Sequence record: PZ049723.1
Strand: one strand, 5' to 3'
Length of the DNA: 44,509 nucleotides
Source: a phage
A model generated the notes under the pieces. It had not been told where the DNA came from, searched no databases, and saw only the letters and a list, made by a program, of their open reading frames with translations. The position numbers were made by a program, and so were the translations under genes. The first letter of the stretch is position 1; the number at the start of each line of letters is the position of its first letter. Of this stretch, positions 1 to 44,509 are shown in pieces.

Positions 1-14
1 CAGGAGATGATACC

Positions 15-233
15 ATGAAAACTTTAATTATGATTTGTGCGGTTCTTTTGTCCGGTTGTGCCGACATGCCGTCTAAAATCTGCGACGCAACATACATGAA
101 TAGCGGCATTGATTATGCGGTCCCTGTGTATGGTGTCGCAGACTTCTCCGGGCATAAAATGCTAAGGGCGGGTTATCCGTTTAGCTTCCAGTACGTGTCG
201 GTAGACCATTTCAAAAACACCACCTGCGAATAA
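15..233 (+). CDS. Putative secreted lipoprotein; candidate receptor-blocking superinfection-exclusion protein (Cor/Llp-like by position)
   Basis: ATG at 15 with AGGAGA RBS 7 nt upstream; N-terminal signal peptide with lipobox LLSGC; 72 aa; next to the tail-tip genes but on the opposite strand; hairpin terminator follows. Confidence 0.5.
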   Translation: MKTLIMICAVLLSGCADMPSKICDATYMNSGIDYAVPVYGVADFSGHKMLRAGYPFSFQYVSVDHFKNTTCE

Positions 234-253
234 TCCCCGAAAGGGGATTTTCC
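234..253. terminator. Hairpin terminator between convergent genes
   Basis: tcccc-gaaa-gggga stem-loop followed by TTTT on plus strand; lies between plus gene end (233) and minus gene end (254). Confidence 0.5.
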
Positions 254-928
254 TCAGTCGTAGTTGGCAGTGTTAATCGCCATGATTGCGTTGCCGTTAT
301 TCGTATACCCCACCACATCCCCCGTGGCGTTCCCTGACGACGCTGCCGATATACGCGTTCGCGACCCATCAAATCTGGCCCCCGTGTACGCCGTTACCGA
401 TACTACCTGCGGCTGGCCCTGCACAAAAAACCGGATCAGCGTAGACCCCAATATGCCCGGTGCGACGGCGTAGCTGCCGTTTAGCGTCTGGTCAATGTTA
501 ATCCCCCCGTTAGCGCCAGGCGATCCGACGGTAACTAAATCGCTTAATACGCGACTCTCATTAGTAAGCACTAGCTTCCCCGTCTTATCCCAAATAGCGA
601 AGCCCCACCGCGGAAGGGTCTGTGGGAATATGGCAAAGATGTAAGCCGTCATAGTGAAGCCTTTCCCGAATGGATTGCTGGCGCTCACCTTCACCACATT
701 ACCAACGCGAGAAGACCCTACGACGGTCGGCTGGGCGGTGTGCGTAGTTTTCACAAACGCTATTGCAGGGTAGTCACCGCCCAAATTAATATCGGCAGCC
801 GCCGACTGCGCAGTGCCGTTAGCCGAAGACCCAACAACCACACGGCGGAATAGACAAAACGGCGTCGATTCTGGCGTGATAAACGGGTTGCCGTTTGGTA
901 AGTCAATCAACGCGCCGTAATTAGCCAT
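254..928 (-). CDS. Hypothetical protein downstream of J-like gene (tail-associated by position)
   Basis: 224-aa ORF, ATG at 928 overlapping stop of upstream gene; Gly/Ser/Thr/Asn-rich; no motif recognised. Confidence 0.5.
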   Translation of the reverse strand: MANYGALIDLPNGNPFITPESTPFCLFRRVVVGSSANGTAQSAAADINLGGDYPAIAFVKTTHTAQPTVVGSSRVGNVVKVSASNPFGKGFTMTAYIFAIFPQTLPRWGFAIWDKTGKLVLTNESRVLSDLVTVGSPGANGGINIDQTLNGSYAVAPGILGSTLIRFFVQGQPQVVSVTAYTGARFDGSRTRISAASSGNATGDVVGYTNNGNAIMAINTANYD

Positions 929-1230
929 TAAGCTCGCTCCACAAAAACAATAACGTCACATTCAGATGCGGAGTAAACCCCGCCACCTACCGCACTTGCC
1001 GCGGAAACCGTGATAGTGTTCCCGCTGGCGGTTATTCTGCGTCCTGGCCCGACCGCGCCTTTATCCAGTGCGACCACGTATCCGACCTTCATCCCCGCCG
1101 GTACTGGGAACGACCACGCGCCTGATTTTTGTCCTTCCGCAAGATGAATCCTTCCGATCACGCTTACCGGTTTAATGCCGTAGTTGTTTGGGCGTCCTTG
1201 CGCGTCCCACGTTGCGATACCGAATGCCAT
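928..1230 (-). CDS. Hypothetical protein (tail-associated by position)
   Basis: 100-aa ORF, ATG at 1230 with GAGG RBS; follows J-like gene after a hairpin. Confidence 0.5.
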   Translation of the reverse strand: MAFGIATWDAQGRPNNYGIKPVSVIGRIHLAEGQKSGAWSFPVPAGMKVGYVVALDKGAVGPGRRITASGNTITVSAASAVGGGVYSASECDVIVFVERA

Positions 1231-1242
1231 AAATAACCTCGT

Positions 1243-1263
1243 TAAAAAGGGGCCAAAGCCCCT
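1243..1263 (-). terminator. Rho-independent terminator-like hairpin after J-like gene
   Basis: aggggc-caaa-gcccct stem; on minus strand followed by TTTTTAAC. Confidence 0.45.
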
Positions 1264-1266
1264 ATA

Positions 1267-4200
1267 CTACCAGCGACCAGTAAGCTCGCCAATTTGCACG
1301 CGTAAAACACCGTTCGCGTCTTTAACGCTGTAGTTGGTGTTGGTCTGCTTTGTACCACCACCGCTTCCAGTACCCAGGTTGATAAACGTCCCGTCTTTGC
1401 CTAAGCGCCATCCGCGCGTGCTGCCGTCGAAGTTATTCGATTGCAGCGTGTCTGTGATCTGCGCGAAGTTGATGGACGCGTTCTTGATGCGCGCCGTGTC
1501 AATATACACCTGCCCTCCGTCAACGATAAACGCGGACGAAAGCGACCCATTAGATGGGTGCATGATGTAGAACTGGTCGGCTTTGAATGCGATACGAGAT
1601 TTAACCGCGCTGCCAGACGTCACAACGGAAAGCTGCATACCGGCGTCATAGTAAGTCCCGTTATACGTCACGCCAGCCTTAAGGCTGTAAGTGGCGCTAC
1701 CTCCAGAGTGGTTAAACGAAGACGTCATCTTCTGCTCGATAGCCGCGGACTGCTGACCAAACTGCGCCGCGACCTGGGTCTTATACTCCGCCAGCGCGCC
1801 CGCTACGTCTGCCGTTGCCGTTTGTACCTGCTGGATAGCGGCTTCCTGTTCCGAAAACTTAGCGGCAACAGTTTGCTGGTACTGGGCGAACGCTTGTTCC
1901 TGCGTACTCTGCGCTGTCTGCAACGTGTGGATTGCCGCTTCAGCATCGTCAAGGCGAGTACCGATCAACGTTTCCAGTTGCGCTACCGCCTGGTGGGCCT
2001 CTGCCGCCACGTTATACGCGACCGAGATTTCTGCATAAATCCCCTTGTACTCGGCACGGGCGTTAAACAACTGCTGCGCGTCGGTGAGCATAGCCTCATA
2101 AATGCCTTGCGGCATGGTGTCGATCGCTTCCTGGAAGCGTTTACCATCTTCGGAAGTCAGGAACTCGTCATCAAGCCCCTTCATATACTCGTCAACATTG
2201 TCACTCACCTGCCCTTCAAACGGGGCAGACCAGTCCGATAGGTTGCCGATTTTATCCGCTACACGGGCGCGTAACTGCTGATAGATGCCGAACTCCAGCG
2301 ACGTTTGCGCATACTCCGACCCAGGATATGGGACGTTGGTTAAGAACTTCCATTCCGTTTCACCGGTCTTGCGCACTTCAAGCTCGGTGTACGAAATATC
2401 CGTCGCGGCGTTGTTGTGGTTCCACTTCCACAAAATCTGGTGAAGGCCCGAAATCGCGTTAGTGATGATAGGCGCGTTAAGCCCACCGAGACGACCTTCT
2501 ATCGGCGTGATGGCAGACGACACCCACGGGGATGAAATCTCGCCCATACCGATTGCGCGGACGCGTGCCTGGTAGTTACCGGAGAACACGTTAGGGATGT
2601 GCGCGCCGTTCGATGCCGTGCGGGGGATGTTCACCCAGTCGTTACCCCACTGGATTTCCATATTCTGCAAGCTGGTACGTCGCCACTGGATTTCATACAC
2701 CACGGCATCCTTCACCGGAGGGAATACAATATCCACGTTGGTGATTAGCTGGCCTTGCGATGAGATCTGCGACGGGGTGATGGTAACGGATTCCGGCCCC
2801 TTCATTACACCGTCTGGCACTTGCGTAAAGATGCCTGGGTCTAGGCGCGCGCCATTATCAACGGCATCATATTTGCTATCGTTGTATTCAATCCCGCGCA
2901 CCGAAAAAGTGCTGGTAGAGTCGTCATACTCCAGGTCGGTGATGCGGAATTTCTGCAACTGGATATCATCGCCATCAACGCAAAATGGTTGATCTGGAAT
3001 CGGGTCTGCATCCAGCGCGGTTTTTAGCGTAACCTTGTTGCCGTTGACGCTGGCGATCTCGCGAGTCTCCACATTACCGCTATCGGTGCGTACCAGGAAT
3101 TTATCACCGGGGCGGAACGTGATTTCGCTGTCTGTGTTCAGCACAGTCCGCGTGCCTGGATCTGACAACAGGCGACCGCCGCGGATCTCGAATCCGCCAG
3201 AAATATTAGTATCTGCGATCGCGACTACGCTACCGGGAATAAAGAATAACCCCTCCATGCCAACCTTAAAGCTAACTTGCTGGTCAAGCTGGTTGGAGAT
3301 TAGCGCCCAGTGCCCCCGGCGTTGCGCTTCTGATTCACGTGTACAGCCGATCGCCGTAATATCCAGACGGTTAATCTTATGGCGGCGTACCAGTTCGACA
3401 CGCTGCCCCGTAGCAATGGCATCTTCATAGTGGTTCTTCGGGTTGCCGTATGCTACCGCGAAAGTGGAGTACCGCGTTTTCTGGCTGCCAGATGCGTAGT
3501 CGAATCGACCATCAATAACCGAGGCGTTGGTGATAGTGTGCGACACTGCTGCGACAGGTTGGTCACTGACGATATTCAACATCTGGTTTCCCCACCAGGT
3601 CATCCCGGCGAAGATGGCAGCTAAATCCTTAAGCACGGTCCAGGCGTCTGTCTGCGACTGGATGTACATATCATTCTTAAATCTGATTTCCCGTCCGCCG
3701 TTGCCGTCGCTGACCAACTGATCGCAGCGCTGCGCGATCTGGTAGAGCGCGTACCGGTTCAGCATTTGCGGTTTGATCCGGCGACCGAGGCCGAAGCGCT
3801 CAGTAATACAAATATCGTACCAGTGCCACGCAGGGTTATCAGTCCATGCGCGTTTAAACGTGCCGTCCCAGTCCCCGGAATAGGTATGATTAATCGGGTC
3901 ATAGTTGTTCGGCACCAGCACTTTACGCCCTTTGCACTTGATGGACACGCGCGGGATGTTCTGGAACGCTTTGGCGTCGAACTCCACGAACAACAGCGCG
4001 GTTAGCGGGTATCGCAGGCGGGCGTCGATAATCTCAGTGATGGATTGCACCCGGATATCATTAACCACTTTCGCCGATGTGGAGTCTGCCGTTATGCGGT
4101 GCACCTCCACGCGCCAGCCGGTGTTAACGTTCGGCGGTAGCTCGATGCGGTGATCGCGCTCGTATAGCGACATTGTTTTACCAACGGCAGCGAAGGTAAA

Positions 4201-4686
4201 CTCACGCGGGTCGGCGTTATCCGTATACACAACGATCTTATAGTCGATGCGCCCGCCCACCAGGTCGCCATTATCTTCGCTAGTGTACAGGGCCGGAATG
4301 CCGATTCGAATGCGCACGGCGTCAAGACTGGTGTCATTAATCTGGCGCACCCACGGCGTGCCGTTTTCCAGTTTTACGCCGACTGACTGCTCACTTTCCA
4401 CCGCTGAAAATCCGTGGATCACATCCTGGTGCTGTGTGCCGGGGCGGAACTCCACGCGCGCGCCGGGGAAGTTTTCCGACAGGTCGGCGTTCTGGATCGG
4501 TGTTCCGTCCAGATATACGCGCTGCCGTAATTCGCTGGCGCTGGTAATACTTTCGAATTCACCTTCCCCCAGCGCAAGCAAGATGCGGATTTTAGCCAGG
4601 GAATGCAGGCTATCCGGCGTTTCCTGCGGGGTGTGCTGTTTGCCGCCGCCGCCTTTATGGCCCGTGACGTCGTAGATAATCGTCAT
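1267..4686 (-). CDS. Tail tip / host specificity protein (lambda J-like central tail fibre)
   Basis: 1139-aa ORF, ATG at 4686 overlapping (ATGA) the upstream gene; size and position after I/K/L-like genes are typical of J; fibronectin-like middle region. Confidence 0.85.
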   Translation of the reverse strand: MTIIYDVTGHKGGGGKQHTPQETPDSLHSLAKIRILLALGEGEFESITSASELRQRVYLDGTPIQNADLSENFPGARVEFRPGTQHQDVIHGFSAVESEQSVGVKLENGTPWVRQINDTSLDAVRIRIGIPALYTSEDNGDLVGGRIDYKIVVYTDNADPREFTFAAVGKTMSLYERDHRIELPPNVNTGWRVEVHRITADSTSAKVVNDIRVQSITEIIDARLRYPLTALLFVEFDAKAFQNIPRVSIKCKGRKVLVPNNYDPINHTYSGDWDGTFKRAWTDNPAWHWYDICITERFGLGRRIKPQMLNRYALYQIAQRCDQLVSDGNGGREIRFKNDMYIQSQTDAWTVLKDLAAIFAGMTWWGNQMLNIVSDQPVAAVSHTITNASVIDGRFDYASGSQKTRYSTFAVAYGNPKNHYEDAIATGQRVELVRRHKINRLDITAIGCTRESEAQRRGHWALISNQLDQQVSFKVGMEGLFFIPGSVVAIADTNISGGFEIRGGRLLSDPGTRTVLNTDSEITFRPGDKFLVRTDSGNVETREIASVNGNKVTLKTALDADPIPDQPFCVDGDDIQLQKFRITDLEYDDSTSTFSVRGIEYNDSKYDAVDNGARLDPGIFTQVPDGVMKGPESVTITPSQISSQGQLITNVDIVFPPVKDAVVYEIQWRRTSLQNMEIQWGNDWVNIPRTASNGAHIPNVFSGNYQARVRAIGMGEISSPWVSSAITPIEGRLGGLNAPIITNAISGLHQILWKWNHNNAATDISYTELEVRKTGETEWKFLTNVPYPGSEYAQTSLEFGIYQQLRARVADKIGNLSDWSAPFEGQVSDNVDEYMKGLDDEFLTSEDGKRFQEAIDTMPQGIYEAMLTDAQQLFNARAEYKGIYAEISVAYNVAAEAHQAVAQLETLIGTRLDDAEAAIHTLQTAQSTQEQAFAQYQQTVAAKFSEQEAAIQQVQTATADVAGALAEYKTQVAAQFGQQSAAIEQKMTSSFNHSGGSATYSLKAGVTYNGTYYDAGMQLSVVTSGSAVKSRIAFKADQFYIMHPSNGSLSSAFIVDGGQVYIDTARIKNASINFAQITDTLQSNNFDGSTRGWRLGKDGTFINLGTGSGGGTKQTNTNYSVKDANGVLRVQIGELTGRW

Positions 4687-5300
4687 TCGTTCAAGTCCTC
4701 GGTTACGATTCCGGCAGAAATAATAGCGCCGCCGATCTCACGCTCGCCCCATAATACACCAAGTGCCGTGCCTTGCGCGGTCGTGTTCACAGGCCCGCCG
4801 AACGCGTACGACGCCTTGTTATCAACGTCCTGCCGTGTCTGCAATCCCTTCGGTTGCGGAGACAGCAATTGCATAACGCCCCCCAGCGCCATCGACATCC
4901 CGAACGAAAACGTCGCTGCGCCGATAGAGGCCGCGGTTGCCGCTGAAGCTCCAAAAGCGGCAGTCGCAAGCCCGCCGGTATAGAACGACGCCACCACGAT
5001 TGCTACACCCGCCAGCAATTGGCCCAGTCCGCTTTTTGCACCAGTCATAACCGGCGCGATGGTCACTACGCGATTGCCGTGGAACTCGCCTAGCTCATCG
5101 TAGCCGGTCAGAGTGTGATTGCCCTTGCGCACTTTGAACATCATGTTGTCCAGGTGGGCCGACATTAGAAAGTCCTGTAAGCCGGGTAACTTCACGCACA
5201 GGCCGGTGATACCCTCGCCCGGTGTGAAGCAGTCCAGCTTATGCACTTTACCAAAACGACGTCCTAAGACGCCGTACAATTTAAATGTGGTCATTGCCAT
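4683..5300 (-). CDS. Tail assembly protein I-like
   Basis: 205 aa; C-terminal Gly/Ala-rich hydrophobic segment; position between K-like and J-like genes. Confidence 0.65.
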   Translation of the reverse strand: MAMTTFKLYGVLGRRFGKVHKLDCFTPGEGITGLCVKLPGLQDFLMSAHLDNMMFKVRKGNHTLTGYDELGEFHGNRVVTIAPVMTGAKSGLGQLLAGVAIVVASFYTGGLATAAFGASAATAASIGAATFSFGMSMALGGVMQLLSPQPKGLQTRQDVDNKASYAFGGPVNTTAQGTALGVLWGEREIGGAIISAGIVTEDLNE

Positions 5301-6031
5301 TCTGTGATATTCCCCGGTAGGTCTTTATGACGTACCCATTTAACCACATTGTCGCGGAAAAATCCTGCCCGGAAGGGTATCACGCTCGACAGGCTGCCGT
5401 AGATATGGTGTAGTAGTTGGTTGCCCGGAAGGTAGATTCCGGCATGGTTAGGCACTGGCGCGCTAATCTGCATGATGACCATCGCCCCCGGCGTATTCTC
5501 CTCACACTCCCGGAAGCCCGCGCTATACCAATTGTCCATATACAGGTTTTCGCCTGTCTCCCACCAGTTATACGGAACACGGAAGTCTGGCAGGTTTACG
5601 CCCTGCTTTTTATGCCAGTCCATAACGAGGCCATAACAATCCGTAATTCCGAGAACAAATCGGCGACCCACCAGCGGCGGGTCTTCCGGGTCGATCTCGA
5701 TAAAGTCGCCATATTCGTTAGTGATGGTCCAGACGACGCCGCTGCCGTTGCATCCGTTAACGTCGCCCAATGACGGGGTTAGCTCGCGCTGGCCCGGATG
5801 CGAGTGGACTACGCGCACGACGTCGCCCATATCCTCGGCATCCATCCAGGCCATATCACTAATCGTGAACGCGTCTTTGCGTGAGCGCACGCCGGTCGGG
5901 TCTTCGAATACGTTAACGCACGGGATAAAAACTTGCTTACGGCCCACCATGACAACCAGGCCGCAGGCTTCTTCCGGCAGACATGCCGCGACGTGTGCGG
6001 CGATATCGCTTTTAACCTTTTTCGTTAACAT
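5291..6031 (-). CDS. Tail assembly protein K-like (JAB/MPN plus NlpC/P60-like domains)
   Basis: Contains VVHSHPG (JAB-type HxH) and a downstream TDCYGL Cys motif; track ORF starts at GTG 6037, ATG at 6031 has AAGGGG RBS. Confidence 0.7.
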   Translation of the reverse strand: MLTKKVKSDIAAHVAACLPEEACGLVVMVGRKQVFIPCVNVFEDPTGVRSRKDAFTISDMAWMDAEDMGDVVRVVHSHPGQRELTPSLGDVNGCNGSGVVWTITNEYGDFIEIDPEDPPLVGRRFVLGITDCYGLVMDWHKKQGVNLPDFRVPYNWWETGENLYMDNWYSAGFRECEENTPGAMVIMQISAPVPNHAGIYLPGNQLLHHIYGSLSSVIPFRAGFFRDNVVKWVRHKDLPGNITEWQ

Positions 6032-6033
6032 GG

Positions 6034-6822
6034 TCACCCCTTGATTAATTTGGACCCAGGAAAACCACCGAAGTCCAGCACCGCAGCTTTAGGGTCCGCA
6101 AGCCCTTGCCCGAAACGAAGATAGCAGTCGGATAGACAGCCTCCGCATCGGTCCATATTCATCGCAATTACTTCATTACCCCGCTCGTCGTAATACTTGA
6201 TCCCAGGCTTCGCAAGGTTCCATGTGCACCCGTCCCCGCTGGCGTACTTCCCGTTGAGCGCCCATTCGCACATATTCATGATTTGGCGACGGGGAACGAC
6301 CTGCCCTTCCATATCCGCGGGTGAGGATAGTGCGAAGGTGATTTGCTTTCCCGGATTGCGCCCGACCTGCGAGTCGATGTAATACTCCTGGACTCGTTTC
6401 TGCGTCGGGTCTGGGTCTGTCCCGTTGTCCAGGAACTTCGCGAACGTATCAATGATCTCAACCTTCGCCCCCAGTAGCTGGTCGTGGTTCAGCGACAGCC
6501 TGGTGATTATGCCGCCAATATCGACAATGGTCAGCTGCGGTTCCGCTGCCGTTGACGTGGAGAAGTTGAGGCCGGACAAATCAAAGGGCCAAAATTCGAA
6601 CTCCTGCCCGCCGAAGAAGATGGATTTAGGCTTCAGCTTGTCCTCGTCACCCCCAGCGGCAGCAATATCCTCGGCAGTGTGTGGTATAAAGCAGTAATGA
6701 AAATAGTGGTGGCCCGCGCCGATCGCACCGTCTCCTGGTTCCACGTCCTGCGCGTCAATGTGAATCAGGCGAACGCGGCCCGATGGGTCAAAGCGCGTCG
6801 CCTCACGATATAATTTATTCAT
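6034..6822 (-). CDS. Minor tail protein L-like
   Basis: 262 aa; C-terminal Cys cluster (CGGCLSDC) as in lambda gpL; position between M-like and K-like genes. Confidence 0.65.
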   Translation of the reverse strand: MNKLYREATRFDPSGRVRLIHIDAQDVEPGDGAIGAGHHYFHYCFIPHTAEDIAAAGGDEDKLKPKSIFFGGQEFEFWPFDLSGLNFSTSTAAEPQLTIVDIGGIITRLSLNHDQLLGAKVEIIDTFAKFLDNGTDPDPTQKRVQEYYIDSQVGRNPGKQITFALSSPADMEGQVVPRRQIMNMCEWALNGKYASGDGCTWNLAKPGIKYYDERGNEVIAMNMDRCGGCLSDCYLRFGQGLADPKAAVLDFGGFPGSKLIKG

Positions 6823-7418
6823 CTTACAAACCCGATAGCAGTCTTAAGGGTGGCGGATACCGTTGCCGTGTAGTGTCCGTTGTCAGTGTACGACAAGCTC
6901 GAGCGCTCGACCACGAATAAACCTGTTTCTCCATCCGGCGCGGTGACGACAAACGGCTTGACGAAGTGCCCGCGAAGGAAGTTGTAAACCAGTTTAGGGT
7001 TGCACCACTTGTCGGTAGTCAGTCCTATGAATTGCACGGGGAACTGTTTCGTTTCGGCGTTCGGGCCGTCCGCAATGTTCTGTCCGTAACCGTTACCGAA
7101 TTGCAATTCCTCGGACCGGAAAGCCAACTGCACGTCTCCGCCGCCTTGCAATTGCATGTGCCAGTAATAGGGCCATTCGTTTGATCGCGGGTCGTGTGCT
7201 TCGATTAGCTCATATACCGCACCGGATTTCGTTGGCCCGGCCCAGTTATCCACCAGAGTGATGACGGTGTTAGAGTTGAATGCCGCAATTTTTCCGGTGT
7301 AGTCGTTGCCGTCGATGCTGGCGAATACGCGTACCTTCCCGATCTCGCTCAAGAACGCCGTCCCAGCGCCCGTGACGGTCTTACTTCCTTTCGTTAGTGT
7401 GATTGTACCTTGTGACAT
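6819..7418 (-). CDS. Minor tail protein (gpM position)
   Basis: ORF immediately after tape measure; ATG at 7418 preceded by GGGGG RBS; an upstream in-frame ATG at 7457 overlaps the tape-measure stop (ATGA) and is an alternative start. Confidence 0.5.
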   Translation of the reverse strand: MSQGTITLTKGSKTVTGAGTAFLSEIGKVRVFASIDGNDYTGKIAAFNSNTVITLVDNWAGPTKSGAVYELIEAHDPRSNEWPYYWHMQLQGGGDVQLAFRSEELQFGNGYGQNIADGPNAETKQFPVQFIGLTTDKWCNPKLVYNFLRGHFVKPFVVTAPDGETGLFVVERSSLSYTDNGHYTATVSATLKTAIGFVR

Positions 7419-7453
7419 AAAAAAGCCCCCACGCTGTAGTGAGGGCCATTTTA

Positions 7454-10096
7454 TCATCGTTTGTAAAGTACACCACCCGGTTTCGTTGCCTTCACGATCT
7501 CGGCCTTGACCGCCTCGGTGATTTGCTTACCGAACGCCTGCGCTGTGCGTGGGTCTGGGCCGCTCACACTGGTGTCTGTTTTACCGGCCCCCGTGTAAAC
7601 GTTAGTCGTCACGACCATACCACCGCCTGCCCCCGACGCGGCAACGCCAAGTTTCCCGTCCGGCCCGCGCTTCAGTGGCATGATGGCCTCGGGTCCCGCC
7701 TCACCCATCAATCCTGCGCCCTTAGCGAACGCCTGGACGCCATAACTGAAAAAGGTAGGCTGGCTTACCACTTTCCCCGAATAGGCCGCCAGATTGCCTC
7801 CTGCGTACGCTCCGCCGTCCGCATTCTTAGTGAGGCCCGAGAAGATAGCGCCGAACAATCCGTTTTTGCCGCCGTCACCACCGAAAGCGCTAACAATCGA
7901 CTTGAACGCCTGCGAGGTAGCCAGCTTGATTAACTCGCTCAGGATGGACTTAACCATATCCTTTGCGTTCAGCTTGCCAGTCTCGAAAAACTCGTTCATC
8001 GTGTCCTGCATAGCGCCGAACGTGAATTTTGTGAGTGACGTCATCTGCGTGTAGCCGTTACCCATTTCATCCACGCTATCCTTAAGCCCACGGCTGAATC
8101 CATCCCATAGTGAGGCGTTAGCACCGGTCTGTGCTTCCTGCACTTCGCGCAGTTTAGACACCGCCAGATCAATATCGGTATCACTAGCGCCCACCCGCTT
8201 AAGGCGGTCAATTAGCTGCAATTCTTCGCGCAGGTTAGCCGCTTCGCGAGTGGAAAGCGCATAGCCCGCCGCGGTGGCTTTTAGCTCGGCGTTCTGGTTC
8301 TTAACGAAGGCGTCGATCTGCGCGTGCGCCTTGACCTGCTTCTCTTTCGCGTCCAGCAATTTGGCTTCTTCGACGATCTGCTCGCGGACTTCCTTCACGC
8401 GCCCGAACTCGACTAATTGCTGCTTCTCTGCTGCCGTTAGTGCTCTTTCTTTGCTCGCAGCGATTAACTGCTCGTTGTCGGCAATCAGCTTGTTAAGGGC
8501 CGCTTGCGCGCGTTGCGTTCGGGTCTGCGTCGATGCGTTGGCTTCGATCTGCTTTCCAGACTCACGAAGCTGGGCTAATTCGCTTCGCGCGACTTCCAGC
8601 ATTTTCAGCCCTGCATCGACTCGAACAGCGGCGGCCTTCTTCGGGGCGGGGTCTTTGTAACGCTCGTTTACCTGCTTCACCGCCTCGGCAAGCTCTTTCT
8701 CGTCAATCACGCCGCGCTTATTCAGCAAATTGAGGCGGGCGATCTCGTCGGCTCGCCGCTTCGCGTTGGTTGCGTACTCCTTCTCGAACGCGGCGCGGTC
8801 GCGGGCGGTGCGGTTGGCCTCTTCGTTCGCCTTTGCTGCTTCGTCCGCGGCACTTGCGTTGTCCCGTTCGGCACGGTTGCGCAGGGTGAGCGACGCCACT
8901 ACTTTTTCCTGGGCGACCAGTTCGCTGTAAAGCATGTTAATACGCGCTTTCTGCGCTTCGGTCATCACCCCACCGGCAGCGTTTACCGCTTTCATCTCGG
9001 CATAGTAAGCCGTGGTCAGTCGCTGCAATGATTCACGCGCTTTCATCTCTGACTCATTCGAGGACTGCGCGCGTCCAACATCCAGGATGGCATCCCACAT
9101 AGATTTCGCTGCCGATGTGACGATGTTCATCGACCGCTCGAGCGTTCCCATGTTGGACTTAATATCGTTGGTCATGGTGGTGAACGACGCCGCGGCTGTT
9201 TTATTAGCCAGCGCCACCGCTTCAGTCTCACGACCCATATCCACCAGGGATTGTACCTGCTGGATCTGCGCTTCGTTTACGACGTGATACTTATCAGCCA
9301 ATGCTCGCAAGCCGCCTACCGGGTCTGTAGACAGCTTCGCCACCGCCGCGACCACATCCTCGATCGGCTGGCTGGACACCTTCGCGAAGTCATTCACTAC
9401 CTTAGCCAGCGTGCCGAAGTCTGCACCCGCTTTCACACCAGCCGCCGCCAGCGCCTGGATTGTGTCACGCGTCTTGCGGAATGACCCGCCCATGCGCTCG
9501 GCGTTCTCTGATAGCACCAGGATCTGGTTTGCCGTTAGGCCGGAAATGTTACCTGACAGCGCCAGCGTCTTGTTAAGCGCTGCGACCTGGTTCTCTGCGC
9601 GGGACGTAATTGCCACCCCTACGCCTAACGTTGCCGTTAGTGCTGCGATGCCGATCCCTACCGGACCGAGGACGCCCGCAACATAACGCAGCGTGTTTCC
9701 CAGTCCGCCAAACGCCCCAGTAAGCTGCGGTAGCTGCTGAAGCATAACGCGGTGGACCGGCATACCCATCTCAAGCGTTACCGCAATATCCTGTAACTGG
9801 AATGCGGCGTTACGCGAGGCAAAGCCCAGGTTTTTGGTCGACATGCCTAACCTGTTGGCGAGTCGCTCCTGTTTCGTCATACCGTCGGCGGCGCGCTGCG
9901 ATTCGTTCGCCAGCTTTTCCATTCCGCCCGCGGCATCACTCGTCACCTTTTTGGATTTGCCGAGGGTGTCGTTTAATTTCTTAACCTTGTTTTCTGTGTT
10001 CTCGGATTTCTGTGCGAAGGAGTCCAGCACAGTATTCGCCGTTCTGATTTGTGCAACATCAGCCTTTAGCGTGATGCCTGCTGCCTGATCTGCCAT
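7454..10096 (-). CDS. Tail tape measure protein
   Basis: 880 aa, Ala/Gln/Glu-rich coiled-coil-like sequence with Gly-rich hydrophobic segments; lies between G/G-T chaperone and minor tail genes; ATG at 10096 with AGGGGA RBS. Confidence 0.85.
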   Translation of the reverse strand: MADQAAGITLKADVAQIRTANTVLDSFAQKSENTENKVKKLNDTLGKSKKVTSDAAGGMEKLANESQRAADGMTKQERLANRLGMSTKNLGFASRNAAFQLQDIAVTLEMGMPVHRVMLQQLPQLTGAFGGLGNTLRYVAGVLGPVGIGIAALTATLGVGVAITSRAENQVAALNKTLALSGNISGLTANQILVLSENAERMGGSFRKTRDTIQALAAAGVKAGADFGTLAKVVNDFAKVSSQPIEDVVAAVAKLSTDPVGGLRALADKYHVVNEAQIQQVQSLVDMGRETEAVALANKTAAASFTTMTNDIKSNMGTLERSMNIVTSAAKSMWDAILDVGRAQSSNESEMKARESLQRLTTAYYAEMKAVNAAGGVMTEAQKARINMLYSELVAQEKVVASLTLRNRAERDNASAADEAAKANEEANRTARDRAAFEKEYATNAKRRADEIARLNLLNKRGVIDEKELAEAVKQVNERYKDPAPKKAAAVRVDAGLKMLEVARSELAQLRESGKQIEANASTQTRTQRAQAALNKLIADNEQLIAASKERALTAAEKQQLVEFGRVKEVREQIVEEAKLLDAKEKQVKAHAQIDAFVKNQNAELKATAAGYALSTREAANLREELQLIDRLKRVGASDTDIDLAVSKLREVQEAQTGANASLWDGFSRGLKDSVDEMGNGYTQMTSLTKFTFGAMQDTMNEFFETGKLNAKDMVKSILSELIKLATSQAFKSIVSAFGGDGGKNGLFGAIFSGLTKNADGGAYAGGNLAAYSGKVVSQPTFFSYGVQAFAKGAGLMGEAGPEAIMPLKRGPDGKLGVAASGAGGGMVVTTNVYTGAGKTDTSVSGPDPRTAQAFGKQITEAVKAEIVKATKPGGVLYKR

Positions 10097-10159
10097 TATG
10101 CAGTCCCCTTTTTTATGCAGTTGCCGATTGACATTGTATCAGCGAATTTAAAACAAACC

Positions 10160-10480
10160 TTATTCAGTCTCAGACGAGGGGGGCCGCCGACCCCCGTCTA
10201 GTCTGAAAGACTGGTGGTTGTCCCGCCTGTCCCGATCGGCTAAAAACCGCGGCAGCACTGGCGGGGACGGGGTGCTGTCCCGCTTTGTCCCGTCCCTTAT
10301 TTGTCCCGCTTTTTGTCCCGCTTAGTTTATGCAATAAAACTGCATAGGTATGCATATTTGCGGGGTGGGACAAAGCGGGACGTCCCGTCTGTCCCGCTTT
10401 TAGTTTATGCAATAAAAGTAAATAGGTATGCGGTTTTTGAGGGGCGGGACAAAACGGGATGTACCGCTTGTCCCGCTTCA
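10160..10480. repeat. Composite non-coding element, copy A (stem-loop + GTCCCGC arrays + TATGCA palindromes)
   Basis: 10160-10214 is a 55-nt GC-rich stem-loop identical except 2 nt to 27166-27220; 10269-10345 matches 27275-27351; about 12 GTCCCGC/GCGGGAC heptamers including palindrome CGGGACGTCCCG; TTAGTTTATGCAATAAAA box present twice. Confidence 0.7.
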
Positions 10481-11157
10481 TTATGCGGGGTTTTGTTGCG
10501 CCATTTCATCAAGCGCGATTCGCTCCATTAGCTTGATATCTTTAAACGCGCGCTGCTCGTTTTCGATACCGTGCATCTTAAATAACCACTCCAACACGCC
10601 GTAGTCGATGCCGTATGCGCCACCAAATCCGGTGCGCCATTGCGTGGAGCAATCTGTGAAGACTGCGACTACCTTCGCGTTGTCGGGCCATAGCGCAACA
10701 GGCGGACAAACATCTTCGGGGGCCGCACCCCATAAACTTGCTGCTAAATCTTCGGAGGGTGGCGGCGGGCCATAAAAGCGTCGCGCCGCCTCAATTAGTT
10801 TTTTTCACGCAACCCCATCAGTTCGAGATAGTACGACGTGTGGAACACACCGAACGCGCGTGGATAGTTGACCACCAGGCGGCGGACGTTCTCCGCGTTA
10901 AATTCGTCCGGCAGATTCCAGCCTTCAGCGACGTGCATGATGGCCTCGACCATAACGTTAAAGCCGTCCGGGTCATTGTCGTCATATTCCGACAGCTTGC
11001 GTTCGGTGTCCTGCATGGTCTGCGAAAATTCGTCGATAGGGCGGTGGCGGACGGTAAACGTCATCTTGCCCGGTTCGTTCTCGCCAGGGCGCGGGATCTC
11101 AATCGGCAGCTTAAAGGTTGGTTTAGGGTCAAGTGTGAAGAGTGGTGCTTTAGCCAT
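10481..11157 (-). CDS. Tail assembly chaperone G-T fusion made by programmed -1 frameshift
   Basis: Canonical slippery heptamer A_AAA_AAC at 10798-10804 (minus strand); the -1 frame stays open for about 105 codons to TAA at 10481; architecture matches the conserved G/G-T pair upstream of tape measure. Confidence 0.55.
10795..11157 (-). CDS. Tail assembly chaperone (lambda G-like)
   Basis: ATG at 11157 with GGAGAA RBS (track ORF begins at TTG 11172); 120 aa; ends GAA AAA AAC TAA, placing a slippery heptamer directly before the stop. Confidence 0.65.
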   Translation of the reverse strand: MAKAPLFTLDPKPTFKLPIEIPRPGENEPGKMTFTVRHRPIDEFSQTMQDTERKLSEYDDNDPDGFNVMVEAIMHVAEGWNLPDEFNAENVRRLVVNYPRAFGVFHTSYYLELMGLREKN

Positions 11158-11172
11158 TGTAGTATTCTCCAA

Positions 11173-11196
11173 TAAAAAAGGGGCCGTGCTGGCCCC
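11173..11196 (-). terminator. Terminator/attenuator hairpin after major tail protein gene
   Basis: ggggcc-gtgct-ggcccc stem followed on minus strand by TTTTTTATT; sits between major tail gene end (11227) and chaperone start. Confidence 0.55.
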
Positions 11197-11226
11197 ATAT
11201 TAACACTCGCTATTTAAGCGACCAAA

Positions 11227-11952
11227 TCAAGACAACGCCTCGACCAGGTCCTTACGGTAGATAACCATATCAGACTGCATGGTCAGAGTAGACTGTACCG
11301 TTTCCACGTTGTTTACTTCAGCGGAAGGAATCTTCTGGAAAGATACCTTTGCCGGGTAAATACGGATCTCACCTTTGCCGCTTGCCGCTGCGGGGTTAGT
11401 GAACTTAATCACAGTGGTTTTCTGTGTGTCGTCCAGGTCTTCCAGGATTGGGCGGATCGGGTCTTCTTCGTCGTGGGTGAAAGTGTAAGTCTGTACCAAC
11501 GGGTTTTTCGTGGTGTTCAGACTGATTGCGGTGTTCACCTGCAACGGCTGGAAGGTAGTCGTCTGCTGGTCGCCACCAGACACGGCAACGTTAGTAATGA
11601 AAGGGAAGTCGATAAAGCCCGACACCTTCACCACTTCGCCCGGAGTGCCTACGCTGAAAGCGCCGGTCGGGTATTTTGTGACGTCTTCGGTGTCGAAGCG
11701 CGCCAGCGTAACGTCGTTGGTGTCCACTTTACCCACGATGAATGCACGGTTAAGCGCTCGGACCCACGGGGTTTTAGTGAACATAACAACGTCGCCAACA
11801 ACCAGACCATGCGAAGCCGCACAGGTAATTACGCAACCTTGCGTAAGGTCGGAGATCGACGCCGCGGCGTTGGTAGCTGCCGTAACAGCGATGCCGCTAC
11901 CCAGTACGGACCCAATCTGGACGCTGGACCCGTTAGGAAGTTGATAACCCAT
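11227..11952 (-). CDS. Major tail protein
   Basis: 241 aa; ATG at 11952 with AGGAG RBS; position upstream of chaperone and tape measure; followed by an attenuator-like terminator. Confidence 0.7.
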   Translation of the reverse strand: MGYQLPNGSSVQIGSVLGSGIAVTAATNAAASISDLTQGCVITCAASHGLVVGDVVMFTKTPWVRALNRAFIVGKVDTNDVTLARFDTEDVTKYPTGAFSVGTPGEVVKVSGFIDFPFITNVAVSGGDQQTTTFQPLQVNTAISLNTTKNPLVQTYTFTHDEEDPIRPILEDLDDTQKTTVIKFTNPAAASGKGEIRIYPAKVSFQKIPSAEVNNVETVQSTLTMQSDMVIYRKDLVEALS

Positions 11953-12012
11953 AATGAAGCTCCTGTTTAGATATACGGATTAATGATACAGCACGCGCAG
12001 AAATGCGCCAAA

Positions 12013-12435
12013 TCAGGCGCAACAGGTGTAGGGGACTGTAACCACGATGCGGGCGCGATCAACATCCTCAATCACTGAACTGGTGTATGGCGCGTCCTGA
12101 AGCTGGAATGAAGCGCCTGCAAGCCTTACGGCCCGCCACTTGTCAGACGTCGCGATGGCGTCCGCCAGTTCGCTCGCATACTGTGTGCCAGTGCCCGCAG
12201 GAAATACCACGGCGACCTGATACACACCTGCATAGATCCGGCCCTTCTGCTGGAAGCCCACAAACTGGGTCGGGGCCGGAAGCAAATATGGTTCCAGGTA
12301 GACACCGCTGCCGTTTGCGTGGTCGCCGCTCACGTTCTCCCAGTTAACCTTTATCGGGCGCGTGCTAGTGCTCAGGCTAACCGATAGCTCTTCGACAACG
12401 CTGTTAAGCGCCTTGCGGATTAGAGTATTGCTCAT
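12013..12435 (-). CDS. Tail terminator / tail completion protein (by position)
   Basis: 140 aa ORF between head-tail joining genes and major tail gene; ATG at 12435. Confidence 0.4.
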   Translation of the reverse strand: MSNTLIRKALNSVVEELSVSLSTSTRPIKVNWENVSGDHANGSGVYLEPYLLPAPTQFVGFQQKGRIYAGVYQVAVVFPAGTGTQYASELADAIATSDKWRAVRLAGASFQLQDAPYTSSVIEDVDRARIVVTVPYTCCA

Positions 12436-13028
12436 TATTTCACCTTCGAATTAATTTCTGCCGCTACGACGCGAACAATCCCCGCGGGCGCTTGTTTACT
12501 CCAACCATACTCAAGTCGCTGCGCATACGGCACATTGTTAGTAAACCAGATCGACCCGTATTCACCTGAATCGTAATGTGCCAGCACTTCACGCCCTGCG
12601 GCTAATGTTGCCGTTCCGGCTTTGTCCACGCGGTCAATAGCGCCGACAGCCGGGCGGTCGAACGTAACCTGCCAGTTTCCCCGGAAGCGTCCGCCGGTGT
12701 AATTCTTCGCGGCCCAGCCACGCTGCCGGAATGTTACATTGCCGTTTTTAGTCTTGAATGAAACGAGCACACTGGCGTGCTTCTTCTGACCGCGCTTCAG
12801 TTTGCCACCATTCTTGCGACGCTGTGCGGCGTTCACCTTGTTCGCGTGCTGGCGGGCCATTGCATAAGCCTTGTTAATCTTCCACCGGCGAGGGTCGCCC
12901 ACCGGGGAGATCTCAATAAGGCGTCCGAGTATTTGCATCCCATACGCCCGCACAGCCTTGTCGTTGTTCTCCTTCGTCTTATCTACCCACGTAGCAATCG
13001 TGGCGGCGAACGAGTAGACTTCAGCCAC
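12435..13028 (-). CDS. Head-tail adaptor / neck protein (by position)
   Basis: 197 aa; only start available is GTG at 13028 with AAGGGG RBS; basic region in the middle. Confidence 0.4.
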   Translation of the reverse strand: MAEVYSFAATIATWVDKTKENNDKAVRAYGMQILGRLIEISPVGDPRRWKINKAYAMARQHANKVNAAQRRKNGGKLKRGQKKHASVLVSFKTKNGNVTFRQRGWAAKNYTGGRFRGNWQVTFDRPAVGAIDRVDKAGTATLAAGREVLAHYDSGEYGSIWFTNNVPYAQRLEYGWSKQAPAGIVRVVAAEINSKVK

Positions 13029-13029
13029 G

Positions 13030-13389
13030 TTAGCCCCTTAGCTGTAGTTGAAACAGCATGGTTGTGCCTGCCGGTTGCAGGGGGTTTGGATTGATGACCC
13101 TGTAGTCTGTATTGTTCAGGCTAACCAAATCCCCTACCTTCACCGGCTTGACGGCCTGGCACAAAAACTTCACATCACCGGCAACGATACGCGTTCCGTC
13201 GATCTCGCTAGGCTTGTACTCCTCGCGAAGACCGATGACGTCAAACGAGGTCGCAGGGATGACCACTTCGTCGCCGTCTACGCGGTCTACGGTGCCTGGA
13301 CGCGTCACCGTAGCCGTCATGCCGAACTTTTTAATCAGCGGATTGACTTTCCGCTTTAACCCCGCGTAATTAAAGCCCGCCATTATCAT
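13030..13389 (-). CDS. Head-tail joining / head closure protein (by position)
   Basis: 119 aa; ATG at 13389; small protein in the head-to-tail block. Confidence 0.4.
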   Translation of the reverse strand: MIMAGFNYAGLKRKVNPLIKKFGMTATVTRPGTVDRVDGDEVVIPATSFDVIGLREEYKPSEIDGTRIVAGDVKFLCQAVKPVKVGDLVSLNNTDYRVINPNPLQPAGTTMLFQLQLRG

Positions 13390-13487
13390 CCCCCTGTACC
13401 GGTGGTTCCGGTTCTGGCGCTGGTTCCGGTTCTGGTTGGCGTTTAGTATTTGCGGCGATAATAGCCGCCAGTAATGCAGGATTCATA

Positions 13488-13988
13488 TTACCCCCGGAAT
13501 ACATCAAAATTACCCGCTGCGTTGCCGTCTGAGTCAATCCAGTGGCCCAGCAAGCCATCCCACCACGGGAACGAGACACCGCTACCAATCGTCGCAGGGT
13601 CATATTCCATCGTGATCGGGCCAACAGTTTCGCGGATAGTCTCCTTACCGCTGCCCACAGGAGAAATATCAACCTCGTCCGCCACCAACATCGCCAACCG
13701 GTAAACGGCTTGCTCAACGGCAACGGGGATTGATGCGAAGTCTACGATTTGCCCCGCTGGAACTACTGCCAAATCTTCAGTAAGCGTGTTTTGCACCGGC
13801 TTACCGTCTGACGGGTAATTGATGCGGGGCCATGCGTCGATGCCTGTCTGGTCCGCTGGTTCTCCGATCCAGTTGATGCCGTTAAGGAAGTCATTAACGA
13901 CGGTAAGGTGGCGCGTCGCATCGATCAGCGTGACTTCAACGCCTCGCGCGGCGGCATAATCAATAAAGGTTTGTGGGTCGCCATACAT
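13488..13988 (-). CDS. Head completion / connector protein (by position)
   Basis: ATG at 13988 with AGGAG RBS (track start 14018 lies inside the upstream terminator hairpin); 166 aa. Confidence 0.4.
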   Translation of the reverse strand: MYGDPQTFIDYAAARGVEVTLIDATRHLTVVNDFLNGINWIGEPADQTGIDAWPRINYPSDGKPVQNTLTEDLAVVPAGQIVDFASIPVAVEQAVYRLAMLVADEVDISPVGSGKETIRETVGPITMEYDPATIGSGVSFPWWDGLLGHWIDSDGNAAGNFDVFRG

Positions 13989-14001
13989 TTCATTCACTCC
14001 T

Positions 14002-14027
14002 ATAAAAAAGGCGGGCATAAGCCCGCC
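14002..14027 (-). terminator. Terminator-like hairpin after major capsid gene
   Basis: ggcgggc-ataa-gcccgcc stem followed on minus strand by TTTTTTAT. Confidence 0.5.
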
Positions 14028-14046
14028 CCTTTGGGATGTGCGCCTG

Positions 14047-15147
14047 TTAGGACGCTGTGGTCGCAGTCAGCGTAACCAGTACGCCCGCCGTTTCCTTGAT
14101 GTGACGGGTAGGCACTGCCTGTGCGGCCTGGGTCTTACGACGGCCTTTAGTATCGCCATCACCAACGGCGCCGACATCCTGCACGGTTGCCGGTGCGTTG
14201 TCTACCTGGCCCTGGTCCAGTTCCCAGTTAGAGGAAGTGGTGATATCGGACAGCTTGAACGAACGAACGCCTTCGATCGGGGTACGAGCGTCCGCCTTCA
14301 GACGATAGCCTTTAACAGCCACGTTGAAGTCGAACTCGCCCTGCCACCAGCGCTCAATGTTCTCGTTACCGCCTTTTTCCTGCGCCAGCATATCGAGGCC
14401 GTTGGTGGTAACTGCAACCGCGCCAGGGACCAGGCCCAGCATTTTGCCAGCGCCCATAGCATCGGCAGCGGCATCGGAGATAATAAAACGGCGGCCCAGG
14501 CCGTCGCCCATCACTTGCAGATCGCCGATCGCGAATACCTGCTCGGCGGAAGGGAGCGCCTGGTAAGCAATGAAGTTTGCCCAGGTAACGCCGTCCATAA
14601 ACCAGGATTTAATCAAAGACGCCTGATCGCCGAACTTAGAAGCCGCCAGCGGGAAGTCTGCCAGGGTTGGGAAGGTACGACCGCCAACGCCGTCAACGCG
14701 CGCCGGTTGGGTGTAGTTTGCTGCTGTGTTGCTTTCAATAGCTGCTTTGCCCGCACCGATACCAGCTTTGAGGTAATGCAGCATAATCGCTTGAGTAGCC
14801 TGTGCCGCAATCTCAGCCGCAACGCTGTTAACGTTGGTTTCGATCTTAGCCATCATGGCCTTAGTGATCGCCACCGGACCCACTTTCGCGGACAGGTTAA
14901 CGGAGTTGGTCAGCATACGCGCCAGCACTTTTGCGGTAGCCGGAGTACCTACAGGGGCGTAGGCGTTACGGTCGGTAACGAGGTTGGCGATCAAGCCTAC
15001 GGACATTTTTTCTACAACGTCCTTCAGCACTTCACCCGTGCCGAGAACAACAGCACCGTTAGCGGCAGCGTTGAACACGTTCAGGTTATCAGGGATCATT
15101 TGCGTAACCGCGGTGACGAGTTTACGCTGGAACACTGTTAAAGACAT
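14047..15147 (-). CDS. Major capsid protein
   Basis: 366 aa; ATG at 15147 with AAGGA RBS; downstream of scaffold-like gene and upstream of head-tail genes; composition typical of coat proteins. Confidence 0.8.
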   Translation of the reverse strand: MSLTVFQRKLVTAVTQMIPDNLNVFNAAANGAVVLGTGEVLKDVVEKMSVGLIANLVTDRNAYAPVGTPATAKVLARMLTNSVNLSAKVGPVAITKAMMAKIETNVNSVAAEIAAQATQAIMLHYLKAGIGAGKAAIESNTAANYTQPARVDGVGGRTFPTLADFPLAASKFGDQASLIKSWFMDGVTWANFIAYQALPSAEQVFAIGDLQVMGDGLGRRFIISDAAADAMGAGKMLGLVPGAVAVTTNGLDMLAQEKGGNENIERWWQGEFDFNVAVKGYRLKADARTPIEGVRSFKLSDITTSSNWELDQGQVDNAPATVQDVGAVGDGDTKGRRKTQAAQAVPTRHIKETAGVLVTLTATTAS

Positions 15148-15213
15148 ATCGAAATCCTTTGAGTTGTGAGCATTCGCCCAGTACCGTTAATGTTACCTTA
15201 GATTTACGCGCTC

Positions 15214-15239
15214 GCAAAATTGCCCGCTTTCGCGGGCAA
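15214..15239 (-). terminator. Hairpin between scaffold and capsid genes (attenuator-like)
   Basis: ttgcccgc-tttc-gcgggcaa stem followed on minus strand by TTTTGCG. Confidence 0.4.
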
Positions 15240-15244
15240 TCTGC

Positions 15245-15946
15245 TTACTCGTCGCCCATTTTAGCGATGATATCCCCGGCCTGTTTGGTGAGATCGGTGA
15301 TACCGAAGCTATGGCCCATCGTAATTTTCGACTTCACATCTTCGACAACCTGCGTCGGTTTGCTAGGCGCGCCGCCTGCTGGCGTGCCAGCCAGGACGGA
15401 TGCAAAATCGGCGTTATTACGGAACTCTTTTTCCAGCTCTTCCATAGTCAGCGCGGACGGTTTGCCATCCTGCAATACTCGCACTTTCAAGCTGCCGTCT
15501 TCGCCGTCTTCCAGCGTCAGGCGGTCCATTACGTGGCGTTGCATGATGCCCGCATTCTTACCGAACAGCTTCGACGCCAGGTCTTTGGCAGCGCTGCCGA
15601 TGGTTAGATCGTGGATCTGCTTGCGGTAGGCTTCGATTTTTCCCGATGTGTCTGCTTCGTGTTTCGCAAACTTATCTTTCCAGGACTTGTCGATCGCTTC
15701 GAGGTCGCCATTTTTGCGCGCGGCGGCTTCCTCTTTCTCTTTCGCAAGGCGCTCAGCTTCGGCGCGGCGTTCGGCTTCTGCTTTCTTCTCGCTCACCAGC
15801 TTCGCGTTGTTGTCTTTCAGACCCTTAATTTCCGCCTGTACTTCTTCTGCGGTCATGAACGTTGATTTATACCCGTCGCCATCGGCAACAAAAAGCGCCT
15901 TCATACCTTCCGGCAACGCGTCATATTCTGCTTTAGTAAGTTTCAT
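15245..15946 (-). CDS. Scaffolding protein (putative)
   Basis: ATG at 15946 with GGGGGA RBS; 233 aa, highly charged with an Ala/Glu/Lys/Arg coiled-coil stretch; directly upstream of major capsid gene. Confidence 0.55.
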   Translation of the reverse strand: MKLTKAEYDALPEGMKALFVADGDGYKSTFMTAEEVQAEIKGLKDNNAKLVSEKKAEAERRAEAERLAKEKEEAAARKNGDLEAIDKSWKDKFAKHEADTSGKIEAYRKQIHDLTIGSAAKDLASKLFGKNAGIMQRHVMDRLTLEDGEDGSLKVRVLQDGKPSALTMEELEKEFRNNADFASVLAGTPAGGAPSKPTQVVEDVKSKITMGHSFGITDLTKQAGDIIAKMGDE

Positions 15947-16036
15947 GCTATCCCCCTGGGATTGTGGCAGAGCGGGCCACCCGCTCGACTTCACGCTTCT
16001 AATATTATCAGCGATAAAAATAATCGCAAAATTCGC

Positions 16037-16065
16037 TTGCAATCATCGTATTGGTTGCATATATT
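16037..16065 (+). promoter_or_regulatory. Sigma70-like promoter with embedded TTGGTTGCA motif pair
   Basis: TTGCAA (16037-16042), 17-bp spacer, TATATT (16060-16065); TTGGTTGCA at 16051-16059 and 16065-16073; GAGGA RBS and ATG at 16095 follow. Confidence 0.45.
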
Positions 16066-16094
16066 GGTTGCACACCAACAACGAGGACACAAAA

Positions 16095-16859
16095 ATGAGA
16101 CTGACGAAAGACATTAAAAACCAGATTCTGGCTAACATCCTGCGCGACCACGAAATCGCGACCGAAGCCAAATCAATAATGATGGACTCGCGCGACCTTG
16201 CGTACGCCATTACGCTGGACTGTATGCCGGAAGGCATTCGCACGTTCGCCGAGCTATTCGCGCACATTGAAGCAATCAGCGATGACCCGTCGCAGATGTA
16301 CGGCGTCTGCGTATACACCAACAAGGCGACGTATAGTTATAACACCGACCGCCCGAAAGGTATCGGCAGCGTTTACGACGCCACTTTCGAAATCAATGCG
16401 GGCGGAAATGTGCGCACACTGTCATTGAGCGGTGACGGACGACAATACCGAGTACATCGCGGATACTGGGAATATAAATACATGAATAAGCTATCTCCCG
16501 ATCTCGGCGATATTGTACCTGGGTACGAAGAAGTAATGCTGGCTTCTGTGTGCGAAGTGGACGAGGATGGGAAAGCGCTGCCGATCTATAAGCCGCGCTG
16601 TCGTGCAGAGTTCCCGGCGGATCATGATTTCTGCAAGCGCCTTGACCGTAACGATAAGGCCCGCCGCGATTTGCGAGCTAAGTATGACGCGTTCAAACTC
16701 ACCGTTACCGGTGTGCTGGACCTGCACAATACTGACAAGAAGCTGATTAAGGCATGGCCTGAAGTTGAGCAATTCATACCATACCCGGACAAGCAAAAAT
16801 CCACGGCGGTGGCGCTGGACGTGAAAACACTCAACGAGATTTGCGGCATTCCGCGCTAA
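16095..16859 (+). CDS. Hypothetical protein; opposite-strand moron inside the structural cluster
   Basis: 255-aa ORF with own promoter-like sequence, GAGGA RBS and bidirectional terminator; only plus-strand gene between 234 and 30437; no recognisable motif. Confidence 0.6.
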   Translation: MRLTKDIKNQILANILRDHEIATEAKSIMMDSRDLAYAITLDCMPEGIRTFAELFAHIEAISDDPSQMYGVCVYTNKATYSYNTDRPKGIGSVYDATFEINAGGNVRTLSLSGDGRQYRVHRGYWEYKYMNKLSPDLGDIVPGYEEVMLASVCEVDEDGKALPIYKPRCRAEFPADHDFCKRLDRNDKARRDLRAKYDAFKLTVTGVLDLHNTDKKLIKAWPEVEQFIPYPDKQKSTAVALDVKTLNEICGIPR

Positions 16860-16864
16860 CAAAA

Positions 16865-16893
16865 AGGGGCCATTACGGCCCCTTAATTATTTG
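16865..16893. terminator. Bidirectional hairpin terminator
   Basis: aggggcc-attac-ggcccct stem flanked by AAAAA upstream and TAATTATTTG downstream; between convergent gene ends. Confidence 0.55.
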
Positions 16894-17103
16894 CTGCAAC
16901 TCCAGCACCTGCGCCCTTAGCTTCGCCCCGCATTCCATATTTTTAACATCAATCATCAAATCTTCGTCGGGGTCCGCGGACGGGTTATCGAACTTGCACG
17001 GCGGTCGCAGTGCCGACTCCGTTAGCGGCATCAACGGCACGCTGCTTGATCCGCACGCGCTCAGCGTCAAAACTACAATCAGGGCGGTTAGGGCGCGTAA
17101 CAT
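16873..17103 (-). CDS. Outer-membrane spanin-like lipoprotein (o-spanin candidate)
   Basis: 76 aa; signal peptide with lipobox LTLSAC; Pro-rich; overlaps the 3' end of the preceding membrane-protein gene in another frame. Confidence 0.5.
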   Translation of the reverse strand: MLRALTALIVVLTLSACGSSSVPLMPLTESALRPPCKFDNPSADPDEDLMIDVKNMECGAKLRAQVLELQQIIKGP

Positions 17104-17314
17104 ATTTTACAACCTCTTTTGTGATAGTCCGGTATTCCACGTCGCGGGCTTGTTCTGCCTGCACGGAGCGCTCAATTACTTTAGTTTGCTGCCGTTGGGC
17201 TTGGGATTGCGCTTCTTGCGCCGCCTTCGCCACTACGCCAGCGCGGTAGGAGTCACCTAGCCAGAATCCTACCGCCAGACCTATAACCAGTCCAATAGCC
17301 GCATACTTAATCAC
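16985..17314 (-). CDS. Inner-membrane spanin-like protein (i-spanin candidate)
   Basis: 109 aa; N-terminal transmembrane helix then Gln/Ala/Glu-rich helical region; GTG start at 17314 with GGGGG RBS; overlapped by the lipoprotein gene. Confidence 0.45.
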   Translation of the reverse strand: MIKYAAIGLVIGLAVGFWLGDSYRAGVVAKAAQEAQSQAQRQQTKVIERSVQAEQARDVEYRTITKEVVKYVTRPNRPDCSFDAERVRIKQRAVDAANGVGTATAVQVR

Positions 17315-18410
17315 GCCATAACCCCCGGTTTTTAAGCTGTGCGATAGTCATCAGTTCGCCCGTATCGGTGAACATCTTCGGCACTTTCACGCCGCGCATA
17401 ATCTGGTCGGCGCGCTGCACTCCATATAATTCCTCCAGAATATGGCGCGGCTGGCGCTGCACCCATGAGAAGAAATCAGTCTGCGCGTCGACCTGCTCAC
17501 TCAGCAATCTGCCCGCTTCAGCCTTCAGTGCCGGACGCTTACCACTGGGCCAATCTTCCATGCCCTTAACTTTCCACGTCTCCGTCGAACGGCAGCAATA
17601 ATGCAGCTTGCCCGGACCAGCGCCATATTGTGATCCAGCCACCACTTTCCCGCCGCGTTTTCCTTTGGTGTCGGGAGTAATATCAACCGGATAAAACAGG
17701 CGATCGCGTAGCTGGCACATGGGAGAAGTATGCGTGTCCAATGTAGATAACCATTGGCGACCTTCGAGAATATCGACATTTGCTTTTACCATTAGTTCGC
17801 GGGCTGTAGCCGCATAGTGGTTGACTGCGGATTTAACAACGCTCGAGATGGCTTGCGCACTACGACCACCTAGCGCGCGCCTCACGTCCGCTATAATTTC
17901 CATAGTCGGCTTACCCTGGATGAATCCGGCGCGCACCTGATTGCCGATCTGCGTTCTGGTCCATTCTGAAAGTGAATCGGGCCATTGCATCAGGGTATTG
18001 CCCTGAAACGGGTTTTTCATTGCCGTCGCTGCGATCTGCGCACCGGTCACTACGCCAACCACCTCGACCGCAGGTACAGCGACCACCGGCTGGATCGCTG
18101 CCGTTAATGTGTCGGTAAGATAATCAGCCTCCGTGTCGGCAAACTCCTGAAGGCTTTCAGCTAACGCCTTAAACTCGGTGCGCAGTTCCGTTTTGACGGT
18201 CTTGTCCAGTTGCGTCAACAGTGTGGTAAGTGCCTTGTTACTCATGGTCTTTTTGCCATCAAGTAACTCGGTCAGCTTACCCAGTAACGTGGGCCGGAAC
18301 TTCTCCCACATAGCCAACACCCTTCGCGCCTGGTCATTACTCAGGCGCTGGGTGAAGATGTGTCGGCGGATCATTCGATCCGCCATATATTGATTAATTG
18401 TCTTCGCCAT
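17307..18410 (-). CDS. Head morphogenesis / minor capsid protein
   Basis: 367 aa ORF immediately downstream of portal, the usual position of this protein; ATG at 18410. Confidence 0.6.
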   Translation of the reverse strand: MAKTINQYMADRMIRRHIFTQRLSNDQARRVLAMWEKFRPTLLGKLTELLDGKKTMSNKALTTLLTQLDKTVKTELRTEFKALAESLQEFADTEADYLTDTLTAAIQPVVAVPAVEVVGVVTGAQIAATAMKNPFQGNTLMQWPDSLSEWTRTQIGNQVRAGFIQGKPTMEIIADVRRALGGRSAQAISSVVKSAVNHYAATARELMVKANVDILEGRQWLSTLDTHTSPMCQLRDRLFYPVDITPDTKGKRGGKVVAGSQYGAGPGKLHYCCRSTETWKVKGMEDWPSGKRPALKAEAGRLLSEQVDAQTDFFSWVQRQPRHILEELYGVQRADQIMRGVKVPKMFTDTGELMTIAQLKNRGLWRD

Positions 18411-19914
18411 TGTCCGCTACCTTGTCCGGGTCTTCTTCGGTGGATTCTACCGCATCAGGGGACATTTGAGGCAATGGATTCTGATTTCGCAGTTCGTCTT
18501 CCACCTGCTCGACGGTTTGCGAGTCGTCGATAACGCCCTGCGCCATCATCCACTTGATGAAGTCAGCCAGGCGGACCGTGCCAGTCTGCACACCAGACAT
18601 CATCGCGGTCATAAGCTGCGCATCAACCGTGATCTCGGTGTAGAACTTATTCAGCGTCACACGCTGGTCGGCGGTGTCACCTGTGAATAGCTGGACGATT
18701 TGCAGCGCACGGTTGAAAGCCTTCTCAACGTTACCGGCAATAAGCGACAGGATACTGTTATCAGTCTGCGCATCGTAGGCCGCCTCGGTTGCCGTCTTAG
18801 GTGCGGTCCCCTTCTCGACCAGGGCCGCGCCCAGTTTAGCCATTTGCAATTCGCGTCGCTCACACAGCGCAACAGACAAGTTGCGCTCCTCTGCCTGAAT
18901 AAGTTTAGCGTCCATGTTCTGGCCCAGGATAACGCCCTTAGTCGCTCCGAGGGCAATGCCGCCCTTCAGGTTCTTGTCCGCCCATGATTGAGTCAAGCCC
19001 GTCGCAACCAGGGTTGGTTGGCCCACGATGTGCGCAATCTCGGCGACGTCCGCTTCGGCGTTGTAGTGCTTAATGTTGATGGACGCAATATCCGCCAGCG
19101 GAGCGGCGTCAGGCGTTGCGTTGTTGTCCACCGCACCACACCAGCAAAACGGGAGTTGTGTCAGCGCTTTACCGGCAGCATCCACCAGCGGCACAAGGTC
19201 GGTGCGGGTAAATCCACGCGGCAAGTCCATTTGCACCTCTGACGTGTCCGCGTTATAAAACCAGCGGCGGGCGTGTGCCGCACCATTAATCATACGAAGC
19301 TCGGTCCAGATTGTTACTTCGTGGTTTGCGAAGTCGTCCGGGTCTTCGGTGCTGATTTCGTCCGTTTCCTTCAGCACGATTAGCGTATCTACGCCGTGGG
19401 TCTGCCGCCAGTTGATGATCTGCTCTGCCGTATACAGGCGGATAAGCGGGCGATGTGACGCCATCTCGGCGGCTGTCTGCGGCACTACGTTGCCCAGTTC
19501 ATCAAAATGCGCCTGGCGGTCGTAGTCCACCATAAAGCCCGCACGGCCTGATTGCAGCACTTCCGACATAGCACCGCGCAGGAGTTGCGGCAGCGGCATA
19601 CCACTGCCGTCTACGTCGTCAATCAGGTCAGCCATCGCCCCGGAAAGGTCCAGACTTACCGGTTTAGCAAAGGCGACGCCTAACAGGGCATTCAGTGTGC
19701 GGGCGGTGGCGTTCAGGAATACAGCGCGTTGCTTGTACGCCTTATACCGCGCCCGTGCTTTCGGGTCAGTGTTATCGCCACTGGCGGGAGGAGGCAGGTA
19801 CAAAGGACCACACGCCTTCACGGCGCGCTCGCCTGCTACACAGTCACGAATCATCTTCCACTCTGGCGCGATGCGCGCATATAGTGGGTGCTGGTTGTCA
19901 ACGTTAACGGTCAT
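18394..19914 (-). CDS. Portal protein
   Basis: 506 aa ORF directly downstream of large terminase; acidic C-terminus; ATG at 19914 with AAGGAAA RBS. Confidence 0.8.
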   Translation of the reverse strand: MTVNVDNQHPLYARIAPEWKMIRDCVAGERAVKACGPLYLPPPASGDNTDPKARARYKAYKQRAVFLNATARTLNALLGVAFAKPVSLDLSGAMADLIDDVDGSGMPLPQLLRGAMSEVLQSGRAGFMVDYDRQAHFDELGNVVPQTAAEMASHRPLIRLYTAEQIINWRQTHGVDTLIVLKETDEISTEDPDDFANHEVTIWTELRMINGAAHARRWFYNADTSEVQMDLPRGFTRTDLVPLVDAAGKALTQLPFCWCGAVDNNATPDAAPLADIASINIKHYNAEADVAEIAHIVGQPTLVATGLTQSWADKNLKGGIALGATKGVILGQNMDAKLIQAEERNLSVALCERRELQMAKLGAALVEKGTAPKTATEAAYDAQTDNSILSLIAGNVEKAFNRALQIVQLFTGDTADQRVTLNKFYTEITVDAQLMTAMMSGVQTGTVRLADFIKWMMAQGVIDDSQTVEQVEDELRNQNPLPQMSPDAVESTEEDPDKVADNGEDN

Positions 19915-19925
19915 GGTCGTTTTCC

Positions 19926-21311
19926 TTAGTAGAAGTCTACAGTTGGAACAACGGCGATCGGACGAATTACTGGGAACAGGTGCGCAATTGGATAGCCCGC
20001 GGCATCGTTCATGTGGTCCACCCCAGCGGTTTTATCCGGCTCGCCTTTCTTCAGGTCGTAAACCTGCTGTTCCAGGCATTTCGCTAGTGTAGGGCATTTA
20101 TCCAGGTTGACAAAATACTGGCGCACGCCCTTCGAGTTGCACATCATCGTATTCATCGCGATCAATCGGTCTTTCACAGGTGGGTTAACACTGTCATACT
20201 CCACCTCGAAGCCCGCGTCTTCCAGTTGCGCTATATCGGACGATGATGCGTTTACAGTCTTGCGAGACTTGCCGCTGCTGTCCGGGTAAACGACGACCCG
20301 ACCGGCAGCACAATGATCGGGGTAGCGCTCCTCGATCGCCTCAATCATAGCTGGGGTATCAAACAGGTCCACAAACTCATCCACTGCGTGGATCTCGTCG
20401 CGGAACTCCTTGTTCTCGGTGATACGCTGCCGTCTGACATACACAACCGCCGCCATTTTCGTGACGTTAAAGTCCATACCGATAATCAGTGTGTCTTCGG
20501 GCTGCACTTCTTCGGTGCTGGCGTTCTCCTCACGGTTGAACATCTTGTATACTGCGCCAGACGTAAGGTTTACAAACAGGCCGTTCAAGTACGCATCAAT
20601 CAGGTTAGCCGGGTACTGACTGCGCAGCGTGTCGATAAAGTCTGCGGGCAAATGGTGGTTATCGGTAGTCTTCGCCCGGATCAAACGTTTTTGGCTATCC
20701 TTCTCCACTTCGAAAATCTGGTACATCGCCCGGTAGCCTTCCGGGGTGGACACGATGACGAACTGGCGGACAAAGCCCGCACGCAGACGACCGAGCAATT
20801 TGTGATACGCCGCCAGCGCAACGTCTTGCTTCGTGGTATCGAACTCGTCGGCAACAATCCACGCGGCGTTAACCCCGATCAGGCGGGTATAGTTCTCCAT
20901 TGACTCACAGATAACGCGGGTCCATTTGCCTTTCACAAGCACGTTATAGATCTTGTCCTGCTTATTGAACTTCCACCGGAAGCCCGCCTCGTCGAATGCC
21001 TTTTCCAATTCCGGGTACATGATTTTAACCAGAAGTGGAATAGTCGGTTCTGTCACGATGCCATCATGACCGGGGTTCAGTGTTAAAAGCTGGATAACCT
21101 TTCTCGCCGCAACCCATGACTTACCGCCACCGAAGCCGGAACACAGGCCGAGGATTTTAGTCTTCGTGTCGCGCAGTAGTTCCACCTGGTGGGGAAGGCA
21201 ATCAGGCTGGTAAAGGCGGACGGCCTGCGCAACGCGTGTCGGACGCGGCGGTCGGTTTCGCTTTGCGATCGCTCGTTCAAGGGCGCGATGTTCTGCCGCA
21301 TAGTTACGCAT
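19926..21311 (-). CDS. Terminase large subunit
   Basis: 461 aa; Walker A-like GFGGGKS near N-terminus, Walker B-like VADEFD, C-terminal nuclease-like acidic residues; ATG at 21311. Confidence 0.85.
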   Translation of the reverse strand: MRNYAAEHRALERAIAKRNRPPRPTRVAQAVRLYQPDCLPHQVELLRDTKTKILGLCSGFGGGKSWVAARKVIQLLTLNPGHDGIVTEPTIPLLVKIMYPELEKAFDEAGFRWKFNKQDKIYNVLVKGKWTRVICESMENYTRLIGVNAAWIVADEFDTTKQDVALAAYHKLLGRLRAGFVRQFVIVSTPEGYRAMYQIFEVEKDSQKRLIRAKTTDNHHLPADFIDTLRSQYPANLIDAYLNGLFVNLTSGAVYKMFNREENASTEEVQPEDTLIIGMDFNVTKMAAVVYVRRQRITENKEFRDEIHAVDEFVDLFDTPAMIEAIEERYPDHCAAGRVVVYPDSSGKSRKTVNASSSDIAQLEDAGFEVEYDSVNPPVKDRLIAMNTMMCNSKGVRQYFVNLDKCPTLAKCLEQQVYDLKKGEPDKTAGVDHMNDAAGYPIAHLFPVIRPIAVVPTVDFY

Positions 21312-21862
21312 TAATCACCCTGGCCTTTGCCGGTAGGTTCCACAACGACGTCGCCGTTATCATCTTCGTCGTCGTCCAGCGGCACATCGTCCCGGACGCC
21401 GTGGTTTGCTTTAAGCAGGAACGTAGCGAAGCCTGCCGCGATGGTCACGCCGCCAGCTTCCATCAGGAAAGTTTTCTGTAGCTCCATAGCGTCCGCCATC
21501 GCCTCGGCGAACTCCTCATGCGCACGCGCCCAGCGATACAGGCAAGCTACGCCCACGCCGATTTCCGCGGCAAATCGACCGAAGGTTGGCATTTTGTTGC
21601 GGGGGATTACTTGCGCAGCGCCTTTATCGGAGTAGTTTACCTGCCAGGCGTCGGCGTCGGCAAAATAGCGGCGAAGCTGGTCGCAGTAAACGGATCGGTA
21701 GTCAGTAGGGCGCCCACATTTGCCGCCTTTACGACGCTTGCCATATTCGATCTCAGGTCCGAGATTGGTATGTTCTGTTTGCTCGCCTGGTTTACGGCGC
21801 GGGGTTACTGCCACTCGTCCGTCCAGTTTGGCGCGTCGGCCCTTAACTTTGATTTCTGCCAT
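21311..21862 (-). CDS. Terminase small subunit (putative)
   Basis: ATG at 21862 (MAEIKVKG...); 183 aa basic protein immediately upstream of large terminase with overlapping stop/start. Confidence 0.5.
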   Translation of the reverse strand: MAEIKVKGRRAKLDGRVAVTPRRKPGEQTEHTNLGPEIEYGKRRKGGKCGRPTDYRSVYCDQLRRYFADADAWQVNYSDKGAAQVIPRNKMPTFGRFAAEIGVGVACLYRWARAHEEFAEAMADAMELQKTFLMEAGGVTIAAGFATFLLKANHGVRDDVPLDDDEDDNGDVVVEPTGKGQGD

Positions 21863-21992
21863 GATATAAGCCCTTTTGTGCATATGCGCCGACCATCGGC
21901 AACATAGGAGACGGCCCTGCCATCTAATTGGGATTATAACAGGCACAAAAAAGCCCACCAAATCGGCAGGCTGGGAGGGTTACGGGTCGCCG

Positions 21993-23135
21993 TTACTTCA
22001 ACATTTCCGGGCTAATGGTTAAGCGCGCTACTTCGCCGTAGTTGGCGCTGTAGGTGATGACGTTTGCGCTGCGGCCGGACATCCAACCGCCACGACTGGC
22101 GTAGGCGTCTTTCGCTGCGAGCGTCCTGTGCTGTTCAACAATCATGTTGCGGGATTCAACAATCTTCTGGTGGTGCAAATGGCCTACGTGCGCGTAGCTG
22201 TATTCGCTCGACCCGAACGCCTGTCTGAATTTAGCGATCATAACCTGCTCGATAACATCGAATCGCGCTTTGTGCCCGTGGTGGAAGAACAGCGTTGTTT
22301 TACCGTGCTGCACCATTTTGTAGACGTCCGGGGACGTATCCACATCGACGCGCGGCTCGTTCTCATACAGAGTATTGAACATCTCCGCCAGCCAGATCAT
22401 GCCAGACTCGTCATGATTACCCTGGACGATTAGAAGTTTGACTTTGTGGTGTTTTTGCAGCGCCAGCTCCACCACGTTGCGCACCATGCGAATCATGTAG
22501 CGGACCAGCTTCTGGTATCGGGTATCCGCGTCCAGGATGTGACCGCTGGCAGGTGTGACGGCATCAAGGCTATCAAAGTGCGCCATATCACCGAGGATAT
22601 TAATTACGGCAGTGCCTGCGTCCGGTGCGCGTGCAAAGGCTTCGACAAACCAGCGGTAGAACAGGTCTTCGGCAATCGCCATATCCCAGTCCTCGCCAGT
22701 CTCCTCGCCCCAGGCCAGCATCCCCAGGTGGAAGTCTGACACGGTGTACAGGTTGAGTAGGTCAAGTGCCTGGATCGGTACTGGCGGGGAGCTTACTGGT
22801 GCTGCCGGTGTGATTTCGCTGTTCATGCCCTCGACAACGGCGCGCATTGCTTCAAGCTGGCGCTCTTTGTCCTGCTCTGTGATAACCCACGACATGACCT
22901 CTTCGCCATTGCCACGCACCAGGGCGGAGACACGCTTCACGCCGAAGCCATCGGCAACGCGCTTACGGATTACGGCATCATTACCGTGACCAATACCTTT
23001 CTTCGACAGGCGGGCTTTGCGCATGTAGACGTTTCGTAGGGAAAGGCCGTACTTCTTCGCAATCTCTTTCGCGGTAGTGCCGGATTGCAACTCGGCGATC
23101 AATTGCTCGTCGGTGATTTTAGTTTGCGGGTGCAT
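21993..23135 (-). CDS. HTH domain fused to calcineurin-like metallophosphoesterase
   Basis: 380 aa; N-terminal helix-turn-helix (TAKEIAKKYGLSLRNV); phosphoesterase motifs SDFH, GDMAHFD, GNHDE, HHGH, GHLHH; ATG at 23135. Confidence 0.7.
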   Translation of the reverse strand: MHPQTKITDEQLIAELQSGTTAKEIAKKYGLSLRNVYMRKARLSKKGIGHGNDAVIRKRVADGFGVKRVSALVRGNGEEVMSWVITEQDKERQLEAMRAVVEGMNSEITPAAPVSSPPVPIQALDLLNLYTVSDFHLGMLAWGEETGEDWDMAIAEDLFYRWFVEAFARAPDAGTAVINILGDMAHFDSLDAVTPASGHILDADTRYQKLVRYMIRMVRNVVELALQKHHKVKLLIVQGNHDESGMIWLAEMFNTLYENEPRVDVDTSPDVYKMVQHGKTTLFFHHGHKARFDVIEQVMIAKFRQAFGSSEYSYAHVGHLHHQKIVESRNMIVEQHRTLAAKDAYASRGGWMSGRSANVITYSANYGEVARLTISPEMLK

Positions 23136-23196
23136 ATTAATTCACTTCCAGATTATGGGACCGAGGACAATATACCACGGCCCATATTGTGGCGGG

Positions 23197-23277
23197 TTAT
23201 AGCAATTCGCAAATAACCATACCGATAAACGCTGCGGCGGACCAGATTGCCAATACCCAAATATCACTACGTGCCAT
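23197..23277 (-). CDS. Small hydrophobic peptide (26 aa), speculative
   Basis: ATG at 23277 preceded by GAGGAG RBS; MARSDIWVLAIWSAAAFIGMVICELL; between promoter-like sequence and phosphoesterase gene. Confidence 0.25.
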   Translation of the reverse strand: MARSDIWVLAIWSAAAFIGMVICELL

Positions 23278-23307
23278 AGTGTAATACTCCTCTCGTTGAT
23301 TGGTAGC

Positions 23308-23337
23308 AGTATGGTCTGATAGTTGGTTGCAAGTCAA
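23308..23337 (-). promoter_or_regulatory. Promoter-like sequence at head of the structural operon
   Basis: Minus strand TTGACT (23337-23332), TGCAACCAA motif, about 18-bp spacer, CATACT (23313-23308); follows the lysis-operon terminator. Confidence 0.4.
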
Positions 23338-23340
23338 GCA

Positions 23341-23366
23341 ATAAAAAGCCCGGAATTAACCGGGCT
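23341..23366 (-). terminator. Rho-independent terminator after lysis-region operon
   Basis: agcccgg-aattaa-ccgggct 7-bp stem followed on minus strand by TTTTTAT. Confidence 0.6.
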
Positions 23367-23373
23367 GGTGGTT

Positions 23374-23787
23374 TTATTCTTCTGCTTCCGTTACGGTGAA
23401 GATGGCGGACGCCATTGCCCCGCTACCATCGGATGCCACCCAAAAGATGTGAGCGCTACCTGCCGTTTGGGCTGTGATTTCGCCGGTAGTCTGATCGATT
23501 GCCGCACAGGCAGGATTCGACGACACCCACTTCCCTGCCTTGTTAGTTGCGTCGGATGGCAGGACGGCAACAGAAGCGGAGGCCTTCGCACCAACTGCGG
23601 CTGACACTGGAGTGAGGGTTACGGTCGCACTTGCTACCGGCTTACTTTCTGGCACGCTAGGCAGCTTCGCGTCAAAGACGCCCGCATGGCTGATAGTGTC
23701 CGCAATAATAGCGCGTGCGCCTGGGTCTTTGGTTTTAGCCAGCGCGGCGAGCGCGTCGGCGTTATGATCAAGAATACTTTTTAACAT
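23374..23787 (-). CDS. Bacterial Ig-like (Big_2-type) domain protein
   Basis: 137 aa; Ala/Ser/Thr/Val-rich beta-rich region whose spacing resembles Big_2 domains; last gene before terminator. Confidence 0.45.
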   Translation of the reverse strand: MLKSILDHNADALAALAKTKDPGARAIIADTISHAGVFDAKLPSVPESKPVASATVTLTPVSAAVGAKASASVAVLPSDATNKAGKWVSSNPACAAIDQTTGEITAQTAGSAHIFWVASDGSGAMASAIFTVTEAEE

Positions 23788-23803
23788 ACTGTGTTACCCC
23801 ATG

Positions 23804-24295
23804 TTATGCTGCGTTACGTCCGATCTTCTCGGCAACGTCCCACTGCTTCCCATCAAACAACGCCTGTCTGCCGATTGCTCGACGGACAAGTCCCTTCAGC
23901 ACTTCCCCGCCTTGCTTGCGGAACTGTGGCAGCGTAGCACGGACCTTCGCCCAGTCACCCAGGCGCACCGCATCATCGAAATCACCGGCTACGTCGTCCG
24001 GCATGATCGGACCAGGACCGGCATTGATTACCAGGTCCACCAGCGCGTCGAATTGCGCCTGATTGATGCTCGGGTGTGCGTACTTGTTCACCCAGTTCTC
24101 GGCATATGCCACATCGCGCTTGAGTAGCTCCAGTGCTTCCGCACGGGTAATGCTCCGCGGCGGGTTAGTGCCGGTGTGACCATAGCCCCAGGTATACAGG
24201 CCGCGGGCCTGCTCTTTCTTAGTCGCGAAATACGGCACTGGGCTGAACGCCTCCCATGCTGCCGTAAATCGTAGACCGTTGTCACTGAATCGCAT
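23804..24295 (-). CDS. Endolysin, GH24 (T4 lysozyme-like) family
   Basis: 163 aa; N-terminal catalytic pattern E..F....Y then TWGYGHTG; follows two membrane-protein genes. Confidence 0.8.
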   Translation of the reverse strand: MRFSDNGLRFTAAWEAFSPVPYFATKKEQARGLYTWGYGHTGTNPPRSITRAEALELLKRDVAYAENWVNKYAHPSINQAQFDALVDLVINAGPGPIMPDDVAGDFDDAVRLGDWAKVRATLPQFRKQGGEVLKGLVRRAIGRQALFDGKQWDVAEKIGRNAA

Positions 24296-24527
24296 GTTTT
24301 ACCCCATTCAAAACAGCATTACGCAGTGTGCGCAATGCAAACAGCCATATTAACGCGGTCCAGGTGGTATCAGATACGTCTCCGGTTTGCAACAATCCGA
24401 TAAAACAGACCATTGCCGTTAACAGATACAGCACCCGACCGAAAAAGCCATCCCGGACGGACGGCGCATACACGTTAAACAGGGACGAAGCCCCGATGAT
24501 AACAAACAACAGGACGGAGATAATCAT
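24282..24527 (-). CDS. Holin/antiholin-like small membrane protein
   Basis: 81 aa with two or three hydrophobic helices and charged C-terminus; GGGGGG RBS; overlaps endolysin start. Confidence 0.5.
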   Translation of the reverse strand: MIISVLLFVIIGASSLFNVYAPSVRDGFFGRVLYLLTAMVCFIGLLQTGDVSDTTWTALIWLFALRTLRNAVLNGVKHAIQ

Positions 24528-24814
24528 TTTGCACCCCCCGGAAGTCGGAACGACGCAATAGTCTCCCTGATCCGGTCGGCGATTGGCATCCAGAAGATGG
24601 CAGTTACGAAGCCCAAACCGGCGACAGTGCGCTCACCCGACAAACCAGCCCACTCAGCGATAGCCGGTGCGCCAAATATGGCACACAGGAAGCCAACTAC
24701 AACATACAAAACGAAGTTTAGCGGCCCCTTCGTAGCCTCACCATGAATGCGTGCGCCTACGAAGCCACCCGCCAGACATGCCAGGGCGAATAGCCACTCG
24801 TTTAGCTTATCCAT
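24524..24814 (-). CDS. Holin-like membrane protein
   Basis: 96 aa with three predicted transmembrane segments; first gene of lysis cassette. Confidence 0.55.
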   Translation of the reverse strand: MDKLNEWLFALACLAGGFVGARIHGEATKGPLNFVLYVVVGFLCAIFGAPAIAEWAGLSGERTVAGLGFVTAIFWMPIADRIRETIASFRLPGGAK

Positions 24815-24866
24815 AAAAAAGTCCCAGTAAGTTTTATCTCACTGGGACTATATCACGCTTGCATAA

Positions 24867-25166
24867 TTAATCGAAAACGGACCACTTGCCGACGCCTTTC
24901 CACTCCCACCCGGATGAGCGGACGGCTTCGAATGTTCGACCGCCTATCATATCCCGATACCACAGCCACCACATGCGCAACCTGGTCGGGTGCTCCGTTA
25001 TTCCACGGCGCTTGTAGATCTCGAACGTCATGCGGGTAATACTGGCGGCTTCCACTGCTGGCCATACGACGAACATCAGGATGCCAAACAGCACCGCGGT
25101 AAGCAGGCACAGCCCGCAGATCAAACCAAACCAATAAATCACATCATGAATCATAATCTGCCCCAT
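24867..25166 (-). CDS. Hypothetical membrane protein
   Basis: 99 aa with N-terminal hydrophobic helices; two short overlapping ORFs (48 and 33 codons) lie upstream at 25231-25377. Confidence 0.4.
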   Translation of the reverse strand: MGQIMIHDVIYWFGLICGLCLLTAVLFGILMFVVWPAVEAASITRMTFEIYKRRGITEHPTRLRMWWLWYRDMIGGRTFEAVRSSGWEWKGVGKWSVFD

Positions 25167-25373
25167 AGGTATTTAACCAGACTAATAACCGACGCCAACA
25201 GCACCAGGGCCGCCAGACTACCGCCACATACTACCGCGAAGACGTATAGCATCGAATTGCCCCTTCCGGTTTGCCAATATGGCGCGCCCATGCACGCGCC
25301 ACGAAGTAATTGCGAAACACACGACCGCCGATCTCAAAGCGGTTGTGCATGAGTATATCGCGGATGGTCGCAC

Positions 25374-25991
25374 TCATTTCAGAATCACCGAGCGCGGGTC
25401 TATGGCCTTCATGCTGCCGTCACGTTCGACCCGGATGAATCCAACGCCGTATTCCTGCGCATGACGCTGTGCGTTCGTCACGGCATCAAAACGATTTATG
25501 ATTTCGTGCGCGGTACGTTCCATCTTCGATTGCACCTGGTGGGCGTCGTAGGTTGCATAGGCTGGCTGTGACTTGCGGAACTCCACACGCGTCTTTTGCG
25601 CCACATCATGCGTTACGCGGTTAACGGCATCCGCTATAGCGTTCGCGCGCTCATGCGGCTGGCGGTCGCGCAGGCAGTATTTGCGGCCCACGCGCTCGTA
25701 ATTTACGAGGCCGAAGTAAGTCATACCGGCGACGCCATCCTTGCGGGATTGCATACGCAGGCCATGAAGCCCGGCATACTCGACGACCCACATACTGCCG
25801 TCGCGAATATCACGCAGCACATCACCGCGCTCAATATCATGCGTGACAATATCGTATTTCTCCGGCAGCTTTGCCTTACTCGCCCACCAGACACGATCGC
25901 TTGCGGCGTGGTGCAAGCGGACGTGTGCCGCAAGGGTCTGTATTGGCCTCAGGATTTTGCCATCTGCTTTACGGCGGAATAATAATTTCAT
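25374..25991 (-). CDS. Hypothetical protein
   Basis: 205 aa ORF, ATG at 25991; no motif recognised. Confidence 0.5.
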   Translation of the reverse strand: MKLLFRRKADGKILRPIQTLAAHVRLHHAASDRVWWASKAKLPEKYDIVTHDIERGDVLRDIRDGSMWVVEYAGLHGLRMQSRKDGVAGMTYFGLVNYERVGRKYCLRDRQPHERANAIADAVNRVTHDVAQKTRVEFRKSQPAYATYDAHQVQSKMERTAHEIINRFDAVTNAQRHAQEYGVGFIRVERDGSMKAIDPRSVILK

Positions 25992-26003
25992 TGCTCAATC
26001 TCC

Positions 26004-26213
26004 TTAAAGTTTAACCGTGCCGCACTTGTCGCACACGATGATTTCATCTTGCGGGTTGTGGTCGCATTCGCTTTCGTCGATCTCGTCGGCGGTTTTGCTG
26101 TCGCCGTCGCATACCGTAGCGATGCCGTAATAGGTGTAGGAGTCGCGGCAGCTGTCAAGGTCGATATTACCTTGCAAGAAGCCGTCCATTAGCGTTATTT
26201 GCATTGGTGTCAT
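26004..26213 (-). CDS. Small acidic Zn-ribbon-like protein
   Basis: 69 aa with Cys pairs (C..C .. CDKC) and acidic stretch. Confidence 0.4.
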   Translation of the reverse strand: MTPMQITLMDGFLQGNIDLDSCRDSYTYYGIATVCDGDSKTADEIDESECDHNPQDEIIVCDKCGTVKL

Positions 26214-26479
26214 TTGCTCAGTCTCCAGTGTTTGCCTACCCGCTCAACGGCGGGCTTCCGGCGTAATGTAATACGGATCCCCATTGGTTGCAAGGAGGTC
26301 CGCACCCTGAAATCGTGTTGTGCTGCGAACTGGTGCAAGTAGCGAGTCTGCGTCAACGGCTTTACGTCGTCGCGATAGCACCAGAATACAGATTCACCCT
26401 CAACCGCATTCTCAGCCCATATTCGTATGCAATGCAGGGGAATATGCCACGAAAGCTGTTTGGCGCGCCTACGGCTCAT
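26210..26479 (-). CDS. Hypothetical protein
   Basis: 89 aa ORF with overlapping stop/start to neighbours. Confidence 0.4.
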   Translation of the reverse strand: MSRRRAKQLSWHIPLHCIRIWAENAVEGESVFWCYRDDVKPLTQTRYLHQFAAQHDFRVRTSLQPMGIRITLRRKPAVERVGKHWRLSK

Positions 26480-26488
26480 TTTGGCCCC

Positions 26489-26779
26489 TTATTTCGCAAG
26501 CTGGGCGAATAGTTCGCGCTGGGCTTTAATCCGGGCGACGTTTGTCACTGCCTTATCGCCAATACCGAAGCGATAGGCCAGGCGTTCACGGGCAAATGCA
26601 AGCGCGTAAGCCCTGATAGCCGCGCGCAACGGCTCGGGGTCTTCCATGCCCGCGGTCGCATCCATGATCGCAAACCAGGTCGGAGCTACCAGGCGCTCCC
26701 ACGGTGCGCTGCCGTTGGTATATCTCACTTCGACCGGTTTTGCCACCGCCATTGTGTAATTCCAGATTAACGCTCTCAT
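26489..26779 (-). CDS. Hypothetical protein
   Basis: 96 aa ORF; ATG at 26779 overlaps the stop of the upstream small gene. Confidence 0.45.
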   Translation of the reverse strand: MRALIWNYTMAVAKPVEVRYTNGSAPWERLVAPTWFAIMDATAGMEDPEPLRAAIRAYALAFARERLAYRFGIGDKAVTNVARIKAQRELFAQLAK

Positions 26780-26955
26780 AGTTCCGTAACCCTCTCAACC
26801 GGTTTATACCCCAAACGATAGCTGTCGCCCCAAAGTAGCAGGCCCATAAATTCATCTATGCTAAACGCTCGCTTGCACACAGTGCGAAGCTCCCCGTTGT
26901 GGACTACCGTATCGCCGATCTTGATTTCGCGCTTATTAACCATTTCGGTTTTCAT
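26776..26955 (-). CDS. Hypothetical small protein (59 aa), not in ORF track
   Basis: ATG at 26955 preceded by GGAGGG RBS; MKTEMVNKREIKIGDTVVHNGELRTVCK...; stop overlaps next gene start (ATGA). Confidence 0.4.
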   Translation of the reverse strand: MKTEMVNKREIKIGDTVVHNGELRTVCKRAFSIDEFMGLLLWGDSYRLGYKPVERVTEL

Positions 26956-26956
26956 G

Positions 26957-27015
26957 TTCTACCCTCCTGTTGGTGTGCAACCAATGTAGCAAGGTGCCGG
27001 GTTGGATGCAACCAA
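26957..27015 (-). promoter_or_regulatory. Promoter-like sequence with two TTGGTTGCA motifs and conserved leader
   Basis: On minus strand TTGGTTGCAT, 17-bp spacer, TACATT, then GGTTGCACACCAACA and GGAGGG RBS; the last 15-mer is shared exactly with 16066-16080. Confidence 0.45.
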
Positions 27016-27165
27016 TATTAATCACGCGCATGAAAAAGTTGATCGCTATCTGCTGTAGCTGCAAACTGCATTTTTCACCCACCATTCTACATATCGCATT
27101 GGTTGCCTAGTTCACCCACGACCGCGATTCGCATCCTGCTGCCGTGTATTTTGCAATCCCGGATT

Positions 27166-27351
27166 TTATTCAGTCTCAGACGAGGGGGGCCGTTGACCCC
27201 CGTCTAGTCTGAAAGACTGGGGTGCTGTCCCGCTGTCCCGCTCCTCGCCAGGCCGCGCCATCCGGGGCGGGACGGGGGTGCTGTCCCGCTTTGTCCCGCC
27301 CCTTGGCTGTCCCGCTTTTTGTCCCGCTTAGTTTATGCAATAAAACTGCAT
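27166..27351. repeat. Composite non-coding element, copy B
   Basis: 27166-27220 stem-loop identical to 10160-10214 except the loop (gccgTTga vs gccgCCga); 27275-27351 near-identical to 10269-10345; GTCCCGC arrays and TATGCA-N7-TGCATA palindrome. Confidence 0.7.
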
Positions 27352-27433
27352 AACTATTCACTATATTTACACTACACGGCAACCAATGCGACCAGCTAAA
27401 AACACTCGAAATGGCAACCAATGCGACCAGAAT

Positions 27434-27664
27434 TTAATCTTTTAAATCATCATCGGTCGCAGAAAGCGTGATGGGTATACTCGTTTTAATGACAATATTC
27501 GACGACCCGTAGATGGCCCCGGTGTGCGGATCGGTATAAAAACCGAGCACGCCGCGCTCGACCATATCGTCGATTGCCTTCGTCGATGTGCCACCTTTCG
27601 CCAGCCCAGCCTGGCGGACAATTGCCGATTTACTGAATCCGGTATGGTCCGGGTTATCTTCCAT
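27434..27664 (-). CDS. Small HTH DNA-binding protein (putative regulator)
   Basis: ATG at 27664 overlaps the helicase stop (ATGA); 76 aa; helix-turn-helix-like SKSAIVRQAGLAKGGTSTKAIDDMVERG; a longer in-frame start at 27691 is possible. Confidence 0.5.
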   Translation of the reverse strand: MEDNPDHTGFSKSAIVRQAGLAKGGTSTKAIDDMVERGVLGFYTDPHTGAIYGSSNIVIKTSIPITLSATDDDLKD

Positions 27665-29040
27665 CAGTTTTTCCAGTGCCGCATAAAGCACTTTCTCTTT
27701 TCGTTGCGCGGTCCCGCGGCGTTCTCTTCCTTAACTGCTGCCTTGCCCGCGGCCTTCGCCTGTTCGATGGCGAACGGTGCCAGGGCGACCGGTACGAGGT
27801 ACAGAGTCTCGTCGCGAGGCGTGGAGGCAATCGGCTTGACGTCCCAACCGGCGACCACATCACCGAAGTCCGGCCCGGTGCTGGTGGACTGGTGGGCTTC
27901 GAACGCCTCGGACTTGCGGAGATCCACCTTAACCTTGCACTTGAGCAGGACGAAGCCGCGCGGCGCTTGCTTGATGCCGTTACGTGCCTTTTCGTGATAC
28001 AGGTTAAGTTGTCCCGGCTGGTTGTCGTCCGGCTGTTCCAGGAAGAACGCGGAATCAACAGCACCATGAAGCGCGCCGGACCCGCGTGGCGTTCTGCTGC
28101 CGTTTGCACCTTTAGCAGGGTGGTGGATGACGCCCGCACTGCCGCCTGTATTTTCCGCAATGGCCTTCAGCGCCTTGACCACTTCGCCCATATCGCTGGC
28201 GTTGTTCTCGTCGAACGGTTTAGCATCGGCGGACCGCAGCGCAACAGTCTGGTTGAGTGAGTCGAATGCCACCAGGCCAACCGGTTCGCCGTTAGCGGTG
28301 CGGTTGATAAAGCTGATAACTTCGCGCAAGCCCGATTTGCTGGTGATATCCCAGCCGCGTGACTGCAGATCGATAATGTGCAGCTTGTCCAGGTCGTGCT
28401 CGTATTTAATCTGCAATGCCTCCTTACGCTGGTTGGAGGCTTCGCCACCTTCCGCGTCGAAATAGAAGCAATGAGACTGGACGACCTTCGCACCGCCAAA
28501 CGGAATACCCGCGGCAACCGCACCCATCTGCCCCAGCACGTAGAACGATTTACCGATGTTCGATTCGCCAGCCATATACCAGGTCGATTTGAAGTTAATC
28601 AACCCCTCGATGATCGGGTCGTGCTTACTGAACAGCGCAACCGGCTCGTTGTCCAGGTCTGCATCGGTGCACACGCCGTATTCTTCGCCGTCGCCAACTG
28701 CATCAACGATATGTTCATAGCAGGATTCCACTTCCTCGTCGTCCAGTCCTGGAAGGATGGCGGCGATTTGCTTGCGGGACATATTGTGTGGCTCGACGTT
28801 CAGGTGGTCCGGGATCCCGATAAGACGCAGCGCCAGGTGCTGGTGTCTGTTCAGTTCCGAGCAACACTCGTTGCCGGTGTGCATACACTTGAAACGGATC
28901 TCGCCATCCTTGACCATGATAGCCGTCGACCCTTCGCCGCTGTGCAGATGTTCGTTCGGGCACGGCACTTCATAACCCCGACCGGACGACAGCGGTTCGA
29001 ATCCGGCCTGGAAGCACCAATCCAGAATGCCGTCAGCCAC
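27664..29040 (-). CDS. Replicative helicase with N-terminal Zn finger (RecA-fold, RepA/DnaB-like)
   Basis: Walker A GESNIGKS and Walker B-like LVAFDSL; N-terminal Cys/His cluster (CPNEH ... CMHTGNECC); ORF opens immediately after an in-frame TAA and has only a GTG start. Confidence 0.65.
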   Translation of the reverse strand: MADGILDWCFQAGFEPLSSGRGYEVPCPNEHLHSGEGSTAIMVKDGEIRFKCMHTGNECCSELNRHQHLALRLIGIPDHLNVEPHNMSRKQIAAILPGLDDEEVESCYEHIVDAVGDGEEYGVCTDADLDNEPVALFSKHDPIIEGLINFKSTWYMAGESNIGKSFYVLGQMGAVAAGIPFGGAKVVQSHCFYFDAEGGEASNQRKEALQIKYEHDLDKLHIIDLQSRGWDITSKSGLREVISFINRTANGEPVGLVAFDSLNQTVALRSADAKPFDENNASDMGEVVKALKAIAENTGGSAGVIHHPAKGANGSRTPRGSGALHGAVDSAFFLEQPDDNQPGQLNLYHEKARNGIKQAPRGFVLLKCKVKVDLRKSEAFEAHQSTSTGPDFGDVVAGWDVKPIASTPRDETLYLVPVALAPFAIEQAKAAGKAAVKEENAAGPRNEKRKCFMRHWKN

Positions 29041-29696
29041 CCCATCATCGCCCTGGGTAAGCTCGCGGCGTACTTCCTCTTCTCCACCCCCAGCTTATCC
29101 GCCAGGCGGAGCAGACGACGGACGCTGGCGCGTTTGCCGTAGTGGCACTTAACGACAGACTGCTGATGTGGCAGGTACATAAGGCGGTTTGTGTCTTTAG
29201 TACAATCGTCGAAGTCCACATCTGACAGACCCAGTTGGTGTAATAGTGCATACTGGACGCGGCCCAGGTCTTCAGCCGGTACAGGCTTGTCCGTGAGCAC
29301 CAGGAAACGGGCGCAACGCGTGCCGCCTTTCAGCGGGTGGCGGTCGCCGGTTGTGGTGTGAAATACGTGCTCCAGTCCCGCGTCGATGAACGCCTTACGG
29401 CAGCGGCGTAGGGTGCGGGTGTCGGTACGGTCGATATCGAAGAACATGATCGAGCGGTCCACCGCACTGGTCTTACGACGCAATCCGTCACGGGTATACG
29501 CCACGATGCCATCGGCCTTACGCTTGCGGCGCGCATACTCGGCTTTATCTTCCGTCTTGTTGATATGCACCGAGGAGATTTCTTTCGCATCATTGATAAA
29601 GGCGAAAAACTCTTCGGTAGTCATCTGGAAGTTTTCCGCCCTGGCTTTTTCGCCTTTTTTAGCGGGTCGTGTTACAGCGAATTTAATTAAGCTCAT
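28851..29696 (-). CDS. Primase-like replication protein, N-terminal part; 3' end overlaps helicase out of frame
   Basis: ATG at 29696; DxD-like FFDIDRTD and HTTTGDRHP motifs; last ~60 codons are Arg/Ser/Cys-rich and read as the wrong frame of the helicase N-terminus; G5 run at 29087-29091. Confidence 0.4.
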   Translation of the reverse strand: MSLIKFAVTRPAKKGEKARAENFQMTTEEFFAFINDAKEISSVHINKTEDKAEYARRKRKADGIVAYTRDGLRRKTSAVDRSIMFFDIDRTDTRTLRRCRKAFIDAGLEHVFHTTTGDRHPLKGGTRCARFLVLTDKPVPAEDLGRVQYALLHQLGLSDVDFDDCTKDTNRLMYLPHQQSVVKCHYGKRASVRRLLRLADKLGVEKRKYAASLPRAMMGWLTAFWIGASRPDSNRCRPVGVMKCRARTNICTAAKGRRLSWSRMARSVSSVCTPATSVARN

Positions 29697-29706
29697 TGCC
29701 GTGGCC

Positions 29707-30036
29707 TTACTTAGAAGTTTTATTATTGCGTACCCAAGAGCGCACTGTGCTCTGATTAATTCCGGTCAACTCGGCAATCATCGCCCAGGATTTGCCCTCG
29801 GCGCGCAAACGGATAACCTGCTTTTTGTATTCTTCCATTTCTTCATTGTGTTTTTGCAGCTTGCTTGCTGCCGTACCGTTGAGTAATTCCAGCCGGGCGC
29901 GCAATTCTTTTTCGACACTGCGCAGGCGCTCGATTTCAAATAACACCGCACCCACGGCATCGGTATAAGCCCATGACCGGCTTGTCTCACTGCAAACAGT
30001 CTTCGTTAACATTTCGATTGCGTCGTTTACATTCAT
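29707..30036 (-). CDS. HTH transcriptional regulator (LuxR/sigma region-4-like C-terminal HTH)
   Basis: 109 aa; C-terminal SWAMIAELTGINQSTVRSWV; first gene of the leftward operon from the divergent promoter region. Confidence 0.6.
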   Translation of the reverse strand: MNVNDAIEMLTKTVCSETSRSWAYTDAVGAVLFEIERLRSVEKELRARLELLNGTAASKLQKHNEEMEEYKKQVIRLRAEGKSWAMIAELTGINQSTVRSWVRNNKTSK

Positions 30037-30067
30037 TGTTCTGCCCTCAGTTGGTTAATGACCAACG

Positions 30068-30096
30068 AAACTACACCTAAAACCGCAAGGTGTCAA
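30068..30096 (-). promoter_or_regulatory. Leftward early promoter
   Basis: Minus strand TTGACA (30096-30091), 17-bp spacer, TAGTTT (30073-30068); about 30 nt upstream of the regulator gene RBS. Confidence 0.45.
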
Positions 30097-30166
30097 ATCC
30101 TTTGGATATTGAAACGGGCGCGCACGCGTGTAATAATAATTCCCGTCTCATTGTCTCTTATTGGTT

Positions 30167-30201
30167 AGCGCCGTCGCATTTTGCCTCGGCGCTTTTTTTT
30201 T
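30167..30201 (+). terminator. Rho-independent terminator in divergent promoter region
   Basis: agcgccg / cggcgct 7-bp stem with 13-nt loop followed by nine T residues. Confidence 0.6.
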
Positions 30202-30211
30202 AAATTAGTTG

Positions 30212-30241
30212 TTGACACCCATCCTGCAACCAATCTATTAT
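30212..30241 (+). promoter_or_regulatory. Rightward early promoter (strong sigma70 consensus)
   Basis: TTGACA (30212-30217), 18-bp spacer containing TGCAACCAA (30225-30233), TATTAT (30236-30241). Confidence 0.6.
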
Positions 30242-30437
30242 TCTCCCCGTCGACAGGATGCAGGACGCAAACTGGAGAGGGGCAACGCAGGGGCCGGATC
30301 GAAGTGTCAGGATTCCCAACCGTGATTATATAACCAGGTCCACTACCCGAAGGGGAGAACGCGTAACCTGGCAATATGTTAAGGCCACCGACGAAGTTAA
30401 CTGCCGACACCTAAACTTAACCAATCGGAGATATACC

Positions 30438-30950
30438 ATGTTTGAGCAAATCGTAAACCTGATCACTCGCGGCGTAGTAGCACTGGAAACCATCGCTAAA
30501 CATTATGAAACCGTTGGCGCTGCCGTTGGTAAGCAGGAGGACAAGAAGCCGTCTAAGGCCAAAAAAGAAGTTGTCGAAGATGACGACGATGACGCCGAAG
30601 ACGAAAAACCGGCTAAATCTAAAAAAGCCCCGGCGAAAGGCAAGGCCAAAAAAGAAGTCGTAGAAGACGACGACGATGCCGAAGACGAAAAACCGGCTAA
30701 GGCTAAGAAAGCACCGGCGAAAGGCAAAGGTAAGAAAGATGCCGATCCGCTGGCAGAGATGCGCGACGAGATCAAACAATATGCCGCGATTATCGCTGGC
30801 GGTGATGACGACGACGCGAACGACGAATTCGACGACCTGCTGGAGTCGTTCGAGATCAAATCAATCGCCAAGCTGGAAGATGACGACGTCGAAGACTTCC
30901 ACACAGAGCTAAAAGAAATCGTCGAAACCTATTTCGAATTGGAAGATTAA
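30438..30950 (+). CDS. Highly acidic tandem-repeat protein; first early gene (DNA-mimic / anti-restriction candidate)
   Basis: ATG at 30438 with GGAG RBS; 170 aa; two copies of KKEVVEDDDDxAEDEKPAKxKKAPAKGK and acidic C-terminus; followed by terminator. Confidence 0.65.
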   Translation: MFEQIVNLITRGVVALETIAKHYETVGAAVGKQEDKKPSKAKKEVVEDDDDDAEDEKPAKSKKAPAKGKAKKEVVEDDDDAEDEKPAKAKKAPAKGKGKKDADPLAEMRDEIKQYAAIIAGGDDDDANDEFDDLLESFEIKSIAKLEDDDVEDFHTELKEIVETYFELED

Positions 30951-30956
30951 TATATT

Positions 30957-30986
30957 CCGGCCCGCTAATCTGCGGGCCTCTTTTTA
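30957..30986 (+). terminator. Rho-independent terminator after first early gene
   Basis: ggcccgc-taatct-gcgggcc stem followed by TCTTTTT. Confidence 0.6.
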
Positions 30987-30998
30987 GAGGACGAGACA

Positions 30999-31250
30999 AT
31001 GGCACGATTCACGCTAATCGAGGCGGTGGACTCCCGCGACCAGCGCCCATATTATTGGCTATTCGAACGCATCGGCAATTTTCAGTCACGCGTTGCCGTA
31101 ATAGACAAGCGCCGCAATACCCCCGCGCAAATTAAGCGCACCACCTTTATTAATCCCGACTTTTATATTTGGGCGGATTCCAATCTGGAATTTGTTCGCT
31201 TCGCAGTTGCATCAGAAGCAAAAACAATCGACCGCTGGGAGACAAAATAA
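30999..31250 (+). CDS. Hypothetical protein
   Basis: 83-aa ORF, ATG at 30999 with AGAGG RBS. Confidence 0.5.
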   Translation: MARFTLIEAVDSRDQRPYYWLFERIGNFQSRVAVIDKRRNTPAQIKRTTFINPDFYIWADSNLEFVRFAVASEAKTIDRWETK

Positions 31251-31439
31251 ATGGCTATATTCTTTGTTTTATTTCGTTGCCGTATTACCGGCGACGAGCA
31301 ACCGGAAATTGTTATGAATCAAAACTGGAATTGCTGCTGGATGCAAGCCCGAGGACTGGCGGCTACCATGAACAATGCCGCTAAGCGGGCCAATGTTGAA
31401 CACGATTATTACATTGCTCAATTTTCAAGGGTGGAATAA
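31251..31439 (+). CDS. Hypothetical small protein
   Basis: 62-aa ORF tightly packed between neighbours; weak RBS. Confidence 0.3.
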   Translation: MAIFFVLFRCRITGDEQPEIVMNQNWNCCWMQARGLAATMNNAAKRANVEHDYYIAQFSRVE

Positions 31440-32869
31440 TGGCGATTAAACCAAAACGTAAAACGCAATCCGGTAGCAATACGGAACACTCATTACTCGG
31501 CCCATCCGGTGCTAAAAAATGGATGGGTTGCCCCGCCGCCCTGGTGGTGGAAAAAGATATACCGAACGAATCCGGGCAAGCGGCGATTAACGGTACGAGT
31601 ATGCACACCGTATCTGAAGTCGTGCTCAACCGCATCATTGCCGGTGAGAAGCTGATAACCGCTAAGACGTACAAAGGGTGCTACGTCGAGAACGAAGGTA
31701 AGGGGCCGGTAAAGGCACACCCTAAAGCACCGAAAGGCGGCGTACTGGTCAACGACGACATGGTGAAACAGTGCGACGCGTACATCGACCACTGGCGACC
31801 GCTCCTCGAAGTGGCGGAGTTTGTCCAGCTTGAGATGCGCGCCGATCTGACCCGCGTCCTTCACTCAGGCTACGAGATCGACGGCAACAGGATTAAAACG
31901 TTCGGTACTGCCGATATGGTCATGGTCATGAAAAAGACCGATGGGACGTACATGCTGATTGTTGGCGACCTGAAGACCGGGCGGCATAAGGTCGAGGCGA
32001 AAGAGAACAAACAGCTTATGTTGTATGCGCTGGGCCTGCTGCGCAAGCTGAAAACCATGTACGACATTACGACCGTGCGCCTGGTTATCTTCCAGCCGTA
32101 TTGCGGCGGGGCGTCGGAGTGGGATATTTCGGTAGAAGCCCTGGAGATATTCGCGAAGTTTGCATCCAAGCGCGCTATTGCCGCACTGGAGGCGTACGCC
32201 CGCGGCAAGAAGGGACTAACCCGAGCAGACTTCCGGCCCAGCGTTGATGCGTGCCAGTGGTGTCGATTTGCAGACCAGTGCAGCGTCCGGGCGAAGGCTG
32301 CAATCGACACTATGACACCACCAACGGCAACCGACGAAGACCTGGGCGACGACGTGAGCGTGGCAACCGAGGAAGAGTGCGCCATCCACGACCGCAATAT
32401 GGCCCGCGAAGCCCGGAAGGCTGCCAGACGTGCTAAACGGGGCAAGAAGGAATCCACCCCCGGCGCTATGAGCGCGGCGGAACTGCGCAAGGCTTATGAA
32501 GGTCTTGACGCGATGCGCCAGCACATCAAGGCTATCGAGTCCGCGGTATTCAAGGCGGTCATGGCGGGCGATGGCGAATCGTTGGGCCTTAAGATGGTTG
32601 CCGGTAAGGAAGGGATCCGTAAGTGGGCAGACGAGAGCGAAGTGATTGAAATCTTCACGAAGGCCCGGATCAAGCGCGATGTGATGTACAAAGAAACATT
32701 ACTCAGCCCTACTGATGCCGAGAAGGTATTGAAGGACGAGAAGCCGAAAGTGTGGGCGAAATTGTGTGATAAAATCACGCGCGCACCGGCTAAACCGGTA
32801 TTAGCCCCTATAGACGACCCGCGCCCAGCGTGGTCCGAAGCTACAGACGAGGATTTAAATAATGAATAA
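31439..32869 (+). CDS. PD-(D/E)XK / Cas4-like nuclease (DUF2800-like)
   Basis: 476 aa; N-terminal GPSGAKKWMGCPA and C-terminal Cys cluster (C..CQWCRFADQC) as in RecB/Cas4-family nucleases; lies upstream of SSB-like and polymerase genes. Confidence 0.6.
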   Translation: MAIKPKRKTQSGSNTEHSLLGPSGAKKWMGCPAALVVEKDIPNESGQAAINGTSMHTVSEVVLNRIIAGEKLITAKTYKGCYVENEGKGPVKAHPKAPKGGVLVNDDMVKQCDAYIDHWRPLLEVAEFVQLEMRADLTRVLHSGYEIDGNRIKTFGTADMVMVMKKTDGTYMLIVGDLKTGRHKVEAKENKQLMLYALGLLRKLKTMYDITTVRLVIFQPYCGGASEWDISVEALEIFAKFASKRAIAALEAYARGKKGLTRADFRPSVDACQWCRFADQCSVRAKAAIDTMTPPTATDEDLGDDVSVATEEECAIHDRNMAREARKAARRAKRGKKESTPGAMSAAELRKAYEGLDAMRQHIKAIESAVFKAVMAGDGESLGLKMVAGKEGIRKWADESEVIEIFTKARIKRDVMYKETLLSPTDAEKVLKDEKPKVWAKLCDKITRAPAKPVLAPIDDPRPAWSEATDEDLNNE

Positions 32870-33104
32870 AGTATTCGCAATCTTATTGATGTTTTTGCTC
32901 GGCGCGCTGGGCTTTATCCTGCATTGCGTGCAAGGCGTGTTAATGGTGGCCTGGATGATTCGCCATCCAACCCAATGGCTGGATGATGGATACAGCACCA
33001 TTGCCGTGGCGTGGATCGCGAGACATGGCGACCGACCGCCGCTAAGCTGGATCGAGAACGCCACCAACTACGTTACCCGAAATCTTTTTAATGAAAATGC
33101 TTGA
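32862..33104 (+). CDS. Small membrane protein
   Basis: 80 aa with two hydrophobic helices; ATG overlaps the upstream stop. Confidence 0.45.
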   Translation: MNKVFAILLMFLLGALGFILHCVQGVLMVAWMIRHPTQWLDDGYSTIAVAWIARHGDRPPLSWIENATNYVTRNLFNENA

Positions 33105-33129
33105 CCGCTTAGGCGCAACCAAGTAGATT
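33101..33129 (+). promoter_or_regulatory. Promoter-like sequence upstream of SSB-like gene
   Basis: TTGACC (33101-33106), 17-bp spacer containing GCAACCAAG (33115-33123), TAGATT (33124-33129); second GCAACCAAG at 33131-33139. Confidence 0.4.
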
Positions 33130-33194
33130 AGCAACCAAGCCGAACGGGGTGGCTTCCAATAGCCCCGATACATGTGAAAATGAGGAATTGGAAA

Positions 33195-33980
33195 ATGGCT
33201 AAAGTCAACCTGAAAAATGTGCGTGTATGTTTCCTGAAAATTTGGGAACGTGATACCCCTAAACAGGATGGACAAAAACCAGCATACCGTGCCGTGATTC
33301 TTCTTGATAAAGAAGATCCGCAGGTGGACAAAGTGGAAGCGGCAGCGCGCGCAGTGCTCACCGACAAGCTGAAATCTGAGAAGAATGCCGATAAGTGGAT
33401 GGACCGCCACTACGCCCAGGATTCTAAGGAATGCGCAGTTCGTGACGGTGACGAGCGCGACGAAGTAACCGAAGAATTCGAAGGCATGTTGTACATCAAC
33501 GCTAAATCGTTCAAACAGCCAAACATTCAAACGTCACTCGGCGAGAAGCAGACCGAACAGGGTCTGACCGTAGAAGGCGACGAGATTGAAGGCCAGGAGA
33601 TCTACTCCGGTTGTTATTGCAACGTGTCCCTTGATATCTGGGCGTGGAACAATACCAACGGCAAGGGGCTCGGTGCTGGCTTGCTGGGTCTGCGATTCCG
33701 TGAAGACGGCGAAGCCTTCGGAGGTGGCGGGTCTTCATGTTCCGACGAAGACCTGGACAACGACGACGAAGACGAAAGCCCGCGTAAGTCCAAAAAGTCA
33801 AAACGTCGTGATGACGATGATGAAGATGACAAGCCGCGCAAGTCCAAGAAATCCAAGCGCCGCGATGACGACGACGATGAGGAAGATGAAAAACCTCGCA
33901 AACGCCGCAAGTCCCGCGATGACGAAGATGAGGACGAAGACGACGAAGACGAAGCACCACGTAAACGTCGCCGCCGTTAA
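33195..33980 (+). CDS. ssDNA-binding protein (DUF2815-like) with unusual alternating basic/acidic repeat tail
   Basis: ATG at 33195 with GAGGA RBS; 261 aa; C-terminal ~80 aa are repeats of PRKSKKSKRRDDDDE-type units ending in RKRRRR. Confidence 0.55.
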   Translation: MAKVNLKNVRVCFLKIWERDTPKQDGQKPAYRAVILLDKEDPQVDKVEAAARAVLTDKLKSEKNADKWMDRHYAQDSKECAVRDGDERDEVTEEFEGMLYINAKSFKQPNIQTSLGEKQTEQGLTVEGDEIEGQEIYSGCYCNVSLDIWAWNNTNGKGLGAGLLGLRFREDGEAFGGGGSSCSDEDLDNDDEDESPRKSKKSKRRDDDDEDDKPRKSKKSKRRDDDDDEEDEKPRKRRKSRDDEDEDEDDEDEAPRKRRRR

Positions 33981-33999
33981 GGGCAAAGCCCACTATTCA

Positions 34000-34023
34000 A
34001 GCCCGCTTAATGCGGGCTTTTTA
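34000..34023 (+). terminator. Rho-independent terminator after SSB-like gene
   Basis: agcccgc-ttaat-gcgggct stem followed by TTTTTAAT. Confidence 0.6.
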
Positions 34024-34038
34024 ATAGGACAACGAAAA

Positions 34039-34209
34039 ATGCGTATTAAAGCCAGCGAAGTAAAAGTCGGAATGCAAGTATGGTCCAAGCTACTGGGGGA
34101 ATATTTCACGGTTGCCGAGATTCGCAACAACGGCGAAGAGATCGCCCTGTCAGACGGCATCTTCTCCATGATCGGCAGCGCTGACGCCGTAGTGAGGATT
34201 AAGCAATGA
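34039..34209 (+). CDS. Hypothetical small protein (56 aa)
   Basis: ATG at 34039; stop overlaps the polymerase start (ATGA). Confidence 0.35.
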   Translation: MRIKASEVKVGMQVWSKLLGEYFTVAEIRNNGEEIALSDGIFSMIGSADAVVRIKQ

Positions 34210-36497
34210 AAGACTTCGAACGTCTGTTTCTCGACACCGAGACATTTAGCGATGTGGACCTGAAGAAAGTGGGCGCATACGCCTACGCGGAACACCCAAC
34301 TACTGAGATTATGATTTGCACCTACGCCATCGACGAGGGGCGCGTGCAGACATGGGATTGCACCGAATCCCCTACAATGCCGCGTGAACTGCGCAAGGCG
34401 CTCCGCCGGGTATCCCGCAAGAAAGCAAAAATCGTGATGGCTAACGGCCTCCTGTTTGACCGCCTGGTCATTCGCGAGAAGTGGGGCATTGACCTGCCAG
34501 TGTGCCAGATCGAAGACACCATGATTATGGCCTTTCGCCACGCGCTGCCCGGTAGCCTCGATATGCAGTGTCAGGTACTGGGCGTTGACGCAGAGCACGC
34601 GAAGGATAAGGCGGGCAAGGCGCTGATCAAACGGTTCTGTAAGCCTACCCCTAAGACCTACAAAATCCGCCGCTACACTCGCGAGACTCACCCAGAAGAG
34701 TGGGCCAAATTTCTGCGCTATGCCGCGCTGGATATTGTTGCCATGCGTGAAGTCTACTGGCGCATACCGGACTGGGGCAACTCACCGAAGGAAGACGAAA
34801 TCCTGCTCATCGACCAGATTATTAACGACCGAGGCTTCTATGTGGACGTTGACCTGGCGAACGCCGCGATCAAGGCGGTGCGGGCGCATAAGGAAGAATT
34901 GAAGGAAGAGGCATGGGAGCGGTTTGGCGGCAAGCTGACCGGAAACGACTTCCTGCCGATTCTGCGTGATATTGCCCCGGCGTTCACGATCCACAACGCG
35001 CAGAAATCCACGCTGAACGACTTGCTTGAAGACCCGGACTTCCCCGACGAAGGCAAAGCGCTTATCGAAATGCGCCTCGGCGCGTCATCAACGGCATCGA
35101 CTAAATACAATCCGCTCGTTAATGGCCTGTCTGCCGATGGTCGTCGCCGTGGGTGTATTCAGTATGGCGGCGCAAAGCGCACGCTACGCTGGGCTGGTAA
35201 AGGCTTCCAGCCGCAAAACCTGGCACGCGGCGAGTATAGCGACGACCACGAAGGGAAGATTAAGCGCCGCGAAGGCGAGAGCGACGTCTCGTTTTGGGTG
35301 CGGTCGCACATGCTCACCAATGGCATCAATTCCCTGTTACGCGGGACAGCGCACTGGGCGTACGACATATCGAAGCTGACCGCCTCGACCGTTCGCGGGT
35401 GCATTATCCCTGCAAAGGGCAAGAAGTTTGTCGTAGCTGACTACTCCAACGTGGAAGGGCGCGGCCTTGCCTGGATCGCTGGCGAGAAAACCGCGCTAAT
35501 GGTGTTTAAGGCCGGGCGCGATATCTATTGCGAGACTGCCGGTAAGATGTTCGGCCTGGACCCGGACTACATCAAAGCCAACCGCAAAGACTTGCGCCAG
35601 ATCGGTAAGGCGTGTGAGTTGGGGCTGGGCTATGGTGGCGGCGTGGCGGCGTTCTTACAGTTCGCTAAAAACCTGGGCCTCGACCTTTACACTATGGCGG
35701 ACGTCATGAAAGGCACGTTCCCGGATCACATTTGGGCAGCGGCTAAACGGGGTTATGAATACGCCCGCATTAACGAAGCGAAGCGCCCGCCGAAGCCTGG
35801 CAAGAAAGACGAGCGACCAACATACATACTGCCGAAAAACGTATGGCTTACCTGTGACGCGATCAAACGTATGTGGCGTGAGGCTCACCCGAAGACGGTA
35901 GCCTTTTGGGCCGAGCTTGAGGACGCGGTGTTGTGTGCAATCCGCAATCCGGGCAAAGCCTACTGGGCTGGCGCTAACGTTCGCCCAGACGGTAGAAAAG
36001 CGCTCAAGATTGTGCGCACGAAGGCGAAGCACGACCCAACCTTCGACGAGGAGCGCGACGACCCGAACGCTGCGGGGTGGTGGTTGAAAATTGAGTTGCC
36101 GTCAGGGCGCATCATGAGCTATCCCGGTATCGCGCTGTCTGTCACGACCGAGATCGACGAAGACACCGGCAAGAAGCGCACCAGCACACGCATCAAATAC
36201 CAGGGCGAGAATCAGACGACGCGCCAGTGGGGTTTCCAGTACACCTACGGCGGCAAACTAACGGAGAACATCGTACAGGCGTTGTGCCGCGATATTCTCG
36301 CGTGGTCCATGCCTGGCGTTGAAGCCGCCGGATATGAGATCGTCCTGTCAGTGCACGATGAATTGGTCACCGAAGTGCCGGACACCGACGACTACACCAC
36401 CGAGGAGCTTTGCGCGCTGATGTGCGACCTGCCTATTTGGGCAAAAGGCTTCCCACTTGCCGCCGAAGGCGACATTATGTACAGGTACAGGAAGTAA
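34206..36497 (+). CDS. DNA polymerase, family A, with 3'-5' exonuclease domain
   Basis: 763 aa; exonuclease motif LFLDTETFS near N-terminus; polymerase motif KQIGKACELGLGYGGG; motif C VLSVHDELV. Confidence 0.9.
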   Translation: MKDFERLFLDTETFSDVDLKKVGAYAYAEHPTTEIMICTYAIDEGRVQTWDCTESPTMPRELRKALRRVSRKKAKIVMANGLLFDRLVIREKWGIDLPVCQIEDTMIMAFRHALPGSLDMQCQVLGVDAEHAKDKAGKALIKRFCKPTPKTYKIRRYTRETHPEEWAKFLRYAALDIVAMREVYWRIPDWGNSPKEDEILLIDQIINDRGFYVDVDLANAAIKAVRAHKEELKEEAWERFGGKLTGNDFLPILRDIAPAFTIHNAQKSTLNDLLEDPDFPDEGKALIEMRLGASSTASTKYNPLVNGLSADGRRRGCIQYGGAKRTLRWAGKGFQPQNLARGEYSDDHEGKIKRREGESDVSFWVRSHMLTNGINSLLRGTAHWAYDISKLTASTVRGCIIPAKGKKFVVADYSNVEGRGLAWIAGEKTALMVFKAGRDIYCETAGKMFGLDPDYIKANRKDLRQIGKACELGLGYGGGVAAFLQFAKNLGLDLYTMADVMKGTFPDHIWAAAKRGYEYARINEAKRPPKPGKKDERPTYILPKNVWLTCDAIKRMWREAHPKTVAFWAELEDAVLCAIRNPGKAYWAGANVRPDGRKALKIVRTKAKHDPTFDEERDDPNAAGWWLKIELPSGRIMSYPGIALSVTTEIDEDTGKKRTSTRIKYQGENQTTRQWGFQYTYGGKLTENIVQALCRDILAWSMPGVEAAGYEIVLSVHDELVTEVPDTDDYTTEELCALMCDLPIWAKGFPLAAEGDIMYRYRK

Positions 36498-36775
36498 TGA
36501 CACCAGAAGGCAAGATTCAAAGTCACCTGATGAGACGGGTGAAAGATGTTGGCGGATTCTGCCGAAAACTGGCATGGGAGGGGCGCGCAGGTGCGCCCGA
36601 CCTGATTATTATCATCAACGGCAAAATAGTGTTCGTCGAAGTGAAGCGCCCCGGCGGAAAACCGAAGCCGCACCAGGTACGTGAACATGAGAGGATGGCC
36701 CGCCGCGGCGCGGACGTTCGCGTTATAGACAACATCGCCGACTGTGATTTATTGGTTGCTGAATTGGTCGCATAG
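36497..36775 (+). CDS. VRR-NUC domain nuclease
   Basis: ATG at 36497 overlapping the polymerase stop; 92 aa; GAPDLIIIINGKIVFVEVKRPGGKPKPHQ matches the VRR-NUC D...E.K core. Confidence 0.7.
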   Translation: MTPEGKIQSHLMRRVKDVGGFCRKLAWEGRAGAPDLIIIINGKIVFVEVKRPGGKPKPHQVREHERMARRGADVRVIDNIADCDLLVAELVA

Positions 36776-36784
36776 CGGTATAGT
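36756..36784 (+). promoter_or_regulatory. Promoter-like sequence inside 3' end of VRR-NUC gene
   Basis: TTGGTTGCT at 36751-36759 supplies TTGCTG (36756-36761); 17-bp spacer; TATAGT (36779-36784); GAGGA RBS follows. Confidence 0.35.
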
Positions 36785-36815
36785 GTGCCGGTTAGCCATA
36801 TCGAGGATTTTAGAG

Positions 36816-36989
36816 ATGATTGAAGAAAAACGTTGCAGTAATTGCGGCTGCGTTAAACCGCTATCCCAGTTCCATAAATACACCGGTAAGACTGCGCGAA
36901 GCCCGGACGGGTATCGGGCAGAGTGCAAATCGTGCCGCAATAAAAAAGAGCGCGAACGGCAGCGCCGCTACCGCGCAGAGCAAAAATAA
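36816..36989 (+). CDS. Small Zn-finger protein
   Basis: ATG at 36816 with GAGGA RBS; 57 aa; CSNCGC ... CKSCR four-Cys pattern and basic C-terminus. Confidence 0.45.
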   Translation: MIEEKRCSNCGCVKPLSQFHKYTGKTARSPDGYRAECKSCRNKKERERQRRYRAEQK

Positions 36990-36996
36990 TTAATAC

Positions 36997-37019
36997 GGCG
37001 GGCTTGTCCCGCCATTTTT
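36997..37019 (+). terminator. Rho-independent terminator
   Basis: ggcggg-cttgt-cccgcc stem followed by ATTTTTG. Confidence 0.55.
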
Positions 37020-37032
37020 GGGAGACATGACG

Positions 37033-37251
37033 ATGAAAGAACATTACCGACTCACCAAGCTGGGCGAATGTAAACCGGGCGATCGCGTGTGGTTTATTGC
37101 TGGCCTGAATTACCCGCTGCCGTTGACGGTGTGCTGGCAGAAGTTTAAGAGCTTCCGGGCTACCGGTGTCCACATCGGACACGCCACCAACTACGACGCC
37201 ACAAAAAGGAACTGGAACAGTGAGACTGAAGTCTGGAAAAAGGCGGAATAA
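37033..37251 (+). CDS. Hypothetical protein
   Basis: ATG at 37033 with GGAGAC RBS 6 nt upstream (track ORF begins at TTG 37018); 72 aa. Confidence 0.4.
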   Translation: MKEHYRLTKLGECKPGDRVWFIAGLNYPLPLTVCWQKFKSFRATGVHIGHATNYDATKRNWNSETEVWKKAE

Positions 37252-37255
37252 AGAC

Positions 37256-38680
37256 ATGGCAAGATTCCGACGCCGCGAATATCAGAAGTTGATAACCGCG
37301 TTCATCCTCAAGCATAAGCGGTGTAATATTTGGGCGACAATGGGATCCGGTAAAACCGGCGCGACAATGTGGGCGCTGAATAAGATGTTCCAGACTGGTA
37401 TCCTGTCCAGCCTGGAGGACCGCGTACTGGTGCTGGCCCCGCTGCGCGTTGCGTCAGGTACGTGGCCCCCGGAGCAAGAAAAATGGCGATTCCCCGCCTT
37501 GCTGGTAGTAGACGGCACAGGATCAGAAAAAGACCGCATAGCCGCGCTGGAGAGCGACGCTAACGTGGTTTGTGTTAACTACGATGTGGTTGAGTGGCTG
37601 GTTGATTATTACGGCGATGCGTGGCCATTTACGGTCGTTGTTGCCGATGAATCCACTAAGCTGAAAGGCTACAGGAGTAAGCAGGGGAGTAAGCGCGCCC
37701 GCGCACTGGCAGCGATTGCACATAAGCACGTCAAGCGCTGGATTAACCTGACCGGCACACCCGCGCCAAATGGCTTGAAAGACTTATGGGGTCAGACGTG
37801 GTTTGTCGACGGCGGAGAACGCCTCGGCAGTAGCTATAAGGCATTTACCGATCGCTGGTTCATTAGCAAGCCTGTTAAGCCTGGCAGCTTCACGATGCAG
37901 CACGCTCCGCTAAAGAACTCCGAGAAAGAAATACAACAACGCCTGTCGGACGTATCACTAACCGTTGACGCGGCTGAATACTTCGGGTGCGACAAGCCAA
38001 TCTATACGCCGGTTGTCGTGGACCTGCCGAAGAAAGCCCGCAAGATTTACGACCAGTTTGAAAGCGAGCTATTTGCAGAACTGGAAAGCGGAACAGTGGA
38101 AGCGGCGAACGCTGCGTCGAAGACAATTAAGTGCCTTCAGCTTGCTTCCGGCGCTGTGTATAAGGTGGATGAAGACGGCGAACGGACCGACGAGTGGGTG
38201 AAGATTCACGACGCGAAGCTGGACGCGCTGGAAAGTATCGTGGAGGAGTTGAACGGTGCGCCGTTGCTCGTCGCGTATCAGTATAAACATGACCTGGCTC
38301 GTCTTAAGAAGAAATTTCCGCACGGCGTTGCGTTGGGTAAAGGAAAGCAGGGCAATAAGGATATGGAAGCGTGGAACAGGGGCGAGATCCCCATCATGTT
38401 CGCGCACCCGGCATCGGCGGGTCATGGACTTAACTTGCAGGACGGCGGACACCACCTGGCAATCTTCTCCGATACCTGGAACTTTGAGCACTTTTCGCAG
38501 ATCGTTGAACGTATCGGGCCGGTTCGCCAGATGCAGGCTGGACACCCTCGACCGGTATTCGTCTACATTATCCAGGCGCGCGGGACACTGGACGAACTGG
38601 TCGCCGAGCGTCGCGACAGTAAGCGAGATATACAGGACGATTTGATGGAATACATGAAAGCTAAAAAGGCGCGCAAATGA
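37256..38680 (+). CDS. SNF2-family helicase/ATPase
   Basis: ATG at 37256; Walker A MGSGKTG, motif II VVADESTKL, SNF2-type motif III LTGTPAPNGLKDLW. Confidence 0.8.
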   Translation: MARFRRREYQKLITAFILKHKRCNIWATMGSGKTGATMWALNKMFQTGILSSLEDRVLVLAPLRVASGTWPPEQEKWRFPALLVVDGTGSEKDRIAALESDANVVCVNYDVVEWLVDYYGDAWPFTVVVADESTKLKGYRSKQGSKRARALAAIAHKHVKRWINLTGTPAPNGLKDLWGQTWFVDGGERLGSSYKAFTDRWFISKPVKPGSFTMQHAPLKNSEKEIQQRLSDVSLTVDAAEYFGCDKPIYTPVVVDLPKKARKIYDQFESELFAELESGTVEAANAASKTIKCLQLASGAVYKVDEDGERTDEWVKIHDAKLDALESIVEELNGAPLLVAYQYKHDLARLKKKFPHGVALGKGKQGNKDMEAWNRGEIPIMFAHPASAGHGLNLQDGGHHLAIFSDTWNFEHFSQIVERIGPVRQMQAGHPRPVFVYIIQARGTLDELVAERRDSKRDIQDDLMEYMKAKKARK

Positions 38681-39387
38681 CTATTGCTAAAATGACAATC
38701 TGGCCATTATTCGACGGCAGCGGGTTGATGATTGAGCGTGCTGCCGAGATGGGGCATAAGTGTTATTGCTTCAACTACTCCGAAGCCGATCACGGGTCTT
38801 ACCTTGACTACCGGATCTATGGTCGCGGAATCCGCTATCGTAATGAGTTTATCGATCTGGACTTCGTGGACCGCGCGATGAATGGTGATTTTGGAACGCC
38901 GGATATCATCTATGCGTTCCCTCCGTGTACGGATCTGGCCGTGAGCGGCGCGCCAGCTTTCCCGCGCAAGCGTGCAAAAGACCCTGCCTTCCAGCTTAAG
39001 GCGGTGCGCACCGCGAAGATCGCCGCTTACCTGGGTGATTTCTTCGAAGTGCCGTACATGATTGAGAATCCGCGCAGTGTGCTTTCCACCAAGTGGCGCA
39101 AGCCAGACCACTCGTTTGACCCGTGGGAGTATGGGGGATATCTGCCGGAGGATGACGTACACCCGCTCTTCCCGGAATACATCAACGCCCGCGATTCATA
39201 TCCGAAGCTGACCTGCTTGTGGACCGGCAACGGCTTCCGTATGCCGGAGAAAAAGCCTGTATTCGTTGAAAAAGGGTACTCGAAGCAGTATAGTCGCCTC
39301 GGAGGCAAATCAGCCCGCACAAAATTAATCCGGTCGCTCACCCCGCGCGGCTTCGCGATAGCAGTCAATGAGGAAAATTTAAAATGA
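38677..39387 (+). CDS. Short DNA cytosine-5 methyltransferase-like protein
   Basis: 236 aa; motif I-like LFDGSG, catalytic-type FPPC (PCT rather than PCQ), ENP (motif VI-like ENV); apparently lacks a long target-recognition region. Confidence 0.45.
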   Translation: MTIAKMTIWPLFDGSGLMIERAAEMGHKCYCFNYSEADHGSYLDYRIYGRGIRYRNEFIDLDFVDRAMNGDFGTPDIIYAFPPCTDLAVSGAPAFPRKRAKDPAFQLKAVRTAKIAAYLGDFFEVPYMIENPRSVLSTKWRKPDHSFDPWEYGGYLPEDDVHPLFPEYINARDSYPKLTCLWTGNGFRMPEKKPVFVEKGYSKQYSRLGGKSARTKLIRSLTPRGFAIAVNEENLK

Positions 39388-39707
39388 ATACTACATTCGA
39401 AGCCATTGATTTTTCGGTTGCAATGACTAACCAGTTATTCTCCTACGACAGCAAAACCGGAGTCATCCGTCTGAAGTCCACAGGCTGCAAAATTGGCAAC
39501 ATCAATACTGCCGATGGTGGCACACGTATCGAATGCAACGGCAAAACGCTATCGGGCGCCCGCGTGGCGTGGATCATTGAGACTGGCAATACAATCCCTC
39601 CAGGCTATGCCGTAGTGTGCCGTCAACGCACACCAGGCCATTACGGCAACCGCATTAGTAACCTGTATCTGGTAGACGTTGCGCGCGACCCAAATTTTTA
39701 TTCGTAA
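39384..39707 (+). CDS. HNH-like (HNH_3/NUMOD-type) endonuclease-like protein
   Basis: 107 aa; pattern ARVAWIIETGNTIPPGYAVV ... GNRISNLYLV resembles HNH_3 cores, but the usual first His is not evident. Confidence 0.4.
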   Translation: MNTTFEAIDFSVAMTNQLFSYDSKTGVIRLKSTGCKIGNINTADGGTRIECNGKTLSGARVAWIIETGNTIPPGYAVVCRQRTPGHYGNRISNLYLVDVARDPNFYS

Positions 39708-39708
39708 A

Positions 39709-39741
39709 TTGGTTGCATAACCGTATTGGTTGCATTATATT
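39709..39741 (+). promoter_or_regulatory. Promoter-like sequence formed by tandem TTGGTTGCA motifs
   Basis: TTGGTTGCA at 39709-39717 and 39726-39734; TTGCAT (39713-39718), 17-bp spacer, TATATT (39736-39741). Confidence 0.4.
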
Positions 39742-39743
39742 GA

Positions 39744-39769
39744 GGGTGTCCGGTTTGGACGCCCTTTTT
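39744..39769 (+). terminator. Rho-independent terminator overlapping predicted transcription start
   Basis: gggtgtcc-ggttt-ggacgccc 8-bp stem (one G-U pair) followed by TTTTT. Confidence 0.5.
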
Positions 39770-39788
39770 AATACCCGGAGACAGTGAT

Positions 39789-40031
39789 ATGAAATCATTA
39801 TTTTTCGACTACGACGGCGACCTTCGATTTTGGGTGCTTCTCACCCTCATGATTGCCGGTTGTATTGGCATACCTTCGACGGCTATTTACTACACGGAAC
39901 GCTACGAATGCAAGACCGTGTATGCCGAGCAAACCGGACGCAATACCCAATGGCGATATGGTGTCTGCTGGGTTGAAATGGATGGCAAATTTATTCCTCG
40001 CGATGAGATTCGCACAACGGAGCTTAAATAG
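39789..40031 (+). CDS. Small membrane protein / possible lipoprotein
   Basis: 80 aa; hydrophobic helix WVLLTLMIAGCIGIP with Cys in lipobox-like context; GGAG RBS. Confidence 0.45.
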   Translation: MKSLFFDYDGDLRFWVLLTLMIAGCIGIPSTAIYYTERYECKTVYAEQTGRNTQWRYGVCWVEMDGKFIPRDEIRTTELK

Positions 40032-40496
40032 ATGAAAATTTTACAAGAAGAGAAAAATTACTGGGCCGCGCAATGCCTTGAAGCCCGCGAACAGGCCGAA
40101 CGTGCGAACGCGTTGGCGGACACCAACCAGGCGCTATATGAAGGAGAGAAGAAAGTGCGCCAGGAGCTAGCGGAGCGCTTCGGACTGCTATTCGAATTGA
40201 TGGGGATTATGCAGCGCACCGGATACACCACCAGCGTTGCACTAAACCGCATCACTGCCGATGGTTTGCGTGAACATTGTAAACGTGCTGAGGAGTACGT
40301 GCGACCGAAGGGTCGCACGTCTAAGGTTGACCGTAAAGATTTGGTGCTTATGGCGTGGCGCAACCCTACAAATGGCAGCTTCTACCCGGACGCGCGCCCG
40401 CTTAGTGCCGAGGAATCAAAGCGCGTGCAACGCATTATCAAAACCGGCAATAAAATCGCCCTGTATGCGATAGATCCAGATCATGCAGAAGAGTGA
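40032..40496 (+). CDS. Hypothetical protein
   Basis: 154 aa; N-terminal coiled-coil-like region; no motif recognised. Confidence 0.45.
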   Translation: MKILQEEKNYWAAQCLEAREQAERANALADTNQALYEGEKKVRQELAERFGLLFELMGIMQRTGYTTSVALNRITADGLREHCKRAEEYVRPKGRTSKVDRKDLVLMAWRNPTNGSFYPDARPLSAEESKRVQRIIKTGNKIALYAIDPDHAEE

Positions 40497-40968
40497 GCAA
40501 AAAGATAGCTGGCGCACGCCGCCAGCTTTATTTAAACCGCTGCGACGGAAGTACCGATTTCGTTACGATATGGCGGCAAGCGATGCAAACCACCTGCTCC
40601 CGCGATACTTCACGGCGGATAACAGCGCGCTTGAGGTGGACTGGGCAGAGTTGAAAGGGTGGAAGTGGTGCAACCCGCCGTATTCCGATCCGCTGCCGTG
40701 GGTTGAGTGCGCGGCGCACGGACGCCGGACCGTCATGCTACTGAATCAGGACACGTCGACGAAGTGGGCGAAGCTGGCCCGGAGGACCGCCAATATGATA
40801 ATTCTTCTGGACTGGCGTGTTCGATTCATTCACGCCGTCACCGGCGAAGTCGGTCCGAGCAATAGCAAGTGCCAGCAATTAATAATATTTGACGAAGCGC
40901 CGCCCCTCGGCAGCGCACAAATTGAAATAATGAGCGAGAGTGAGCTACATGAATATCTTAATCGTTGA
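40483..40968 (+). CDS. DNA N6-adenine methyltransferase (phage Dam-like)
   Basis: 161 aa; N-terminal WRTPPALF and catalytic NPPY motif (CNPPYS). Confidence 0.75.
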   Translation: MQKSEQKDSWRTPPALFKPLRRKYRFRYDMAASDANHLLPRYFTADNSALEVDWAELKGWKWCNPPYSDPLPWVECAAHGRRTVMLLNQDTSTKWAKLARRTANMIILLDWRVRFIHAVTGEVGPSNSKCQQLIIFDEAPPLGSAQIEIMSESELHEYLNR

Positions 40969-41173
40969 TCGCAGTATGCGCGTCGTGGACGAAATTGCTA
41001 AACGCTACCAAATCAACCCGCGGGAGAACAAAGTGCGGCGTTGCAGCCGCCCGGAGCAATTACTGGGTATGGACCTTACCGGTTGGCTTGTAATGACCGC
41101 CCGTTGTCATCTTGTGTGTGACACGTTTTCCGCCCGTATTGTTCGTATGAATCTTATTGAGGAATTGAAATGA
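40949..41173 (+). CDS. Hypothetical protein
   Basis: ATG at 40949 (track ORF begins at GTG 40940); 74 aa; overlaps Dam-like gene end. Confidence 0.35.
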   Translation: MNILIVDRSMRVVDEIAKRYQINPRENKVRRCSRPEQLLGMDLTGWLVMTARCHLVCDTFSARIVRMNLIEELK

Positions 41174-41640
41174 AATTACTGATTTGTGATCTGGATGGCG
41201 TTATTAACGGTTCAAGTGATGCGCGCGCCGACCTGGTGCCGGGGATAAAAACGAAATCAACATTTTGGGCGAAGTGGCACAAAGCGCACGTACGCGAAGA
41301 CCTGAACATGGATATGCTGCCGCTACTGCGCATGTACAAAGAGCAAGGCTTCGAGATCGCGTATCTGACCAACCGGCAGCGCGAATGTTGGGACACCACC
41401 GCCGAGCAATTGGAGGTCTTCCCCGTAGGTCGATTGTTCATGCGCCACATGCTGGACGACACCCCGCCGCCAGAGTTTAAGGCGTGCGCCGTTTTCAAAA
41501 TGGTCTGCTATGCGGACGTGTCGGAACTGGTCATCATTGAAGACTGTCCGAAGAACATCGCGGCAATTCGTCGGGCGTGTGGCGATCTGGTCCCGAAAAT
41601 TTACGCAATAAACGTTGCAAAATTCACTTGCAACCAATAG
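41170..41640 (+). CDS. HAD-superfamily phosphatase
   Basis: 156 aa; N-terminal HAD motif I ICDLDGVI; GAGGAA RBS. Confidence 0.6.
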   Translation: MKLLICDLDGVINGSSDARADLVPGIKTKSTFWAKWHKAHVREDLNMDMLPLLRMYKEQGFEIAYLTNRQRECWDTTAEQLEVFPVGRLFMRHMLDDTPPPEFKACAVFKMVCYADVSELVIIEDCPKNIAAIRRACGDLVPKIYAINVAKFTCNQ

Positions 41641-41657
41641 GTTGGTTGCACTATAGT
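41628..41657 (+). promoter_or_regulatory. 22-bp perfect palindrome TGCAACCAA-TAGG-TTGGTTGCA embedded in promoter-like sequence
   Basis: TTGCAA (41628-41633), 18-bp spacer made of the palindrome, TATAGT (41652-41657); a GC hairpin (41667-41687) and AAGGA RBS follow. Confidence 0.45.
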
Positions 41658-41704
41658 TAACGCGTCGGGAGGCAATACCGCCTCCCGCTAAAAAGGAAAA
41701 CATC

Positions 41705-42226
41705 ATGAAAGCGTACGAATACTGCAAAAGCGCCGCCACCACTATGGAACAGCGCGGGAAGGAAAACGGCTATGACAACGCGAAAGAAGAACGCAGCGCT
41801 AAACAAATCGCTGCCGTGTTTAACGCGCTTACCGGGCGCGACCTTACCGAGCAAGAAGCCTGGACCTTCCTGATCTGCCTGAAGCTGGTGCGCCAGCACC
41901 GTAAGCACCAGGAAGATAACATCGTTGACCTGGTAGCATACGCCGCACTGCTGGGTGAGTCTTACATGACCGTGCATGACGAGATTCAGATCGATACAAC
42001 GGCAGCACAATTCGACAGCCTCAAAGGCGGGCCCATCGCCACTGGAGGAACGTGGCATCCTTCGGCATCGGCGGGCAAGACGGTTAAGGCCCGCGATTTT
42101 GGAGTTGTAGCCCAGGACGTCCAGCCTATGGTCGTGCTCACCGGCGAAGACGGATCGAAAATCTGCATGACGCAGGAAGACTTCCGTAACATGGAAAAAA
42201 CACTGGTACGTAGCGCACTGAAATAA
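41705..42226 (+). CDS. Hypothetical protein
   Basis: 173 aa; helical N-terminal region (SAKQIAAVFNALTGRDLTEQEAWTFLICLKLVRQ); function not assigned. Confidence 0.5.
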   Translation: MKAYEYCKSAATTMEQRGKENGYDNAKEERSAKQIAAVFNALTGRDLTEQEAWTFLICLKLVRQHRKHQEDNIVDLVAYAALLGESYMTVHDEIQIDTTAAQFDSLKGGPIATGGTWHPSASAGKTVKARDFGVVAQDVQPMVVLTGEDGSKICMTQEDFRNMEKTLVRSALK

Positions 42227-42268
42227 TTCTAATCGCGGGCTTCGGCCCGCATCAATGAGGACCACACG

Positions 42269-42844
42269 ATGTACGGCGAATATGAAATATCCGGTAAACA
42301 ATTCCACCTGGCGGCAATGATAGCAAGCATCGAGTTTGATCAATGGCGCTTAAAGTCTGACGCATGCAAGCAAAGCCGACTGGTCGGTGTGCTGGGCGAA
42401 ATGTTTGCGGGCATGTATCTCGAAGGGCAAGCAGGCGGTCGCAGTTGTATACCGCAGGGTCTGCTCATGCGTACCGGCCTGTTTAGCGCCAACACCATTG
42501 ACCGCGGCGATATCATCATGGTCGGCAAGCGCAAGGTTAAGTCCGGTCCAGACTTCCGCGAGCATGTGGTCGATGCCGTATGGACCTACGAGGTTAAGGC
42601 CACCAGCGGCATCCGTAGGGGCCTGGTTGAGGCACGTTGCGCTCGCGAGTATCTCACTCGTCGAGTTGCCGGTGTTATTCTGGTTGGGGTATCGTTCGGG
42701 CAACATAGCGCCAGCGGCGTGATCGAGGATATTGCGGAGCCATACGTGATAGTGAACGACTGGCCCCTGGTGGAAGTGGACGGAAAGGAATATTACGAAA
42801 GCCCGCTTGTGCGGCGAAAAATAGACTGGGAAAACTCAAACTAA
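42269..42844 (+). CDS. Hypothetical protein
   Basis: 191 aa; GAGGA RBS; contains DAVWTYEVKA, which could be a PD-(D/E)XK-like D...E.K core but is unverified. Confidence 0.5.
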   Translation: MYGEYEISGKQFHLAAMIASIEFDQWRLKSDACKQSRLVGVLGEMFAGMYLEGQAGGRSCIPQGLLMRTGLFSANTIDRGDIIMVGKRKVKSGPDFREHVVDAVWTYEVKATSGIRRGLVEARCAREYLTRRVAGVILVGVSFGQHSASGVIEDIAEPYVIVNDWPLVEVDGKEYYESPLVRRKIDWENSN

Positions 42845-42866
42845 AAACAGGGGCCATGTGGCCCCT
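42843..42866. terminator. Bidirectional terminator between convergent early and tail-fibre genes
   Basis: Palindromic aggggcca-tg-tggcccct stem flanked by A-run upstream and T-rich sequence downstream. Confidence 0.55.
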
Positions 42867-42871
42867 TATCC

Positions 42872-44443
42872 TTATTTCTCCGCCAACTTACTTTCTAAGG
42901 CCTCAATCTTCGCCGCCAAATGCTGAACAGTCGCGACAAGGTCAAGTAGCAGGACGTTTTCGTCTAATGCCAGAAACTCTTTACCAGTTGCGTCGGCGTA
43001 CTTGCGAACATACTGCGGGTCGATCTCTTCCAACTGCTGCGCGATAAAACCACGTCTGACCGTTTCCTTTTTGTCGTAATTATAAACAAAGGAAGAGTAT
43101 TCCATAGCCATGACGTTAGTGTATGCAACTTGAGTATCGATCCGGGCGATATCATGCTTCAGCGCCCTGTCGGATACCGGGGATTTTGAGAAAATATAGT
43201 TAACCGACCCAGTGTTGTTGCCGAAGGTAATATCGTATGACTCGGCGTTAAAGAAAGTATTCCGAATGATATCGCCGTTAGGCTGTATTCCTGACGCCAT
43301 ATCATAGTCATAGACCTGCGAAATCATAGCGTTAGGGTGTGACGACACCGATGTGGGGTGGATCAACGCCCCGAACGAAATAAAGTTACGCCACCCGCCA
43401 CCAGTCGCACCAGTGCCGCCGCCGACAAAACCTACGTGACCCGAGTATTGACCGTTATTCCATGTATTCGCGAGGGTGACGTAGGTATTACCAGGCGACG
43501 CCCCGGTGGACGCTGGATTCAATCCTTTGTTAAAGATGATCTTGCCATCATATTTAAAGTCCCACGACGGCGAGGTGCTTGGATCGAGGGCGTTAACGGT
43601 TGCCAAACGGGTCCAGATGTCTACGTTATTACGCCCCTGAATCTGAAGCGATGTTCTGTATTTTTCGCCCCCGGCAACGAACACAGATGAGTCAAATCGA
43701 CCGCCGTATACTTCTGTGCCATTCGCCGGATCTGAAGCGTAATTATTGCGTAAACCCCATAGTCCCACGTCATCAAGACCGCGCCACACCCACCCTTTAG
43801 TCGCAGAGTCAAGAGGGTCGACTGGGTCCGCGCCTACGCGAAGCGGTCCTGACGGCATAAGGTTAGCCCACGACGCACTTTTGTCCGCAAGCCCGGCGAG
43901 GTTGCCGGATTTGGTTAGCAGATTGTCTGGGTTTACGCTTTGCGCCCATTCTTCGGCCTCATTGCGAAATCCTTGCGCTGCTGCTTCTGATGCCGCGGCT
44001 TGTTGTTGCAGGTTGCGCATTTCAACGGGGTCAACTTCCTTCAGCAATTGCGAAAGATAGCCCCACGACATACCCTGCATAACTTGCCCGTTCGGCAGCG
44101 TTACCGTGATTTCCTCAGCGTCACCGAAGATTGCACGCCAGTTGTTTTCGTCCGCGATCATCAAGCGCAATGCTTTCTGTGCCTGGACTGTTACGCCCAT
44201 CGTCGCCAGTGACATGGTATCGCGCGCAACGCCATCCCAGGCAAGGCCGGTTGCCGTGGGGCCGTCGAACGGCAGCACCAGCGTAAGCGCGGTGTCGCTT
44301 TCGACGGACGCGATAGCAACAGTGTAAGGGACTTGCCCCACCACCAGCGTTAAGAAGTCGCCAGCTTTAAACGCGGTGAACGTCGTGCCTACCCCGACAA
44401 CCGCCTTGCTGTTATTCGTTACGGATAGTGTACCCGCTGCCAT
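42872..44443 (-). CDS. Tail fibre protein with C-terminal intramolecular chaperone (peptidase S74-type) domain
   Basis: ATG at 44443 with GAGGA RBS (an upstream in-frame ATG at 44470 lies inside a TTGGTTGCA motif); C-terminal RGFIAQQLEEIDPQYV ... LAAKIEALESKLAEK matches the chaperone-domain signature. Confidence 0.7.
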   Translation of the reverse strand: MAAGTLSVTNNSKAVVGVGTTFTAFKAGDFLTLVVGQVPYTVAIASVESDTALTLVLPFDGPTATGLAWDGVARDTMSLATMGVTVQAQKALRLMIADENNWRAIFGDAEEITVTLPNGQVMQGMSWGYLSQLLKEVDPVEMRNLQQQAAASEAAAQGFRNEAEEWAQSVNPDNLLTKSGNLAGLADKSASWANLMPSGPLRVGADPVDPLDSATKGWVWRGLDDVGLWGLRNNYASDPANGTEVYGGRFDSSVFVAGGEKYRTSLQIQGRNNVDIWTRLATVNALDPSTSPSWDFKYDGKIIFNKGLNPASTGASPGNTYVTLANTWNNGQYSGHVGFVGGGTGATGGGWRNFISFGALIHPTSVSSHPNAMISQVYDYDMASGIQPNGDIIRNTFFNAESYDITFGNNTGSVNYIFSKSPVSDRALKHDIARIDTQVAYTNVMAMEYSSFVYNYDKKETVRRGFIAQQLEEIDPQYVRKYADATGKEFLALDENVLLLDLVATVQHLAAKIEALESKLAEK

Positions 44444-44509
44444 AGCTGAATCCTCATAAATTGGTTGCATTCTTGGTCGAGCGGTGCAATACTAAAACTC
44501 AACCAAATA

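Follow-up and report, generated by a model that had tools for sequence, protein, structure and literature searches.

A Conserved Phage Junction in Which a Predicted Promoter Is Interleaved with a Terminator and Carries Two Copies of a Genus-Wide Motif

Introduction

At operon junctions of compact phage genomes, an intrinsic (Rho-independent) terminator may be combined with a restart promoter, with a GC-rich hairpin and U-run lying within tens of bases of a σ70 promoter. Small HTH repressors made from early promoters, such as λ Cro and Mu Ner, act through sites placed over the –35, the spacer, or the +1 of early promoters. Cro acts at OR and OL, and Ner acts at tandem direct repeats. In T4, a short, asymmetric, phage-specific motif of 9–10 bp accompanies a normal σ70 –10 at many promoters; these MotA boxes occupy one position (–30) in one orientation, where they replace the –35. 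Sites for λ CII are TTGC-N6-TTGC direct repeats that flank the –35, and in lambdoid pR′-QBE-tR′ modules, a factor binds between the –35 and –10 of a promoter that adjoins a terminator.

Here, we examine positions 39709–39769 of a phage genome, a junction whose parts are of ordinary kinds: an intrinsic terminator, a σ70 promoter, and operator-like repeats for a small HTH protein. It has the GC-rich hairpin, U-run, and nearby σ70 promoter of the junctions described above, which occur in the conventional terminator-then-promoter order elsewhere in the same genome (21971–21933, 23366–23308, and 30167–30241). In contrast to those sites, the elements at 39709–39769 are interleaved, with the –35 and –10 upstream of the hairpin and the predicted start within its 5′ arm. 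The promoter is thus unshielded, and any immunity of local transcripts to termination would come from a missing half stem.

The repeats belong to a 10-bp motif, ATTGGTTGCA, that can be compared with several known operators. As with Cro and Ner, the candidate regulator is a small HTH protein encoded behind an early promoter, the sites lie over the –35, spacer, or +1 of early promoters, and they include the candidate’s own promoter (a TTGGT palindrome at +1 of P30096). The tandem direct repeats resemble Ner sites. Unlike Cro and Ner sites, the unit is asymmetric, is used in either orientation, and is spaced at 12–35 bp, with binding and the sign of regulation both inferred, and the sites are distributed genome-wide over ~10 promoters of a virulent phage. 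The motif is similar to MotA boxes in being short, asymmetric, phage-specific, and accompanied by a normal σ70 –10 at many promoters, and it fills the –35 position in six of them. However, copies also sit at –18 and +1, are sometimes inverted, and accompany consensus –35 hexamers, a distribution that departs from the MotA type; we saw no MotA or AsiA homologue. TTGC-containing direct repeats around the –35 are shared with λ CII sites, whereas the 17-bp spacing (variable elsewhere), the longer motif, and the positions beyond the –35 are not.

Two features appear less usual. One is the interleaved order with the start in the stem, which is unique in the genome and conserved across the genus, and the other is that a single asymmetric 10-bp site recurs in both orientations at ~10 promoters of a virulent phage. 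We found no description of either the interleaved order or the both-orientation site use in the searchable literature. The phages concerned, the Dhillonviruses, are common, much-used coliphages (BASEL collection, therapy candidates, and defense-system studies) whose transcription program is undescribed. For this genus, we offer a map of ~10 predicted promoters sharing a 10-bp motif, together with a candidate regulator. At the junction itself, whether a transcript stops at the terminator would depend on its point of origin, which makes the site a clean natural example of such behavior. If the predicted behavior is true, this 60-bp terminate-and-restart module is a possible part for synthetic biology.

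Results and Discussion

The window, by which we mean the whole 44.5-kb stretch of DNA analyzed, matches 158 phage records at 80–95% identity. Nearly all of these are Escherichia or Shigella phages of the genus Dhillonvirus (HK578, SSL-2009a, YD-2008.s, SO-1, and others) with genomes of 43–46 kb. Judged by these matches and sizes, the window is essentially the whole genome of a virulent siphophage (Dhillonvirus, HK578-like, E. coli). Gene names were carried over from the YD-2008.s annotation. The junction is an 81-bp gap inside a rightward block of replication and DNA-modification genes, with Lar, SNF2-helicase, Dcm, and HNH genes upstream and the 80-aa gene, Dam methylase, and others downstream. 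We consider it probable that the region is a conserved transcription-unit junction, at which one gene block ends in a terminator and transcription of the following block restarts from an overlapping promoter. Its elements are as follows.

39384–39707, + strand: HNH-like gene, 107 aa, left flank of the 81-bp gap
39708–39717, + strand: motif copy 1, ATTGGTTGCA, whose TTGCA(T) provides the –35
39713–39718, + strand: –35-like TTGCAT, a 3/6 match to TTGACA with the TTG kept
39719–39724, + strand: hypervariable filler between the motif copies (with T39718, 7 variable nt)
39725–39734, + strand: motif copy 2, ATTGGTTGCA, in the promoter spacer adjoining the –10, centered at about –18.5
39736–39741, + strand: –10 hexamer TATATT, separated from TTGCAT by a 17-nt spacer
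39747–39749, + strand: predicted transcription start, likeliest at G39748, placed by the usual 6–8 nt distance to the –10
39744–39764, + strand: terminator stem-loop GGGTGTCC-GGTTT-GGACGCCC, with folded arms at 39744–39751 and 39757–39764
39765–39769, + strand: U-tract TTTTT, directly 3′ of the stem and followed by AATA
39777–39791, + strand: SD (GGAG) and ATG of the 80-aa gene, read from the sequence; the SD is conserved
39789–40031, + strand: 80-aa gene, right flank of the 81-bp gap

The repeat is visible as two exact 10-mers, TTGGTTGCAT, at 39709–39718 and 39726–39735, 17 bp apart. The –10 has the T1, A2, and T6 of a σ70 hexamer; the –35-like TTGCAT lies 17 nt upstream, where 16–18 nt is expected, and matches the consensus at just three of six positions. 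A scan for consensus promoters and terminators listed neither the promoter nor the terminator of the junction, TTGCAT being below the scan’s 4-of-6 rule. Promoter-like matches of this quality are not enriched genome-wide, with 25 found versus 20.5 ± 5.2 expected from Markov-generated random sequences, and the promoter match alone is therefore not above chance. Conservation and ~9 look-alike sites nevertheless make the junction promoter credible. These other predicted promoters share its footprint in alignments of the relatives, namely a –35 or motif and a TAnnnT that are both conserved, separated by a spacer that varies. At five of them (16037, 36756, 41628, 27011, and 44465), the same TTGCA-type –35 lies within a full or partial motif copy. 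The likeliest start, G39748, is preceded by a pyrimidine and is located 7 nt past the –10. The hairpin begins 3 nt past the –10, which places this start inside the 5′ arm. For any Dhillonvirus, we found no published 5′/3′ end mapping, RNA-seq, or binding data in the searchable literature, and queries with the motif string, Dhillonvirus promoters or start sites, and the genome papers of the relatives returned nothing relevant.

To follow the junction across the genus, 18 distinct sequences of the orthologous gap were assembled (seven complete relatives, one partial locus, and IMG/VR contigs), to which we added L141, a metagenomic relative ~72% identical over its alignable part. Among the 18, identity of the flanking coding sequence falls to ~80%, while both ATTGGTTGCA copies and their 17-bp register are invariant or nearly so. 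Copy 1 changes only at its last base, from A to G, in two of the sequences, and is kept in L141. The 7-nt filler between the copies, by comparison, exists in at least ten versions. The –10 reads TATATT, TATCTT (three sequences), or TAACTT (L141), with T1, A2, and T6 never changing. In every relative, the hairpin begins 1–3 nt past the –10, and the hairpin, T-run, and SD are all kept across the 18 relatives and L141. The L141 module reads ATTGGTTGCA-N7-ATTGGTTGCG, TAACTT, AAGGCGTTCCA/TGGAGCGCCTT, TTAATTTT, SD, and ATG.

This pattern of conservation bears on a rival account of the locus, that it is a terminator only. The motif pair would then be a site for a regulator or roadblock, TATATT would be nonfunctional, and the downstream genes would be reached by read-through. 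The promoter-like match is, as noted, at chance level, and read-through is evidently used in this phage, as the terminators at 30959, 34000, and 36997 precede genes that have no restart promoter. Yet T1, A2, T6, and the 17-nt spacing are invariant in 19 sequences in which positions 3–5 and the filler vary. The composite of motif plus TATAnT also recurs directly upstream of genes at 16051 and 41642, and the A/T-rich stretch before the terminator at 30959 is not conserved, indicating that such hexamers are not kept by default. We regard the terminator-only account as improbable.

The gene that follows the conserved ATG differs among the relatives, being the 80-aa gene, a 154-aa gene, or Dam. Homology with about half of the relatives stops near the start of the 80-aa gene, and exactly at the ATG in the aligned genomes. 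Separately, the T-run–SD–ATG stretches at 39770–39791, 34019–34042, and 37014–37036 are alike (TTTTTAATA..GGAGACA..ATG) and may serve as boundaries that favor the swapping of gene modules.

The hairpin at 39744–39764 has a stem of 8–10 bp and a 5-nt loop, in keeping with the GC-rich stem of about 5–12 bp and short loop of an intrinsic terminator, and its folding energy is –15.4 to –17.6 kcal/mol. The U-rich tract, TTTTT at 39765–39769, abuts the stem and is invariant in the 18 relatives; in L141, it is weaker (TTAATTTT). Six Dhillonvirus variants of the hairpin, folded with their flanks, gave –16 to –19.5 kcal/mol. Stem pairing is kept across relatives through T-A to T·G changes and a paired insertion (TCC/GGA to TTCC/GGAA), although the covariation is mostly one-sided wobble with few two-sided changes. 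The stem-loop of L141 differs in sequence and folds alone at –16.6 kcal/mol. Because a MAFFT-based covariation count misaligns this divergent stem, the count was replaced by folding of each sequence. The record of phage WFI independently annotates the same hairpin as a terminator. A comparison with Rfam found nothing at gathering scores anywhere in the window, nor any match with E ≤ 1 across 39600–39900.

RNAs that start at 39747–39749 were folded in the same way. They keep just 4 bp of stem (about –5 kcal/mol), with 4 nt between its end and the U-run, and in these models the residual stem is no terminator. The original prediction had described a tandem pair forming TTGCAT-N17-TATATT, a terminator hairpin overlapping a start near 39748, and local transcripts deprived of a complete 5′ arm. 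The first is read directly in the sequence, the second is borne out by the position of G39748 in the 5′ arm in a geometry conserved across the genus, and the third agrees with the folding of the truncated RNAs. The conserved geometry and the apparent inability of these RNAs to form the terminator make termination of incoming transcripts with passage of locally started ones the best reading of the sequence.

We then considered the motif genome-wide. Its core, TTGGTTGC, has 20 exact copies in the genome versus 2.4 ± 1.4 expected. Of these 20, fourteen lie wholly in non-coding DNA, which makes up 8% of the genome (P = 1.4e-11), and another three cross the ends of genes; such over-representation and non-coding concentration are those of an operator or regulon motif. 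ATTGGTTGC is among the commonest 9-mers in all seven of the complete genomes examined and is the top 9-mer in two more distant relatives. When 115 distinct sites were pooled, the information was confined to A-TTGGTTGC-A, without a palindromic partner. Copies are mostly paired, 12–35 bp apart, and in either orientation. Their centers cluster near –35, –18, and +1 of the predicted starts, always within the polymerase footprint, and the motif overlaps promoter cores and is conserved amid variable flanks. Copies placed like junction copy 2 are found at 16051 and 41642, and in inverted form at 30226 and 33115. When viral contigs were scanned with a loose pattern for tandem TTGGTTGC, most of the matches were unrelated, and the scan was not used. 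The other predicted promoters that bear the motif are listed here.

30212–30241, + strand: early rightward promoter TTGACA-N18-TATTAT, inverted motif at 30226–30233 in the spacer
33101–33139, + strand: SSB promoter TTGACC-N17-TAGATT, inverted motif in the spacer (33115) and at +1 (33131)
36751–36784, + strand: Lar promoter TTGCTG-N17-TATAGT, motif at 36752, variant TTGGTCGC copy at 36764, –35 at 36756
41628–41657, + strand: promoter of hyp13 (173-aa gene), TTGCAA-N18-TATAGT, motif inverted at 41630 and direct at 41642
16037–16072, + strand: Nmad5-gene promoter TTGCAA-N17-TATATT, motif in the spacer (16051) and at +1 (16064)
26976–27016, – strand: hyp53 promoter TTGCAT-N17-TACATT, motif at –35 (27008) and +1 (26977)
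23300–23337, – strand: promoter of the SbcD-like exonuclease gene, TTGACT-N18-CATACT, inverted motifs at 23323 and 23300, preceded by a terminator at 23366–23347
44460–44493, + strand: Cor promoter TTGCAT-N17-(TGc)AATACT, motif at 44461; it reaches the window end, with the gene at 15–233
30096–30068, – strand: leftward early promoter, motif-related palindrome TTGGT-N5-ACCAA at +1

The motif appears operator-like: at most predicted early or middle promoters, it covers the –35, the spacer, or the +1, a placement typical of operators. On this basis, we read the pair at 39708–39734 as two regulator-binding sites that also supply the –35. The earlier view of the tandem TTGGTTGCA pair as the source of the –35 is correct as far as it goes, since the pair does supply that element, but it is incomplete: the 10-bp motif, present here in two copies, occurs genus-wide on most predicted early or middle promoters, in either orientation. 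A regulator-binding site is the most likely role of the motif, which would make the junction promoter a probably regulated one. Two other assignments were rejected. A σ54 site (TGGCAC-N5-TTGCA) does not fit the GG/GC spacing, and a mere duplicated –35 does not fit copies that are also inverted, in spacers, and at +1.

The motif might instead be bound by a host factor, for example PdhR or CytR. ATTGGT presumably resembles a PdhR-box half-site, and we take GTTGCATT to resemble the CytR octamer. Some copies form TTGGT-N5-ACCAA palindromes at +1 (16064, 26977, and 30050–30066), and the hosts of the genus are Enterobacterales throughout. Conservation, however, spans the entire A-TTGGTTGC-A, which extends beyond a PdhR or CytR half-site, most copies are without a palindromic partner, and spacings of 12–35 bp fit no fixed dimer. 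A host binder is thus highly improbable.

Within the phage, one protein stands out as a candidate.

29707–30036, – strand: candidate regulator, 109 aa, C-terminal HTH; it heads the leftward early operon and lies directly behind a near-consensus early promoter

Among 20 small proteins scanned, it is the sole one with a recognizable DNA-binding domain (Pfam HTH), matching HTH_23, HTH_28, and Sigma70_r4_2 at residues ~65–105. Its AlphaFold model (pLDDT 85) consists of a short helix, a 58-residue helix, and the C-terminal HTH, and a Foldseek search of the PDB with this model returned only generic HTH folds at E > 0.5. Among isolate phages, the protein occurs in Dhillonvirus only, annotated variously as transposase, resolvase, or Gam. 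The C-terminal ~60 aa, including the HTH, are invariant across relatives, while the N-terminal 45 aa are unrelated. The invariant HTH half appears to mirror the invariance of the motif, and the N-terminal exchange suggests domain swapping of a putative oligomerization or partner-binding part. On this circumstantial evidence, the 109-aa protein is a candidate motif binder.

Copies inside the polymerase footprint fit repression, and they are also compatible with activation or σ appropriation. In a positive role, ATTGGTTGCA would be the site at which a phage factor, such as the 109-aa protein with its Sigma70_r4-like domain, recruits or reprograms RNA polymerase, and the junction would be a middle promoter that is silent until then. 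Consistent with this, six predicted promoters have a weak TTGCA-type –35 within a full or partial motif copy, and the 109-aa protein both matches Pfam Sigma70_r4_2 and is encoded directly behind a near-consensus early promoter. Known activators (T4 MotA/AsiA-style and Mu Mor-style) use a single position and orientation, whereas this motif occurs in both orientations at –35, –18, and +1 and also lies within the spacers of predicted promoters that already have a consensus –35 (30212 and 33101). The use of either orientation and several positions argues against a MotA-type element, even though activation is still compatible with the data, and we consider a positive element unlikely.

We favor repression within a three-layer model that combines the terminator, the interleaved σ70 promoter, and an operator pair for a trans-acting regulator, and we judge this model somewhat better than even. 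Transcripts from the Lar promoter (36756) would cross SNF2, Dcm, and HNH and then meet the terminator, where the stem-loop at 39744–39764 and the U-run at 39765–39769 would end or attenuate transcription of the upstream block. A host σ70-type promoter would restart transcription at about G39748. Because this start lies inside the stem, the local RNA would lack the 5′ arm and could not terminate; carrying only half of the stem, it would escape and bring a 41-nt leader with the SD into the downstream block (80-aa gene, Dam methylase, and others). The ATTGGTTGCA copies at the –35 and in the spacer would each bind a regulator acting in trans, which would compete with RNA polymerase or reprogram it. 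The regulator would most likely be a phage-encoded shut-off repressor of the Cro/Ner kind, with the 109-aa HTH protein as the candidate. Bound at –35 and –18, such a regulator would shut the restart promoter and, together with the terminator, silence the downstream block. The sequence elements, their conservation, the distribution of the motif over the genome, and the folding energies are observed directly; from them, we infer that the promoter is active, where it starts, how efficiently the terminator works, in which direction regulation acts, and which protein binds.

The two activities should also interfere with each other. Promoter-bound polymerase, with a footprint of about –55 to +20, would cover the entire terminator, and incoming polymerases would sweep the promoter and operators before stopping, so that occlusion may make the restart inefficient. 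The description of the site as an insulator therefore needs qualification: the downstream genes would be insulated, but the promoter itself is exposed, since its –35 and –10 precede the terminator and incoming polymerases cross the promoter and operators first.

The proximity of motif and terminator also recalls Q-like antitermination, in which a phage factor would load at the motif copies and render polymerase resistant to terminators, with the adjacent terminator as part of the switch. The layout resembles lambdoid pR′-QBE-tR′, and the exonuclease, DNA polymerase, and SNF2 helicase genes, all essential, each lie behind a plain terminator with no intervening promoter. A lambdoid Q module is nonetheless a poor match to the junction: local transcripts start inside the terminator stem and so need no antitermination, no Q-family domain was found among the 20 proteins scanned, and the presence of the motif at +1 and in both orientations is unlike QBE. 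The chance that the junction works in this way seems slim indeed.

A broader version, in which the ATTGGTTGCA sites are loading points where a phage factor (candidate: the 109-aa protein) reprograms polymerase via σ appropriation or Q-like antitermination, is a speculative possibility to which we give little weight. Were it true, it would explain the plain terminators at 30959, 34000, and 36997 before essential replication genes that lack a promoter, and positions 39709–39769 would be one node of a single-factor temporal program in a virulent siphophage genus.

Additional Observations

Conserved plain terminators at 30959–30978, 34000–34018, and 36997–37013 each follow the first gene behind a promoter (hyp56, SSB, and Lar, respectively). 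After each comes an SD and a gene directly, without a promoter (exonuclease, DNA polymerase, and SNF2 helicase). Expression of these three genes thus depends on read-through. The terminators must be leaky or overridden, and a small probability is kept for antitermination or polymerase reprogramming by the motif-binding factor. Positions 30951–30978 were considered as a second case of a –10 directly before a terminator and rejected, as the TATATT there is not conserved. The loop of this terminator (30966–30971) reads TAATCT in some relatives and the reverse complement, AGATTA, in others (L002 and L006 compared) with identical stems, a change that looks like a loop inversion.

At 30109–30198, a promoter-like TTGAAA-N17-AATAAT with a start at ~30144 lies ~50 nt before a strong terminator and is conserved in relatives. 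This terminator (30167–30198, GCGCCG...CGGCGC plus T9) is just upstream of the main early promoter at 30212. A short RNA may be produced here, and the T-run may also serve as an UP element.

TTGGT-N5-ACCAA palindromes at 16064–16079, 26970–26984, and 30050–30066 are centered on the predicted starts of three promoters. Two of the three share a 17-mer, TTGGTTGCACACCAACA, directly upstream of the SD.

The helicase-primase gene (27434–29696, – strand) is split over two frames, with tblastn HSPs switching frame near 29073–29082, by a C5 run; in YD-2008.s, the protein is a single 754-aa ORF. The split (29040–29110) reflects either an error in sequencing or a genuine frameshift.

The genome also contains 17 members of a second repeat family, GCGGGACA. 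Seven lie between the tape-measure and tail-chaperone genes and six just downstream of the helicase-primase gene (10219–10476 and 27226–27327), and these clusters match “region A” and “region B” of the SO-1 record. The repeats are probably replication-origin iterons, in an arrangement that we take to be reminiscent of P4 ori/crr.

Finally, two genes run on the strand opposite to the structural-gene block that surrounds them. One, at 16098–16859 (+ strand), encodes an Nmad5 “nucleotide modification associated” protein (Pfam E = 3e-57), and the other, at 15–233 (+ strand), encodes a Cor-like exclusion protein. Each has its own motif-bearing predicted promoter.

Follow-up and report, generated by a model that had tools for sequence, protein, structure and literature searches.

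A side fibre with an S74 chaperone domain and an adjoining cor gene across the ends of a circular Dhillonvirus map

The lateral tail fibre gene and its domains

The DNA analysed here is a phage sequence of 44,509 bp (PZ049723.1), referred to as the window, in which a lateral tail fibre gene lies on the minus strand at 42872–44443, next to one end, and a gene for a small lipoprotein, cor, lies on the plus strand at 15–233, next to the other. The fibre gene encodes 523 aa plus a stop codon (42872–42874, minus strand) and was assigned by its match to the phrog_1980 tail fibre (E 4.9e-123); the syntenic genes in six relatives are annotated as lateral tail fiber, tail fiber or tail tip protein. Its start at ATG 44443 is indicated by a ribosome-binding site, GAGGA (reverse complement of 44451–44455), and by every annotated relative. 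The start at ATG 44470 given by the mechanical ORF was rejected, as it has no ribosome-binding site and all of the relatives begin with MAAGTLSV.

The protein could be divided into four segments, all encoded on the minus strand. The N-terminal anchor (aa 1–164; 43952–44443) is near-invariant across the genus, with nearly all columns identical over aa 1–160 in an alignment of 7 phages, and its first 72 aa are similar to the N-terminal part of PDB 23gd_B (E 1.3e-4). A connector or shaft segment (aa 165–224; 43772–43951) was delimited by sequence alignment and by a PDB match, in which aa 171–224 correspond to residues 526–579 of the DT57C L-shaped fibre chain 8hqz_d. Just before this connector, the closest relatives, which are of the B2 type (607 aa), carry an extra coiled-coil repeat block of 84 aa (AEGFK..IKTQT..), which B2, GeorgBuechner and JLBYU60 have and the window, Pubbukkers and mckay lack. 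The connector is followed by a variable distal domain (aa 225–423; 43175–43771), presumed to be receptor-binding, and by a Peptidase_S74 intramolecular chaperone domain (aa 424–523; 42875–43174). The anchor would dock the fibre to the tail, and the short shaft would lead to the horizontally exchangeable distal domain, which presumably binds surface glycans reversibly.

The earlier note had read a C-terminal signature as that of an S74-type chaperone, and this was confirmed by Pfam, by the Ser/Lys pair and by fold matches. The PF13884 match spans aa 424–479 (E 9.2e-11, 42.3 bits against a cut-off of 22) and includes the signature RGFIAQQLEEIDPQYV (aa 464–479; 43007–43054), and all full-length homologues of the fibre carry PF13884. 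Ser424 (codon 43172–43174) and Lys429 (codon 43157–43159), within SDRALK, do not vary among 7 diverse Dhillonvirus fibres or among 53 homologues, in which the pair is numbered S261/K266 of the fragment. The catalytic pair of endoNF, Ser911/Lys916, is likewise five residues apart. In an AF2 monomer model built from the 53-sequence alignment, which had a mean pLDDT of 63.9 and is useful for the chaperone only, the C-terminal 100 aa were modelled at a pLDDT of about 90, and a Foldseek search retrieved for it the MyRF ICA domain (7dc3, E 1.5e-5, probability 1.00) and the endosialidase chaperone (3gw6, E 4e-3), with TM-scores that are modest because the remainder of the fibre model is poor. Reasoning from the chaperones of endosialidase and T5 pb1 fibres, we infer that the domain would promote trimer folding and then cut itself off at Ser424 by means of Lys429.

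Comparison with related phages, which the earlier note had suggested for the two termini of the fibre, indicated a conserved anchor, an exchanged distal domain and an invariant S74 pair. The amino acid identity of the distal domain is 72–89% to B2-type Dhillonviruses, 60–65% to homologues in T1-like siphophages and phiEco32-like podophages and about 40% to those in some T5-like phages, and the domain is swapped for unrelated sequence in GeorgBuechner, JLBYU60, Opt212 and mckay. DNA homology to relatives with other fibre alleles stops at 43951–43978, and further breakpoints were located at 42875–42879 at the 3' end of the fibre gene, at 238–251 and at about 850. As judged from these alignments, the fibre is subject to modular exchange with breakpoints at domain borders, and the window combines a B2-type distal domain with a receptor-binding locus of the JLBYU37/Opt212 type. 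Among solved structures, the fibre matched only the DT57C fibre (connector and chaperone), the fibre chaperone 8jov and 23gd_B (72 aa). No solved receptor-binding tip matched the distal domain in a sequence search of structures or in a fold search with its low-confidence model (mostly below 50 pLDDT and confident over part only), and the solved T5 pb1 tip had no sequence match to the fibre.

At its 3' end, the fibre gene is convergent with a plus-strand ORF of 191 aa (42269–42844) on the side of the replication block, and the two meet at a G+C-rich hairpin at 42849–42866 (−14.7 kcal/mol on the plus strand and −18.4 kcal/mol on the minus strand; z −2.4 and −3.8), which was flagged by the terminator scan on both strands. 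The bidirectional terminator that the earlier note had placed between the convergent genes is therefore present as described, with the qualification that its T-run is strong on the fibre's strand only (GTTTTTAGTT on the minus strand, weak TATCCTTATT on the plus strand). Leftward transcription of the fibre gene would stop at this shared hairpin. The features characteristic of Dhillonvirus lateral fibres are all found in the gene, namely the conserved anchor, the position after gpJ, the receptor locus and the exclusion gene, and the terminator that faces the replication genes.

The window junction and the gene order around it

The alignments indicate that the window is one unit length of the genome of a Dhillonvirus (HK578/SO-1-like), an E. 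coli siphophage. About 150 Dhillonvirus records had 87–97% nucleotide identity to it in the regions tested, and its length is within the span of the genus, in which genomes are 43–46 kb (PMC8594841). More than 40 Dhillonvirus records contain a synthetic join of 43810–44509 and 1–700 as one uninterrupted match, and a single alignment with GeorgBuechner extends from 43951 through the junction to 4194. The spacer between the ATG of the fibre gene and that of cor is 80 nt in the closed window (66 + 14) and 79–80 nt in six relatives. Because the joined ends align as one piece with the same spacer in relatives, the ends join and nothing is missing between them. The proposal that the window is a whole genome with joining ends is thus borne out by the junction matches, the spacer length and the GeorgBuechner alignment; as for extra sequence between 44509 and 1, which the proposal had named as speaking against it, the relatives run through the junction as one piece. 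An end overlap, terminal repeat or assembly duplication was sought at the window ends, and none was found.

Headful (pac) packaging by PhageTerm and circular assemblies have been reported for Opt-212 and UDS3lw (PMC9022532, PMC13348001). Since Dhillonviruses are reported to be headful-packaged and to give circular assemblies, the point within the 80-nt spacer at which the map was cut is arbitrary. As judged from these relatives, the phage would be packaged in the same manner with no fixed ends, and its ends are probably permuted, with packaging starting near terS (at about 21.3–21.9 kb), about 22 kb away, and not at 1/44509.

When the circle is closed, the fibre gene is the next minus-strand gene after the gpJ-like tail tip gene (1267–4686, minus strand; Pfam FNIII-A_GpJ, Phage-tail_3 and Phage_Tail_Tip), which is the last large gene of the tail operon, and the two genes 3' of it, encoding 100 aa (928–1230) and 224 aa (254–928). 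Only the 219-nt cor intervenes, and the fibre gene lies 319 nt past the last tail gene. The separation of the fibre gene from the tail operon, as previously described, thus holds in linear coordinates only and is an artefact, because the cut point is arbitrary. The divergent arrangement of the fibre gene (leftward) and the lipoprotein gene (rightward) across the window ends was confirmed. The order J, 100-aa gene, 224-aa gene, cor on the opposite strand, fibre gene and terminator is the same in six relatives, and the arrangement of the fibre, cor and receptor-binding genes is the standard published architecture of Dhillonvirus, already known from the BASEL collection (PMC8594841).

The two genes 3' of gpJ (254–1230, minus strand; phrog_557 and phrog_425) are a candidate terminal receptor-binding locus, a concept that was taken from PMC8594841; in the BASEL studies, a receptor-binding/exclusion locus follows gpJ in Dhillonvirus (PMC8594841, PMC11990801). 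The locus has 95–97% nucleotide identity to those of JLBYU37, JLBYU60, Teewinot and Envy, which are FhuA-dependent (PMC10373560), suggesting that the terminal receptor is probably FhuA. The 224-aa protein occurs as two alleles with 52% identity, and the same Cor type (89% identity) is found with both. Since both alleles are paired with the same Cor type, the FhuA assignment is drawn from the close relatives only; Pubbukkers, Opt212 and mckay are not mentioned in the text of the FhuA paper (PMC10373560), where Pubbukkers appears in a table.

The cor gene and its probable promoter in the spacer

The earlier note had counted the lipoprotein as part of the receptor-binding locus; by homology, however, the product of the gene at 15–233 is instead Cor, a superinfection-exclusion lipoprotein of 72 aa, which matched phrog_1119 Cor over residues 1–72 (E 2.3e-26). 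Its identity is 80–93% to Dhillonvirus Cor, 43–51% to T1-like Cor and 41% to HK022 Cor (whole length). A ribosome-binding site, AGGAG, is present at 2–6, and direct reading of the translation gave a signal peptide MKTLIMICAVLLSGC, followed by A, with a lipobox LLSGC whose cysteine is Cys15, and further cysteines at 23 and 71. Pfam gave no family for Cor or for the 100-aa, 224-aa and 191-aa proteins, whose names come from PHROGs only. A mechanism for Cor has been proposed by analogy with Llp, with which Cor proteins share a conserved disulphide (PMC9586334). By the same analogy with T1/phi80 Cor and T5 Llp, the Cor of the window may inactivate the terminal receptor, probably FhuA as judged from the adjacent locus and from PMC9586334, and such a block would prevent both superinfection and the loss of progeny on cell debris. 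The cor stop codon is separated from that of the convergent 224-aa gene by a hairpin at 232–251 (AATCCCC-GAAA-GGGGATT plus a T-run; −14.1 kcal/mol on the plus strand and −16.9 kcal/mol on the minus strand; z −3.1 and −2.7), where the breakpoints at 238–251 fall; this hairpin was not flagged by the scan tool, because its T-run overlaps the stem.

A candidate sigma-70 promoter for cor, TTGCAT-N17-TGcAATACT, was located in the spacer on the plus strand (44465–44493), with the −35 hexamer TTGCAT at 44465–44470, a 17-nt spacer, TG at 44485–44486 and the −10 hexamer AATACT at 44488–44493. Its hexamers match at 3/6 and 4/6 positions, a total of 7/12 that fails the scan threshold of 9/12. The window has 18 sites of this quality, as compared with 13.6 in shuffled sequence, so that the hexamers by themselves do not exceed chance. 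The class with a TG-extended −10, to which the site belongs, was represented by 6 sites against 0.8 expected. Across 18 genomes, no column varied in the −10 (0/6) or the TG (0/2) and one did in the −35 (1/6), as compared with 10/17 in the spacer between them. A scan of IMG/VR with Cor yielded 13 loci, two of which, T1-like and with another upstream context, were left out of the spacer statistics. Because the −35, TG and −10 are conserved while the spacer varies, a rightward cor promoter in the fibre/cor spacer is supported. The earlier note had reported TTGCAT-N17-AATACT as read across the window junction; the sequence is present, but both hexamers lie wholly inside the 3' end of the window, and only the ATG of the gene that they would drive, at 15, is on the other side.

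Overlapping the −35 on the plus strand is the 9-mer TTGGTTGCA (44461–44469), which is at the position where the earlier note had placed a motif. It occurs in 12 exact copies in the genome against 0.3 expected, and none of its 9 columns upstream of cor varies in 18 Dhillonvirus genomes; 11 copies are at syntenic sites in GeorgBuechner, and the element is found at about a dozen conserved intergenic sites. A literature search with TTGGTTGCA gave nothing on phage regulation among the matches listed, which were mostly listings of unrelated sequences. Cor is probably transcribed rightward from its own spacer promoter (44465–44493), one of a family of TTGGTTGCA-bearing promoters ahead of non-structural genes.

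As regards leftward transcription of the fibre gene, no sigma-70 promoter was found in the 80-nt spacer, either by eye or in a scan of a junction-spanning relative. A candidate, CGGACA-16-CATAAT, was found at 27–54 on the minus strand, antisense within cor codons 5–14 (scan 9/12), the equivalent of which in JLBYU60 is CTGACA-16-CATAAT (10/12). Within cor, 1 of 24 columns varied over nt 15–38, as compared with 11 of 27 over nt 39–65. Transcription of the fibre gene would begin at this antisense promoter in the 5' end of cor or, alternatively, reach the gene by read-through of the tail operon.

Alternative readings of the ends, the fibre and the spacer

It might be argued that the phage DNA molecule itself begins and stops at the window ends, with cos or direct terminal repeats there, and that the fibre gene is truly detached at one of them, in line with the linear form in which the window was given, with the HK1 record that stops near the fibre gene and with the Zumzum record that begins in the fibre/cor spacer. 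However, deposited relatives begin at many positions and most hold the junction internally and uninterrupted, the window has no terminal repeat, PhageTerm indicated headful packaging in two members of the genus (PMC9022532, PMC13348001), and a terminase site is implausible at a position that separates a promoter from its gene, 14 nt short of the start codon, and that is conserved within the sequences of relatives. This reading was graded as already largely refuted, and we give it hardly any credence. Another proposal that was weighed is that the protein acts as an enzyme, a tailspike or depolymerase that breaks down O-antigen or capsule, and is not purely a binding fibre, because the tail fibre of the Dhillonvirus UDS3lw is a predicted depolymerase with halo plaques (PMC13348001) and it was on endosialidase tailspikes that S74 chaperones were originally described. 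The UDS3lw fibre, however, is of another allele, to which the window matches only from the anchor on; the window fibre showed no similarity to a glycosidase, lyase or beta-helix family, and Pfam gives S74 only; the distal domain is just about 200 aa; the relatives of its allele in T1-like, T5-like and phiEco32-like phages are all annotated as tail fibres; and BASEL models Dhillonvirus fibres as a coiled coil with a T5-like tip (PMC11990801). An enzymatic fibre is thus considered very unlikely.

With respect to the spacer, it is conceivable, and we put it forward tentatively, that TTGGTTGCA is more than part of a −35 region and serves mainly as an operator, through which a DNA-binding protein encoded by the phage would control cor and perhaps the fibre gene as well. 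Besides the excess and synteny of its 12 exact copies, which are often in direct or inverted pairs, its position varies from over the −35 to within the spacer abutting the −10 and over the +1, a spread that fits operators better than a core promoter element. An inverted copy that matches at 7/9 positions is present 3' of the −10 (reverse complement TTGGTTGAG, at about 44497–44505, with the core CAACCAA at 44498–44504), and a small protein with weak helix-turn-helix matches (29707–30036) is encoded beside another copy of TTGGTTGCA. On the other hand, the inverted partial copy is less conserved, TTGGTTGCA contains TTGCA, which is usable as a −35, ancestry by promoter duplication could explain its recurrence, and neither a regulator nor literature support was found. 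A more elaborate and rather unlikely extension is that the anchor, the 80-nt spacer and the first 16 cor codons form a compact two-way switch, beyond being a recombination linker. An early TTGGTTGCA-type promoter would drive cor and the antisense promoter (54–27) in the signal-peptide codons would drive the fibre gene, so that the transcripts would start face-to-face with complementary 5' ends of about 30 nt; TTGGTTGCA would be the operator of a putative Dhillonvirus regulator, and the cor and early promoters would go down as the late fibre rises.

Significance and comparison with known systems

Taken together, a circular Dhillonvirus map with an S74-chaperone side fibre and an adjoining cor gene is, in our judgement, very probably the explanation of the locus. 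As the window is a complete, circularly closed genome, features near its two ends need to be read across the junction. The phage is an ordinary Dhillonvirus, and its fibre/cor/receptor-binding region represents the host-range cassette of this phage group, in which the mapped breakpoints show natural sites of module swapping that should be useful for host-range engineering, a principle that has already been published. The TTGGTTGCA promoter/operator family and the mode of fibre transcription are the only parts that go beyond the literature searched, and they raise modest regulatory questions.

Lateral fibres of Dhillonvirus have been described in the BASEL studies as a coiled coil with a T5-like tip and a C-terminal IMC domain (PMC8594841, PMC11990801), and those of the BASEL phages GeorgBuechner (Bas16, gp28) and RuthEpting (Bas85, gp29), as well as that of B2, share position, orientation, anchor and IMC domain with the window fibre. 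Compared with the B2 type (607 aa, 92.8% nucleotide identity), the window has the short 523-aa form without the 84-aa coiled-coil repeat, as does Pubbukkers. T5 pb1, whose role is the reversible binding of O-antigen (PMC9586334), and DT57C LtfA (PDB 8hqz) are likewise side fibres of siphophages with a C-terminal S74 chaperone, and LtfA matches the window fibre in sequence over aa 171–224 and aa 426–522, whereas both are about 1,100–1,400 aa, as compared with 523 aa here, and differ in the N-terminal anchor. The endosialidase of K1F/endoNF (3gw6) and the MyRF ICA domain (7dc3) belong to the same S74 family, with the same Ser...Lys spacing of 5 and a fold match, although in the window the domain belongs to a small fibre, in K1F/endoNF to a beta-helical tailspike and in MyRF to a eukaryotic transcription factor.

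The Cor of the window is similar to those of T1, phi80, HK022 and N15 and to T5 Llp in its size of about 70–78 aa, in its lipobox signal peptide, in a further pair of cysteines (C23 and C71 here) and in adjoining receptor-binding genes. Unlike in those systems, however, cor in the window is flanked by the receptor-binding locus and the side fibre gene, both on the other strand, and has a conserved candidate promoter of its own.

Closure of the genome and gene order

About 150-190 Dhillonvirus records matched both end regions and a 25-kb internal stretch at 87-97% identity, none of them identical to the window. When 43810-44509 was joined in silico to 1-700 and searched, this junction query gave one unbroken, internal alignment in each of more than 40 genomes. 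Between the fibre ATG and the ATG of the next gene, cor, lie 66 + 14 = 80 nt in the window and 79-80 nt in GeorgBuechner, B2, Pubbukkers, JLBYU60, Opt212 and mckay, one BLAST alignment to GeorgBuechner ran from 43951 through the junction to 4194, and no terminal overlap was found between the window ends. Taken together, these comparisons indicate that the ends join with no sequence missing, and the proposal of a whole genome with joining ends was borne out by the junction query. Dhillonvirus assemblies circularise, and PhageTerm made headful (pac) calls for Opt-212 and UDS3lw (PMC9022532, PMC13348001); by analogy with these reports, permuted and terminally redundant virion DNA would be expected. 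Position 1/44509 is a software-chosen cut, 14 nt ahead of a start codon. Base 1, just 5' of the cor RBS, is C in the window and T in 17 of 18 aligned Dhillonvirus genomes, which is probably a plain polymorphism located exactly at the cut point.

The structural genes, named by synteny with GeorgBuechner, are oriented leftward and extend from approximately 23.3 kb to 254, with gpJ (1267-4686 (-); Pfam FNIII-A_GpJ, Phage-tail_3 and Phage_Tail_Tip) followed by a 100-aa gene (928-1230 (-)), among the last structural genes, and a 224-aa gene (254-928 (-)), the last tail gene. The rightward cor (15-233, 72 aa) lies between the 224-aa gene and the leftward fibre gene (42872-44443 (-)), and this order was identical in all six relatives inspected. 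Because only 319 nt lie between the last tail gene and the fibre gene that follows it in the closed circle, the separation of the fibre gene from the tail operon, as described in the earlier note, is an artefact of linearisation; the divergent arrangement of fibre and lipoprotein genes was confirmed.

Fibre architecture and module exchange

A mechanical ORF listing placed the fibre start at ATG 44470 on the minus strand, which was set aside in favour of ATG 44443, as the latter has an RBS (GAGGA, reverse complement of 44451-44455), gives 523 aa and is equivalent to the start annotated in every relative examined. The whole protein was assigned as a tail fibre by PHROGs (phrog_1980, E 4.9e-123), and its sole Pfam family was Peptidase_S74 (aa 424-479, E 9.2e-11, 42.3 bits against a cut-off of 22), which includes the previously noticed chaperone-domain signature RGFIAQQLEEIDPQYV at aa 464-479. 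The gene is convergent with the plus-strand ORF 42269-42844, with a hairpin (42849-42866) between them. The bidirectional terminator proposed there was supported in that the scan flagged both strands and the folds, at -14.7 kcal/mol (+) and -18.4 kcal/mol (-), surpassed shuffles (z -2.4 and -3.8), but the T-run was convincing on the fibre's strand only.

In an alignment of seven Dhillonvirus fibres (424-721 aa), aa 1-160, the anchor, were almost invariant, the connector that follows the position of a coiled-coil block was conserved, and the distal region was unrelated between alleles. The S74 domain comes last, with Ser424 and Lys429 invariant in the seven fibres and 53 database homologues. 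The 84-aa coiled-coil repeat block was present in B2, GeorgBuechner and JLBYU60 and absent from the window, Pubbukkers and mckay, which accounts for the length difference of approximately 250 nt relative to the most similar fibre genes (B2, 92.8% nt identity). The missing block (AEGFK..IKTQTNQIK..) maps to 43952, between aa 162 and 163; the closest relatives, B2, Lzu_P3 and Kenya-K19, have 607-aa fibres with it, and database homologues of the window's allele are of 523, 548, 600 and 607 aa, which would fit a shaft changing length through repeat gain and loss. Separately, aa 1-72 (44228-44443 (-)) resemble the first 72 aa of the 199-aa PDB entry 23gd_B, "Distal tail protein gp20" (E 1.3e-4), and also phrog_9922, "minor tail protein", and may be a common tail-docking module.

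The breakpoints of DNA homology sit at domain and gene borders, namely at the end of the anchor (43951-43978), the fibre stop codon and terminator (42875-42879), the cor terminator (238-251) and, inside the 224-aa gene, approximately 850, and in the window a fibre of the B2 type occurs together with a receptor-binding locus of the JLBYU37/Opt212 type. Outside the genus, the distal domain was found at 60-65% identity in T1-like siphophages (DELF2, JMPW1), 60-62% in phiEco32-like podophages and approximately 40% in T5-like phages. Thus, the modular exchange raised in the earlier note does occur, and it extends across phage families. Modelling of aa 164-523 with AF2 (mean pLDDT 63.9) gave confident structure for no part other than the chaperone and one beta-rich stretch; the significant fold matches of the model were the MyRF ICA domain (7dc3) and the intramolecular chaperone of endosialidase (3gw6). 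Dhillonvirus fibres are described as having an N-terminal coiled coil, a T5-like tip and a C-terminal IMC domain (PMC11990801), and O-antigen or other surface glycans are argued in the BASEL work to be the primary receptor of the lateral fibres.

Cor and the receptor-binding locus

Along its entire length, the 72-aa product matched PHROG 1119, "Cor superinfection exclusion protein" (E 2.3e-26), with 80-93% identity to Dhillonvirus Cor, 43-51% to T1-like Cor and 41% to HK022 Cor. Its N-terminus, MKTLIMICAVLLSGC|A, is a lipobox, and two more cysteines are at 23 and 71. The lipoprotein, placed earlier within a receptor-binding locus, is by homology a receptor-blocking exclusion protein and not a receptor-binding protein of the phage. 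In phages that use FhuA, exclusion is mediated by Cor proteins, which are proposed to work like T5 Llp. This periplasmic lipoprotein binds FhuA, the outer loops of which it folds inward (PMC9586334). Window 1-1300 was 95-97% identical to JLBYU37, JLBYU60, Teewinot and Envy, which are FhuA-dependent by experiment (PMC10373560), and from this identity we infer FhuA as the terminal receptor and Cor target. The 224-aa candidate receptor-binding protein has at least two alleles, with only 52% protein identity to that of another phage locus (L003, 3661-4332); the alleles are unalignable as DNA between 251 and 850, and each occurs alongside the same type of Cor (89% identical).

Dhillonvirus genomes are known to carry after gpJ a "bona fide RBP locus" with a cognate superinfection-exclusion protein and, following these, a lateral tail fibre locus that is highly variable (PMC8594841). 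The gene arrangement, fibre architecture and packaging mode have already been described for the genus and the finding is ordinary; the small remaining point of interest is a regulatory motif and the manner of fibre transcription.

Transcription of the fibre gene and cor

No leftward sigma-70-like promoter for the fibre was found in the 80-nt spacer. It may be possible that the fibre is expressed by read-through from the tail operon; such transcription would cross the hairpin after gpJ (1263-1244) and that at 232-251 and run antisense across cor. It may instead be that a promoter antisense inside cor codons 5-14 serves the fibre, the candidate being CGGACA-16-CATAAT at 54-27 (CTGACA in JLBYU60, 10/12). 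In agreement with such a promoter, only 1 of 24 columns varies over cor nt 15-38, compared with 11 of 27 over nt 39-65, and the first 16 codons are kept even in genomes that otherwise have another allele of the exclusion gene, although coding constraint on the signal peptide could account for the same conservation. With this conservation across alleles, the fibre anchor, spacer and cor 5' end behave as a single homology unit.

Codons 1-16 of cor (15-62 (+); signal peptide and lipobox) are conserved as nucleotides in loci L016-L020 and L002 of other Dhillonviruses. Terminator-like hairpins with T-runs also occur inside the late operon, directly after the gpJ stop (AGGGGCTTTGGCCCCTTTTT; 1244-1263 (-)) and after the major tail protein gene (approximately 11170-11196 (-)); both escape the terminator scan, as their stem and T-run overlap. 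The two hairpins would attenuate transcription into the receptor-binding locus and fibre.

As the sole rightward gene between leftward genes, cor requires its own promoter. TTGGTTGCA is at 44461-44469 and TTGCAT-N17-AATACT at 44465-44493, so the promoter-like element noted ahead of the lipoprotein gene is present, but both hexamers lie inside the 3' end of the window and only the ATG at 15 is across the junction. The candidate is weak by consensus (3/6 + 4/6), and sites of this quality number 18 in the genome against 13.6 in shuffles, which is chance level. Sites with a TG-extended -10, the class of the cor promoter, number 6 against 0.8 expected. Among 18 Dhillonvirus genomes, no column varies in TTGGTTGCA (0/9), the TG (0/2) or the -10 (0/6), and 10 of 17 vary in the spacer. 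The TG-extended -10, this conservation pattern and the lone rightward cor raise the candidate above chance.

TTGGTTGCA has 12 exact copies in the window against 0.3 expected, at 16051, 16064, 23323, 26284, 39709, 39726, 41642 and 44461 (+) and at 26976, 27007, 30225 and 41629 (-), 11 of which are at syntenic sites in GeorgBuechner. By comparison with the ORF list, they lie between ORFs except for 26284 (inside ORF 26210-26479), often as direct or inverted pairs and usually with A just before. The copies overlie the -35, the spacer just before the -10, or the +1 of sigma-70-like promoters (16037, 27011(-), 39713, 41628 and 44465). A literature search turned up no description of the element, which may act either as a promoter module or as an operator. 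A 109-aa protein (29707-30036 (-); phrog_9366, labelled "transposase", with weak helix-turn-helix and repressor-like matches) is a candidate regulator; its gene adjoins the 30225 copy, where the two non-structural gene blocks meet divergently. The opposite-strand 254-aa gene inside the head-gene block (16095-16859 (+); phrog_1965), with a tandem TTGGTTGCA promoter upstream (TTGCAA-N17-TATATT, 16037-16065), is a second moron-like insert analogous to cor and is conserved in GeorgBuechner (bas16_0007).

The TTGGTTGCA promoters are upstream of non-structural genes and of this second opposite-strand gene, which fits cor being expressed separately from the late operon and probably before it. Such expression is known for the llp gene of T5.
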